DNA of 64,000 bases from Octopus vulgaris (taxonomy: Eukaryota), in the NCBI GenBank assembly GCA_951406725.2, contig OX597831.1:25978001-26042000 (forward strand), written 5' to 3'. A program made the translations under genes and the position numbers. A model generated the notes under the pieces. That model saw only the letters and a program-made list of their open reading frames with translations. It did no database searches and was not told the origin of the DNA. Below are positions 1-64,000 of the stretch, piece after piece (within the stretch, counting starts at the first letter, position 1; each line of letters begins with the position of its first letter).

Positions 1-1150
1 TCAATGGAAATTATTTGATTGTATGTGATTAAAATCATTTCATAATTTATTAATGAAGATTAATCTTTTCATTAACTCACAATTTCGTAAATCACAGATG
101 AGAGATAGATCTTTTTTGGAACAAGATATTTTATTACTTAGAATTTTGAGAGATTAGAATTTGTAAATTTTGATGTTTCACTTAGACTAAAATTCAAATA
201 AAATTTTCCTCATTCTAGGATTGGGTTCTTGCTTTATATTTTCTTACTCACAAAACAGTGTCTTTAAAAATATGCAAAATACTGCTAATTCAATAAAAAA
301 GAGAAATAAAACGTAAAATTCAATTAAGACTGTAAAAACCTACATTTAGTATTCCTTAAAAATGAACTGAATATATTAATCAAAGGTTGCTAATTTCAGT
401 CTTTGAAGAAAAAGGTAAAAATCCAGCATGTGTAAGTTTAAAAGATAACATAAAAAATTATTCTAAGAATTAAAGGGTTTTTGATATAGAATTTGTGTAA
501 TTCTATGCAATTTTGAGTGAAGTTCTTGTAATTACGTTGGTATATGAAAATGCAAAATTCTGGAAAAATTACAATGTATTTACCATTTTATTAATATGTT
601 CAAGGGATTTTGAATTAGCAAGCAATACAAATAATACTGTATGATCTGGAGAATTTGCATACATTATATAAATTTTGTGGGAGTAATTCTATAGTCATGT
701 GATAGAAAATCAAATTGATTATATATTCATTTATTGGTTAATATATTGGTAAATTCTTAAGCATGCTAAACTTTTGATTTCTTTTTGCACTCATACTGCA
801 TATGTCTTTCAACAAGGTGCACAAGTCATTACTACAAACCTGTGCATCAGTAGGCCAACCATCTTTCTATTGTCTATCAATGTGTATCAACAATGGATTC
901 CATTATAATGACAATACTTTTGTGAAATGATCGTAAGATGCATTAATTAACAAATTTTTAAACTGTCATGTTTCATATATTTACATATATTTAATACACT
1001 ACTATTTTAGATATGTATATCTTTGTGAGGAATTTTTTTATATTAAATTTCATGCTATCATTTCAAAATACAGTATATATCGAGTTAATTATAAGTTTCA
1101 ATTTTTCTAAACTCAGTTTTGTATACACCCCACACACATATATATATATA

Positions 1151-1547
1151 TCGTTGACAGAGCAGCTAACCGGCTTCCATGCCAGTGGCAAATAAAAGGC
1201 ACCATTCGAGTGTGATCATTACCAAAGTAGCTATCTGGCCTCCATGCCGGTGGCACGTAAAAGACACCATTCGAACATGATCGTTACCAGCATCACCTTA
1301 CTGGCACCTGTGCCAGTGCCATGTGTAAAAGATTCGAGCGAGGTCGTTGCCAGTGCCGCCTGACTGGCACGTAAAAGCTCCCATTACACTCTCAGAGTGG
1401 TTGGTGTTAGGAAGGGCATCCAGCTGTAGAAACTCTGCCAGATCAAGACTGGGGCCTGGTGTAGCCATCTGGTTCACCAGCCCTCAGTCAAATCGTCCAA
1501 CCCATGCTAGCATGGAAAGCGGACGTTAAATGATGATGATGATAATG
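1151..1547 (+). mobile_element. SINE-like family S3 (internal ~60-bp tandem units, (GAT)n tail)
   Basis: Shared body gagtggttgg..ttaggaagggcatccagctgtagaaac and 3' end cccatgctagcatggaaagcggacgttaaa(tga)n; homologous copies at 10918, 15752, 22219, 32770, 56388. Confidence 0.8.
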
Positions 1548-1596
1548 ATTTATATATATATATATATGTATGAATGTATGTATGTATGTATGGAAT

Positions 1597-2004
1597 AGGC
1601 ATAGGTATGATCGTGTGGTTAAGAAGTTTGCTTCCCAACCACGTGGTTTTAGGTTCAGTCCCACAGCATGGCACCGTGGGCATCTGTCTTCTGCTATAGC
1701 CATAACCTGACCAAAGACTTGTGAATGGATTTGGTTTATGAAAACAAAAAGAAGCCCTTTACACATACATGTGTATGTGTGTGTTTACATCATGTGATAG
1801 TTGCAAACTGGCATCCCTGCCATACAAGCAGTGTCTTTCGTTTACAATCTCCCATGAAAACATATCAAGTCATGGGAAATACTACCTTGCTTGGAAACAT
1901 GAGTTTTGGTGACAGGAAAGGAATCTGATCAGAAAATCCATTTCAATGAATTCTGTCTGACCCATGTGAGCATGGAAAGGTGGTTGTTAAAACAGTGATG
2001 ATGA
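1597..2004 (+). mobile_element. tRNA-headed SINE (S1-type head, S3-like tail)
   Basis: Head gtgtggttaagaagtttgcttcccaaccac..ggttcagtccc with A/B-box-like motifs; ends cccatgtgagcatggaaagg..gatgatga. Confidence 0.7.
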
Positions 2005-2281
2005 GAATACTGCCAATGCTACTGCCACTGTTGATAGCAACAGCTTCATATTTATGAACAGTTTCAATTTTGTTAATTTAAATTAAATCCCAAGGTAAAA
2101 ATAAATTATGAATAAAGATGGCTATAGAATATAATTTGACTGAATATGGACTCTGCGTAATTAATAAAGATACTTAACTGTGAATGTATTATCTTCTATA
2201 GCCAGGTTAATTACCAAGAAATTGCAAATAATATTAACTCACTTTAGTTTGAAAAAGCTGCATGGCTTTTTACTTGTTACA

Positions 2282-2502
2282 TATCAGGAGATGTTGAAAT
2301 GTTCCTGGTTTTGTGTAAAAGAAAATATAGGCAGGTCAGTTAATTATAATTTTATTCAACATATTTCCCTCTCAGATTCACAAACTTATTACAGCAGTTT
2401 TTTAGTTTTTCTAAGCCCTGTAAAGGAACTTCAAAGCTTTGGCCTCCAGGCAGGACTTTCTCAATACCCTAAAAGCCATGAACTTTCCAGCACTTCCTTG
2501 TA
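2282..2502 (-). mobile_element. mariner-derived MITE retaining transposase C-terminus
   Basis: TA-flanked imperfect TIRs (..gttgaaatgttcctggtttt / aaaagccatgaactttccagc); minus strand encodes LQGLEKLKNCCNKFVNLRGKYVE*, like mariner C-termini; partial opposite-strand copy at ~5445-5550. Confidence 0.7.
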
Positions 2503-2631
2503 TACTTGTATACTAATGAAAGTCCTACAAGTAGCAAGTAGCAATGGATACCCTGGAGCAAATGGATGCACTCAACATTGGAAAGACAGACATCAGTACA
2601 CCACAATTACATTATACATTTTTCGCATTAA

Positions 2632-2851
2632 CCCTTTCATTACCAACCCGGCTGAAACCGGCTCTGGCTCTGAGTACAAATGTCTTGTTTTTATAAGTTT
2701 TGAATTAAAATTTACCACCAAACCTTTGTTACAATTTATGTTCCTAACACTAGTTTAATGATAACCAAGTTATTTTACTAAATTCTTTGTTATATTTAAA
2801 GTAATTGAAAGAAACACAGAGCATCTCAAAATAAATATAGTAACAAAAGGG
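2632..2851. mobile_element. piggyBac-type MITE (~220 bp)
   Basis: TTAA on both sides; TIR ccctttcattac / gtaacaaaaggg; four copies in window. Confidence 0.9.
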
Positions 2852-5800
2852 TTAAGATTTTTATGAAAGGACCAACCCAAGGATGTCATAAAAATGTCTG
2901 GTGATGAAAAGTTTTTAGGCTAGTCATACAGAAGATGATTCTGTAGAAGTGGTCAGGTTAAAGCTAAAAGCCAAACCTTCTTTGCTACTGCATTGCATGT
3001 ATATAATTAGTTTAAGCTGGTGAAAGACTGACAATGGCTTTTACCAAAATATGAAAGTTCAGATTTCTCATTTTAATTCTACTCTCTGGCTTAGACTTCA
3101 TGCTTGAACGATTATAAATTTAAAAAAAAAAAGTAAAACTAAATATAATTCACTGGTGCATCATCTTAATTTAAGGTTATTCAATTCCAAATGAATGGAT
3201 ATTTTAGTAGTATGCATATGTAATGTGACTTGATAGCCAGAGCTAAATATAGAAGAGGATAAGTCTAATAATAACGGTAAGTTTGCAGAAGCAAACAAAT
3301 GACAATTTAGTATGAGATAAAGTTGACTTAACTAGGTTATGGCGGCAGAAAACAAAAAAAAAATGGTCTATGCAGAAATACAACTAACAAAACAGATATA
3401 AAAAAATATTATAGGATTATTTAGGAAATGAAGAAGCATGAAGAGAAAAGGAGAAATGAGACATCAAACCATACATTTATTAAATAGTCAAAAATAAATT
3501 GCCAAAAAGATGAGAAAGTATCAAAATGTAAGCTATTGTAAGACTGTTTTCATGAATAATAAAAACAAAGATATTGTCCCAAAACAGCATTGGTAGAACT
3601 GGAAATGGAATCATGAATATTTCTAAAGAAATTACATTTGCTTGATATGACATATAATGATAGAAACAAACATAAAACAAAAATCATAATTCATAAATGT
3701 ATAAACATTAATTCAGCTAATCAACAAACATACTTAAAAGGTATTTCTACATTTAGGCTAAGAGAACCTTAATAATGAAACACATACAGAAATGCTCATG
3801 CGATTCAATTTTATTAATGTCTTTGAATATAAAAAGAAATACTTCTGAGTAATAAACTGAAATGCTATCAATTATTGAGTCATTATCTCCACAGATTTTA
3901 GAGTGCATGTTTCCAAGACATTAGTTACAACCGAGAAAATAGGAGCTGTGCACAAAGCTTAACTTGGAGTCATTGGCTCAAACCCCGTCTGTTGCAAACC
4001 ATGCTTCTTAACCTTCCAAATTCTGTACAAGCTAGTGAGATCCCTATTTTTACATATTCTTTTCTCTTTGCTACTATATTGTCGAAGAACCTAGTCTGTG
4101 ACATATTTTTACTTCAGAAACATCTAAGGTGAGCGTTTCCTTGGTATTTAGAAATGCAATGCTTACAAGCCATAAAAGGGGTTTCGTTTTCATTATGTGA
4201 CAGAGAATGACTCCCATAAGAAAATCTTTTCACGTGTAATACACCGTTACCAGGGTGATAAGAAAGAAGTGTATGAAATGGTTCAGTCTTGTAATAAGGT
4301 CACACAGTAACAACATGGCACTGTTGTTCGACTGAGATTTTTCAAATTACAGATTGCATAATAGATCACCACAAAAATAAACTACTCAGATCCATAAAGA
4401 GATAAGTTTATTACTTTCAACAGCAGAGATCAGTGCATCTAATCAAAGGTGATAGTAATGGTTTGACTACTATGAAGAGATCAGGTGTCTGGAGAGGGCT
4501 GAGTGACTAAGAATAATAAAACCATCTGCTCAATTTTTGATCACCATGTCTAAAAAGTATCATTATTCAAAAACGTGGATTAACTGCATCATCACTGGTT
4601 TCTAAAGTTAAAATATATTTACACTGGCAGAGTTAACTAGAGTTACCTGGGTATTGTTAACTAGATTTACCTGGGTATTGTATCAAAAGGAAATAAGACA
4701 GCAATAATTTCACTGAAAATAACTGAAATAAGTAAATAAGTGTTTTTAAACAGATAATAAATTATATTTCTCAGATAAGGATTTTGTACAGATATAGCCT
4801 TGAATTACCGTGCTAAATTTTATTGAAGTAACATTATCAGTTGAAATGCTCAATCAACAACTAATCTGATAAAGCAAAACCAGTGAATTCAAACTCAATT
4901 CTAAAGATTCTTTCAGTATCAAATATACCTTTTTGGAAATTGTTGTTTTTTCAAAATGTATAACGAGTATTTTTGAGTTGGTTGTTTATTTATATTTTCA
5001 CAAACTAAATTATTAAATGAAATCTAACTTAAGATTTGCATGTTCATAGTATTACTACTGAAATAACTATTGTTGATTATACTAAAACTTATCGATACTT
5101 TCGTTTGACCAATATAAGCTGCGTGTTGTTACTCATATTAAAACCAAGTCCATTTGAAGTTTACAAGGAAACCATTTATTTATATAACTTTTTGTATTTG
5201 GTTTGCAAGATTCTTTATGTGAATCCAAGACACAACGACATTTGTTTCTATATAAATATTACAATGATTGCAATAGTTGCTTGCTGGAGACTGTATCACT
5301 GATTACCAGAAGTGAGTTATGTGTGTATGTTGGATAATAATTAGACAGTGACATCTTCATCTAGGGAGAGAGGTAAGAATTAAGAATACCCTCTGTCAGT
5401 GCTTGGAGAAGTGAGAATATTTCTTTAGTATACATTTGTATACTATGGAAAGTTCATGGCTTTAAGGGTATTGAGAAAGTCCTGGTTGGAGGTCAAAGCT
5501 TCTCAGTTCTCTTACAGGGCTTAGAAAAGCTGAAGAACTGCTGTAATAAAGAATCCAGGAGAAATAACCTGAGGTCAAGCATTTGACCAAGAACCCTGTG
5601 TTTGTCTCTCAACCTCTGCTGCACACATTGAGCTTATTGAGTACATTGCATGCATCTCATCACTCTGTCCATGAGAGTTTGACATTCACTTCAATTTAAG
5701 ACCATCTTTTGGCAGGAAACCATAGAATTTTCTATAGATCATACAATTGTAGCTGAAATACTATTGGTCAGAATTCAGGGCACCTCATGTAACGTGGCCT

Positions 5801-6388
5801 ATTTCTTGCAAACTAGCTAATGCAGTTTCAACTCTAAGCCCTGCAACAACTCATAAAATGATACTGAATTTATTTAGTAGACACATACAAAAATATGCAT
5901 ACACACACATGTGCACGTGCACACACATAGACACACACGAGCACACACACACACACACACACTCTCTCTTTCTCTCAGTCATTCTGTCAGCTGAAATTAG
6001 TTGGCTGAAGCTAAAAGCCCCACATGTGCTAAGAAACTTGTTTTATCAATGAACCATTTTGGATTAAAAATAAACAAAAATATACCATTCTGCTTTGTCA
6101 GCAGAGTTCTCATATTGACATGGTGTGACTTCGGCTGTAAACCAGAGATTTCATATAAATATGAGCCAACACATATCATTCTCGAGGGAGTAAAGAAACC
6201 AGGAGAAATAATGAGATTTGTGTGTGTGTACATGCAAAATGCACAAGTACATGGATTTACGCAAATTTAACAATACAAATCATATACTCATCTGACATGT
6301 CTTCATGCATGCACGCACGCACACACGTAATGTATTCAACACATGATATACATCTACACATATGTACAGACAGGAATATACATACTAA

Positions 6389-6439
<51 letters not shown>

Positions 6440-6530
6440 GTCCGTGCATGCATGTATAGATAGACATAAACATTTACACTTCTAAATATCATTATGGATA
6501 GAATAAGCTTGTGAGTAAATACATGTTCTG

Positions 6531-6726
6531 AAATATACCCAAGCATTGTTACGTGCATACATGCACGTTCATGTATCCATGCTCCCAATCACATGCATTC
6601 ACGTATACCCACATCTACATTAATATAAATATACCCAAGCATTGTTACGTACTCACATGCACGTGCATGCATCCATGATTCCAATCACATGCATTCACAT
6701 ATACCCTCATCTACATTAATATAAAT
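6531..6726. repeat. two-copy tandem duplication, ~96-bp unit
   Basis: aaatatacccaagcattgttacgt...tctacattaatataaat starts at 6531 and 6627. Confidence 0.85.
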
Positions 6727-6993
6727 GCAATCCTACATGTACACATGTGTATATACATGTGAAAGTGCATATACAGTTTCATGCAGTTAGCCATTCAGGT
6801 ATCTGAACAAACAACTTGACTCAATTACTGTTTAGCTCCCATGTTTAAGGAATCAGAAAACAAAGATGTAATTATGTTAGTTTTCATGTTGAAACGCATA
6901 ACTTCAAAATATGTTGTCCACAAGAACAAAGATATATTTTTTTACACCAGAAGTAATGTAAGCACCAACTATGGATACTAAGTTATGAAATTC

Positions 6994-7377
6994 TTACATT
7001 CTTTTGATATCCTGCAACTTAGACTGTCTTATGGTCCCAGCAGACAAAATGGGACAGGCATTGCCTCAGAGGATAATGAGAGAGATGCGCTGGAACAGCC
7101 ACTCTGACCCACAAGACTCATTCTTGTGTGTAGCCATCTCCACCATAAGAATGGTGAACAGGGATATGGTCCGGGGACTAACAATGCCAGAGGTATCCAC
7201 TGCCACAGGCTTGACCATAAACCTGTCAGAGAATAACCAATGCATTGTCAGTTTTCTTTTCTCAGCCTGATGAATAGTGGATCCTGGAATTGGTAGCTGA
7301 CCACACCAATTTCTGCTGGAAAATGTGTTACAACATGTGGCATCTCAGGTGAGGAGTCTACGGCCACGGAATGGATA
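6994..7377 (-). mobile_element. decayed CRE-like non-LTR retrotransposon, restriction-like endonuclease domain
   Basis: Minus frame YPFRGRRLLT*DATCCNTF..QAEKRK..KPVAVDTSG..WLFQRISLIIL*GNACPIL matches the WDAT / AE..K / PVAVET.G / QRIS...RGNA pattern; two in-frame stops. Confidence 0.8.
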
Positions 7378-7410
7378 GTTAGAATAGAGAGAAATAAAAT
7401 GAAATATTAA

Positions 7411-7632
7411 GCCTTTCAATACCAATCCAGCTGAAACCGGCTCTGGCTCTATAGTACAAATGTCTTGTTTTCATAAGTATTGAATTAAATTCTTCCACCA
7501 AACCTTAGTCTCAATATATGTTCCTAATACTAGCTTCATGATACTTAAGTTATTTTACTAAATTCTTTGTTATATTTAAAATTAATTGAAAGAAACACAG
7601 AGCATCTCAAAATAAATATGTTAATGAAAGAG
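7411..7632. mobile_element. piggyBac-type MITE
   Basis: TTAA-flanked, homologous to 2632-2851. Confidence 0.85.
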
Positions 7633-7986
7633 TTAAGAAATATATGTTCACTTGTCCTGTACGGCCCTCTTAGGCACTGGCACGCTTTGCACCCATCCAA
7701 ATGAAGAGGTTCAATCACTGGCTACAGATCTACTACTCAGATATGAGTTAGTGCCACCACTATGTTCTGGTATTAAGCAATTGTTCTACTATTCTTTATC
7801 ACTAATGTTTCTATATAAATGTGCATGTGTAGAGGTGTGTGTATTTTTTCGTATGTGTGTGCATCTTCAATATTTAGGATGAAAATGGAATTGCATTTTA
7901 TAATTGTAAAACAATTTTCCATGCTTTTTCTACATTAATCTCCATGGACTTATGCTTTTACTCTCTTACCAAACTAAATTATCTCT

Positions 7987-8370
7987 AGGCATAAGCATGG
8001 CTGTGTAGAAAGAATTTTGCTTCCCAACTATATGGTTTCAGGTTCAGTCTCCCTGCATGGCACCTTGAGCAAGTGTCTTCTAATATAACCCTGTGCCAAC
8101 CAAAGCTTTGTGAGTGGATTTAACTAACAGAAACCGAGAGAAACTTGTCATATGTACATGTTTGTCTCCCACTACGAACACCACAACAACCGGTGTTGGT
8201 TCATTTATATCCCCATAGCTTAGCAATTCTGTAAAAAAAAGACCAATAGAATAATTGCCAGGCTTAGAAATATAATAAGTACTAGGGTCAATTTGTACTG
8301 CTAAAACCTTGAAAGCAATGCTCCAGCATGGCCACAGTCTAAGGCTAAAAACCTGTAAAAGATATGAGAG
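7987..8370 (+). mobile_element. SINE family S1 (diverged)
   Basis: tRNA-like head, gtgagtggattt..gaaac body, gctccagcatggccacagt tail. Confidence 0.75.
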
Positions 8371-9033
8371 AAAAGATATCAATATTGAGTGTGAAATATA
8401 GATAAGACATGAGAATTCTGTATGATATTGGATTCTTGTTTTCCATTTTCCCATTCAAAATCCATTTTCTAAATGTACATATGTCTGTATCTATGTGTAT
8501 ATTTATGTGAGGCATTCCATGTGTTCTGCTTATTTCTATTCTGTTAAGTCTTCAGCAAATAGAGTTTGTTATTCAGTTGAGATTTTCTGTTGAAATTATT
8601 TGGTGTTGTTGAAAAAAAAAAAAAACTAATCATCAGAACTTCTTTCCCTAAACATCTAAGAATTTATTCCTATGTAAGAAATCAATTATTAGTATTCTCC
8701 TAAGTCTCTCTTTTTATTTCTATAATATGGACTTTTCTCTTACAAAGATATTATCTATCACTGCAATATATTTCAGTCAAAAGTAACCAGGTACTTATAG
8801 AATTCTATAATCTCAGATTTATGAGCATACCACTAATTTTAATAACATCATTTACGAGTGCACCATGTTGTTGTTTTTTTTTGTGTATTTCTTTGTTAGT
8901 TTGAATTTTTTTAGTGTAAGGAATTAACAATTATAAATGTAAAAATTTGGAACCGGTAGTGTGTATGCAAAAATGTTTTGGTAAAATTCATATCAGTGAT
9001 TCCTAATAAATTCTGAGCTTCCCTGGACAATAT

Positions 9034-9260
9034 ACTCTTTTACTTGTTTCAGTCATTTGACTGCGGCCATGCTGGAGCACTGCCTTTAGTCAAGCAAATC
9101 GACCCCAGGACTTATTCTTTGCAAGCCTAGTACTTATTCTATCGGTCTCTTTTTGCCAAACTGCTAAGTTATGGGGACATAAACACACCACCATCGGTTG
9201 TCAAGCGATGTTGGGGTGGGACAAACACAGACACACAAACATGTACACACACACACACAT

Positions 9261-9306
<46 letters not shown>

Positions 9307-9471
9307 CATATATACGACGGGCTTCTTTCCGTCTACCAAATCCACTCACAAGGCTTTGGTCAGCCCAAGGCTACCGTAGAAGACATTTGCCCAAGGTGCC
9401 ACGCAGTGGGACTGAACCCAGAACCATGTGGTTGGTAAGCAAGCTACTTACCACACAGCCACTCCTACGGC
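9034..9471 (-). mobile_element. SINE family S1 (tRNA-derived, internal (TA)n/(TG)n)
   Basis: Head gtaggagtggctgtgtggtaagtagcttgcttaccaaccacatggttctgggttcagtccc; tail cagtcaaatgactgaaacaagtaaaagag; more than 12 copies in window. Confidence 0.9.
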
Positions 9472-10090
9472 TATACATTTTTTTCATATTTAATTCTTGT
9501 GTAAAACATTAAGATTGCTTCTAAGATTTAGCGAATGTCTATTATTGCAAATACAATGTACTTTAGAAATTTTCACTGACAGTTTTATTTCTCTAAACAT
9601 GTAGAACCGAACGTATTATTCAAATGAACAAATGCTACATAAATTATCAAGGAAGTGATAATAAATATAGAAAACATTGAAAAAGAGTGAAGTGGTTGGG
9701 TGAGTCATTCATTGTCAGTGAAACTGGGATACAAACAGATTAAGGGAGCAAATGCTATTGCCAATATAATAAATGGCAGTCACATCACACAGGTGCTAGC
9801 AAGTCCAAGAGATTTTTTTTAGAAACCATCCAACAATGAAATGGATGGCTATTTTTAACATTATCTAGAATATTGGAGATTCCACTTGTCTCATATATCA
9901 GAGTTGTATTGCATGTTTTTGAATTTCATTCCATAACTGCATTCTCTATCATTCTCAATGTGTATTAAAAGAAGATATGTCAAAAACTTTCTCAATAAGT
10001 TGTGCACACTAGTTGAATATTAACAACCTGATATCATTTTCTACTTTCAAGAGTTGGTATTTTAAGAATTTGTCATCCTTTAGTAGCTTA

Positions 10091-10470
10091 CAAGCAAAAC
10101 GTCCCCCGTCCAATGGACGGTGCTGAGTTGTCAAACATTTAAACCAAATTTTCTCAAAACAACTTATCCGACTGTCCCATAGGCCTCCTCTTTGAGAAAC
10201 ACTGATTTAACCTAAATTTGAGACACCAACAAAAGAAGAAATAACGATAGACTTTTTTCTATTCCAAGAAAAACGATTTTACAAAGGCACGTTCCCACGG
10301 CTTTATCGATCGCATTCTCACCTGGAATCGATTTTTGTAATTTTTACAAGACTTATACATGCCCTGATACCGTCGGTATCTACATATCAAATTTGAGCGC
10401 AATCGGTTGGAGGATGCCCGAGATCCTAGAAGCCACACACACACAGACAGAATGGATTTTATATAATAGA
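10091..10470 (-). mobile_element. non-autonomous Helitron-like element (family Hb)
   Basis: Minus strand starts TC, subterminal hairpin ccgtcca-a-tggacgg, ends CTTG, in A|T context; homologous to 59291-59664. Confidence 0.7.
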
Positions 10471-10634
10471 TAATTCATTCATATATAAAAATTATCTTGT
10501 AACATTTTAATGTCAGTTTACCTCTGCTGCTAATTAGGACATGGAAGTAACAGAAGCTGTCAGCTGAGTCTAAAGAGCCTTCCAGACATCTAACCCTTTA
10601 GCATTTAAACCAGCCATATCCAACCAAAAAAACA

Positions 10635-11485
10635 TGAAAGTACAGTCATCTCTTAAGTAAATGCAGTAAGCTAACAGAAAAAGAGGATAAATGCGAGCAT
10701 GAATGTAATGGTAAAAGTGTGTATTTGAATGTGAGCCAAGTGTATGAATTCAAAGTGACTGAAAAGTGGTATGAACATGAGGCAGAGGCTGTAATAATGA
10801 ATAATAATTACATGATTCTAAGGGATTTCTCCACAAAGATTGACCATCCTACTGATGCAAGACAAGCAGATATGATTGTAGACAGAAGAAACAGTGTAAA
10901 ATCATAGACTTTGAAATCATCATCCTCATTGTTTAACGTCCACTTTCCATGCTAGCATGGGTTGGACGATTTTCACTGAGGGCTGGCGAACCAGATGGCT
11001 GCACCAGGCTCCAATCTTGATCTGTCAGAGTTTCTACAGCTGTATGCCCTTCCTAATGCCAACCACTCTGAGAGTGTAGTGAGTGCTTTTTACATGCCAC
11101 TGGCATGGGGCCAGTCAGGTGGTACTGGCAATGACCTTGCTCAATCCTTTTACACATGCCACCAGCAGAGGTACCAGTAAGGCGACGCTGGTAACAATCA
11201 CGTTCGAAAGGTGCTTTTATGTGCCACTGGCACAGAATCCAGGTAGCCACTCTGGCAATGATCACACTCAGATGGTGCTCTTGGCACCCTACTAGCACAG
11301 GCACAAGTGCCAGTAAGGTGACGCTGGTAATGATCACACTCGAATGGCGCCTTTTATGTGCCACTGGCACGGAAGCCGGTTAGCCACTCTGTCAACGATC
11401 ACACTCGTATGGCGCTCTTTGCACCCCACTAGCATGGAAATATCACATGATAATACAATGGATACCATAGAAATCAAGAACAGAA
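10635..11485 (+). mobile_element. decayed R4/Dong-like non-LTR retrotransposon fragment (zinc knuckle remnant + RLE), split by an S3 SINE
   Basis: HLLSKCSKLTEKEDKCEH..KWYEHEAEAVIMNNNYMILRDFSTKIDHPTDARQADMIVD resembles H...C.KLA..EY..RH / KWYEH.PE.V.EN...ILWDF...TD....RRPD; appears to resume at ~11439. Confidence 0.7.
10918..11437 (-). mobile_element. SINE-like family S3
   Basis: (CAT)n then tttaacgtccactttccatgctagcatggg; internal repeated units. Confidence 0.85.
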
Positions 11486-12348
11486 TAGTTATGTTACCCC
11501 CTGAACGTACTTTTTAACCTTGAACATCCTTGTACACCTCTATGCATATTTCATAAGCTGTATGTAATTCTTGTTCCAAGAAAGAAACACTTGATATATT
11601 TCTCAAGTCATGAATTATAAAAGATAAAAATAATAATAATAATGATGATGAGAATAATAATAATAATAATAATTTTGTTCACGTATTTCCTTCCTATTCC
11701 TAATTCAGACTTGTGTCTAGTCAAAAGACATTAATATAGCAGCATAAAGGATTGATTCAGAGTTCAGTTTTGATTTGTACATAGATTTATAAAAATAAGC
11801 TGACATAGAAAACTTTGTTTACTTCTAAATATATCTGTTACATTTACAAATCAAACCCATACATATATCATTAATGAGCAAGACCTGAATTCAAACCAGA
11901 AATTTGTCCATATGCTATTTGTAGCAAAGTCTATTACTGAAATTAGATTGCCTCTTGTACAAATGACATGCAGAAAGTTAGAATTTTCAGGCCTCCGCAG
12001 TGCTAAGTGGTTCTGAAATGTTGCATTATTGATCAGTTTGAATATTTTAAATGAAGGTTCGTGGCCACCTTTTGATGGAACCTTATTGGTTTCTGGTACT
12101 CCATATATAAACATTGATAAAAAAAAAAAACATATATAAATATACATTACTAGAAAAAAAAAAAAAAAAAGAAGAAATCAATACCTGTATAGCAGACAGA
12201 GAACTGCCAAATTTCCATTTCTACTGCTATTATTTGCATAAAGTAATACCTGTCTAGAGAGCGTGGCCTGATACATTAAGTTTCTATCATATACGTGATT
12301 GCTTTGTTTTATTTTGTTTTATTAAATTGTTAACTTCACTGTTTTAGC

Positions 12349-12400
<52 letters not shown>

Positions 12401-12628
12401 TAGCAATAATAATAATAATTTACCGAATTTGTTTATATTCTATATGTTTCACTTTTGTTATTGTGTTTGTATAGTAACTTCTAAGTTTAATATGTTTCTA
12501 TTTGAATATTGAGACATCAACATCAAACATATATTGTAGTCTTACTGTTTTATCTATATCTGTTATGAACAAAATTGATGTATGTCTATGAATATGAGTT
12601 TATAGACGCGCACACATACACACATACA

Positions 12629-12666
<38 letters not shown>

Positions 12667-13150
12667 AAACACACACACATATATGCAGAGTTCTGAAATC
12701 CATCACCTGCATATAAAACTAATGGTTTAAAATTCATATTCAAACAGTAATGCCTTCACTCATCAGAGTGGCCCTATTATACTACAGAAGAAGTAACGCA
12801 TGGCAACACTGCTTCACGAAATGATGTACTTGGGAACTTTATTGTTCCAAACAAACTGCCAGGAACTCATTCCAAAACTATAAAAAAAAAAATAAGACAT
12901 TGATAACACAGGAACTGATTAATGTTTCAATACAGTACCCATGAACACACAATACACACACAGACACACTCATACATAATACACATGCACATACTACATA
13001 CAAACATTGTACATACACAACACACACAACACAATTTATATCAAAAAGAAACATGAACCTTCTTAGAAGATATTTAGATAACATCAATATGAACAGTGTA
13101 CTGCCTCTTTATATTTACAAGCAGCTACGTTTCACACACACATATATATA

Positions 13151-13561
13151 CTATCAGGTAAGCCCAGTTTTACCTGGTCTATTTGGATGATGTGGCTGTG
13201 ATGTGATCGTTTTCGGTTAGGCATAATCTATAACAGTGTTTCTCAACCATATCATTTCGGGTCCCCCGTTTTGATCGGAGCCTCCAGCTGTATGAATATT
13301 TCCTGACTCCTGTCAGAAAACAGCTTCAGGAGTTGTGAAGAACGAATTTGTATGTAGTCTGGGGGAATTCCATTAGAAAAGATTTTAATCGATTTTCTCA
13401 ATAACTATGGGGGTTAGGAAAAAAATACAAACCGCATTCCAATTTATGCACATGTCTCCACATATGTGCCATTTTTCACGTGAATCCACCCAGCCGTTTG
13501 ACTGTGAACCTGAAGACAAGAAAGAATACAACGATAGCCCATCTCCAATTTATATTATAGA
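13151..13561 (-). mobile_element. non-autonomous Helitron-like element
   Basis: Minus strand starts TCTATAATATAAA; hairpin near an ATAG (CTAG variant) end; A|T context. Confidence 0.55.
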
Positions 13562-13719
13562 TTTATACACTCATGCACACATACCCATAGGCACACATTT
13601 TCAGACTGTCAAGCAACCTCCACAACTGACATGACTACTTTTACATGAAAAACTTTTCACTCAGTTTAACAAATATGCCAACTCATATACATCTATTGAT
13701 GCAAATACTAGATTAATAA

Positions 13720-13899
13720 GGCATAGGTATGGCCGTGTGGTTAAGACTTTTGCTTTCCAGCCTTGTGGATCTGGGTTCAGTTCCAATGAGCAGTTTTATG
13801 AGCAAGTGGATTTGGTAGATTTGAACTGAAGGATGAATGATCTCTGTGTATATGTGTGTGTTTGTAGATTTTTGTCTATGTGTGTGTGTAGATGTGTAA

Positions 13900-13944
<45 letters not shown>

Positions 13945-14405
13945 AGAATTCATGAAAAAAACAAAAGACGAAGACAGGTGGTGTAGAAAACAAACAGATG
14001 TATAAGTATAATGCTTAAGAATTGAAAAAGTCTTTAACGTTTCGAGCCTATGTTCTTCCACAGAAAGGAACACAGAAAGAAACAAGGAGAGAAAAAAAAA
14101 TGTGTGTATTGGCTACTGATCTATCATGGCGATGTGTGTGTGTGTGTGTGTGTGTGTTTTTGTTTCCATTTGCTCTCACTTTCTACAAAAATTACAACAT
14201 ATGGGTAGTAATGCTATCGGTTCTGTCAACAAATTATCTGCTTGCTTTGTGCCTTAGAAGCTATGTGGAATAAGAGATATCTCACTTGAAAAACAGGTAT
14301 TTGTTAGCAACAGGAAGGGTATCTACCTGTGAAATATTGCCTCTGTAACATATTCACATAACCATCTAAGTCATTCTAGCATGGACAAAGGATGTAAATA
14401 TGAAT
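13720..14405 (+). mobile_element. diverged tRNA-headed SINE with an insert in its (TA)n
   Basis: S1-like head ggcataggtatggccgtgtggttaag; S3-like tail cattctagcatggacaaaggatgtaaa; insert at 13941-14131. Confidence 0.6.
14032..14067 (-). ncRNA. minimal type-I hammerhead-like motif (variant core CUGUGGA)
   Basis: CUUU-CUGUGGA-A-GAAC-AUAG-GCUC-GAAAC-GUU-AAAG. Confidence 0.5.
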
Positions 14406-14537
14406 CATGAATATATTCAGTTATATGAACAAGAGAACAAGAACTGCGTTACATATTTAGTAAATGATTGCATTATGAAGCTAGCAGTATGAAACCACCA
14501 AATAAGGGTTTGGAATCTGGTCACCAGATACAAACAC

Positions 14538-14569
<32 letters not shown>

Positions 14570-14583
14570 ATACATATATATAT

Positions 14584-14656
<73 letters not shown>

Positions 14657-15557
14657 CACACACACACACATACATAGAGCAAACTGCATGCATATGCATA
14701 AATGCATATTGAATTTCTATGAAACAGTCATATCTCTGGTGATTTTTGACATGGGTAAAGAAGGTCTATTTTCAAAGTAAACATATCATGAAAATGTTTC
14801 CAGTAGATTTTTTTTTTTAATAACATCCATAGTATCGCTGGTGCTTAGCCATTGTGGCTAAGGCTATGATGGCTCTTGTAAACTGAACAATGAAAAAAAA
14901 CAAAACAAAAAACAAAAGAGATAGAGTCCCTTTAATCTAACACATTACTGTATACTTTGTTGATATTCAAATGCTGTTGTAAGAGAATTTAGACAGTGAA
15001 TAAAGGCAATAATTATTCTTGTTTTGTGGTTTGGATCAGCACTGATTGTTCAGATTCCCTCACAGATGTTGCTAATGAAACTCTTTGAACACGAAATTTC
15101 AATTAGTTTCTTGGCTGTAGGAATTCCATTTACGTTAGCTGCTTGACAAAGGAACTGGAACACATATTCATCATGTCCAAGACACTAATGAGGATTTAGG
15201 GAAGATTTCAGATTTAACATTCTCGTTGACTTTTAATAATTGACATTGCAGGAATTGATGATGTGGCTGCTGTTATTGTTAGTCTTCTATGTCTACTGTT
15301 TGCTGTATGTGTATGAAGGCATTTACAGACTGATCATAAATATGCAGGCAGGATACACATATACAGATGCATGCACATACATATATACATATGCATACAC
15401 ACACATATATACACATACATACACATGCAAACATACACACATACATACATACATACGTACATGCATGCATGTATAGGCACACACACACACACTGACCCAC
15501 ACACATGCGCACAAACAAACAAAAAGGGAACGCAGTGTAAATAACGGACAGTCACGA

Positions 15558-15594
15558 CTATTGAAAAGGTTGCAAGACGCAACGAAAATTTTAG
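15558..15594 (+). ncRNA. degenerate minimal hammerhead, HHR-MTxP family
   Basis: CUA-UUGAAAA-G-GUUGC-AAGAC-GCAAC-GAAAA-UUU-UAG; followed by ATG at 15665. Confidence 0.45.
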
Positions 15595-15664
15595 GAAAAT
15601 AAAAATAAGAAATAAGTGGAAATTTTACCAGTGAGAGTGTTACATTATAAGGCACTAAAAGAGA

Positions 15665-15751
15665 ATGACTCTCCCCAGACACAACAGAATATGCTTCATC
15701 ACACAAACTCATATAAAGAATCTTGCAAACCAAATCCAAAGACTAATCGTT
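15665..15751 (+). mobile_element. truncated ORF start of a Penelope-like element
   Basis: MTLPRHNRICFITQTHIKNLANQIQRLI, homologous to MTIPKYNNICFNTRLHIKNLAQQIFKR (ATG 24703, minus); cut by an S3 insertion. Confidence 0.6.
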
Positions 15752-17140
15752 TCATCATCATCATCATCATCATCATCATTTAACGTCCGCTTTCCATGCT
15801 AGCATGGCTTGGACGGTTCAACTGGGGTCTGGGGAGCCCGAAAGCTGCACCAGTCCAGTCAGATCTGGCAGTGTTTCTACAGCTGGATGCCCTTCCTAAC
15901 GCCAACCACTCCGAGAGTGTAGTGGGTGATTTTATGTGCCACCGACACAGGTGCCAGACGAGGCTGGCAAACGGCCATGCTCGGATGGTGTTTTTTATGT
16001 GCCACCGACACAGGTGCCAGACGAGGCTGGCAGACGGCCACGCTCGGATGGTGTTTTTATGTGCCACCGACACAGGTGCCAGATGAGGCTGGCAAACGGC
16101 CACGATCGGATGGTGTTTGTTACGTGCCCACAGCACGGAGGCCAGTCGATGCGGTACTGGCTACAGCCACGTTCGGATGGTTTTCTTGTGTGCCACGTGC
16201 CACCGGCACTGGTACCACAAAGATACAAATTCCATTGATGTTCATCTATTTTGATTTGTTTTGATTTGATTTTCACTTGCCTCAACAGGTCTTCACAAGT
16301 GTCACAAGAAGGAAGGTATGCACAGGTGGACTGACTACGTCCCAGGTAGGGGCCACAGGTTATGGCCTGACTAGTCTTGCTGGGTCTTCGGATGGTGTTT
16401 TTATGTGCCACCGACACAGGTGCCAGATGAGGCTGGCGAACGGCCACGATCGGATGGTGTTTGTTACGTGCCCACAGTACGGAGGCCAGTCGGTGCGGTA
16501 CTGGCTACGGCCACGTTCGGATGGTTTTCTTGTGTGCCACCGGCACTGGTACCACAAAGATACAATTCCATTAATGTTCATCTATTTTGATTTGTTTTGA
16601 CTTGATTTGATTTTCTTTATCTTTTCTTTTATCTTTTACTTGTTTCAGTCATTTGACTGCGGCCATGCTGGAGCACCGCCTTTAGTCGAGCAAATCGACC
16701 CCGGGACTTATTCTTTGTAAGCCCAGTACTTATTCTATCGGTCTCTTTTGCCAAACCGCTAAGTGACGGGGACGAAAACACACCAGCATCGGTTGTCAAG
16801 CAATGCTAGGGGGACAAACACACACATATATATATATATATATTATATATACGTATATACGACAGACTTCTTTCAGTTTCCGTCTACCAAATTCACTCAC
16901 AAGGCATTGGTCGGCCTTTGATTTGTTTTGATTTCATTTTGAATTTGATTTTCATTTTTTCATTTTCACTTGCCTCAACAGGCCTTCACAAGTATCACAA
17001 GGAGGAAGGTATGCACAGGTGGACTGACTACGTCCCAGGTAGGGGCCATGGGATATGGCCTGACTAGTCTTGCCGGGTCTTCAGATGGTGTTTTTATGTG
17101 CCACCGACACAGGTGCTAGATGAGGCTGGCGAACGGCAAC
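15752..17140 (-). mobile_element. SINE-like family S3 with expanded minisatellite/higher-order repeat, interrupted by an S1 fragment (~16620-16917)
   Basis: Repeated unit ggatggtgtttttatgtgccaccgacacaggtgccagatgaggctggc; block cacttgcctcaacagg... at 16275 and 16967. Confidence 0.85.
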
Positions 17141-17316
17141 AAATATAAGTGGAATGAAAACGGCTTCAATACTTTAAGAAATTCTCATGGAAATGAAAAT
17201 AAATATTAGTTTCACATTTCAGCACAAGGCCAGCAATTGTGAAGACGGGGCTAAGTCAATTACACTAACCCCAAAGTTCAAATGGTACTTAATTTATTGG
17301 CACCACCACCACCATA

Positions 17317-17639
17317 GGAGCACTCCATCGCGACGACAAGGGTCCCAGCTGATACGATCAATGGAACAGCTTGCTCGTGAAATTAACGTGTAAGTGGCTG
17401 AGCACTTCACAAACACATGTACCCTTAACGTAGGTCTCGGGAAGATTCAGCAGGACACAGTGTGTGACAAGGCTGGCCCTTTGAAATACAGGTACTTCTC
17501 ATTTTTGCCAGCTGAGTGGACTGGAGCAATGTGAAATAAAGTGTCATGCTCAAGGACACAATGCGCCACCAGGAATTGAACTCACGACCTTACGATCATG
17601 AGACAAATGCCCCTAACCACTAAGCCATGTGCCTTCACA
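17317..17639 (-). mobile_element. tRNA-derived SINE (H3 head + Ta tail) nested in an S4 fragment
   Basis: Head gtgaaggcacatggcttagtggttagg; tail gtcgtcgcgatggagtgctcc. Confidence 0.8.
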
Positions 17640-17749
17640 TACAGTTGGAAGAAATGCTACTAAGCATTTTTTTGATATGGCAACGATTCTACCAGCTCAG
17701 CACCTTAAAAAGAAAATGAAAATAGATGTTGGAATATTAAAACTGTGTC

Positions 17750-17952
17750 TTGTTCATCGGTGAAAAGTCTCTTTCAACCATTCAGGAACTTCAGGACTTC
17801 TAAGTTAGGATCTGTGTCCTGTTTTCAAAGATTAAATTATGCTACAACTTATACTGTAAAATTAAGAAATTGTGTTTCAGAATATGTTTTGCAAGATTTT
17901 TGATGTGAAATCATGTGATGAAACAAATATTGTAATATTTGGGTATCCTTAT
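17750..17952 (-). pseudogene. decayed ORF of the HHR-MTxP (Penelope-like) family
   Basis: IRIPKYYNICFIT*FHIKNLAKHILKHNFLILQYKL*HNLIFENRTQILT; the first stop lies where the 24703 copy has CGA. Confidence 0.6.
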
Positions 17953-18012
17953 CTGTGCATGTGTTAATACGTAAATGAATGAAAAAAAAAGCTATGTAAA
18001 GGGTATGGATGG

Positions 18013-18332
18013 TGGAGACGCAATGGCCCAGTGGTTAGAGCAGCAGACTCGCAGTCGGAGGATTGCAGTTTCGATTCCCAGACCGGTTGTTATGTGTGTT
18101 TATTGAGCAAAAACACCTAAAGCTCCATGAGGCTCCAGCAGTGGGTAGTGGCGACCCCTGTTCTACTCTTTCGCCCTAATTTTCTCTCACTCTCTCTTCT
18201 TGTTTCTTGGGTAACACTGTGATGGACTGGCGTCCCATCCAGCTGGAGGGAACACATACGCCACAGAAACCAGGAAACTGGGCCGATGAGCCTGGCTAGG
18301 CTTGAAAAGGGTGCATAAATAAAAATAAAAAT
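18013..18332 (+). mobile_element. tRNA(Arg)-like SINE S2 (H2 head + Tb tail)
   Basis: Head ggagacgcaatggcccagtggttagagcagcagactcgc; 13-bp TSD aaag(g/a)gtatggat at 17998 and 18333. Confidence 0.85.
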
Positions 18333-18462
18333 AAAGAGTATGGATACAAACACTGTAGTAAGCAAACCCATACACACACACAGATGCAGATAAGGATACA
18401 CATCATAGAAAGACAGAATGGACTAAACAGAATAGGATGATACAGGTGAGATGGAAGAATCA

Positions 18463-18495
18463 CTGAAGAGGTCACAGATGTGTGACAAAAGACTT
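18463..18495 (+). ncRNA. hammerhead motif, HHR-MTxP family (GAAA decayed to AAAA)
   Basis: CUGAAGA-G-GUCACA-GAUG-UGUGAC-AAAA-GACUU; same stem II as 25672-25716; ATG TCC ATC TCA AAA TAT (MSISKY) at 18583. Confidence 0.55.
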
Positions 18496-18700
18496 CCAGA
18501 CGATGGACATAAGATAAAATAAGAACAATAATAAACAAGTGATAAATAAATACAAAGTGCGTGCGTTTATTTGGCAAGAAAAATGTCCATCTCAAAATAT
18601 GTAATAAAAAAATTCATATATATACGCATGTGTGTGTTTGTGTGCATTCAAAGTTAGCAGATAATTTGTTAACAGGTCAGACAGTGTCGCTACTTATATA

Positions 18701-19118
18701 CTCTTGCTCTTTTACTCTTTTACTTGTTTCAGTCATTTGACTGTGGCCATGATGGAGCACTGCCTTTAGTTGAGCAAATCGACCCCAGGGCTTATTCTTT
18801 GTAAGCCTAGTACTTATTCTATTGGTCTCTTTTGCCAAACCACTAGGTTATGGGGACGTAAACATACCAGCATCGGTTGTCAAGCAATGTTGGGTGTCAA
18901 ACATAGACGCACATACATACACACACGTACATATACATATATATATGCATATATACGACGGGCTTCTTTCAGTTTCCGTCTACCAAATCCACTCACAAGG
19001 CTTTGGTCGGCCCAAAGCTATAGTAGAAGACACTTGCCCAAGGTGCCATGCAGTGGGACTGAACCCGGAACCATGTGGTTGGCAAGCAAGCTATTTACCA
19101 CACAGCCACTCCTATGCC
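18701..19118 (-). mobile_element. SINE family S1
   Basis: Full-length homology to 9034-9471. Confidence 0.9.
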
Positions 19119-19438
19119 TATGTCATAACTTTTGTAGAAAGTGAGAGCAAATGTAAGTAAACAAACATATACGTATGTTTGTAACACATACACATGGCCA
19201 CCCACTCACACACAGGGGTAATTTTTCTGTTCACATCTACCAAATTCACTTGCTTAGTGTACTGCTCGGTGGGATTGAAACTAGGGCCATCAGAAAGCAA
19301 AATTCTTAACCACACAGCAATGCCTATACACAATTATTCTAGAATTTATATCAATAGATTTATTTGAATCAGCATATTTGTAAAATTGAGTGAAAAGTAT
19401 TTTGTTCAACTAACACATTCCTGTATACTTTATTCATA

Positions 19439-19503
<65 letters not shown>

Positions 19504-21399
19504 TTGTGTGTGAGAGAGAGAGAAAATATTATGAGAAAGCAACGTTGCAGAAAATACGTTAGTAGAAAACTGTAAAAATGAAATCTCAGCATATATAAGT
19601 TGTTATTCTGACATAATAGTGACAACTTGCAGAAAAAGATAATTAAAGAATGGCAATTTTTGTAAAAGTAAAAGTAAGTTTTCAGTGCCATCAGAATCTT
19701 TTGAAGTTTGAAGCTGGAATTGGTCTTGAAATTACTTAACATTTTGCAAGAAATCCAGAATTATTTCAGATGTCACTACAAAATGAGTTAGTTGACAAAT
19801 TAATCTGTGAGATGAATTGGTGTTAAAATTAATATGAATTTCAACATGGGAGTAGAAATATTACGAAGTAGTGTCTTTAAATTTAATACAAACTCAAAAT
19901 CAAACATGACACAACATGGAAGAAGTATAGATGTAAAGCATATACTACAAGAATACATATGACAAAATAATTGCCAACAATAGATCCAGGTGATGCATCA
20001 TTGCTGTAAAGTATGCACATTAAATGATGGCTAATGTTGGTGGTTTCTAGTTTTGCATTTTTGCAAACACTCTTTTTGCTTGTACAACTAGGTTACATTT
20101 TATTGTAAACCAGTCATGAATGCAAGAAAGAATACTGGAGTAAGATAACTGCTGCTTCCCATTAAAAAAAGTTTTGAAAAATATGGATGGTTTGTATTTG
20201 CAAAACCCTTCCATTTCTACTGAAAAAGATAAAAGCAGTGTTTTTCAAAATTGCCATGTTAATGCTTGTTCGTGTTAAAAACTGTGCTGTTCTGAATTTT
20301 CGATACAAGTGTACTTGAAAATATTCAAAGCTATTTAAATGCATGTATGAATAGCTGGGAAACAATGGCTATAAATTATTTCATTTATGAAATAGCCAGC
20401 AAAAGTGAGAATTGCTTTCTAAAAACTCTATGCCTGGCTTGTTTCAAGATAAATAACTCTCAGGTCAATATGATTGGACATGATAAGCTGATTACAATCT
20501 GAAATTCATTCAAGCACATAATTTTCTTCTGTATTGTGAAATTCATTTTCAAGTTTTCAAATTAAACCAAATTACAAGAAGAAAAAAAAAAACACAGAAA
20601 AATGATAAAACATAATACTTATTGACTGGAGTATTTATGCATAACTTTTAAATTAATTCAATATGGCATCATTATACCCTGATGAATAGATTAGATAGAT
20701 TTTCAATAACAAAACCTGATTGACTTTAGCTTTTACAACCACTGAAGCTGTTATAATAGTTGCTGGGAACATACAGTATCACTGAGTATGCTGAACCGTA
20801 TTCTGAACCCATTATTGTGAAGAATAGTTCTGTACACTGGTCTTTTATAGTAGCACTAATGGTGGAAGTACTACATGTATTCTATATCACCAGTACTACA
20901 ATCAGCTCTGCCACTATCACCATTTCTGTTTACACTTGAACATATTTTAGTTGTGTAGCGTATATCTTTGCAGATATGTGGTCGAAAAAGACTGATAACA
21001 AACAATATATATTATTCCAAAGTTTAATTGAAACATTCGCTTATTGTATAAATTTTGTGGACAGAGACATAATTGTTACATCGTTGTTTCCTTTTCATTA
21101 TAAATGAGCTTTCATTATGCCTAATTAACAAAAATCTTTGTTACTTCAGTTCTTATCTATGCTAACTAGCATCTTTTATTTTTTTTTTTAATTTTTAATT
21201 CATTTTACACCATATTTAGTGAATAATAACACTGTTCATTAGAGGTTTCCAATGGGTTAATCACTGGTCCACTGCATTTCGGATGATAAGAGGCAAGAAT
21301 CGTCTTTCCAATTTGGGCAGCAGAAATAAAACACAGGATAACGTTTTATTCAAAAGCAATTGGTTTTTCACTTTTGTTGCTGATTGATCAGTGAAACAA

Positions 21400-21430
<31 letters not shown>

Positions 21431-21604
21431 CATATATATGTATTCCAAGAAAGTTAGGGGTCGTGAATTCAACCAACTAAGGGATAATATCTATCCAATA
21501 TACTGCTGGTAGAATACCCAATTGTTAATGCACAAGTGTTTTTATTGCATTTCTTTTTATTAAACATAGCCAGTCTGGGAACTTTTTGATACTTCCTCAT
21601 ACTT

Positions 21605-22078
21605 TTTTTGTTTATTGCCCACAAGGGGCTAAACATAGAGAGGACAAAGAAGGACGGACAAAAGGATTAAGTCAATTACATCGATCCCAGTGCATAACTG
21701 GTACTTAATTTATCGCCCCCAAAATGATGAAAGGTAAAGTCGACCTTGGTGGAATTTAAACTCAGAACGTAACGACAGACAAAATACCGCTAAGCACTTC
21801 GTCCGGTGTGCTAACGTTTCTGCCAGCTTGCTGCCTTAAACGTTTCTTATTTTTTTATTGCCCACAAGGGGCTAAACATAGAGAAGACAAACAAGGACAG
21901 ACAAAGTGATTAAGTCGATTACATCGACCCCAGTGCATAACTGGTACTTAATTTATCGACCCCGAAAGGATGAAAGTCAAAGTCGACCACGGTGGAATTT
22001 GAACTCAGGACGTAACAGCAGATGAAATACTGCTAAGCATTTCACCCGGCGTGCTAACGTTTCTGCCAGCTCACCACT
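21605..22078 (-). mobile_element. two tandem copies of tRNA-derived SINE S4
   Basis: Head gagctggcagaaacgttagcac..gagttcaaattcc (A/B boxes); tail gccccttgtgggcaataaa; units ~21605-21838 and ~21845-22078. Confidence 0.85.
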
Positions 22079-22218
22079 GATACTTCCTCATGCTAGGGTT
22101 AATTTGATGCTTCACTGCAACATGGCTACTAAAGTGAAGCACCTATCATAAACTAGGGTCGCTTGAATTTACTACACTCTTCCCTAACAATTTAGTAGCC
22201 CAGTGCCAAAATAAAGTA

Positions 22219-22560
22219 TCATCATCATCATCGTTTAATGTCCGTTTTCCATGCTAGCATGGGTTGGACGGTTCGACCGGGGTCTGGGAAGCCAGGAGGC
22301 TGCGCCAGCCTCCAGTCTGATCTGGCAGTGTTTCTACAGCTGGAAACCCTTCCTAACACCAACCACTCCGTGAGTGTAGTGGGTGCTTTTTACGTACCAC
22401 CGGCACAGGGGGCAGAGGAAGCTGGCAAACAGGCCACAATTGGTTGGTGCTTTTTACATGTCACCGACATGGATACCAGTCAGGCAGCGCTGGCATCAGC
22501 GATGGTGCTTTTTATATGCCATCGGCACGGGTATCATAACTACAATTTTCATTTGATTTT
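22219..22560 (-). mobile_element. SINE-like family S3
   Basis: (CAT)n tail plus conserved body. Confidence 0.8.
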
Positions 22561-23171
22561 TATAATTTCTTGTGAAATTCCCACTCTCTTTTTCTAATGT
22601 AAAGCAATTAACTTCTCTTCAGTAATATATTTCTTAGCCAAAACTTCATTTACATTATGCACTGACTTCAGATTATGCAACACACAGACATAATTGTATT
22701 TAATTATTTTTTTCTATGCTTACAACAACATTCATTAATTGCTTTGTTTCAAGACATCTAAATACAACTCTGCATTGTTATTTACATTCTTATCTTCTAC
22801 TTAATACATATTAAACCTAATGAATTAATATATTGTTGATTTTAATATTCAGAGGTTAATTAGTATACTCACTCACTTTTCAGACATCAGTCATCCTTGT
22901 TCCACCTTTATGGGCCATTCTATTAATATGCCAGGGAAAAGATGCTATATTTTATAAAACAATTAAGCTATTTCTACTATGTCTATGTCTTTGCTTCTAT
23001 CAAATATTTCACATATGTTAAATCTGATCCATTAGCATTCAGTATCAACAATGGAATTAGATTGATTCATCGGTATTTGTAGAATGTCACAAGGCAGTAA
23101 GTAAATGATTAGAAAAATAAATCATTATCTTTATACAATAATGGTAAGGATATGGAAATATATGATAAATA

Positions 23172-23423
23172 ACAAATGCGCCCTTTTAAAGCCTAGCCAG
23201 GCTCATAAGCTCAGTTTCCCGGTTTCTATGGCATATGTGTTCCCCAGCTGGATGGGACGCCAGTCTATCGCAGCGTTACTCATTTTTGCCTGCTGAGTGG
23301 ACTGGAGCAACGTGAAATGAAATGTTTTGCTCAAGAACACAATACGTTGCCCGGTCCAGGAATCGAAACCACAATCTTACGATCATGATGCTGACACCCT
23401 AACCACTAAGCCATGCACCTCCA
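23172..23423 (-). mobile_element. tRNA-derived SINE (H3 head + Tb tail)
   Basis: Homologous to 31573-31835. Confidence 0.8.
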
Positions 23424-23517
23424 CTATAGAAATATATAAGAAATTATAAATATTAAGTATTAATATTTATCACCAAGCAAACAGCAATCGAGAGATACAG
23501 GACGAATGTTGCTTCCC

Positions 23518-23593
23518 CTTGCTGGATCAACATCCACAGACTGGTTTCGATGTATTTGCTCATTATCAATGTAGAGTAGCTGAACCCAGCAGG
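23518..23593 (-). ncRNA. degenerate type-I hammerhead with extended stem I
   Basis: CCUGCUGGG-UUCAGC-UAC-UCUACA-UUGAUAA-(stem II)-GAAAC-CA-GUC-UGUGGA-U-GUUGA-UCCAGCAAG. Confidence 0.5.
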
Positions 23594-23663
23594 TGTCACT
23601 GTTGACTGTCTGTTTGAAGGTTTATTTATATATATTCAGTGGAACACATCCACTGATTTTCAG

Positions 23664-23939
23664 AAATAGAAATATTATTATTTCTAAATCTTTCAAAAGG
23701 AGACTATGACAAGCAGCACTGGGTATTAATATTTATTGCTAAGCTAGCCATGGCAGTCCTGAGTAATAGGATGAATGCTGCCATTAATTAGCTCCAGAGG
23801 TTATCGCCTCTAGCTAGCTATGTGACACACAAATCTGTGTCCATTGGACTGACATTTTAGCTTGGTCATAAATACTAATATCCAGTAGTGCTGCCATAGT
23901 CTCCTTTAGAGAGATTTAGAAATAATAGTATTTCTATTT
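23664..23939. repeat. foldback with ~70-bp imperfect arms around three internal hairpins
   Basis: aaatagaaatattattatttctaaatc..ggagactatg.. pairs with ..catagtctcc..gatttagaaataatagtatttctattt. Confidence 0.75.
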
Positions 23940-24506
23940 TTATAAATATTAAATCCTCATTTCTCTTTTTCACAATAATTCTATTTTTTGATCAGATTAG
24001 TCATTTTTTTTACATTTTGGAAACAATATTTTGAGAATATTATCTGTTTATATCTTCCTCTCTTCTTCTTCTATCTCTCTCTCTCTCCTTCTCTCTCTCC
24101 TTCTCTCTCTCTCCTTCTCTCTCTCTCTCTCTCCTTCTCTCTCTCACTCTCTCATATATATATAAAAGAGTAGCATAAAATATGGATTCACAGAATCATG
24201 GAGCTTCCACAGTAAACTCCCATCTGGAGTTGTCTTTCAGTTTACATAGCAATCGATTGCAATTTAGTGTAATGTAATGTGTTTCATATAACTGAAAACC
24301 TTAAAAATCTGAGAAAAGGAAGTAAATATATATGATGGGCTTCCATACAGTTTCCATCTATCAAATTCTTTCACAAGGCATTGCTTGGTGTTACTGCTCA
24401 AGTAGAAGACACATGCCCAGAGTATAACACAGTGGAACTGAACCTGAAATTACTGAGTTGCACAATTAGCTTCTTAACCCTACAGTCACGCCGATACCTC
24501 CTAGCC

Positions 24507-24557
<51 letters not shown>

Positions 24558-24588
24558 GTATGTATATGTATGTATTTGTATGTGTGTA

Positions 24589-24623
<35 letters not shown>

Positions 24624-24799
24624 CGTTTAAATATTTGTTGTGCAAGATTTTTTATGTGAAGTCGTGTGTTGAAACAGATATTGTTATATTTCGGAATGGT
24701 CATATTGCCAGTTTAGCCAATAAAAACACACGCACTATATATTTGGTGTTATTTTGCTTCAGTGATATTTATTTTTTACATTAATCTTAATCTTATTTC

Positions 24800-24844
24800 G
24801 GCCAAAGTTCTTTCGTCACACTCCTGTGACCGCATCAGTGGTCC
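24800..24844 (-). ncRNA. hammerhead-like motif (left arm copy)
   Basis: Reverse complement of 25672-25716. Confidence 0.5.
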
Positions 24845-25671
24845 TTTGTTTTCTTCTCACTTACTTGTGTCTCTCCTTACTAACCGTCAGCCATTTTGTA
24901 TTTCTATTGTATGTCTTCATTTGCGCATGCTTATATCTCTATGTGCGTCTATGTTTATTTAGTGTGTGTGTGGGGGGGATGCCTGTAATATTTGTATCTT
25001 CTGGTTATATACATTCTTGTAATTTGTATTTTGTTTTTGTTGTTGTTGCTTTTGTTCTAATTTTGTTCATGTGTTTACATCCACCCATTATTATCATTAC
25101 ATATAAAATAGAAAACTAGAATGGAGCAATAGCGCACACCGCAACATATGACAATAGTGGATCCTGCAAACATAATAAATACACAGGTAATTAAAGAAAT
25201 AGAAATGAATATCTATATATATGTATATGTGTATATATATGTATATGTATATGTGTATATATGTGTGTATATATGTATATATATATATATGTATATGTAT
25301 ATGTATGTATATATATATATATGTATATGTATATTCTTTTTTTTTTTTTTTTTTTCTCGATTAGATTTATTATTATTATTACTAATATTGTTGTTATACA
25401 TACATACAAGCATATGTAATGATAATAATGGGTGGATGTAAACACATGAACAAAATTAGAACAAAAGCAACAACAACAAAAACAAAATACAAATTACAAG
25501 AATGTATATAACCAGAAGATACAAATATTACAGGCATCCCCCCCACACACACACTAAATAAACATAGACGCACATAGAGATATAAGCATGCGCAAATGAA
25601 GACATACAATAGAAATACAAAATGGCTGACGGTTAGTAAGGAGAGACACAAGTAAGTGAGAAGAAAACAAA

Positions 25672-25716
25672 GGACCACTGATGCGGTCACAGGAGTGTGA
25701 CGAAAGAACTTTGGCC
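25672..25716 (+). ncRNA. hammerhead-like motif, variant core CUGAUGC
   Basis: GGACCA-CUGAUGC-G-GUCACA-GGAG-UGUGAC-GAAAG-AA-CUU-UGGCC. Confidence 0.5.
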
Positions 25717-25830
25717 GAAATAAGATTAAGATTAATGTAAAAAATAAATATCACTGAAGCAAAATAACACCAAATATATAGTGCGTGTGTTTTTATTGGC
25801 TAAACTGGCAATATGACCATTCCGAAATAT

Positions 25831-25892
<62 letters not shown>

Positions 25893-26362
25893 ATGTATGT
25901 ATGTATGTATCATTTCACTAATTATGTGTTTGTATGTTTTCTATTTATTTCGATATTGCATTCAGGTTTTAAAGGTTTACAAGTGTATATGTAGCCATGT
26001 ATGCATAAGTGTATATACTTTTTTGTTATACATGTTTCCATGTTTATTTGTGCATGGTTGTGTCAATAAACAAGGACATATGTATGTACGCATGTATGTA
26101 TGTATGTATGTATGTATGTATGTATGTATGTATGTATGTATGTATGTATGAATGTAAGTATGTATGTATATATGTATGTATGTATGTATGAATGTAAGTA
26201 TGTAATAATGTATATATGTATGTATGAATGTATGTATGTATGTGCTTATTGTAAATAAGAAATATAAGTCCTGTGTATGTAGAATTCTATTTGAATGTGT
26301 GTATACATGATACAGCTGTATCTGTTTGTGTATATGTATGTGTGTGTGCATGCATGTGTATG

Positions 26363-26414
<52 letters not shown>

Positions 26415-28245
26415 AAGATGTATGTGTATGTTTGTATATAATGATTTTTACTACTGATTCTCTAAATATTTCTTTCAATTTCATTTCTGCTTGTTCAAAA
26501 TTAATAATATTCCAAACAACTAAACTTGAAAAATTATATAACCGTTGTTGTTTGGGTGGTGTATAGGTGTTTTCATTCATGAATAGTTATGTTTAGGTGC
26601 TCTTCCTCTTTATCCCTTCTTTTTACTATTTCATCCCCCTTTTGTCCACTCTTGCCTAAACCCCACTGGCTTTTATTTATTCTGCTTCATTTGAAACACT
26701 TGCTTTCTCAACCTTTTTTTCTTCAGTTCCTTGCTTCAACCTTCTTCGTTCGCCCCCACATCCAGATTCCTGACCTTCTCACATTTATTTTTCAGTCTTC
26801 TCCCATCAGTCCCCACCATAGCTTCTTTATGTCAATTTCTTCTTATTCACTTACCTGAAACTCCAGTTACAATGCCTCTCTCTCTCCTCCTCTCTCCACC
26901 CCGTCACTCTCTCATATTCTCTCCAGCAAAGGGCAAGGGTCCATGACTTAAGATTCTTTATTCTTCTTAGCAATTGAACTTAACTAAACTCTTCTGTTGA
27001 CTACTATTTGTTGCCATTTCAAACCATCAGAATCTCCAGATTCTTGGTTTTACTCTGTATCTCTTGTTAGTAGTTAATCTTGTGTTCTTCTTTTTGTAAA
27101 CCAATGCCACCAGGATCAAGTCTGCCTCCCTTTCTTTTAGAATTTATAAAAATTATACATACTGGTATTGGCTATGCCTTGTCATTCAATCAAATTGGCA
27201 ATGTATGTAGTGAAAAACAAATCACTATTTCCATTATCTTTATCTTGCGCAGTCGTATTTCTAAGTTGGCAATGGTTACCTTGTTTTAGAAAACAGATGT
27301 AGTTCCTTTTATATATTTATCTCTTGTATCGGAAGTACGAATTAGAATTTTTGGCTAAGTTACATATTCATCAAGTAATGTTTGCTTATCAACATGTGCA
27401 TATTTTCTCATAAAAAAAGAAAGAAAAATACTATTTTCAAGTAGGAAAGCCTTTAAAACATGTAATGTATCGATTCTTCACTTCTTAATGCCAATTGTCC
27501 ATCACAACAAAGAAATGGCCTTTTATATGTCATCTTCACTGTTCACTGCTATTTAAATTTTAAAACTTTATTCAGTTGTTCACTGACTATAAATGTATAA
27601 AATTCTATGTCAATTTTATACACCATTCAAATGTCGAACCCTTCTTTAGATAAAAGCCTGTCGCTTGAAAACTTGTAACACAAAATTCATTTCTTTGCCT
27701 GTATCAATTCCATTGAAATCAATGGTCTCTTGTAGCAAAGGAAAAATTATCTTATACCTATTTGTTTGATCTTGAAATATTAGAAGGAAAAAAACAACAG
27801 GAAAATATATTTCCCAATGAGCTTTGAAGTATCTTGCCAATTTTGATTATTGATTAAGTATTTTCAAATAAATGTAAGGAGGGGGTCGAGAGAGAAAAAA
27901 TAAATAAACCATCACTCTTTTGATGTAAAGTAAACAATTTGGTGGTCAGGTAAGTCATCCCCAGACTATTAAATACTGAAAATATACCAAATATTAGCTT
28001 AAAAGATGTTGAAAGTGTTATAGATATTTGTATATTAGACCTAATGGAAGATTTGGCAAATGCAATTTTTTTTTTTTTAGTTTATGCATTTACGATTTAT
28101 GGCAACATACATATTTATATGTATTTTCGTATGAATGTGTGTTGGATTCACTTCTGTTTTCTTATACGTCGATTTTGAAATACACATATCTAATTATATC
28201 TATTCTTATTCTACAATTTCACTCTTTCTCTGTCTGTTTCTCCTT

Positions 28246-28309
<64 letters not shown>

Positions 28310-28898
28310 GTATTTGCTTATACAGATTCATGCACAGATACAATGCACATATGTATGTTCCTGTCTGTATATACACATTTATATGTGAGCATAGTAACTT
28401 TGATTTCTAGCCTGTACCTAAATGTTTCATGCTACCAACCTCATACTGAGACAGCTATAATTGTCAATTGGTATTTGGAAAATAAACATCCTTTAATACA
28501 AACATGACTTAGGCAAACATTATACCTAACATTTGCAGGTTTTTATAGTACGAGGTTTACTCTATAAAACCTTTAGACATGGCTTTCAAGTTCTTGTTAT
28601 GTACACACAGTTCACACATTCACAATAAAAGTGTGTATTGCACAAATCTGCAAAAAAAAAAAAAGCTAAATCATAAATCCACTTAAAATATATAAAAACA
28701 TGAATATATATTTATCCACTACACACATTTGAAAAATATCTGAAGGTTTGAGACCATGACACACTAAAGCAAAACTATATGAGAAATAATATGTGGATTC
28801 TCAGCATTCCTGGCCATATTCACTGGGAGAGTTAAATTGACCACTGCAAAACATCCATTAATTTTACAGTGTTGCTGTTACTTACAGAGGTGAATTAA

Positions 28899-29119
28899 CC
28901 CTTTCATTACCAACCCGGCTGAAACTGGCTCTGGCTCTGAGTACAAATGTCTTGTTTTCATAAGTTTTGAATTAAAATCTTCCACCAAACCTTAGTCACA
29001 ATTTATGTTCCTAACACCAGCTTAATGATAACTAGGTTATTCTATTAAATTCTTTGTTATATTTAAAATTAATTGAAAGAAACACAGAGCATCTCAACAG
29101 AAATATGGTAACAAAAGGG
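28899..29119. mobile_element. piggyBac-type MITE
   Basis: TTAA-ccctttcattac...gtaacaaaaggg-TTAA. Confidence 0.9.
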
Positions 29120-29139
29120 TTAACAAATGATTAATTTAG

Positions 29140-29360
29140 CCCTTTCAATACCAACCCGGCTGAAACTGGCTGTGGCTCTGTAATACAAATGTCTTGTTTT
29201 CATAAGTTTTGAATTAAAATCTTCCATCAAACCTTAGTCACAATTTATGTTCCTGACACTAGCTTAATGGTAACTAAGTCATTTTACTAAATTCTTTGTT
29301 ATATTTAAAGTAATTGAAAGAAACAGAGAGCATCTTAAAATAAATACAGTAATGAAAGGG
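29140..29360. mobile_element. piggyBac-type MITE
   Basis: TTAG-ccctttcaatac...gtaatgaaaggg-TTAA, 20 bp from the previous copy. Confidence 0.9.
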
Positions 29361-29570
29361 TTAAACCTTCCAACTGATAACTGTATTCTGCTAGATCAAT
29401 GGTTCTCAACCATATTTTGCCTGTGGACCCCTATGATTTTTGTTTTACGCAGGTGGACCTTCATAGCCATTTGATGTTTTAAAATATTATTATATCTTTA
29501 TAATTAGATATTTTTAGGAATTATATTAAAAAATTGTTAAAATACTTTGTGTATTGTAATGGTATAACCG

Positions 29571-29870
29571 TGGAGGCACATGGTTAGAGCAGCGGACTCG
29601 CTGTTGAGGGATCGGTGGTTCCAATCTCAGACCGGGTGATGTGTGCATTTATGAGTGAAACACCTAAGCTCCATGCGGCTCCGGCAGAAGGTAATGGCGA
29701 ACTTCTGCTGACTCTTTCGCCACAACTTTCTCTCACTCTTTCTCCTGTTGGCCTGCTCACTTGGCCAGCGGGGTGGCATCATTTGAAAGCTAAAACAATG
29801 TGAAGCGCATTGTGACCAGCGATATGTAGCAACATCTGAGAGCCTGGTCGGTCATGGTGATCACAGTGAT
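29571..29870 (+). mobile_element. S2-related SINE with a distinct tail, inside a hAT-like MITE starting at 29397
   Basis: Head ggaggcacatggttagagcagcggactcgc; upstream caatggttctcaacc TIR-like end. Confidence 0.7.
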
Positions 29871-30380
29871 AGCAACTTAGATTTTTAAGAGGTATTTAAT
29901 GACCAATCTTGGGTTATAAGTTCATACTGACAGTAAAAAATGTTTGTGTGAGTGTGTTTTTAAGTGTTTGTGTATTCTTTCTCTTAGATTTTACTTCTTT
30001 CTTTTTTACAATTTCTTTACACTACATAAATTTCCTATTGTTTAGGTGGCACGTCCTTTTTTTCATTTATATCTCTTATTTATTACCAAGACGTCTGTCT
30101 TGGTAATATTTTAATGAAAATTGAAGTTGATTATTCGGTTTTTATCTTAGTAATCATAAGACCAATTGTTTTACTTTTATTGTTTTTTTTTTTTTGTTTT
30201 TTGGGCCGAGCCATTGTTAGAGTTTCAATACAATATAAACGGCAGAAGAAATAAAATTGAAAATATTATTTTCTGCTGCAAGTCTAGTTAATCTTAGAGA
30301 TATGTCTTTATTTTCGTTTTATAAGTCATTTGGTTTATTTAATGAGATTTTAGCATTTTGCAGAAATGTTTATGTTTTTA

Positions 30381-30424
<44 letters not shown>

Positions 30425-30643
30425 ATGTGTGTATTGTTGTTGTTGTCAGTTACTAAAATATATTGATGTTTTATAACTTGATAGATCAATTGAAAATTGA
30501 AATTGGGTGGAAAGGAAAAGTAATTTTCAAATTTAATCTATTTTCTTTGGATCTGCAGAAGTGCAAATGATTTGGATATATATATATATATATACACATA
30601 CATATATATATATATACATACATACATACACACACACACACAT

Positions 30644-30708
<65 letters not shown>

Positions 30709-30731
30709 CATATATATACATACATACACAG

Positions 30732-30797
<66 letters not shown>

Positions 30798-31572
30798 GCA
30801 TATATATATATATCCCGTTTTCTTTTTCTTAAGTTTTAATGTTCGTTAGCATTAATCAGTAGTTGGGCTATAAATTATAAACTCTTTTGCAAGGAAGCTG
30901 TATTTAAATATGTTTGCATTTACTGAATTTGTTGTTCTGAAACTGAGAGTAATACTGATAAATCAAGCAGCAGAACACTAACTCGGATGCTTTACTGTCT
31001 CCAGTTTGCATTTCATTCTACATAATGGAAGGTTGTTGTCCTTTCTTCAGTGACTAATCAACCAAAATTTCTTCTACAATTCCCATTAATCTTAATTTCG
31101 CCTTTTTGTCTTTCTAAGCAAATTATAGTGAGTGCCAATGATATACTGAGGTCGTATCAACGTAATATGGTGAATTTTACTGAATCACCTAAGTCTGTCT
31201 TCTTACAAAAGATTTGCTTTATGTCTATTCAAAAATGATCAATATTTAAAAAAATGTTTCTATAAAATTTATATTACTTCTCTTACCAGTTTTTATCTTC
31301 TAAATTCATTTTAAATTCATTAAAAAAATTGTTAACCAAAATAAGTCTAAGAGATTTGAGAAAAGATGCATAAATACTAGAACAATTCTTCAGTGAAAAT
31401 AAAAATCAAAATATTTTTCTTATTATTAAACCATACTAATAGATTGGTAGAATTTGTAAAACATTATGTTATTTAGTTACATGTTTTTGAGTTCTGACTT
31501 CCACTGAAATCAACTTTTATCCTCCATCCTTCTGGAACTGAGAGAGTTACAGCCAAGTACTTAAGGTTAATT

Positions 31573-31835
31573 GTGGAGGCATGTGGCTTAGTGGTTAGGG
31601 TGTCAGCATCATGATCATAAGATTGTGATTTTGATTCCTTGACCGGGCGACGTGTTGGGTTCTTGAGCAAAACACTTCATTTCACGTTGCTCCAGTCCAC
31701 TTAGCTGGCAAAAATTAGTAACGCTGCGATGGACTGGCATCCAGTCCAGCTGGGGACCACATACACCATGGAAACCAGGAAACCAGGCCCATGAGCCTGG
31801 GTAGGCTTTAAAAAGGGTGCATTTATTTTATTATT
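31573..31835 (+). mobile_element. tRNA-derived SINE (H3 head + Tb tail)
   Basis: gtggaggcatgtggcttagtggttagggtg..gagcctgggtaggctttaaaaagggtgcatttattt; flanking repeat tacttaaggttaatt. Confidence 0.85.
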
Positions 31836-32147
31836 ACTTAAGGTTAATTAAACAGCCCTCCCTCCAGCTCATCTTTGTAGTTTTGTACCTATGATGGAAA
31901 TAATTATGTTTAATATCCATCATGATAATTGAGTAACATTAGTTGTTCATTTCAGTTAGACACACAGCTAGATTTTTGCCTGTTAGAAGGGCCTTTGACT
32001 GAGCCAACTTCAGCATGTTAATATATATTTAGTTCTTTCACCTAAGCATAAAGTCACTATTTGAATGAGAGGTTTGTAGTTAAGTCAACTTAACATACTA
32101 CTGATTTCATGATACTCATTTCATAAACTCTAGTTGTTAAAACAAGT

Positions 32148-32528
32148 GGAGGTGCAATGGCCCAGTGGTTAGGGCAGCGGACTCGCGGTCGTAGGATCGC
32201 GGTTTCGATTCCCAGACCGGGCATTGTGAGTGTTTATTGAGCGAAAACACCTAAAGCTTCACAAGGCTCCTGCAGGGGGTGTTGGTGAACCCTGCTGTAC
32301 TCTTTCACCACAACTTTCTCTCACTCTTTCTTCCTGTTTCTGTTGTACCTGTATTTCAAAGGGGCCAGCCTTGTCACACTCTGTGTCACGCTGAATCTCC
32401 TCGAGAACTACGTTAAGGGTACACGTGTCTGTGGAATGCTCAGCCACTTGCATGTTAATTTCACGAGCAAGCTGTTCCGTTGATCGTATCAGCTGGGACC
32501 CTCATCGTCGTAACCGACGGAGTGCTCC
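32148..32528 (+). mobile_element. SINE S2 (H2 head + Ta tail)
   Basis: ggaggtgcaatggcccagtggttagggcagcggactcgcggtc..tcgtcgtaaccgacggagtgc. Confidence 0.9.
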
Positions 32529-32769
32529 TAATAAATAATTTGATAGCTCATAAAACTGACAGAACTAATAAGATGCACCTCAGATTGTTTCTTCAAAAAT
32601 AGTTTTGAAACACAGAAGTATATTTCTGCTTGTTATTTGTAGTCCTTCTCATCAGATCATTTAAAGTTTATTGCATTCAGTTTCTTATGAAATATCAATG
32701 CTGCTCATAAAAAAGAAAAAAGAAAACTATATTTAATCCTTTTGTTACAATATATTTCCAGGTACTATA

Positions 32770-33152
32770 ATCATCCTCATCATCATCATCGTTTAACGTC
32801 CATTTTCCGTGCTAGCATGGGTTGAATAGTTCAACCGGGGTCTGGGAAACCAGGAGGCTGCACCAGGCTCCAGTTTGATCTGGCAGTGTTTCTACAGCTG
32901 GATGCCCTTCCTAATGCCAACCACTCCGTGAGTGTAGTGGGTGCTTTTTACGTGCCACCGGTACAAGTGCCAGAGGAGGCTGACAACAGCCATGATCGGT
33001 TGGTGCTTTTTACGTGCCACCGGCACGGAAGCCAGTCAGGGTGGCGCTGGCATCGGCCACGTTCGGATGGTGCTTTTTACATGTCACCGGCGCAAGTATC
33101 ACAACTACAATTTCCATTTGATATTTATTTTGATGTTGATGTACTTGACTCA
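32770..33152 (-). mobile_element. SINE-like family S3
   Basis: (CAT)n tail plus conserved body; close to the 22219 copy. Confidence 0.8.
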
Positions 33153-33614
33153 AAATATATTTCTAGAATATACTCCATATGTGTTTGGATTAAATTCTTA
33201 AATAATCATGAAGAAGCCAGACCACTTACATAAAACAACTATAACTTATTTTATTATTTATTGACATATTAAAGCTGTGTTTCACAGTCTCACCAAGATA
33301 TTCTTACATACATATTTTGCGGAAATACAAAATCTGTAATATAAAGTTCTTTAAGTTTTGTTTTAATATCACCATATAAAATGTGCCATTTGCTAATATA
33401 TTGTTTTAATGCGCATTATTATATTTATGGTAAAAATACCCTGTTTTGTTCAATTTGTTCTTTTCCCTTTGCTTATATTTTACAAAATGATTCATCTCCA
33501 CTGTTATTACTTGAAACAGAATAGAGAAGACTACATAGTCTGTAGGTTTGAGTTATGATGTTGACTGATTGGGTTCAGATTCTTCTGCAACTTTTGGCAG
33601 AGAAATATTCTATT

Positions 33615-33880
33615 TCTCTCTTTTACTCTTTTACTTGTTTCAGTCATTTTCACTGTGGCCATGCTGGAGCACCACCTTTAGTCGAGCAAATCAACCACAG
33701 GACTTATTCTTTGTAAGCCTAGTACTTATTCTATCAGTCTCTTTTGCTGAACTGCTAAGTTACGGGGATGTAGACACACCAGCATCGGTTGTCAAGCGAT
33801 GTTGGGGGACAAACACAGACGCACAAACATACACACACACACACACACATATATATACATATATATGACGGGCTTCTTTT
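33615..33880 (-). mobile_element. SINE S1, 5'-truncated
   Basis: Homology to the 3' half of S1. Confidence 0.85.
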
Positions 33881-33982
33881 ATATTATAAGTTTTCACTCC
33901 ATTTTCTTTACAGAAATCATCATAATGGAATCAGACATGGTTTACACACTTTACATTAGAAGCAGTGGTTTAATGTCTAGCA

Positions 33983-34392
33983 TAGTGGTTCTCAGCTAGG
34001 GTCAATATAGCCCCTGGGGGTCCATATAAGATTTTGGTGGATCCATAAAACAAAATAGTAACCTGGGGATCCATGATAGTATTTTAAGGGCCCCATTTAG
34101 TTTAGCCTACATAAATTGATGTTTGAGCAACAAAATAGAAATTAGTTTTTAAACTTCGAATAACTATGGGGCTTGGGGTCTACCAGAATAAAATAGTAAC
34201 CAAAGGGGTTCATAGATAAAAAATGATTGAGGCATAGGAGTGGCTGTGTGGTAACTAGCTTGTTTACCAACCACATGGTTCCGGGTTCATTCTCACTGCA
34301 TGGCACCTTGGGCAAGTATCTTCTACTATAGCTTCGGGTCGACCAAAGCCTTGTGAGTGGATTTGGTAGACGGAAACTGAAAGAAGCTCATC

Positions 34393-34425
<33 letters not shown>

Positions 34426-34649
34426 TGCGTATTTGTGTGTCTGTGTTTGTCCCCCAACATTGCTTGACAACCGAAGCTGGTGTGTTTACATCTCCATAAC
34501 TTAGCAGTTCGGCAAAGGAGACCAACAGAATAAGTACTAGGCTTACAAAGAATAGGTCCTTGGGTCAATTTGCTCAACTAAAGGTGGTGCTCCAGCATGG
34601 CCACAGTCAAATAACTGAAACAAGTAAAAGAGTAAAAGGGTAACCTCTG
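33983..34649. mobile_element. hAT-type MITE whose right TIR is split by an S1 SINE (34231-34640, +)
   Basis: tagtggttctcagc ... gattga|SINE|taacctctg; 8-bp TSD gtctagca / gtctagta. Confidence 0.7.
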
Positions 34650-34934
34650 GTCTAGTATATGCTGTATGTAAAACTCATCTTAAAAAAATCATTCAAATTT
34701 AGAGTCACTTTTACGAAATATGAAAGTTACATAATTTTTGAATGATTTTGAAAAGGGTACAATGTAACAGATATAAGGAATAAGAAAGAATCTTGAATAA
34801 TGTCCAAAATATTCAAAGAACACAAATTTTATATTTAAAAAAAAAATGTCAGTCAGTTTTTTATATTATTTATCAACATTCTTTTTCATAGTTTTAGTAG
34901 ATTTTTAAAATATAACAAGGGGTGAAATTAATTT

Positions 34935-35320
34935 TCTATTAATCATAAATTTGATAATAACTGTTTACTAGTCCATCAAAAGAAAACCAAAAAAACATTA
35001 TCGTTTGCAGTTACCCTCAGCTTATCTTCAAACATTATTTTAAAGAAATAATTTTCATTATTATTTTTTGTTATTATTAAACCATTATTTCTTTAATCTA
35101 CAACCCAATACTTCATCTCCTTCCATTTCAACATATCGTAGTTGAGCTTTTGTGCTTCGATTTTTCTTGTTCTTTTCAAGCATGTACCATTTTTTTTTTT
35201 CTCAGTTGGAAGTAGTCCAAAAAACGGTTTGCAGCATTTCTGTTGCCATTTCTTCTCAGGGCTGTTGTATTATAACTTATAAACATTGTGGAGGCATCTT
35301 TTCTCTCTGATTCCATTATG
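34935..35320 (-). pseudogene. decayed pogo-type (POGK-like) transposase N-terminus
   Basis: Frameshifted NGNRNAANRF-GLLPTEK-MVHA*KEQ..KWKEMKYWVVD..NGLIITKKII resembles a Brinker-type DBD plus CENP-B HTH (GNR.A.R.FG..PTEKM.R.W.KQ). Confidence 0.5.
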
Positions 35321-35840
35321 CTGGGATTGAGGTAATGTAAAAATTGTAAACCTGAAAGAATCTTCAACTAAGAAAGGGTTGTTTGTGTTTGTCAGTTAAA
35401 CAAATATTCTCCTTTTAATTAAACAGTTTTATCCAGAATGTCTACCTTATCATTGTTAAACCAAATATAGAATGTTTCTATCAATTAAACAAATATCACT
35501 TAGGCTTCACATTAATGAAAACATTGAGTGTCAAGTTTACTTTATAACTTATCTTTAGTTTACATATATGATCAAGCATTGTCACTTAATTTTCCTCCTG
35601 ACTGGGGATTGTATTTACATGAAGAAAATAATATCAATTTCAAAATTTGGCAATGACCAGCGAGTTCAGAGGAAGGGCAAAGTCCATTACATCAGCCCCA
35701 CTGCTCAACCCCAAAAGGATAAAAGGCAAAGTTGACCTCATCAGAATTTGAACACAATGAAAAAATGGACGAAATGCTGTTCAGCATTTTGCCCAGCATG
35801 CTAACACTTCTACCAGTTCAAGAGCTTAATAATAATAATG

Positions 35841-35890
<50 letters not shown>

Positions 35891-35895
<5 letters not shown>

Positions 35896-36450
35896 GCCCT
35901 GATAAAATACCAATCAGTGGCTCTCATGGCTTCTTATCTTAACTGATTGGAAGTGTTATCATGTACATTGTTTTGTCTTGGTATAAAAGATGGGCTACAG
36001 CAAATATTCTGCTCAATACCACAGATTTGCTTGTCAGTTGTTTGACCTTAACCAGTTGAGCATGTCCCTTAGTGGCTGACAATATGTGCATCTCTCATCA
36101 TAAGCAGAAGAAGTGGGGGAGCATCATAGCCATGTATTTAGAGGAATTCTTTGGGGTTTGGATAATTCACCTTTGGAAACATGGGTGTTTTGTTCAACAT
36201 CTTTAAATAACCCTTATTCAGGGAACTTTTGAGCAGGATGGGCTACTCGACCTGAAGAAAGTTCTAACTGGGCCCCACCTGAAAGGTCATGCACTGTTCG
36301 TCTTGATATGAGATCACCATGGTATGCAGATATGGTTGTGATGTATGTGCCTAGTGTACCCTTATCAGACGGGAAGTCATGATGGGTATACTGGGCTTCG
36401 TATAATTTACCCCAGTGTCACTTTGATGGCATGCATTGCTCTCTCACTCA
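35891..36450. mobile_element. ~560-bp insert embedded in an (AAT)n tract
   Basis: Higher-GC segment with (AAT)n on both sides and TGAGTG...CACTCA ends; single copy here. Confidence 0.5.
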
Positions 36451-37321
36451 ATAATAATAATAATAATAATAATATTGAAAACTTTTGGAAGCAGTTTTAG
36501 TAAGAGTGATGCTTACAGTTTCTTTTATGGGATATTACAATATTAATGATCACTTCTTAGTGACTCAAACTCTGACTTTGCATTAATAAGAATTGGGCTG
36601 AACTTCTGAGACATTTTTGGTAAAAAAAAAAATGTGTGTACTTTGTAAGCCAGCCAATGCAATATTCTGAATTAAAACTAGGCACATGGATCTATTGTAA
36701 AACATAAAACTTTTAGTACAATGCTTTACTACTTGGTAATATCTATGCTGTCCAGATTATTCAAAATTAAACTGAATTAGGGTCTGAACTCAAGTCAAAT
36801 ATTTTCTTTATATCTCAGAAACTTTATTCCCCTATCTCTGTTGTAATTTACTTTTTCCACATTTGTTGCCAACTTCTCTCCTTAATACAAGATCCTGTCA
36901 CCTTGTATCAATATGAGTTTCTCCTAGCTGTATTTAAATCGCATGAAAAGACATTATTGAAAATAATCTGTGGCAGGAGAGTCAGTTTTCTTGATTGCTG
37001 TTTGATCAGCCTGCCTAAAGATACACTGAACACACATAAGACTACATTCGATAAAAAAAAATATATCTTTCTTCACGAATCTATTGCAGATCAGGTTTAA
37101 AACCAGTGCTCTTTATCTTACCATTGCTTTGTATCTGCTGTGTTAATTCCCTTGTTAATAGAATGAACTTATTTTATGTCTTATCTACTTGCTGGTTGTC
37201 GTTTACAGTGGGTCTTACTAACTCAATGCTTCTCATACAGTATTGATTTCTTTTGACTATAATATTGGACTGAATTTTTCTAGGGAAGAGGTATAATAAA
37301 TTTAATTTATCTCAGTATTTC

Positions 37322-37912
37322 TTTACTCTTTTATTTGTTTCAGTAATTTTGACTGTGGCCATGCTGGAGCATTGCTTTTTAGTCGAACAAATCAACCCCC
37401 AGGACTTATTCTTTGTAAGCCTGGTACTTATTCTATCGGTCTCTTTTGCCAAACCGATAAGTTACGGGGGCATAAACACACCAACATCGGTTGTCAAGTG
37501 ATGGTAGTGGGACAAATACAGACACATAAACATATACATATATAGATTTATAAAATGAGGAACAAATGCAACAAGAAAAAAACAACAACGCAAGGACGTG
37601 GTACATGTAAAGTATTAGCAGATGCTTAGGGAAGGAGAGAAAGGTAGTTTTATGTTTTGAGTAAAGCTCTTCATCAGAAACAGGAGACGGAGGAGAGTCC
37701 AAGAGAAAAGGTAGATGGAGGGAAAAAAAAGATCACCAAAGATCCACATGTGGTTGTATGACAGGTTCCTTTCAGTTTTGTCTACCAAATCCACTCACAA
37801 ACCTTTGATCAGCTCAAGTTTATAGTAGAAGGCACTTGCCCAAGTTGCCATGCAGTGGGACTGAAACCAGAACCATGTGGTTGGTAAGCAAGATACTTAC
37901 CACACAGCCACT
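37322..37912 (-). mobile_element. SINE S1 with an HHR-bearing insert (~37552-37760) in its microsatellite
   Basis: S1 halves flank an unrelated purine-rich segment. Confidence 0.85.
37647..37681 (-). ncRNA. minimal type-I hammerhead, decayed
   Basis: GUUU-CUGAUGA-A-GAGC-UUU-ACUC-AAAAC-AUA-AAAC; three A-to-G reversions give GCUC-GAAAC-GUA. Confidence 0.55.
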
Positions 37913-38101
37913 CAGTTCTTCACTTCAACTGAGAGAGAGATGAAAGAAATTATTGGCTTTATGAAATTTGAACTCAGAATATTGCTATACTGAAATAGGC
38001 TTAGTAACACATCCATTCAGGGACTTTGTTATATCCACTTTTTTTACCAGAACACTTGAATTAACAGGTTCTATAGAACATTCTATCTAATATATGAAGA
38101 T

Positions 38102-38267
38102 AGGTGCAGGAGTGGCTGTGTGGTAAGTAGCTTGCTTACAAACCACATGGTTCTGGGTTCAGTCCCACTGCGTGGCACCTTGGGCAAGTGTCTTCTACTA
38201 TAGCTTCAGGCCGACCAAAGCCTTGTGAGTGGATTTGGTTGACGGAAACTGAAAGAAGCCTGTCGTA

Positions 38268-38320
<53 letters not shown>

Positions 38321-38525
38321 TTGTGTGTCTGTCTTTGTCCTCCCAGCATCAATTGACAACCGATGCTGGTGTGTTTATGTCCCCATTACTTAGCGGTTCG
38401 GCAAAAGATACCGATTGAATAAGTACTAGGCTTACAAAGAATAAGTCCTGGCATCGATTTGTTCGACTAAAGGCGGTGCTCCAACGTGGCCACAGTCAAA
38501 TGACTGAAACAAGTAACAGAGTAAA
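38102..38525 (+). mobile_element. SINE family S1
   Basis: Full-length homology. Confidence 0.9.
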
Positions 38526-38647
38526 TATAAACCTATATGTTTCACAGCAACAAATATACTTTCCCTGCACAAATTGATTTACTGTACGGTCTTTTAATAA
38601 TAAAATTATTCTGTTTTGTCCCTACTTAATTTTTGATATAACTACAA

Positions 38648-38682
38648 TTTTCTTCCTTTTTTTCTTTTAATTTCAGGTGAGT
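38648..38682 (+). promoter_or_regulatory. candidate recursive splice site (AG|GT ratchet point at 38676/38677)
   Basis: ttttcttcctttttttcttttaatttcag directly followed by consensus donor gtgagt; no AG from 38548 to 38674. Confidence 0.55.
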
Positions 38683-39367
38683 GTTTACTTTACAGTTTAC
38701 TGCTGTTGATTTTGAGAAAAAGAAAAAAACAGGTTTGCAAAGAAACTTTTAATAGCATTGTATTAATTTCCACTTATGCACATACTTCAGATTGTTAAAA
38801 CCAAAAGGAAATTCACAGGGATACAATATGTTTCCAGAAGTAAAAAAAAGAAAGAGATACAAATGCTTATTTTATAATTAATCGAAAATACATTGGTTTA
38901 AAAATTTCAATAACTAATATTGGGATACATTTAAACTAAATCATCGGAGCATGACAAACAATGCAAGCATAAATAAGGAATTATTTCAGCGTTGTTGACT
39001 ATTGAATCTGAGATTGTTATGGCTTTTTCCCCCCCTCCTATTTAGTTTTACTCTATTTTTGTTTAAACAGGAATGTTAACTATTATTTGCATTATTTCAA
39101 TTTTGAAGAATTATTTATCGAACAATAAGCTGTTAATCTTACATGAATAGAGAATAAATATTATTGATAACTGGTTAAACTGATGGACTACTGCCACAAT
39201 CAATATTAATCGAAAAACTGTCATTAACATTTCATTGTGACAAGACACATTATTTCACTCACCCCAGTCTACTTCGCTTAAACTGTTCCTTTCATTTCAT
39301 AGTGTGTCTTGTTAGTATTATGTGAGAACCAGGCACTTTAAAATCATACCAGCCTAGGCTGAGAAAG

Positions 39368-39690
39368 TGAAGGCACATGGCTCACTGGTTAGACTGTCAG
39401 GCTCACAGTCATGTGGTAGTGAGTTTGATTCCCAGACCAGGCTGGATGTTGTGTTCTTGAGCAGGACACTTTATTTCACATTGCTCCAGTTCAGTCAAAT
39501 TTAGAAATGAGTTGTGATGTCACTGGTGCCAATCTGTATTGGCTTTTGCTTTTCCCTTAGATAACATCAGTGGCATGGAGAGGAGAGGCTGGTATGCAAG
39601 GGTGACTGCTGGTCTTCCATAAACAACGTTGCCTGGACTTGTGCCTCAGAGGGTAACTTTCTCGGTCCAAATCCTGTAATCATTCATGAT
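39368..39690 (+). mobile_element. tRNA-derived SINE (H3 head, Tc tail)
   Basis: Homologous to 56737-57071. Confidence 0.75.
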
Positions 39691-40274
39691 CTATCTTTGA
39701 TTCATGTATTGTTCACTCAGCAACAATGAGATTGATAACAACACTATGATTTTGTAAGTGTGATGTTGGATATGACTAACTATTGGTTTCTGTTGCTGGA
39801 ACAGAAAGAATTTCCTATTCCTTTTGTAGAAAACCAATGATGACTTTAAAATTAACATTCTTAAACTATCAAATTCTTAAACTATCATTCTATTTAAAGT
39901 GAAACTTATTCATAACAAAACAAGTTTTCCTTGATAAAGAATTGCTCTTGTTTAAATGCTTTGTTGAATCTTCAGAATAACCTTCCTGAAGAGTGTCTGA
40001 AGTAGAAAGTTGTTGTGGGTAGGGATATCTTTGAAGATTTTAATTTCTTGTAAGCTATCAATGGCAGAACGGATTAACAATACCAAACTTTCTTTGGATT
40101 ATTGAACAGAATCAAAAATAAAAGACTTAACCGACTGAAATAGTTCAACCAGGAATTTATATTCAGTTACTGTTTACCACTACTTTACAGAACTGTTGTA
40201 ACCATGTCTCACAACTCATACATATATAAGAGAAATTCCAACCACTTTACGTGGTTAGCTAACTAAACAACTCC

Positions 40275-40505
40275 TTTTTGGGATCCAGTAACTAAAGACG
40301 TCATCAGGAGGAACCATGTCCAGTTTTGGCCCCTATTCCTCTACTGTTTTCTGACGTGGCAGGGCCCCCACCTTTCAGAGGTGTCTTCAGCTTTGCTGTT
40401 GAGTGTGTTTTTTTTTTTGTTTTTTGGTTGCATTGTCTTCCATGCAGCATCAATGAATGTCAGTAGATGAATGACCATTCTGCCAAATTTCCCTTTCAAT
40501 ACTCA
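40275..40505. repeat. unclassified interspersed repeat (second copy ~46758-47005)
   Basis: Shared ctccttt..ggatccagt..tcatcaggaggaacca..tgacgtggc..tcttcagc..gcatcaa..ccttt.aatac. Confidence 0.7.
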
Positions 40506-40698
40506 CTGGTATATATATATATATATATATATAGAACATTATTGGTGTTCTAATTTCAATTATCCGACCAACGCACGGTTGCAACACCATATGGTTGTAC
40601 CTCCAACCGTGCTGTTTTACTGCTGTGATTTTTGCTACTAAGGTACCGGTTAAACTTTTGATTAATCTACTACAAGATTATTCATCTTTCTATTTCAC

Positions 40699-40755
<57 letters not shown>

Positions 40756-43700
40756 TATTGGAATCTTACATATATACTATTCTGATCAACAAATGGATCA
40801 ACAAATTCAATATCTCTACATACCTCACATCTATTTTCATTCCTCCACCTCACTCTCTGTGTTGTATCCTATCTAAATTAACTATTATTTAACCATCATC
40901 TCACACCAAAGAAGGGTTATAATTAATAAATATCCTGGAAACAGCTGTAAGACCTTCTATCTATAAATGTTCTAATATCTATACAGCCTTGGTTTTCTTA
41001 TCTCATTAAGCAAAATTTCTTATATATATATATATACACATATATATACATAAAAAATATATCTGCACCACATGTAGCACTAAAGACTAACACAGATCTT
41101 TTGAACCATCAAGAAAGCCTCCATAATGTAGCTTGACCAGCTTGAAACAGCTGCTGAATATTACTCAAATCACATTGTTTTACCTTAAGCAAGAAGGCTC
41201 AGATGCTTACAATGATGAGATGGTCATGACTGGAAGATCTTTGATAAAAGGTTCATTCAATCAAGACTAATTTAGTGGTGTTAAACAATAACTGATGTAT
41301 CTTATAAAATGGTAAAGGGTTACTCTACATCAAGAACAAACTGGTGGTTGATGTTCAGCATAGTTATAGCCTGACAATGCAAGTTACATCCTCCCTATAA
41401 TTATCGATACATTAAACAAAATAATGAAATTCCTTACATCTGATAACATCGAAAGTTTAGTTGTCTTGAAACAGCCATACTCTTCGAAATTCAGTTTAAT
41501 CAATGCCAGTAAGCATAATAAGAGCTTTAAAACAATTTTCTCTGTTTCAACTTACTAAATCCAATTAGAGCTACACATCTGTATACATTCACACCCATCA
41601 CTACAGAGATCTGCATATGTTCCCGAGATAGATAGGTGAAACTCCAATAAGTTGTTACATAGCACCAGACCAGGCCTGACCAAGCAGACTCTGTGATCAA
41701 AGACATTCCAACTAAGACAATTCCATCATTATTGTATAGTTATGATGATATTTTTACTTTTATTTTTGTTGGTCTTTTTTGGAAATGGTAGGGTGCAATT
41801 TGAAAGTAATTTAACTGCTATTTCCAGCTGATTGAGTTATCTATAGAGGTTGCCTCGAACAACCTCAATAAATTAGCTTTAACTGTTTATGAACACAGAA
41901 CCTGACTAATGTTTTATAATGATTTTAACACTTTGCTTTAATTTTTAACTAAAGCCATGTGTTATACATATCTGTGGGTGGATGGATGGGTGGGTGGATG
42001 AGTGGATGGATGGGCGGATGGATGGGTAGGTAGGCGGATTGGTGGGTGGAGCAATCATGTTATGGAAGTTTTAAAGGTGTTTGTACATAGGTATGTGAGA
42101 ATTTTAAAAAAGTAATTTCTGGTTTTCTTTTGCTATATATGGTCAGAGTTGAATAAATTTCCAAAGTTGTGATCCTGCCGATGCAAAACATTTAAAGAAC
42201 ATGAGTTTGTGTGCATGCACACATGTGCCATTGTGTGTGTGTGTGTGTGTCTGTGTAAGCACATGTATGTGTGTATGTGCATGTAACATGTATTTGTGTA
42301 CGTGCATGCATAAGTATTCATGCATGTATACACAAATACATTGATAAAACCATGAATCCTGTATAGAAGAATATTTTTTTGACACAAATCTAGCATGGGC
42401 AAAAAACAACTATTGATTTTAAATTCAGCAGAACTCTGCTACTGTTAACATGCTGCCTGTATTCACTCTGAAAACCATTCTGTTTTCTATCTTGCTATTG
42501 TTGTTTTCCTTCTTTTTTCACATATATTTCATCCATGGCAAAAATATGTTCCACAAAATATTTTCAGGAATTACTCTCACATAATTTCATGCAAATATAC
42601 ACATCTGTGTATGTGTGTGTGTGCGCGTGTGTGGTGTGTGTGCACTGACAAATATTCTAAGCAAGCACATTTAATACACTTAATATACACCCACACAAAT
42701 CAATTGAGTTAGTGCCGTTTGGTTAGAACAGAATGAATTTGGTGCCTTTTATCAGGAAAAAAAAATTTCTGGCAACTGCTATTGTAAGAAGATCTATACA
42801 ATTATAACAAGATGCTCACAAATATAAGGCAGTATTTGATAATGTTATTAAAATACACATATCATTATATATCTACTATGATTACCATTTTATATCGTTC
42901 GTTTTCACATAAAATTCCTGTATCCACCAGTTTTGTCCTGTTTTTAGTGTACTTAAAATATTGGTTTGACAATTAATTAGAGATAGAGATTTCTTTCATT
43001 TGTATATTATATCAGTCTGTTCTTTGTGAGACACGAAAACTGTAAGATTTAGCAGTTGAACATCTCCTAGCCACAAGGTTCCCTCAGTTTATTGACTGAC
43101 ATAAGGGTCTGGTCTCACTTCACATTTGAGTGGTTATTTGTTGGGAGAATGTTCAGCAAATTGCTCTTAGCAAAAATCATTTAGACTATGATAACATAGA
43201 ACATTGACTGTCAAGTAGAAAAAATACAGAAGGAAATATGTTGCTGCCATTGCAGCCTATAGCATTTAAGAATCAGTTGAATTATTTCGTTATTAAATTT
43301 TATTTTAACTTTGGTGATGGTGTCTGTTAGTCCTGTAACCCATAAGGACACTAACTCACCACTGTTACGAAGGGTTAATCAGTTCTGTATTCATCCTCTA
43401 CTTATTACACTTATAAATAACAATAAAGTTCAAGTGATTTTCAATGATAGAATTTAATTCAGACTGATTATTTAATTCAAACTATGGGCAAAACACATAA
43501 CTTACTTTGCTCAGCCTGCAGCTTAAGAATTTATCTTTAAACACTTCAGAAGGATGCTGGTACTGCATAGAATACAACTTTCTATTTTAATGAATGGATG
43601 AGAGATAAATCTCTCCAAGGATAATGTCATATTGGACTTGTTTCACTTCTTTATAATTGCTAATACTTTACAGAAACTATGGTATTCACAATATTATATT

Positions 43701-45196
43701 TTTTGCTCTGGCTATATGCTTACTTGAGAAATTATTTTTATTAATCTTGGAATATGCACTTTCACAAGAGCACATTTTGGAAATAATTGATTTAGTGAAG
43801 TGACACCTACTAATCACCTGCTAGTTAAATCAGCAATGATTTTAGGTCAGGAGGTCAAGAATAATTGGTGTGGTTTTCATTACTGTGTATTGATTATTTT
43901 AACCAGAAAGGGAAAGTCCATAGAAAAAATGGAAAAAAATGTACAGAATTACTTGAGAAGACATTGCTGATTTGCTTATTCATTCAAGTAGAGCAATATG
44001 TTACATATAGTTAAGAGAAATTTGTATAGCAGCTTTAGCTCATTAACTTGGAAAGAGACAAGAGTGCTTAAGAGAGACGTTAAGATAAACACAAAACTGT
44101 TTTCAATGGCTGGTGTAGCAGAATAGTTTATAGAAGCAGTAATCACATTTTATTTGATCCAGTGTTTTCTTAGCTTCAGAAACAATGGAAGCATTTGCAA
44201 GGATCTTGTAATGATAATCGTTCATTCAGTAGGGAACAATTCTACTTATTCTTAATAGTCAAGTATTACCAACCTCACAGATACTGAACTGGTAAACTTA
44301 CAACTATGTAATACACCTGACTACTGCATCCTCTCACCTTTATTTCATTTTTTTCTTTTTTCTTATTCTTTTCTTTTTGTGATCCAGCAAATTGAGTGCT
44401 TTCTTAGCACTTTAGTTTATTTATTTTTCGCTCGTGTTCTTGTGTACAAATACCAGCAAAGTAACACATACACCCACACATACGCACATCTTATCTCTTT
44501 GATTCAAAGAAAGAAAGAAATGACAATATCATTGAAAGTAATTAGGTTCCGTTTGGCAAGCTGCTGGATTGTTTGTCAGAAGAAACAAATGATGGAAACT
44601 AATTCTATCCACCTTGTATTCAACTCCATTGATATTCTCTCATTCTTTTATAGCGATTTTTATTGTGGTTAGTTGGCTGTAAGCCACTAATGCTATTATG
44701 TGCAACGTGTAATATTTATGTTTGACACCACTCTTTAAAATGGACACTTGGACACATTCGGCAGTTCTTCGAGAGAGGTAACACATATTTATATTTCAGT
44801 GACATTCCTATATTAGACAGCTCTATACTTTAAATAGAATGCTCTCACATAGTTTGTAAAGTCTAACAGCAGAAGTCTTAGAGTATACAAAACATTGTAA
44901 ATAAAAGTTTATTATTTGGCAGATATTTCACAAATTGAAAGAAAGAATTTAAGTCAAATGTCAAAACGTAAGTCATAAAGTTCAGCTGTATTTTGACCAT
45001 ACCATATAGTCACTAGTACACCTAACACACGTGCTCTCTCCTATCTGATTACCATTCAATGAGTCCCCGTGCTAATATTCACATAAACATGTTGATAATG
45101 AACAAATTCTTTACAGTTATTATGCCACAAGAAATGAGTTACCACCATATCAACCTCTGTTTTATTAGTAAAAGCACTGCAGAGTAGTTAATGTAT

Positions 45197-45619
45197 ACTC
45201 TCTCTTTACTCTTTTACTTGTTTCAGTCATTTGAATGTGGCCATGCTGGAGCACCACCTTTAGTCGAGCAAATCGACCCCAGGACTTATTCTTTGTAAGC
45301 CTAGTACTTATTCTATTGGTCTCTTTTGCCAAATTGATAAGTTACAGGGATGTAAACACACCAGCGTCGGTGGTCAAGCAATGTTGGGGGGACAAACACA
45401 GACACACAAACATACACACATACACATATATATATATATATATATATACATATATACAACAGGCTCCTTTCAGTTTCCGTCTACCAAATCCACTCACAAG
45501 GCTTAGGTCGGCCCGAGGCTATAGTAGAAGACATTTGCCCAAGGTTCCACACAGTGGGAATGAATCCGGAACCATGTGGTTCGTAAGCAAGCTACTTACC
45601 ACACAGCCACTCCTATACC
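45197..45619 (-). mobile_element. SINE family S1
   Basis: Full-length homology. Confidence 0.9.
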
Positions 45620-45913
45620 TATATATTCATAAAAATTTTATTTGTTTCACTTTACCTCTTACAAGGTTTGTTGAAGTAAATCACAAATCATTACATGATT
45701 AGGTAGTTTGTTTTGAGCTTATCTCAACATTCTTTCTACATTGCCTTAATTTCTATGATAGATGGAGTCTTAGAAAGTAATCAGTAAATGTATATTGCTG
45801 AACCAATAAGAATAGTTGGAAATTAAAGTAATATATGCAGATATCATTGCCATGTGGGCAATAACAATTATATGCTTAAGCTTAATATTATTAAATAAAT
45901 GGTTTGATAATTA

Positions 45914-46217
45914 CTAGCAGTATCGCCTGGTGTTGCTCGGGTTTGTAAGGGAAATAACTATATAAGCATTTTTAGAGAGTTACCTCCCTTATATAATAGC
46001 AAAAAAAATGCATTAAAAATGGGGAAAAATGATGGTAAATTTTTTTTTAAATCGTAGACTCATCGTGGATGTGCGCTAATACCCAGAAGGGCTCGATATG
46101 AATCACGACTATAAGATACCCGCTTTTGGTTACACTGCACCGCAAAATGTGGGAGTAGTTAGGAATCTAAATCGTAGGAGACAGACACTCACACAACTTC
46201 ACTTTTATATATATAGA
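45914..46217 (-). mobile_element. non-autonomous Helitron (family Ha)
   Basis: 5' TC, 3' cccgagcaacaccagg hairpin then CTAG, A|T target, no TSD. Confidence 0.8.
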
Positions 46218-47799
46218 TATCACAGCTATGACTGAGATTAATATTATACTGAAACCTTGTATGTTATGACATTGCTATTTTGATATTAAGATGGGGAAGA
46301 AATCAGTAGAATATCAAACCAAATTCCTCATGACATTTAGTTACTTTTGCTGTTTGTTTTTTGTTGAAATCCCATTGGCATCAAATATGCTCAATCACAT
46401 CCAAGTATTGATAAAATAACTAACAGCTGTGTACTGAATTGATTCACTGCTTAGGCACCATCATCCCTAACAATTTGTAGCTCTGTGCTAACATAAGAAA
46501 TCATTATTAAGCAAGCATTCAGAAAATGAATTAGAATTTGATACCATACGGTATGTAATCTTTACTCATTGGAGGTGGGAAAAGATAGAGTGGTAGTTGG
46601 AGCAGAGTGTTGGAGAGTATTTAGTTTTGCCTCTCTTGTTTTTTCTAGGGGTTGATTTTGAGTTCCACTTGTATGTAATTGGTAATAAATACCAGGTGTA
46701 TATTAGGGTTGATTCGCTTGGGGTAATTTCAACCTTGTTTCGTGGTCTGCTATGACAACAGCTCCTTTATAGGATCCAGTTAGCTCAAGACATCATCAGG
46801 AGGAACCACGTCTGGTTTCAGCCGCTCCTCCTCTACCGTTTTGACGTGGCGGGGCACCCCCTTTTGGAGGTATCTTCAGCTCTGGTGTTGGGCGCATGTC
46901 TTCTTTCTCCATCTTTCTTCTGTTCCCTGGCCTCTTCGATGTAGCATCAACGAGTGTCAGCGGGCAACTGACTATCTTGTCAAATTTTTCCCTTTAAATA
47001 CCTTCTGCTAGGCTCCAGCAGGCAGCCCCAGCAAGTTGTCATATGACACTGTCTCAACTGTAACTGACCAATGAAGGCGTGTAGTCTTAGCCCATGCATT
47101 CTCTAACCAACCGTCACCTGTCAATCAGCGAAGCTAATTCAGTGTCAGCTTGTCTCACCTAGTGATGTTATTTTCCGCAAGCATGTTATGACTTTCAAGC
47201 CATTTTTGGTCTACCCGCTTCAGCCATATATAGAAGCTGGCTTTTTTGACCACTTCCTGTGCTCTCCTTATTATATTTATCTCTTACAAATGTATCTCCA
47301 CAATAATAATTATTACAATCAACTCCTATAAAGATACTTATTATATTATCGCTGTTCAATTATAATTTTCCATTTATCTAGTTCCAGATATATTGGTACT
47401 TGGTTAATTCTGTAGAAATAATGATATACACAATCAAGTATATGCAGATATTAGTTTTTAATTACCGTTATAGAGATAGAACACTTTGGATATGGCTTCA
47501 GAGTCACTGTCATGCAAATATTCCCATAAATAGTTTCCTAAACTGCATTCCAGATACAATTATTTAGATAGTAAAATGACGTTATTGCTGTTATAAAGAT
47601 AAATGTATTTCTCCCCTTATTTTATATAACAGATATTTACATTTGTATTCTAAAACTTTATCTTAAGATACGAGAATTTTGCCTTTTTCTATGTTTTGCA
47701 CTGCCATATTTTAGATTATTTGTTACAGTCAATATGAACATGCTCTAAACAAATTCAGTTGCCTTTCCTGTTGTTTTCTGGTCGATTTTAACTTAAAAC

Positions 47800-48670
47800 A
47801 GGAAGACAAACGAAGTGCCACTAAGCATTGTGCCCTGCATGCTAACGCTTCTTATTTCTTTATTTCCCACAAGGGTCTAAACATAGAGGGAACAAACAAG
47901 GACAGACAAACAGATTAAGTCGATTACATAGACCCCAGTGCGTAACTGGTACTTAATTTATCGAACCCTGGAAGGTTGAAAGGCAAAGTCGAGCTGGTAG
48001 AATCGTTTGCACGCCAGATGGAATGCTTAATGGTATTTCATCTGCTGCTACGTTCTGAGTTCAAATTCTGCCAAGGTTGACTTTTGGGGTTGATAAATTA
48101 AGTACCAGTTACGCACTGGGTCGATGTAATCGACTCAATCCATTTGTCTGTCCTTGTTTGTCCCCTTTATGTTTAGCCCCTTGTGGGCAATAAAGAAATA
48201 GATAATAATAATAGTAATAATGCAAAGGAAGAATTCTTTCTATTATAGGTACAAGGTCTGAAATTTTGGTGGAGGGATGTAGTTGATAACATACATACCA
48301 ATACTTGATTTGTACTTATTTCATTGACCCTGAAAGAATGAAAGGCATAGGTGACTTCAGTGGAATTTGAACTCAAAATTGTAAACACAGGCAAAATGCT
48401 GCTAAGCATTTTGTCTAGCATGCTAACAATTCTGCCAGCTCATTGTCTTTTATAAGAATCCATTCTAATATAGGTGCAAGGCCTGACATTTTTGAGGAGA
48501 GGGTCAGTCGATCACATTGACCCTAGTGCTTAACTGGTACTTATTTCATAGACCCCTATAAGATGTGAGGTGAAGACAAACTTGGTAGAATTTAAACTCA
48601 GAACATAGAGACAGATGAAATGCCACTAAGCATTCTGTAAAGTGTGCTGGCAATTCTTCCAACCCACCAC
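47800..48670. mobile_element. cluster of S4 SINE copies in both orientations
   Basis: Minus ~47850-47990, plus ~47990-48202, older minus copies ~48235-48450 and ~48465-48670. Confidence 0.75.
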
Positions 48671-49006
48671 ATTTAACTAATAATAATGATAATTAATTAC
48701 ACAAGAAAATAATTGAAAAAATATTTTCTCTCATTGGTTCATAACAGTACAAATTCTTTCAGTTATTAGCGACTATAGAAGACTATGTCTTAGATTTTTT
48801 TCATTAACATCTTGGTTAATATTGCATCAAATAGTGCTTGTAACCGTGTAATAAGAATGGTTGATGCACACTGAATGTAATTTTTTAAAAACTTTTGTCA
48901 ATTTATTCAGCTTCAGTAATTCCTCCTCCACCTCCTTTACCCTTCTGACCTCTCCAACTTGCAGCATTACCCAGTTGTCTTTCTATACTATTATCTTATT
49001 TATCGT

Positions 49007-49393
49007 GGAGGCGCAATGGCCCAGTGGTTAGGGCAGCGGACTTGCGGTCATAGGATCGTGGTTTCGATTCCCAGACTGGGCGTTGTGAGTGTTTATTGAG
49101 CGAAAACACCTAAAAGCTCCACGACGCTCTGGCAGGGGATGGTGGTGATCCCTGCTGTACTCTTTCACCACAACTTTCTCTCACTCTTACTTCCTGTTTC
49201 TGTTGTACCTGTATTTCAAGGGGCCGGCCTTGTCACTCTCTGTGTCACGCTGAATATCCCTGAGAACTACGTTAAGGGTGCATGTGTCTGTGGAGTGCTC
49301 AGCCACTTACACGTTAATTTCACAAGCAGGCTGTTCCGTTGATTCGGATCAACTGGAACCCTCATCGTCGTAACCGACAGAGTGCTTCCATCC
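49007..49393 (+). mobile_element. SINE S2 (H2 head + Ta tail)
   Basis: 12-bp TSD atcttatttatc at 48993 and 49394. Confidence 0.9.
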
Positions 49394-50035
49394 ATCTTAT
49401 TTATCATAGAATAGATGGAGAAGAGATCATTCCTCTGATGTTTTGGAAGGACAGAACTAAAATTTCATCTCTTAATAATGTTCTTTACATATACACATTT
49501 ACATATGCAGTATTTATTTACAGATCTTGTTTTATATCAACATAGATAAAAATTACAATAATATCTATATGCAGCACATGACTAGATTCAGTGGTGTACT
49601 TGAAGATTAACTCTTTTTCTGTTGCATCTAACATTTACAAACTGTTTCTAATTCTTATAACTTAATATAGAAATTCAACTAAACACGTCAATAAGCTGGA
49701 GCATGAATACTTTATCCAGTCACCATCTTTAATCAACTTTTCACTACATTATATTCCTTTTTAATCAATCCAATTTTCTTATTGAACATTACATTATTAA
49801 TATTTTCCTAACCACTGTACTAGAAATAAACCACGTTATTTCATGGCTGTCAGTAAAATCCTTTTGTTTCCTTGCTGATTGCATCTAATATCAGTCAGTT
49901 ACATTAGTGTGGGATGATTTTTTTTAGAAATTTTATCTTGGTAAATTTTTTAAAAGGTTTCTCTTTTAGTTACAAGTAAATCTAAGGCTACCCTTATTAT
50001 CTTGTTATGGTATTACTTTTCTCTGCTAAGACATT

Positions 50036-50192
50036 TGCGTAGGAGTGGCTGTGTGGTAAGTAGCTTCGTTACAAACCACATCGTTCCAGGTTCAGTCCCA
50101 CTGCATGGGCAAGTGCCTTCTACTATAGCCTCGGGCCGACCAAAGCCTTGTGAGTGGATTTCGTTGATGGAAATTGTATGTATGTATATATG

Positions 50193-50223
<31 letters not shown>

Positions 50224-50418
50224 GTAGGTCCCGGGTTGAGTCGGGGTTAACCACAGTAAATAAGGTACTCAATACATAGCAGAGTAAATTAATTTATTTT
50301 ATAGAAGGAGCTTCTACAGGACTAGAACTGTTTCATTCAAAAGAAATCATCAGGAAGCTCCTGATGATTTCTTTTGAATGAAACAGTTCTAGTCCTGTAG
50401 AAGCTCCTTCTATAAAAT

Positions 50419-50458
<40 letters not shown>

Positions 50459-50677
50459 TGTGTGTGTGTATATGTTTGTCCCCCCAACATTGCTTGACAA
50501 CTGATGCTGGTGTGTTTACGTCCCCATAACATAGCGGTTTGGCAAAAGAGACTGGTAGAATAAGTACTAGGCTTACAAAGAATAAGTCCTGGGGCTGATT
50601 TGCTCGACTAAGGGAGGTGCTCTAGCATGGCGACAGTCAAATGACTGAAACAAGTAAAAGTGAGAGTAAAAGAGAGT
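50036..50677 (+). mobile_element. SINE S1 with a palindromic HHR insert in its (TA)n
   Basis: S1 head and tail flank an insert at 50224-50421. Confidence 0.85.
50307..50361 (-). ncRNA. intact type-I hammerhead ribozyme
   Basis: Stem I GGAGCUUC/GAAGCUCC, core CUGAUGA, stem II UUC-UUUU-GAA, GAAA, stem III ACAG/CUGU, cleavage triplet GUA. Confidence 0.8.
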
Positions 50678-51840
50678 ACGTATATGTTTCATTCTCTTGC
50701 ATTATTGAGAAATTTTATATGAGGTTCAATATTCTTAGAATGTTGAGGAAATGGAATTAAACAATCAAAAAAGAGATGGTAGAATGTTTATAATGGTGAA
50801 GGAAAACAATTGATTCGGGGATGTTTGTCTAACCATTTTCATATTATTGCATCAGTATGAAGAAATGGATGTGCAGTGTATATAAATGAGATTGATTGAT
50901 ATATATTAATTTTATATCTTTTATAAAATGAAATGAAAAAGGGTTTATCAAATTCTGACTTTTATCTTCCACATGACAGATTTATTTTAGATTGGAAAAT
51001 AGTGAAGAAAAATACCTCCCTTAAAGAAAACTTTCTTATATCAAATTGATTGTTATTGCAGCATTTTATTTTGTGTGATATGTGTAATATTGTTAAAAGT
51101 TACGTGCAATATAAATTTTAAGAAAATAAATTAACTTCTAGTTTAAACTAATAATTTCAGAAAATATCCAATATCTTTGGAAATATTTAAAAATTTTATA
51201 AACCTTCAATCTTGTTATTAAATATTGCTTGTGGTTTTACATTTAATTTAATTTTAAAATGAAATGTTCAAAGTGTCATGGTAAAAATAATTCTACAGTT
51301 TAAACTTGAAGAAATCACTATTATAAATACTAATATTTTTCTCGCAATAAAGTATTCAGTGTGATATTGGGAAATATGTACTGGATTTCTGTTATATAGT
51401 CACTCTTATACAAAACTATATTCCTGTATTCATAATTTACATGGCATCAGTTTTAACATCCTTGTCATCAATCACATCTAGTCATTTGGTTATTTACATG
51501 TTAGGAGTATTCTTTAGTTAATGCTGAACTGGGCTATACAATAATAACAGTAATCATTATTATCTGTCATTCTTATATGACTGAGTGGGTTAGACAGGTT
51601 AGATAGCTCTTAATTTGAGTTGGTTGTTCTTATTTTTCAAGGTTGAGAGCTAATCCCTTTTATTAATTCTTGTATCATACAATCAACTCATTCAATTTTT
51701 AAAGCATTTCCAGTCTAGAGAACAAAGGAAATAGAGAGTGGTTAAAAAAGTATGTTTAAATATAATAAGTATTGTTATAAAATGGCGATATTATGACCAT
51801 TATATGACCATTATAATCTGCCTTATTCACTTGTGCCGAA

Positions 51841-52232
51841 TCTCTCTATATATAAAGCTGAAGTTGTCTGTGTATGGCAGCTTTGGTAGCCTTCAACAAA
51901 CACTATCTCCTCCGAGACCCTGTGGTGCAAGTTGACCAAAATTGAGAGTATGATAGAAGAAGGCTTGTTCTTTGTTCAATAGAAGAAAAAGTTCAAATCG
52001 GACCGTGTTAACACCAAAAATTATTTACGTCAAAAAGGTGCTTTTTTTCTATGAAAATCCCTATTTTTTACGATTTTTTGACTGCTGTGTCGCCATTTTT
52101 CGGTGTATTTCAACCAGAAAAATGTTCACTTAAAGAGAATAACAAGCTACATAAGGCAAAATTTTTACTTTTCAAAAATTCCAATTCTAAAGGGTTGAAA
52201 CAAACCCGAGCAACGCCGGGCGATATTGCTAG
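51841..52232 (+). mobile_element. non-autonomous Helitron (family Ha ends)
   Basis: A|TC start, cccgagcaacgccggg hairpin, CTAG|T end. Confidence 0.85.
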
Positions 52233-52839
52233 TTAATTATATAACAGAGTCATAATTTTTCATATATTATATATCAAAATTACTTCTACATGGATCCTAT
52301 GATATGCTTTCTTTAACATGAATAAAATGAAATAGAATTAACTTATTTTTAATCATTATTTCTCTTACTGCAGTCCCATTATATAAGAAATAGTGTATAG
52401 GTAAAATTAGATGCTGGCACAATTCCAGATTACATGCTATTGATTTAAAGACTGATTTCACATTCATTTTATTATGAGAGAGAGAGAGAGATTATTAAAC
52501 TTATGACTGATTAAAAGGAGGAGGGGAAAACTAAAATATGTAGAGTATGTGTTTGCTTACAACATATTGACCTATGGAAGGGAAGACATGAATTCAATAA
52601 TGAATTTAGGAAGACACTCATTGATTACATCATATTTTTCTCCATTGAAAATAACTGAAAGTAATCAACTGTTCTCTTAAGATATCAAATTAATTTGTTT
52701 TTAATTTTTTTTTTTTTCCATCTTTATCCAGTACTGATGTTTAATCTATAACTTAATTTACACTTCTGGAAGTGTCTTTTTATTGATCCTAACATCAGCT
52801 ATGTTACACCATTATTTTTTGCACATCTTTTCTTTAAAA

Positions 52840-53341
52840 CCTATTTCTTTACTTACCCACAAGGAGCTAAACACAGAGAGGACAAACAAGGACAGACACA
52901 CGGATTATGTCGATTATATCGACCCCAGTGCGTAACTGGTACTTATTTAATCGAGGTGAGCTGGCAGAACAAGGAGGTGAGCTGGCAGAAACGTTAGCAC
53001 GCAGGGCGAAATGCTTAGCGATATTTCGTCTGCTGTTACGTACTGAGTTCAAATTCCGCCGAGGTCGACTTTGCCTTTCATCCTTTCGGGGTCGATAAAT
53101 TAAGTACCAGTTACGCACTGGGGTCGATGTAATCGACTTAATACCTTTGTCTGTCCTTGTTTGTCCCCTCTATGTTTAGCCACTTGTGGGTAGTAAAGAA
53201 ATAGGTACTTATTTAATCAACCCTGAAAGGATGAAAGGCAAAGTCGACCTCGGCGGAATTTGAACTCACAGCGTAGCAGCAGACGAAATACCGTTAAGCA
53301 TTTCTTCCGGTGCGCTAACGTTTCTGCCAGCTCGCCACCTT
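52840..53341. mobile_element. S4 SINE (+, ~52953-53203) inserted into another S4 SINE (-)
   Basis: 15-bp TSD ggtacttatttaatc at 52938 and 53204. Confidence 0.85.
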
Positions 53342-53714
53342 CTCATCTTTTCTTTAAAACCACCAACGGAACCACTTTGTGGTTTTCCAGCTTGCTAGAA
53401 ATAGCAACCGAATTCCCCTAATTCTCACTCCATCATCTTCAGAGGAAGGAAAACATTAGGTAATGTAACCATAACTATTGAGAATGATGGGATATTCATC
53501 AGTGGAATGCTCATCATTTCTAGGTCTATTCATCCACAATTGGACTGGGTGTAAACAACAGCTTCAACCCAATCTCTTGTCATTCAAATCTTAATCAATC
53601 TAAAAAGTTAATCAGTAAGAATCAGTGATGTTCAATAACCAAAACATAATCAACTTCCTATTCATACAACTCCCCCACTCCACACACATTGAACTGTGCC
53701 ACTTTTTACATTAC

Positions 53715-53917
53715 TCTCTTCTTCTTCTTCTTCTTCTTCTTCTTCTCCTTCTCCTTCTTCTTCTCCTTCTCCTCCTCCTCATCCTCCTCCTTCTTCTTCT
53801 TCTTCTTCTCCTTCTTCTTCTCCTTCTTCTTCTTCTTCTTCTTCTCCTCCTTCTTCTTCTTCTTCTTCTTCTCCTTCTCCTCCTCCCCCTCCTCCTCCTT
53901 CTTCTTCTTCTTCTTCT

Positions 53918-53950
<33 letters not shown>

Positions 53951-54266
53951 CCTTCTTCTTCTTCTTCTTCTTCTTCTTCTTCTCCTTCCTCTTCTTCTTC
54001 TCCTTCTTCTTCCTCGCCTTCTTCTCTTCCTTCTTCTTCTCCTTCTTCTTCCTCGCCTTCTTCTCTTCCTTCTTCTTCTCCTCCTCCTCCTCCTCCTCCT
54101 TCTTCTTCTCTTCCTACCCCTCCTCCTCCTCCTCCTCCTTCTCTTCCTCCTCCTTCTCCTCCTCCTCCTCCTCCTTCTTCTTCTTTCTTCTTCTTCTTCT
54201 TCTCCTTCTCCTCCACCTTCTCCTCCTCCTCCTCCTCCTCCTCCTTCTTCTTCTTCTTCTTTCTCC
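53715..54266. repeat. ~550-bp (CTT)n/(CCT)n polypyrimidine tract
   Basis: Almost entirely C/T on the + strand. Confidence 0.95.
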
Positions 54267-54926
54267 ACTTAACCTCTTTTGAACATAACATGTGTGTTCT
54301 TTGTTTTTTCCTTCTTCTTCTTCTTTCCCAACTCATGCATGAATGCAAAATATTTTCATTTCTATCAGCATTGATTGCTTGTATTTATTCAGTGACAGGT
54401 TATAAACACTAAATTGTTGCGCAGTGTTATTTTTAACAATCAATCTTACATCAGGATCTTATAAAGTGCACGTGAGCTCCTCCTGCTCCAAAAATCCTTC
54501 ACTTATCAATAATCTAACTGTTATATATTGACATTGGCAGCTGTCTCTGTTTTCTTCCAGAAAGGAACTGACTCGGCACTTTTTTTTCTTTGATAGAAAA
54601 AGCTTTGCGTAAATTGAATTTAGATAGAATCATTAAAATAACTTGGGCAGAATATTTTCACTACTCACTGTTTACACCTCAGAAACTATTACAAGAAATA
54701 ATCATTAGCATGCTGAGCAAACTGCTTAGTAACATTTCATCTGTCTTTAAGTTTTGAGTTCAAATTCTGCCGAGGTAGAACTTTGTCCTTCATTCTTTGG
54801 CAGGGGTCAATAAAATAGTTACCAGTTGAGCACTGGGATCGATGTTATTCGCTTACCCACCTCCTCTGAAATTGCAAGCCTTGTGCAAAAGTATATTATT
54901 CCCACCTGACTATATATATAGGTGTG

Positions 54927-55320
54927 AAGGTGCAATGGCACAGTGGTTAGGGCAGTGGACTCGCGATCGTAGGATCATGGTTGTAGGATCGCGGTTACGA
55001 TTCCCAGACCAGGCGTTGTGAGTGTTTATTGAGCGTAAATACCTAAAGTTCCATGAGGCTCTGGCAGGGGATGGTGGTGGACCCTACTGTAGTCTTGCAC
55101 CACAACTTTCTCTCACTCTTTCTTCCTGTTTCTGTTGTACCTGTATTTCAAAGGGCCAGCCTTGTCACACACTGTGTCATGCTGAATCTCGCCCAAGAAC
55201 TACGTTAAGGGTACACGTGTCTGTAGAGTGCTCAGTCACTTACATGTTAATTTCATGAGCAGACTGTTCCATTGATTGGATCAACTGGAACCCTCGTCGT
55301 CGTAACCGACGGAGTGCCAC
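54927..55320 (+). mobile_element. SINE S2 (H2 head + Ta tail)
   Basis: Flanking repeat atatatataggt; short duplication in the head. Confidence 0.85.
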
Positions 55321-56307
55321 AATATATATAGGTAAATAGGTGACATGAGAAGTTAGAGTTCATTGTTAAAAGCAGTGTGAAGCTGTATAACTGACATATG
55401 CTTAATATGAGCTTAACTGTAGTTGAACTAATATTAAGCACATGTCAGCTTGTAATAGGATGGTAAAGCTTGTAGTAGGCCAGTACTCCAGCTGAAGAAA
55501 AAGATGATTTTCTGTGACTTATCACATTGAAAATCAAGTAAATTTACCATGTCTGTGATGCAATGAAAACTAACACACATGCACAATGTACATGTGCAGT
55601 TGTTGCAGTCTTATGTGAAAGATAGATACAGAGTATGTATGCATTGTTTAGAAGTTCAATTCCCAACTACATGGCTCCTGGTTCACTGTGGATAATTCAG
55701 TAAGTGCCTTCACCGTGGATAATTCAGTAAGTGCCTTCAGCCAGTGTTTTAACCTTATGGTGACCAATACCTGGCAAGTAGAATTGGTAGATGGAATTAG
55801 ATGGTACACACACACACACACACAAATATATGTGTGTGTGTGTTTGTATAATAGTCTGAATTTTAGTATAAATTTTATTATCTTAAATTAACATAATGAA
55901 CTTGTTTTAGCATATTAAAATATCTGATAATTAACATTACATTTTAAATAATTAATATGATATTCACAATATACATTAGCCCTGCATGATGGCATATTGC
56001 CACCAGAAGTAGATGTCCTCATTGACTTGCTGTTGCCAGCTTCAAATCTATGGAGATGAATCTGTGCAGATTTTTTTCTATACCTCATTTGAATGTAAAA
56101 GAAAAACACACTAATTGTACAAACTTACTTAATGTGCATATGTACATATCAGTGGATGGTCATAGGCTCCTCACAAGTTCTTGTACCCTTTAGCAGGTTT
56201 TGTTGTTTATCCTGAAAGGGAGGTCGTCAATTTAGCCACCAAAGACCAGACCAGGTTCTTTTGGGTTACATGTTGCCAGTAGCACTTTCAAGTTACATGG
56301 CATATTC

Positions 56308-56349
<42 letters not shown>

Positions 56350-56352
56350 CTA

Positions 56353-56387
<35 letters not shown>

Positions 56388-56390
<3 letters not shown>

Positions 56391-56708
56391 CACATAAAAA
56401 ACACCATCCAAGCGTGACCGTTTGCCAGCCTCGTCTGGCACCTGTGTCGGTGGCACATAAAAAACACCATCCGAGCGTGGCCGTTCGCCAGCCTCATCTG
56501 GCACCTGTGTCGGTGGCACATAAAAAGCACCCACTACACTCACGGAGTGGTTGGCGTTAGGAAGGGCATCCAGCTGTAGAAACACTGCCAGATCTGACTG
56601 GCCTGGTGCAACCTTCAGGCTTCCCAGACCCCAGTTGAACTGTCCAACCCATGCTAGCATGGAAAGCGGATGTTAAACGATGATGATGATGATGATGATG
56701 ATGATGAT
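56388..56708 (+). mobile_element. SINE-like family S3
   Basis: Close reverse complement of 15752-16070; (GAT)n tail. Confidence 0.85.
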
Positions 56709-56736
56709 ATATAAATACGTATGTGTGTGCATGCAA

Positions 56737-57163
56737 GAAGGCACATGGCTTAGTGGTTAGAGTGTCAGGATTATAACCATGAGGTAGTGAGTTTGATTCC
56801 CAGACCAGGATGTGTGTTGTGCTCTTAGGCAAGATACTTTATTTTTCATGTTGCTTCACAGTCCACTCAGCAGTAGAAATGAGTTGCAATGTCACTGGTG
56901 CCAAGCTGTATCTGCTCCTTTGCCTTTCGCCTGGATAACATCAATGGCATGGTGAGGGGAGAGGCTGGTACATATGGCCAACTGCTGGTCTTGCACAAAC
57001 AATCTTGCTCGGACTTGTGCTTCCGAGAGGAACTTTTGTATGTGCAATCCCATGATAATTTATGACCAAAGAGGCAAGTGTCTTTTACTATTACCTCGGG
57101 CCAACCAAAGTCTTGTGAGTGGATTTGGTAGAAGGAAACTGAAAGAAGACTGTCGTATATATG

Positions 57164-57196
<33 letters not shown>

Positions 57197-57404
57197 ATAT
57201 ATTTTTCTGTCTGTGTTTGTCCCTCCAACATCGGCTTGACAACCGATACTGGTGTATTTACGTCCCCGTAACTTAGTGATAGAATAAGTACTAGGCTTAC
57301 AAAGAATAAGTCGTGGGGTAGATTTTCTCGACTAAAGGCAGTGCTCCAGCATGGCCACAGTCAAATGACTGAAACAAGTAAATGAGTAAAAGAGTAAAGA
57401 GAGT
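56737..57404 (+). mobile_element. H3/Tc SINE followed by a 5'-truncated S1 (from ~57072)
   Basis: Homology to 39368 and to S1. Confidence 0.75.
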
Positions 57405-57530
57405 ATATACTTTATCATTGGTTTCATTAATTTCTTTTTTATCATATGTTGTCCATTTTTTGTCATCTGTTCTAGCTGCATAAATGCCTGAAACTTACTA
57501 ACTTGGATCCCTGGATTGAACTTAACTATT

Positions 57531-57579
<49 letters not shown>

Positions 57580-58585
57580 AATAATAATAATTATAATAAT
57601 ATTAGGGAATATTATTCCAAACTTGCAGGGAAAAATTCAATTTAGAAATACTAAATCAAATTTCACAAAATATAAGATATATATATATATAGATTAGAAA
57701 AAATATATACCAAATATATACATTTTATTTATTATTTTGCACATTACTTAAGCATTGGTATACGTTTTTATCTGATATTTAATTTTTTCTATAGGATGTA
57801 GTTTTTTCTATATGGTATAATTTAATTTTTTGATTTATATATATATACATATATATATAGTAAAAGACAATACGTAAAAAGCACAGTTATCAACGGCAAG
57901 TATATTTACAGTTAAGTCCAGTTTAAATATTAACCAAATTACATTCTCAGAAAATGTGTGTATGCTTGTGGTGCATGTGATTGCATTTTGTGAAGGGGTT
58001 AACATGATCAGTAACATCTTTCTGTGTGTGTTTAATTTCATTCAACCTAATGATGTTAGAACACAGGTAATTAACAAGATCAAATAAACGAGAAAGAGAA
58101 TTTTTCCTTGTACGTCTTACAACAGTTCTTAGATTCGGTGAACTAAATCTCATTTGGCAGCATTGTGTTTAGCAAGACTGATAACTCATAGAAACGTTGC
58201 ACAAGTTTTGTGATTATACTTTTTATATAGATTTATTTATGGAGATTAATGTCTGTGAGATCATCTGTTTCTCTTGGAATGTTAGATAAAACACCATAAA
58301 ACCAACACTGCCAATAGATACTCCATTTATTGCTAGTAAAACCATCAAAGAAGACAGGCCTCTAATATATGCATCATATGTGTTTTCCTTGATAATTGAT
58401 TGTCTTTTCAGTAGTAACAGAGCATTTTTTTTTTATTATTTGTACTATTCTGCATAACTAGGTAATTCCATTCAAATACTGCTTTATTGTTTATGGGAAA
58501 TTCCTTCACATTACACACACACACACACACACACGCATGCATATATACATACATATAGATGCTTTGTACATCTGTGTGTATAATA

Positions 58586-58933
58586 AATAATAATAATGAA
58601 ATTATTGTATACAGTGCTCAGGTGCACCACAACTTGTCAGACAGTGCATATAAAGCACATGCAGTAGTGTACAAATGTCTGGAAAGCGAACAATGCATGA
58701 GTCAGGTACATGCTTGCGTGTGTATGGAGGTGAGAAAATCAGGTGTAGTGTTGGCGAATCTCAGGAAGCATGGAAGTTTTGAAGGATGCAGTGCTCCGAC
58801 AACTAACAACTGATGCAGGGAGTTTGTTCCATGCTTCAGCAAATCTCAGCGTGAAAAAATGTTTCCTAAAGTCATGGGAGCTGTGCTGGTTTCTGACTTT
58901 GTAAATATGTCCACGGGTGTTAGATGGGTGGAG
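58586..58933 (-). mobile_element. 3' end of a CR1-group LINE with (ATT)n tail
   Basis: LHPSNTRGHIYKV..RKHFFTLRFAEAWNKLPASVVSCRSTASFK..HYT* (stop at 58739-58741) matches TRGH..K / R..FF..R....WN.LP..VV / FK. Confidence 0.85.
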
Positions 58934-59290
58934 TCTGTATATGTGTTATACATATATATTAGAAAAAAATTTGAGCCTATATATATATATATAAATAAAA
59001 AGGACCACTCTGCTAGTTATGACAAGGGTCCCAGCTGAAACCGTCAATGGAATAGCTTGTGTGTGAAATTAACGTGCAAGTGGCTGAGCACTCCACAGAC
59101 ACACGAACCCTTAATGTAGTCCTGAGGGAGATTCAGCATGATGCAGAGTGTGACATGGCCGGCCATTTGAAATAGAGGTACTACTCATTTTTGCCAGCAG
59201 AGCAGACTGGAGCAACAGGAAATAAAGAGTCTTGCTCAAGGACATAATGCATTGCTGGAAATTGAACTCATGATCTTACAATCATGAGCC

Positions 59291-59663
59291 ATATAAAATT
59301 CATTCTATCTGTCTGTGTGTGTGTGTGTGTGTGTGTGGCTTCTAGGATCTTGGGCATCCTCCATCTGATTGTGCTCAAATTTGATATGTAGATACCGACG
59401 GTATCAGGGCATGTATAAGTCTTGAAAAAATTACAAAAATCGATTCCAGGTGAGAATGCAATTGATAAAGCCATGGGAAATCGTTTTTCTTTGGAATAGA
59501 AAAAAAATCTATCTTTATTTCATCTTTTGCTAGTGTCTCAAATTTAGGTTAAATCAGTGTTTCTCAAAGGGGAGGCCTATGGGATGGTCGGGCAAGTTTT
59601 GAGAAAATTTGGTTTAAATATTTGACGACTCAGCACTGTCCATTGGACAGGGGTGTTTTGCTC

Positions 59664-59664
<1 letters not shown>
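59291..59664 (+). mobile_element. non-autonomous Helitron-like element (family Hb)
   Basis: Reverse-complement homolog of 10091-10470; hairpin ctgtcca-t-tggacag, then a CTCG end. Confidence 0.7.
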
Positions 59665-59758
<94 letters not shown>

Positions 59759-60363
59759 GTCACTAAAAGTGCTCTCACATGACTAAGAGCTGTTCTGACT
59801 CTTACTTCTAGCAATGCTGGTGCTGATTAGTACACACCCACCATCACTATAGTGACAGCTATACTTGTTGCCTTTCAGTTCAAAATTGCACAGCCACCTT
59901 AATAATTTACACACACACACACACACACAGAGATTTAGACAGACAAACTTACTCGTTTATTGCCTCTGCTGTATTTTCTTTTAGAACTTGGTATTTTTCA
60001 CCATAGTGGATAGTAGTTGCAGAGGTGATAAGGTTAGCAGGTATGAAGTGCTATAATGAAAGATGTTTCCTCGTTTCTGTGTGGCTGTGTGTGTTTCCTT
60101 CTTTATGAATAAAAGCTGTGTTTGAAATGTCATGTAGCATTGTACAGGAGGGCGAGATAATACTAAAATATCCCACCTTACATTATATTACCAGTGGAAA
60201 TAGTTTTATGTCTTAACATAAATAACTAACGATAAACGAACAAAGTAACAAATTGCAATTACTTGTGCAAATATTTCAGCACCCATTAGGTCTATTACGG
60301 TATTTCACTTGTACAGTTTTCTTGTTTGCAATTTTGTTATATTTTGCGTATTGCATACAGAAA

Positions 60364-60753
60364 GGAGGCGCAATGGCCCAGTGGTTAGGGTAGCGGACTC
60401 GCGGTCATAGGATCGCGGTTTCAATTCCAAGACCGGGCGTTGTGAATGTTTATTGAGCGAAAACACCTAAAAGCTGCACGAGGCTCCGGCAGAGGATGGT
60501 GGTGATCCCTGCTGTACTCTTTCACCACAACTTTCTCTCACTCTTACTTCCTGTTTCTGTTGTACCTGTATTTCAAGGAACCGGCCTTGTCACTCTCTGT
60601 GTCACGCTGAATATCCCCGAGAACTACGTTAAGGGTGCACGTGTCTGTGGAGTGCTCAGCCACTTACACGTTAATTCCATGAGCAGGCTGTTCCATTGAT
60701 TCGGATCAGCCGGAACCCTCATCGTCGTAACCGACGGAGTGCTTCCATCCATC
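60364..60753 (+). mobile_element. SINE S2 (H2 head + Ta tail)
   Basis: 10-bp TSD catacagaaa at 60354 and 60754. Confidence 0.9.
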
Positions 60754-61034
60754 CATACAGAAAAATAATCTACTTTTATTTTAACACAATTTTAAACTAA
60801 TTTAAACTATTTTAATTTTTCCTCCAAAAGATCAGTAGTTTTATAATATTTTTCTGCTTTTGCTGTTTCTGTTCTAAAATCGTTGATGCTGCTTAAACAT
60901 TTTCAGTTTTTGCATCTCATCTCTTTTTATCTCATTCGTGTCTTTTTCCCGAGTGATTTGATATTGATTTCTTACACGGATATGATACGTTGGACATAAC
61001 GGGATGTAGAGAGATGGGAGTGAGAATGAGTGAT

Positions 61035-61439
61035 ACTCTCTTTACTCTCTTTTACTTGTTTCAGTCATTTGACTGTGGCCATGCTGGAGCACCACCTTTA
61101 GTCGAGCAAATCGACCCTGGGACTTATTCATTGTAAGCCCAGTACTTATTCTATCGGTCTCTTTTGCCGAACCGCTAAGTGACGGGGACGTAAACACACC
61201 AGCATCAGTTGTCAAGCAATGCTAGGGGGACAAACACACACACACATACACACATATACATATATATATATATATACGACGGGCTTCTTTCAGTTTCCGT
61301 CTACCAAATCCACTCACAAGGCATTGGTCGGCCCGGGGCTATAGCAGAAGACACTTGCCCAAGATGCCACGCAGTGGGACTGAACCCGGAACCATGTGGT
61401 TGGTTAGCAAGCTACTTACCACACAGCCACTCCTGCGCC
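61035..61439 (-). mobile_element. SINE family S1
   Basis: Full-length homology. Confidence 0.9.
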
Positions 61440-63357
61440 TGATGTTCATCTCTTTAAATGATGTGAGTGAAATATCACGGCCACAGATGCAAATCAAATC
61501 TGCTCATACAATCAGCTTTCAAGGTGTTTACCTTTGCTCTTCAGGTATTCTAATATTGATTGCATACAAAAGCATAGGATTCTTAGATTTATAAGGAAAG
61601 GCAAAATAGAATGCTGTGATCTTCTTGCTTCAGCTAAATGAAATGAAATATAATCAGATTGCTACCAGACATCACACCTTTTATAGCAATGATTTCTTTT
61701 GACAAGACCTAAAGTCATTTTTCTCAAGAGAGATGTATAGTCAATTGAATTACTGGTACTTGTTTTATAGGTCTAGTAGAATAAAACACAAATTCAATTA
61801 TGGCAGGGTTTAATCATAAGTCATAGAACAGAGAACTTATTCATTTCTTCTCATATTTCATAATTTCTTTCAAGTGATATTGATTTTGTTTATATTTTCA
61901 CCTAACATCTATCTTTATATATGAAGGTGTCCATCAGTCAGGGATTACCGTGATTTGCACAGTAAAGTACCTCTCCAGAGTGGATATATCAAGAGAAGTG
62001 GATTAGTGGAACAGTTAGAGAGGAGAGGCCATATATAGTGTGGCATCTGTTCCAGTTCTTTGTGTTGTTACAGTAATGCCTGTGATGACGCTGATGCCAG
62101 GCTGTATTTTACCGAGTTGACAGACTTTCCCTTGAATAAACATCAGTGGCATAGAGCGAGGTGACTTGCATGAAGGGACAACTTCTGGTTTTACTCCAAA
62201 TCATCTTGCCTCTGAAGTGGTAAGAAACTCTCAAGAGAACTGAACAACAGGTCTTCAGAGACTAAACCCCACTCAGGCAAGTGGTTTTGGCCCTTCTTAC
62301 ACCCTAAGGGGGCCAAGCCACATCCAGGTCATAACAGATGTATGGTCAGCCTTGACTGATGGAGGCCCCTATATGTATTTCCACTAAATATCCTTAAATA
62401 TTTCACCAATAAATATGTTTGTACTTTGCTTCTTCTTCTTCATTTTTCTCATTTTCATTCTGAAACATTTCTTCTCTACTTCTTTTTCCCTTATACTTCT
62501 TCCTGCTTATTCTTCTTCCATTTTCCTTTCCTTTTTTTATCTTCTTTCTCCAATATAATGCAAAAGAGTCACCTGCAATGTGTATTTACAATGTATCATT
62601 GTAAATGCAAGCAGGCTGCATCTTAAGTCACCAAAGTTTCCAAAGACTCTATTCTCTCTCAAAAAGACATTTCTATCATCTTCTCCTAAGTCTTCTAAAA
62701 TAAATAACATTAACATCTGATCCAGTTAATCAATGACTGGTTGAAAAGCTGCAAAGCTTTGTATTGCTATCCTATTAGTGATACTTCATATACTTGTCAC
62801 CTGAGACCACAGGTAACCTTCCAATCCATTTTATCAATACAGACCTTATAATTGCATGCTAGTTTACTGCATGAAACACATTCGTCTTTGTTAATACTCA
62901 TTTTATACTTACCTTATTTCAATTTCCATCGGGAAATAGTTCTAAGCTGCTGCAGTATTTCAATAACCATTTTTCTTCATTACTTTTCTTTCTTTTTTTG
63001 GCCTGTTTTGGATAAATCTTCAATATCACCTCTTCCCATATATCCGTTTACTATCTCATTTATACTTGTGAGGCTGAACATTCTCAGCAACTGCTTCGAT
63101 TTATTCAGAATATTTTAAGACAATAGCAGTGTATCTGAAGAAGATTTGGCAGCAATTTCTCGCAGATAAAGCAACAATCATATAAAGATACCTTGAAATA
63201 AAGTCATACACATACAACATCGCACTCACATCCTTTCATCATTCTCCCACTTCTGCTGCACAGTTATTCCAACTCTATGTATGTTACCAAAAAACTTTGT
63301 TCCACAACAACTGGCTTAATCCTTTAGTATTCAAATTATTCTGACAAATTTAATGTT

Positions 63358-63768
63358 TACTCTTTTACTCTTTTACTTTGTTTCAGTCATTTGACTGCGG
63401 CCATGCTGGAGTACCGTCTTTAGTCGAGCAAATCGACCCCGGGACTTATTCTTTGTAAGCCCAGTACTTATTCTATTGATCTCTTTGGCTGAACCGCTAA
63501 GTGACGGGGACGTAAACCCACCAGCATTGGTTGTCAAGCAATGCTAGGGGGACAAACACAGACACACAAACACACATACATATATATATATATACATATA
63601 TACATATATACGACAGGCTTCTTTCAGTTTCCGTCTACCAAATCCACTCACAAGGCATTGGTTGGCCCGGGGCTATAGCAGTAGACACTTGCCCAAGATG
63701 CCACGCAGTGGAACTGAACCCGGAACCATGTGGTTGGTTAGCAAGCTACTTACCACACAGCCACTCCT
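63358..63768 (-). mobile_element. SINE family S1
   Basis: Near full-length homology. Confidence 0.9.
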
Positions 63769-64000
63769 GATGCATTATTTTGTAGTTGAGAGCTGTCAAT
63801 GGTGTACTTGCTTAGTTTTAGAATGGCACTTTGGGGATGAGGCGAGAGGCCAGATTTGGCCAGTTTCAATATGGAATAGGTTAAATATTTTGGCCAGATA
63901 TGGCTGATTTGAATGCTAATGGTTTACAGTGACACCTATGAAATCCATTGCCTCCTTTCTTACTCTCACACTGAAAAGCATAAACATACAACACAGAAGA

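Follow-up and report, generated by a model that had tools for sequence, protein, structure and literature searches.

A hammerhead-like motif followed by the start of a related short peptide occurs repeatedly in the 64,000-nucleotide stretch of Octopus vulgaris DNA analysed here (the window), raising the question of what kind of element joins the two. An earlier note took the pairing to mark the 5' ends of an uncatalogued Penelope-like element (PLE) lineage, or of retrozyme-like derivatives. Our analysis indicates that the loci are very probably the 3' ends of 5'-truncated, endonuclease-bearing (EN+) PLEs from sister families, and that a hammerhead together with a "micro-ORF" is a normal part of such elements. 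The uncommon part is that the sister families differ in the 3-8 pair of the hammerhead core, while the youngest carries a core change that is probably crippling.

Copies in the window

Hammerhead-like motifs are present at 15558-15594, 18463-18495, 24844-24800 and 25672-25716, and the peptides read at 15665 (+), 24703 (-), 25813 (+, eight codons only), 18583 (+) and 17952 (-) all translate as reported. The hammerhead does precede the peptide start, but the ATG follows the end of the motif by 71-97 nt when computed from the earlier motif coordinates, slightly less than the 80-110 nt given there.

The young family A is represented by an inverted insertion with head-to-head arms. The right arm (25107..25838, +) consists of the last 14 ORF codons (25107-25148), the 3' UTR/pLTR, the hammerhead and the ATG at 25813, and stops after about eight codons (a short end, at ORF nt +26); its identity with the 3' end of a full-length copy, L085, is 97.3%. 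As this arm opens with the last codons of a GIY-YIG ORF, what had been read as 5' ends are 3' ends. The left arm (24623..25104, -) holds the pLTR, the hammerhead and the ATG at 24703, and runs to a long end after 27 codons (+82), thereby bearing a tail of about 56 nt; 427 nt of it are 100% complementary to the right arm. Microsatellites, (TA)n-type on the left (24509..24622) and (TA)n on the right (25839..25910), border the insertion and are its likely target. The minimal type-I hammerhead motif of the left arm (24800..24844, -) has a C3-G8 core with A9 changed to C at 24832, an extra G, stem II GUCACA/UGUGAC and stem I CCA/UGG. Its predicted fold includes stems I and II, with a predicted cut after 24805, and its mirror copy lies at 25672..25716 (+).

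Family B contributes a long-ended 3' end (15377..15746, +) with its ORF start at 15665 (MTLPRHNR...), 83% identical to the 3' end of the ORF-bearing copy L129 and 93% to L168; the same N-terminus runs on into an ORF in L117, L118, L122 and L147. Its minimal hammerhead motif (15558..15594, +) has a U3-A8 core (UUGAAAA), stem II GUUGC/GCAAC, stem I CUA/UAG and a palindromic AAUU as stem III. An old, diverged A-like 3' end with a short end lies at 18368..18606 (+; ATG 18583, MSISKY), with 61% identity to the family A pLTR over 258 columns; its hammerhead (18463-18495) is predicted dead, with G12 changed to A. An A-type fragment of ORF start and tail, interrupted by an in-frame stop (17874..17946, -), is 82% identical to the family A ORF start, and the motif scan found no hammerhead upstream of this 17952 copy. 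A further tail fragment (HIKNLANQIQK; 5177..5223, -) lies beyond the span covered by the earlier note. A reading of 17952 (-) and 18583 (+) as two arms of one insertion was dropped because their ORF starts differ too much.

The canonical CUGANGA...GAAA core occurs in none of the window motifs (15561, U3-A8; 24838 and 25678, A9C; 18487, G12A). A strict scan of the window for it found 0 matches against 0.55 expected by chance, and an Rfam scan of the window gave 72 matches at E<=1, hammerhead among none. No window copy is picked up by standard CUGANGA descriptors or by Rfam, and the number of hammerheads in genomes of this kind is therefore probably underestimated.

The complete element

The repeat unit measures about 4.6 kb (4,546-4,598 nt in nine tandems) and runs in the order hammerhead, ATG, 1,309-aa ORF, 3' UTR, hammerhead and first ORF codons again. 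The ORF encodes a telomerase-like RT, a Cys linker and, at the C-terminus, a GIY-YIG domain. The peptide is thus no stand-alone micro-ORF: it is codons 1-27 of this ORF, and the RT and GIY-YIG that the note proposed to seek by extending its hits were both found inside the frame that the peptide begins. Ten genomic loci carry uninterrupted frames of 1,310-1,312 codons, 0.36% apart and starting TGN-MTIPKY, each ending about 530 nt 5' of a hammerhead. The two longest open frames from the peptide search, L041 and L042, were rejected as master ORFs, the former being a (TA)n read-through and the latter an in-frame junction with another PLE.

By structure, the RT matches telomerase RT best (7trd; Z 14.3, rmsd 3.8, 373 aligned) and the endonuclease matches the GIY-YIG domain of I-TevI best (Z 10.1, rmsd 2.2, 88 aligned). 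At the sequence level, Pfam places GIY-YIG above cut-off in family C, gives no match when the family A ORF is scanned as a whole, and yields RVT_1 and GIY-YIG, both sub-threshold, on pieces of it; a PDB sequence search returned a single weak RT match. Families A, B and C form one clade (support 100/100). They have the features of EN+ PLEs: a single RT and GIY-YIG ORF, pLTR tandems, inverted truncated copies, a tail at one end only, and a hammerhead motif in the pLTR, here with variant cores. The proposal that the loci are PLEs with minimal type-I hammerhead motifs is upheld. Its "uncatalogued" lineage is doubtful at family level, because a 2026 O. vulgaris annotation holds 190 Penelope-like consensus sequences.

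Contigs from four runs guessed to be RNA, a kind of contig that cannot show RNA ends, expression or cleavage, cover 26-30 of 30 bins. Some PLEs retain a spliceosomal intron; of the 16 joints in these contigs, the 15 displayed include no GT..AG skip. A metagenome scan gave two short loci. Purifying selection on the peptide, as had been suggested, is seen between families A and B (dN 0.20-0.28 against dS 0.89-1.40 over 26-27 codons), in a table that leaves out alignments of the Asn-rich region and the downstream ORF of L118, which is non-matching and belongs to another element. Synonymous sites are saturated between families A and C.

Copy ends and the proposed insertion mechanism

Copies stop at ORF nt ~+25 or ~+82, that is, after about 8 or 27 codons. 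At 17 ORF-selected loci there are 15 short ends (+23 to +26) and 11 long ends (+78 to +85), and every inverted unit with both outer ends seen combines one of each (11/11). Among 27 peptide-selected loci a partner arm was found in 16, and every partner is short; 10 of 11 family C pairs are clearly long plus short, as are 7 of 10 multi-end loci in family B, where end mapping is noisy. One long and one short end per inverted unit is the published pLTR/"tail" anatomy: the pLTR contains the first 12 aa and the tail lengthens this to 22 (PMC3846280), and the tail is bounded by two internal RT starts, with ribozyme mutants still inserting (PMC11167929). The tail is ~56 nt here as against 30-40 bp in published PLEs.

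The arms of one insertion share private variants, and 17 comparisons from 13 loci put their divergence at 0.47 substitutions per ~400 nt; between loci the figure is 3.63 (922 comparisons). Along a reference copy the 5' ends are ragged, from <100 nt to ~1 kb and more, as expected from truncation. The strict long/short rule and the single source of both arms constrain how inverted PLE insertions form.

Insertion into (TA)n repeats is likely to proceed by target-primed reverse transcription. If the anole PLE that has been studied in vitro is a guide, a partial tandem would yield read-through RNA that is bound close to where the ORF begins; the two strands of the target would be nicked, and reverse transcription would begin internally at two sites, each serving one of the DNA ends, so that a single event would produce head-to-head arms from the same source. 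An early stop of the RT would leave only the pLTR with 8 or 27 codons. The peptide region probably doubles as the RNA start site, and the peptide would then be conserved both as the N-terminus of the enzyme and, probably, for this second role. We regard the explanation as a whole, combining truncated EN+ PLE 3' ends, two-site priming and a selected hammerhead, with high confidence.

Hammerhead families and their cores

Exact motif matches number 3,917 for family A, 3,637 for family B and 5,254 for family C genome-wide, with 0 for each reversed-pattern control. Behind the motif lies the ORF start of the family at 17 of 20 loci in A, 24 of 27 in B and 18 of 19 in C, as against 7, 0 and 0 of 2,000 random window stretches, so that the linkage of motif and peptide holds across the genome. 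The minimal type-I architecture is present (extra nucleotide, stem II, NUH site, stem I), while stems I and III are short in A and B (3 bp and 1-2 bp).

The 3-8 pair is C3-G8 in family A, U3-A8 in family B (88 among the first 100 matches listed of 3,637, counted by eye) and G3-C8 in family C. U4 G5 A6, G10.1-C11.1 and GAAA are fixed across the families. In B and C the 3-8 pair is changed but compensated, whereas the core of young A departs at A9 and that of the 18463 copy at G12. Within family A, 3,324 exact matches have C9 against 622 with A9, which is retained in B, C and older A copies; the canonical core is confined to those 622 and to a minor B set of 14 matches, two of them from another family. 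The suggestion that stem II keeps its pairing through sequence change is upheld. In a covariation set of ten hand-picked motifs, 60 of 60 cells are paired over 6 pairs, with two-sided changes in 3 pairs; the set represents no more than two or three events that are independent, and its further pair types show no excess over shuffles (471 of 500).

A U3-A8 hammerhead is already published, in Schistosoma Cercyon (PMC4209133), and a natural G3-C8 hammerhead was not found in the literature searched. The relevant parts of PMC4209133, PMC9901934 and PMC11167929 have G3-C8 as an engineered rescue only, and in a full double-mutant scan of a type III hammerhead it is the sole swap that rescues activity. 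Core mutants generally show little activity, the passage on this in the scan concerning the CUGA region and not naming A9.

The fold and the 3-8 pair (C-G, U-A, G-C, rarely A-U) have been under selection between families, and the hammerhead was therefore likely catalytic, as judged from sequence. A change at A9 is expected to be harmful from the chemistry of the hammerhead core. The A9C core of the youngest family is predicted to give little or no cleavage, and cleavage is therefore probably dispensable for jumping. Two further ideas were rejected: C9 locking G12 in a Watson-Crick pair has a predicted probability of only 0.08, and ribozyme dimers pairing the two templates find no support, the predicted dimer gain being small (1.8-4.4 kcal/mol).

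Alternative explanations

Short copies far exceed long ones (first-look candidates numbered 22,360 with the peptide, 1,162 with an RT piece and 286 with the N-terminal domain), and animal retrozymes are traced back to PLE pLTRs in a preprint, so one might picture non-autonomous retrozyme- or SINE-like units of hammerhead and micro-ORF multiplying on their own. We consider this very improbable and already largely ruled out, since the ragged 5' ends fit truncation and a window arm carries C-terminal codons of the ORF. Retrozymes are 170-400-nt tandem repeats, whereas the hammerhead tandems measured here are ~4.6 kb; the window holds no short tandem arrays, and autonomous masters exist, so the retrozyme-like part of the earlier note falls.

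It is possible, though in our view rather unlikely, that the A9C hammerhead still cleaves in vivo with help from dimers or protein, and matters for template or translation: all 74 family A motifs from loci not chosen by core pattern have their stems and remaining core letters intact, the anole PLE ribozyme cuts only with protein present (PMC11167929), and C9 has persisted, as it is also predominant in runs labelled as two other organisms. However, A9 is maintained in B, C and older A copies, hammerhead core mutants are generally weak, and the youth of the family alone would leave stems intact. Neutral drift in a long-dead ribozyme carried by successful masters would suit the few independent events, the proof from A9C that a core change can spread, and the weak in vitro cleavage of minimal PLE hammerheads. 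It is nevertheless improbable, given that positions 3 and 8 again form a Watson-Crick pair in each of the two changed families, that G3-C8 is the one rescuing swap in the full double-mutant scan, and that U4 G5 A6, G10.1-C11.1 and GAAA stayed fixed while A-C synonymous sites became saturated.

Comparison with known systems

Canonical C-terminal-EN PLEs (Penelope/Poseidon, Neptune and Nematis; PMC8557442, PMC3846280) share with the octopus families the single RT and GIY-YIG ORF, pLTR partial tandems, inverted 5'-truncated copies, one-sided tail, (TA)n targets, first codons inside the pLTR, hammerhead, CX2-5CxxC linker and CCHH-type motif; they have DKG where DKSG is found here. The Penelope/Poseidon clade lacks the Cys linker between RT and EN that is present here, as CTDNYCTVC...C with the short spacing of Nematis rows. 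An Asn-rich ORF insert is found here and earlier in rotifer PLEs. The Anolis carolinensis Poseidon element PAc (PMC11167929), studied in vitro where the octopus families are known from sequence, likewise has two end points within the ORF start, AT-rich targets and a pLTR hammerhead, but its starts lie at +111-118, with a ribozyme that overlaps the start codon, as against +25/+82 and a motif wholly upstream here. Minimal metazoan PLE hammerheads (PMC4209133, PMC3088659) likewise have an additional nucleotide between 9 and 10.1, G10.1-C11.1, a stem I that is short, a stem III that is palindromic or almost missing, and a U3-A8 variant; what sets the octopus families apart is their family-wide G3-C8 and the family-wide A9C of a young intact family. 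Non-LTR retrozymes (PMC7229834; bioRxiv 10.64898/2026.07.22.740005) also have a type-I hammerhead and are PLE-related, but are non-coding 170-400-nt tandem repeats rather than truncated copies of a coding element.

Where telomerase has its IFD, the RT contains ~70 additional residues (a predicted insert at about residues 200-270 of the model), a feature common to every one of the 77 homologues parsed out of 120. The RT3-RT4 spacing is 133 aa in A and C and 131-140 aa in the same 77, compared with ~62-63 aa in the Neptune and Penelope reference rows (by eye, Fig. S1); Neptune and Nematis agree in the CX2-5CxxC linker and disagree in lacking an IFD-sized insert. Naiad/Chlamys elements (octopus Naiad_Ovul; PMC8557442) share the insertion at the IFD position and the microsatellite preference, but have an N-terminal EN, an IFD of 20-40 aa and no canonical hammerhead, the EN being C-terminal here. 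The Hydra clade (octopus Hydra-1_Obim; PMC8557442) shares the microsatellite preference; it is <3 kb, with no IFD, no CCHH, and DKT and CxCX5C motifs, as against 4.6 kb, two Cys inside GIY-YIG with two His, DKSG and the long insert here.

Judged by motifs alone, the RT fits no named PLE clade, and the presence of an insert as large as an IFD in a PLE with C-terminal EN would make it harder to regard the IFD as confined to Naiad/Chlamys. We suggest, tentatively, an unnamed and widespread clade of C-terminal-EN PLEs with a telomerase-sized fingers insert, whose octopus families may have sampled all four 3-8 pairs (natural G3-C8 in ~5,000 copies) and whose latest burst may have come from a family with a dead A9C ribozyme, through two-armed copies primed once per RT start site. 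PMC8557442 leaves open what hammerheads do in PLEs, and this reading, if true, would provide a natural experiment on their purpose. In any case the lineage supplies a comparison set within one genome: C3-G8, U3-A8 and G3-C8 cores beside A9 and C9 versions of one family, whose ten intact near-identical ORFs are open to assay.

The window copies and their parent element

The positions that the earlier note gave for a peptide start and a hammerhead-like motif are borne out in the window sequence, and the feature that these form is real, and is already known Penelope-like element (PLE) anatomy. The locus at 24.6-25.8 kb is a head-to-head pair with (TA)n on its flanks and arms that are complementary at 100% over 427 nt. 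As the right arm of this locus opens with the last 14 codons of a large ORF and has 97.3% identity to the 3' end of full-length copies, the window copies are 3' ends and not the 5' ends first proposed, and the supposed micro-ORF peptide is the N-terminus of a large RT-EN enzyme. The note's alternative, that the loci are retrozyme-like derivatives, does not fit: retrozymes are short non-coding tandems in the accessible text of PMC7229834 and bioRxiv 10.64898/2026.07.22.740005, while these loci are the 3' ends of PLEs with an RT-EN ORF.

A peptide search of the 2.8 Gb genome gave 22,360 first-look candidates. At locus L044 the sequence before the hammerhead still belongs to the element and codes for GIY-YIG and RT, and a search with the L044 RT retrieved genome copies with frames of 1,310-1,312 codons; extending the hits, as had been suggested, recovered both domains, at L044 and then in intact ORFs. 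The ORF is uninterrupted in 10 of the 17 stretches retrieved, starting MTIPKYNNICFNTRLHIKNLAQQIFKR-TNVSH and sharing a 14-residue C-terminal end. The ten intact copies have a mean difference of 0.36%, and each is followed ~530 nt downstream by a hammerhead and then by the first ORF codons again. The predicted structure of the RT-EN part (pLDDT 93, from a 118-sequence alignment) has telomerase RT as its best structural match, while its EN part matches I-TevI.

This young family, A, has two sister families. The peptide starting at window position 15665 is the N-terminus of family B; family C was detected through a genome search with the ORF N-terminal domain, and no copy of it was found in the 64-kb window. 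In a tree of 23 rows, which took in 18 of 120 homologues, the three families fall together as a single clade (100/100), within which A is sister to B. Between families dN is well below dS, in line with the selection on the peptide suggested earlier: A and B give dN 0.30 and dS 2.8 over 387 codons, and 0.20-0.28 against 0.89-1.40 over the N-terminal 26-27 codons. For A and C dN is 0.36 with dS saturated over 800 codons, and the contrast is weaker at the N-terminus (0.59 against 0.78).

The family A ORF holds an Asn/Ser-rich low-complexity insert of ~270 residues (L085:4272-8198, residues ~230-495), similar to inserts described for rotifer PLEs; family C is without it. A predicted O. vulgaris protein (P0101, a 'dynein regulatory complex subunit 6-like' isoform) holds a 98%-identical piece of the family RT, which is either an exonised element or a mis-annotation.

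Copy ends and inverted insertions

Family A copies in the 17 ORF-selected stretches end within the ORF either at +23 to +26 (15 short ends) or at +78 to +85 (11 long ends), and almost always run into (TA)n. Where both outer ends of an inverted family A unit can be seen, one is long and the other short, in 11 of 11 cases; three further units have one end seen only. A partner arm, short in every case, is present at 16 of the 27 peptide-selected loci, a set biased toward one long end. Long and short ends also combine in 10 of 11 family C pairs and, with noisier end mapping, at 7 of 10 family B loci. Within an insertion the arms are 0.47 substitutions per ~400 nt apart, compared with 3.63 between loci, and therefore have a common source.

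This end pattern agrees with the anatomy described in the accessible parts of two papers. In PMC3846280 the terminal repeat (pLTR) holds the first 12 codons, which a one-sided tail lengthens to 22; in PMC11167929 two RT starts inside the element delimit the tail, cutting and extension take place on both target strands, and insertion persists in ribozyme mutants. By analogy with the latter system we infer that two internal RT starts would bound the octopus tail, with both strands cut and extended.

At L042:4842-6719 (G000:C1, ~99.754 Mb) a 626-codon open frame joins the tail of a family A copy and (TA)n to a different type of PLE, truncated at its 5' end and, by eye, Neptune-like in its long Cys linker and short RT3-RT4 spacing. 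This frame probably reflects two insertions into a single microsatellite. At L046 (G000:C3, ~166.37 Mb) three short copies of family A are spaced at ~2.25 kb, and L112 (G000:C6, ~91.62 Mb) holds a decayed array in which pieces of the ORF N-terminus recur every ~0.4-0.5 kb; both are possibly local tandem duplications.

Hammerhead cores

No window motif is canonical: a strict scan of the window for the canonical core returned none, and the 72 matches of an Rfam search of the window include no hammerheads. Families A, B and C share the minimal hammerhead of PLEs, in which an additional base follows position 9 (described in the available text of PMC4209133). Patterns leaving positions 3, 7 and 8 free, and in A also position 9, gave 3,917 (A), 3,637 (B) and 5,254 (C) exact genome matches, with controls at 0. 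Among the first 100 matches listed for each family, counted by eye, C3-G8 occurs in 96 and C9 in 91 for A, U3-A8 in 88 for B, and G3-C8 in 95 for C. In the hammerhead core A9 forms a pair with G12 and is important for catalysis. Direct genome counts for family A are 3,324 C9 and 622 A9. Since C9 exceeds A9 by contig depth in sequencing runs labelled as two other organisms, it is not private to the O. vulgaris genome. A minor B set with C3-G8 comprises 14 matches, two of them from another family. A search for A3-U8 gave 11 matches (control 0), a result that is no more than suggestive: two are B-type and almost identical, six are C-type, and the remaining three are diverged.

Ten hand-picked motifs were compared at six base pairs, 3-8 and five in stem II. 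Pairing is kept in 60 of 60 cells, and three of the six pairs have changed on both sides; the earlier observation that stem II differs yet keeps pairing holds throughout. Stem I covaries by eye (CCA/UGG, CUA/UAG, UUUGUCA/UGACAAA). These core and stem changes amount to two or three events in evolution rather than thousands. Hammerheads also occur in further diverged families (L098, L102, L184, L202-L204), whose stem II is related and whose cores vary (C3-G8, A3-U8, A3/C8).

Natural U3-A8 is already in print (PMC4209133; PMC3088659), and G3-C8 appears as an engineered rescue in the accessible text of PMC9901934 and PMC8495972. No natural G3-C8 or A9C family was found in a literature that covered few subscription papers; the supplementary figures of PMC4209133 and PMC3088659, as well as Arkhipova 2006 and 2017, may contain examples. 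The available text of PMC6155905 has nothing on hammerhead variants. What is new here, at the level of sequence, is the family-wide G3-C8 and family-wide A9C cores.

Other repeats in the window

Two-copy tandems of 242-243-nt units lie in other dispersed repeats at 21602-22071 and 28895-29364. Another dispersed repeat contains 63-nt tandem units (15930-16128, 56388-56531) and directly follows the family B copy, beyond (TCA)n. Copies of a dispersed repeat of ~390 nt, which by eye resembles a SINE, lie at 18014-18207, 17319-17495, 32148-32526, 49007-49395, 54928-55317 and 60364-60752; locus L129 has it too. A long (TCT)n array of ~181 copies spans 53717-54261.

Relation to known Penelope-like elements

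Families A-C may well be catalogued already, as the available text of the 2026 O. vulgaris annotation (PMC13282606) reports 190 Penelope-like consensus sequences covering 6.83% of the genome, with 31 recently active families. The element described here has a C-terminal EN, a Cys linker with Nematis-like spacing and a CCHH-type motif. Families A-C were compared with Neptune and Nematis by motifs and spacing, a basis on which we claim neither membership of these groups nor a new clade. Going by search listings, no paper naming a C-terminal-EN PLE clade with an IFD-sized insert was found in the literature.

Families A and C have 133 aa between RT3 and RT4, and this spacing is 131-140 aa in 77 of the 77 homologues that the spacing pattern parsed (43 of the 120 were not parsed). 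New here is this IFD-sized insertion in the RT, whose likeness to the TERT IFD is one of position and size. In the accessible text of PMC8557442 the IFD is confined to Naiad/Chlamys and sporadic Coprina, and PMC3846280, in the part available, places a short Cys-rich insert at the RT3-RT4 position in two rotifer families. In Fig. S1 of PMC8557442, counted by eye, the spacing is ~86 in a Naiad and ~120 in human TERT; in Neptune (~62) and Penelope (~63) it is far shorter than in the octopus elements and their homologues.
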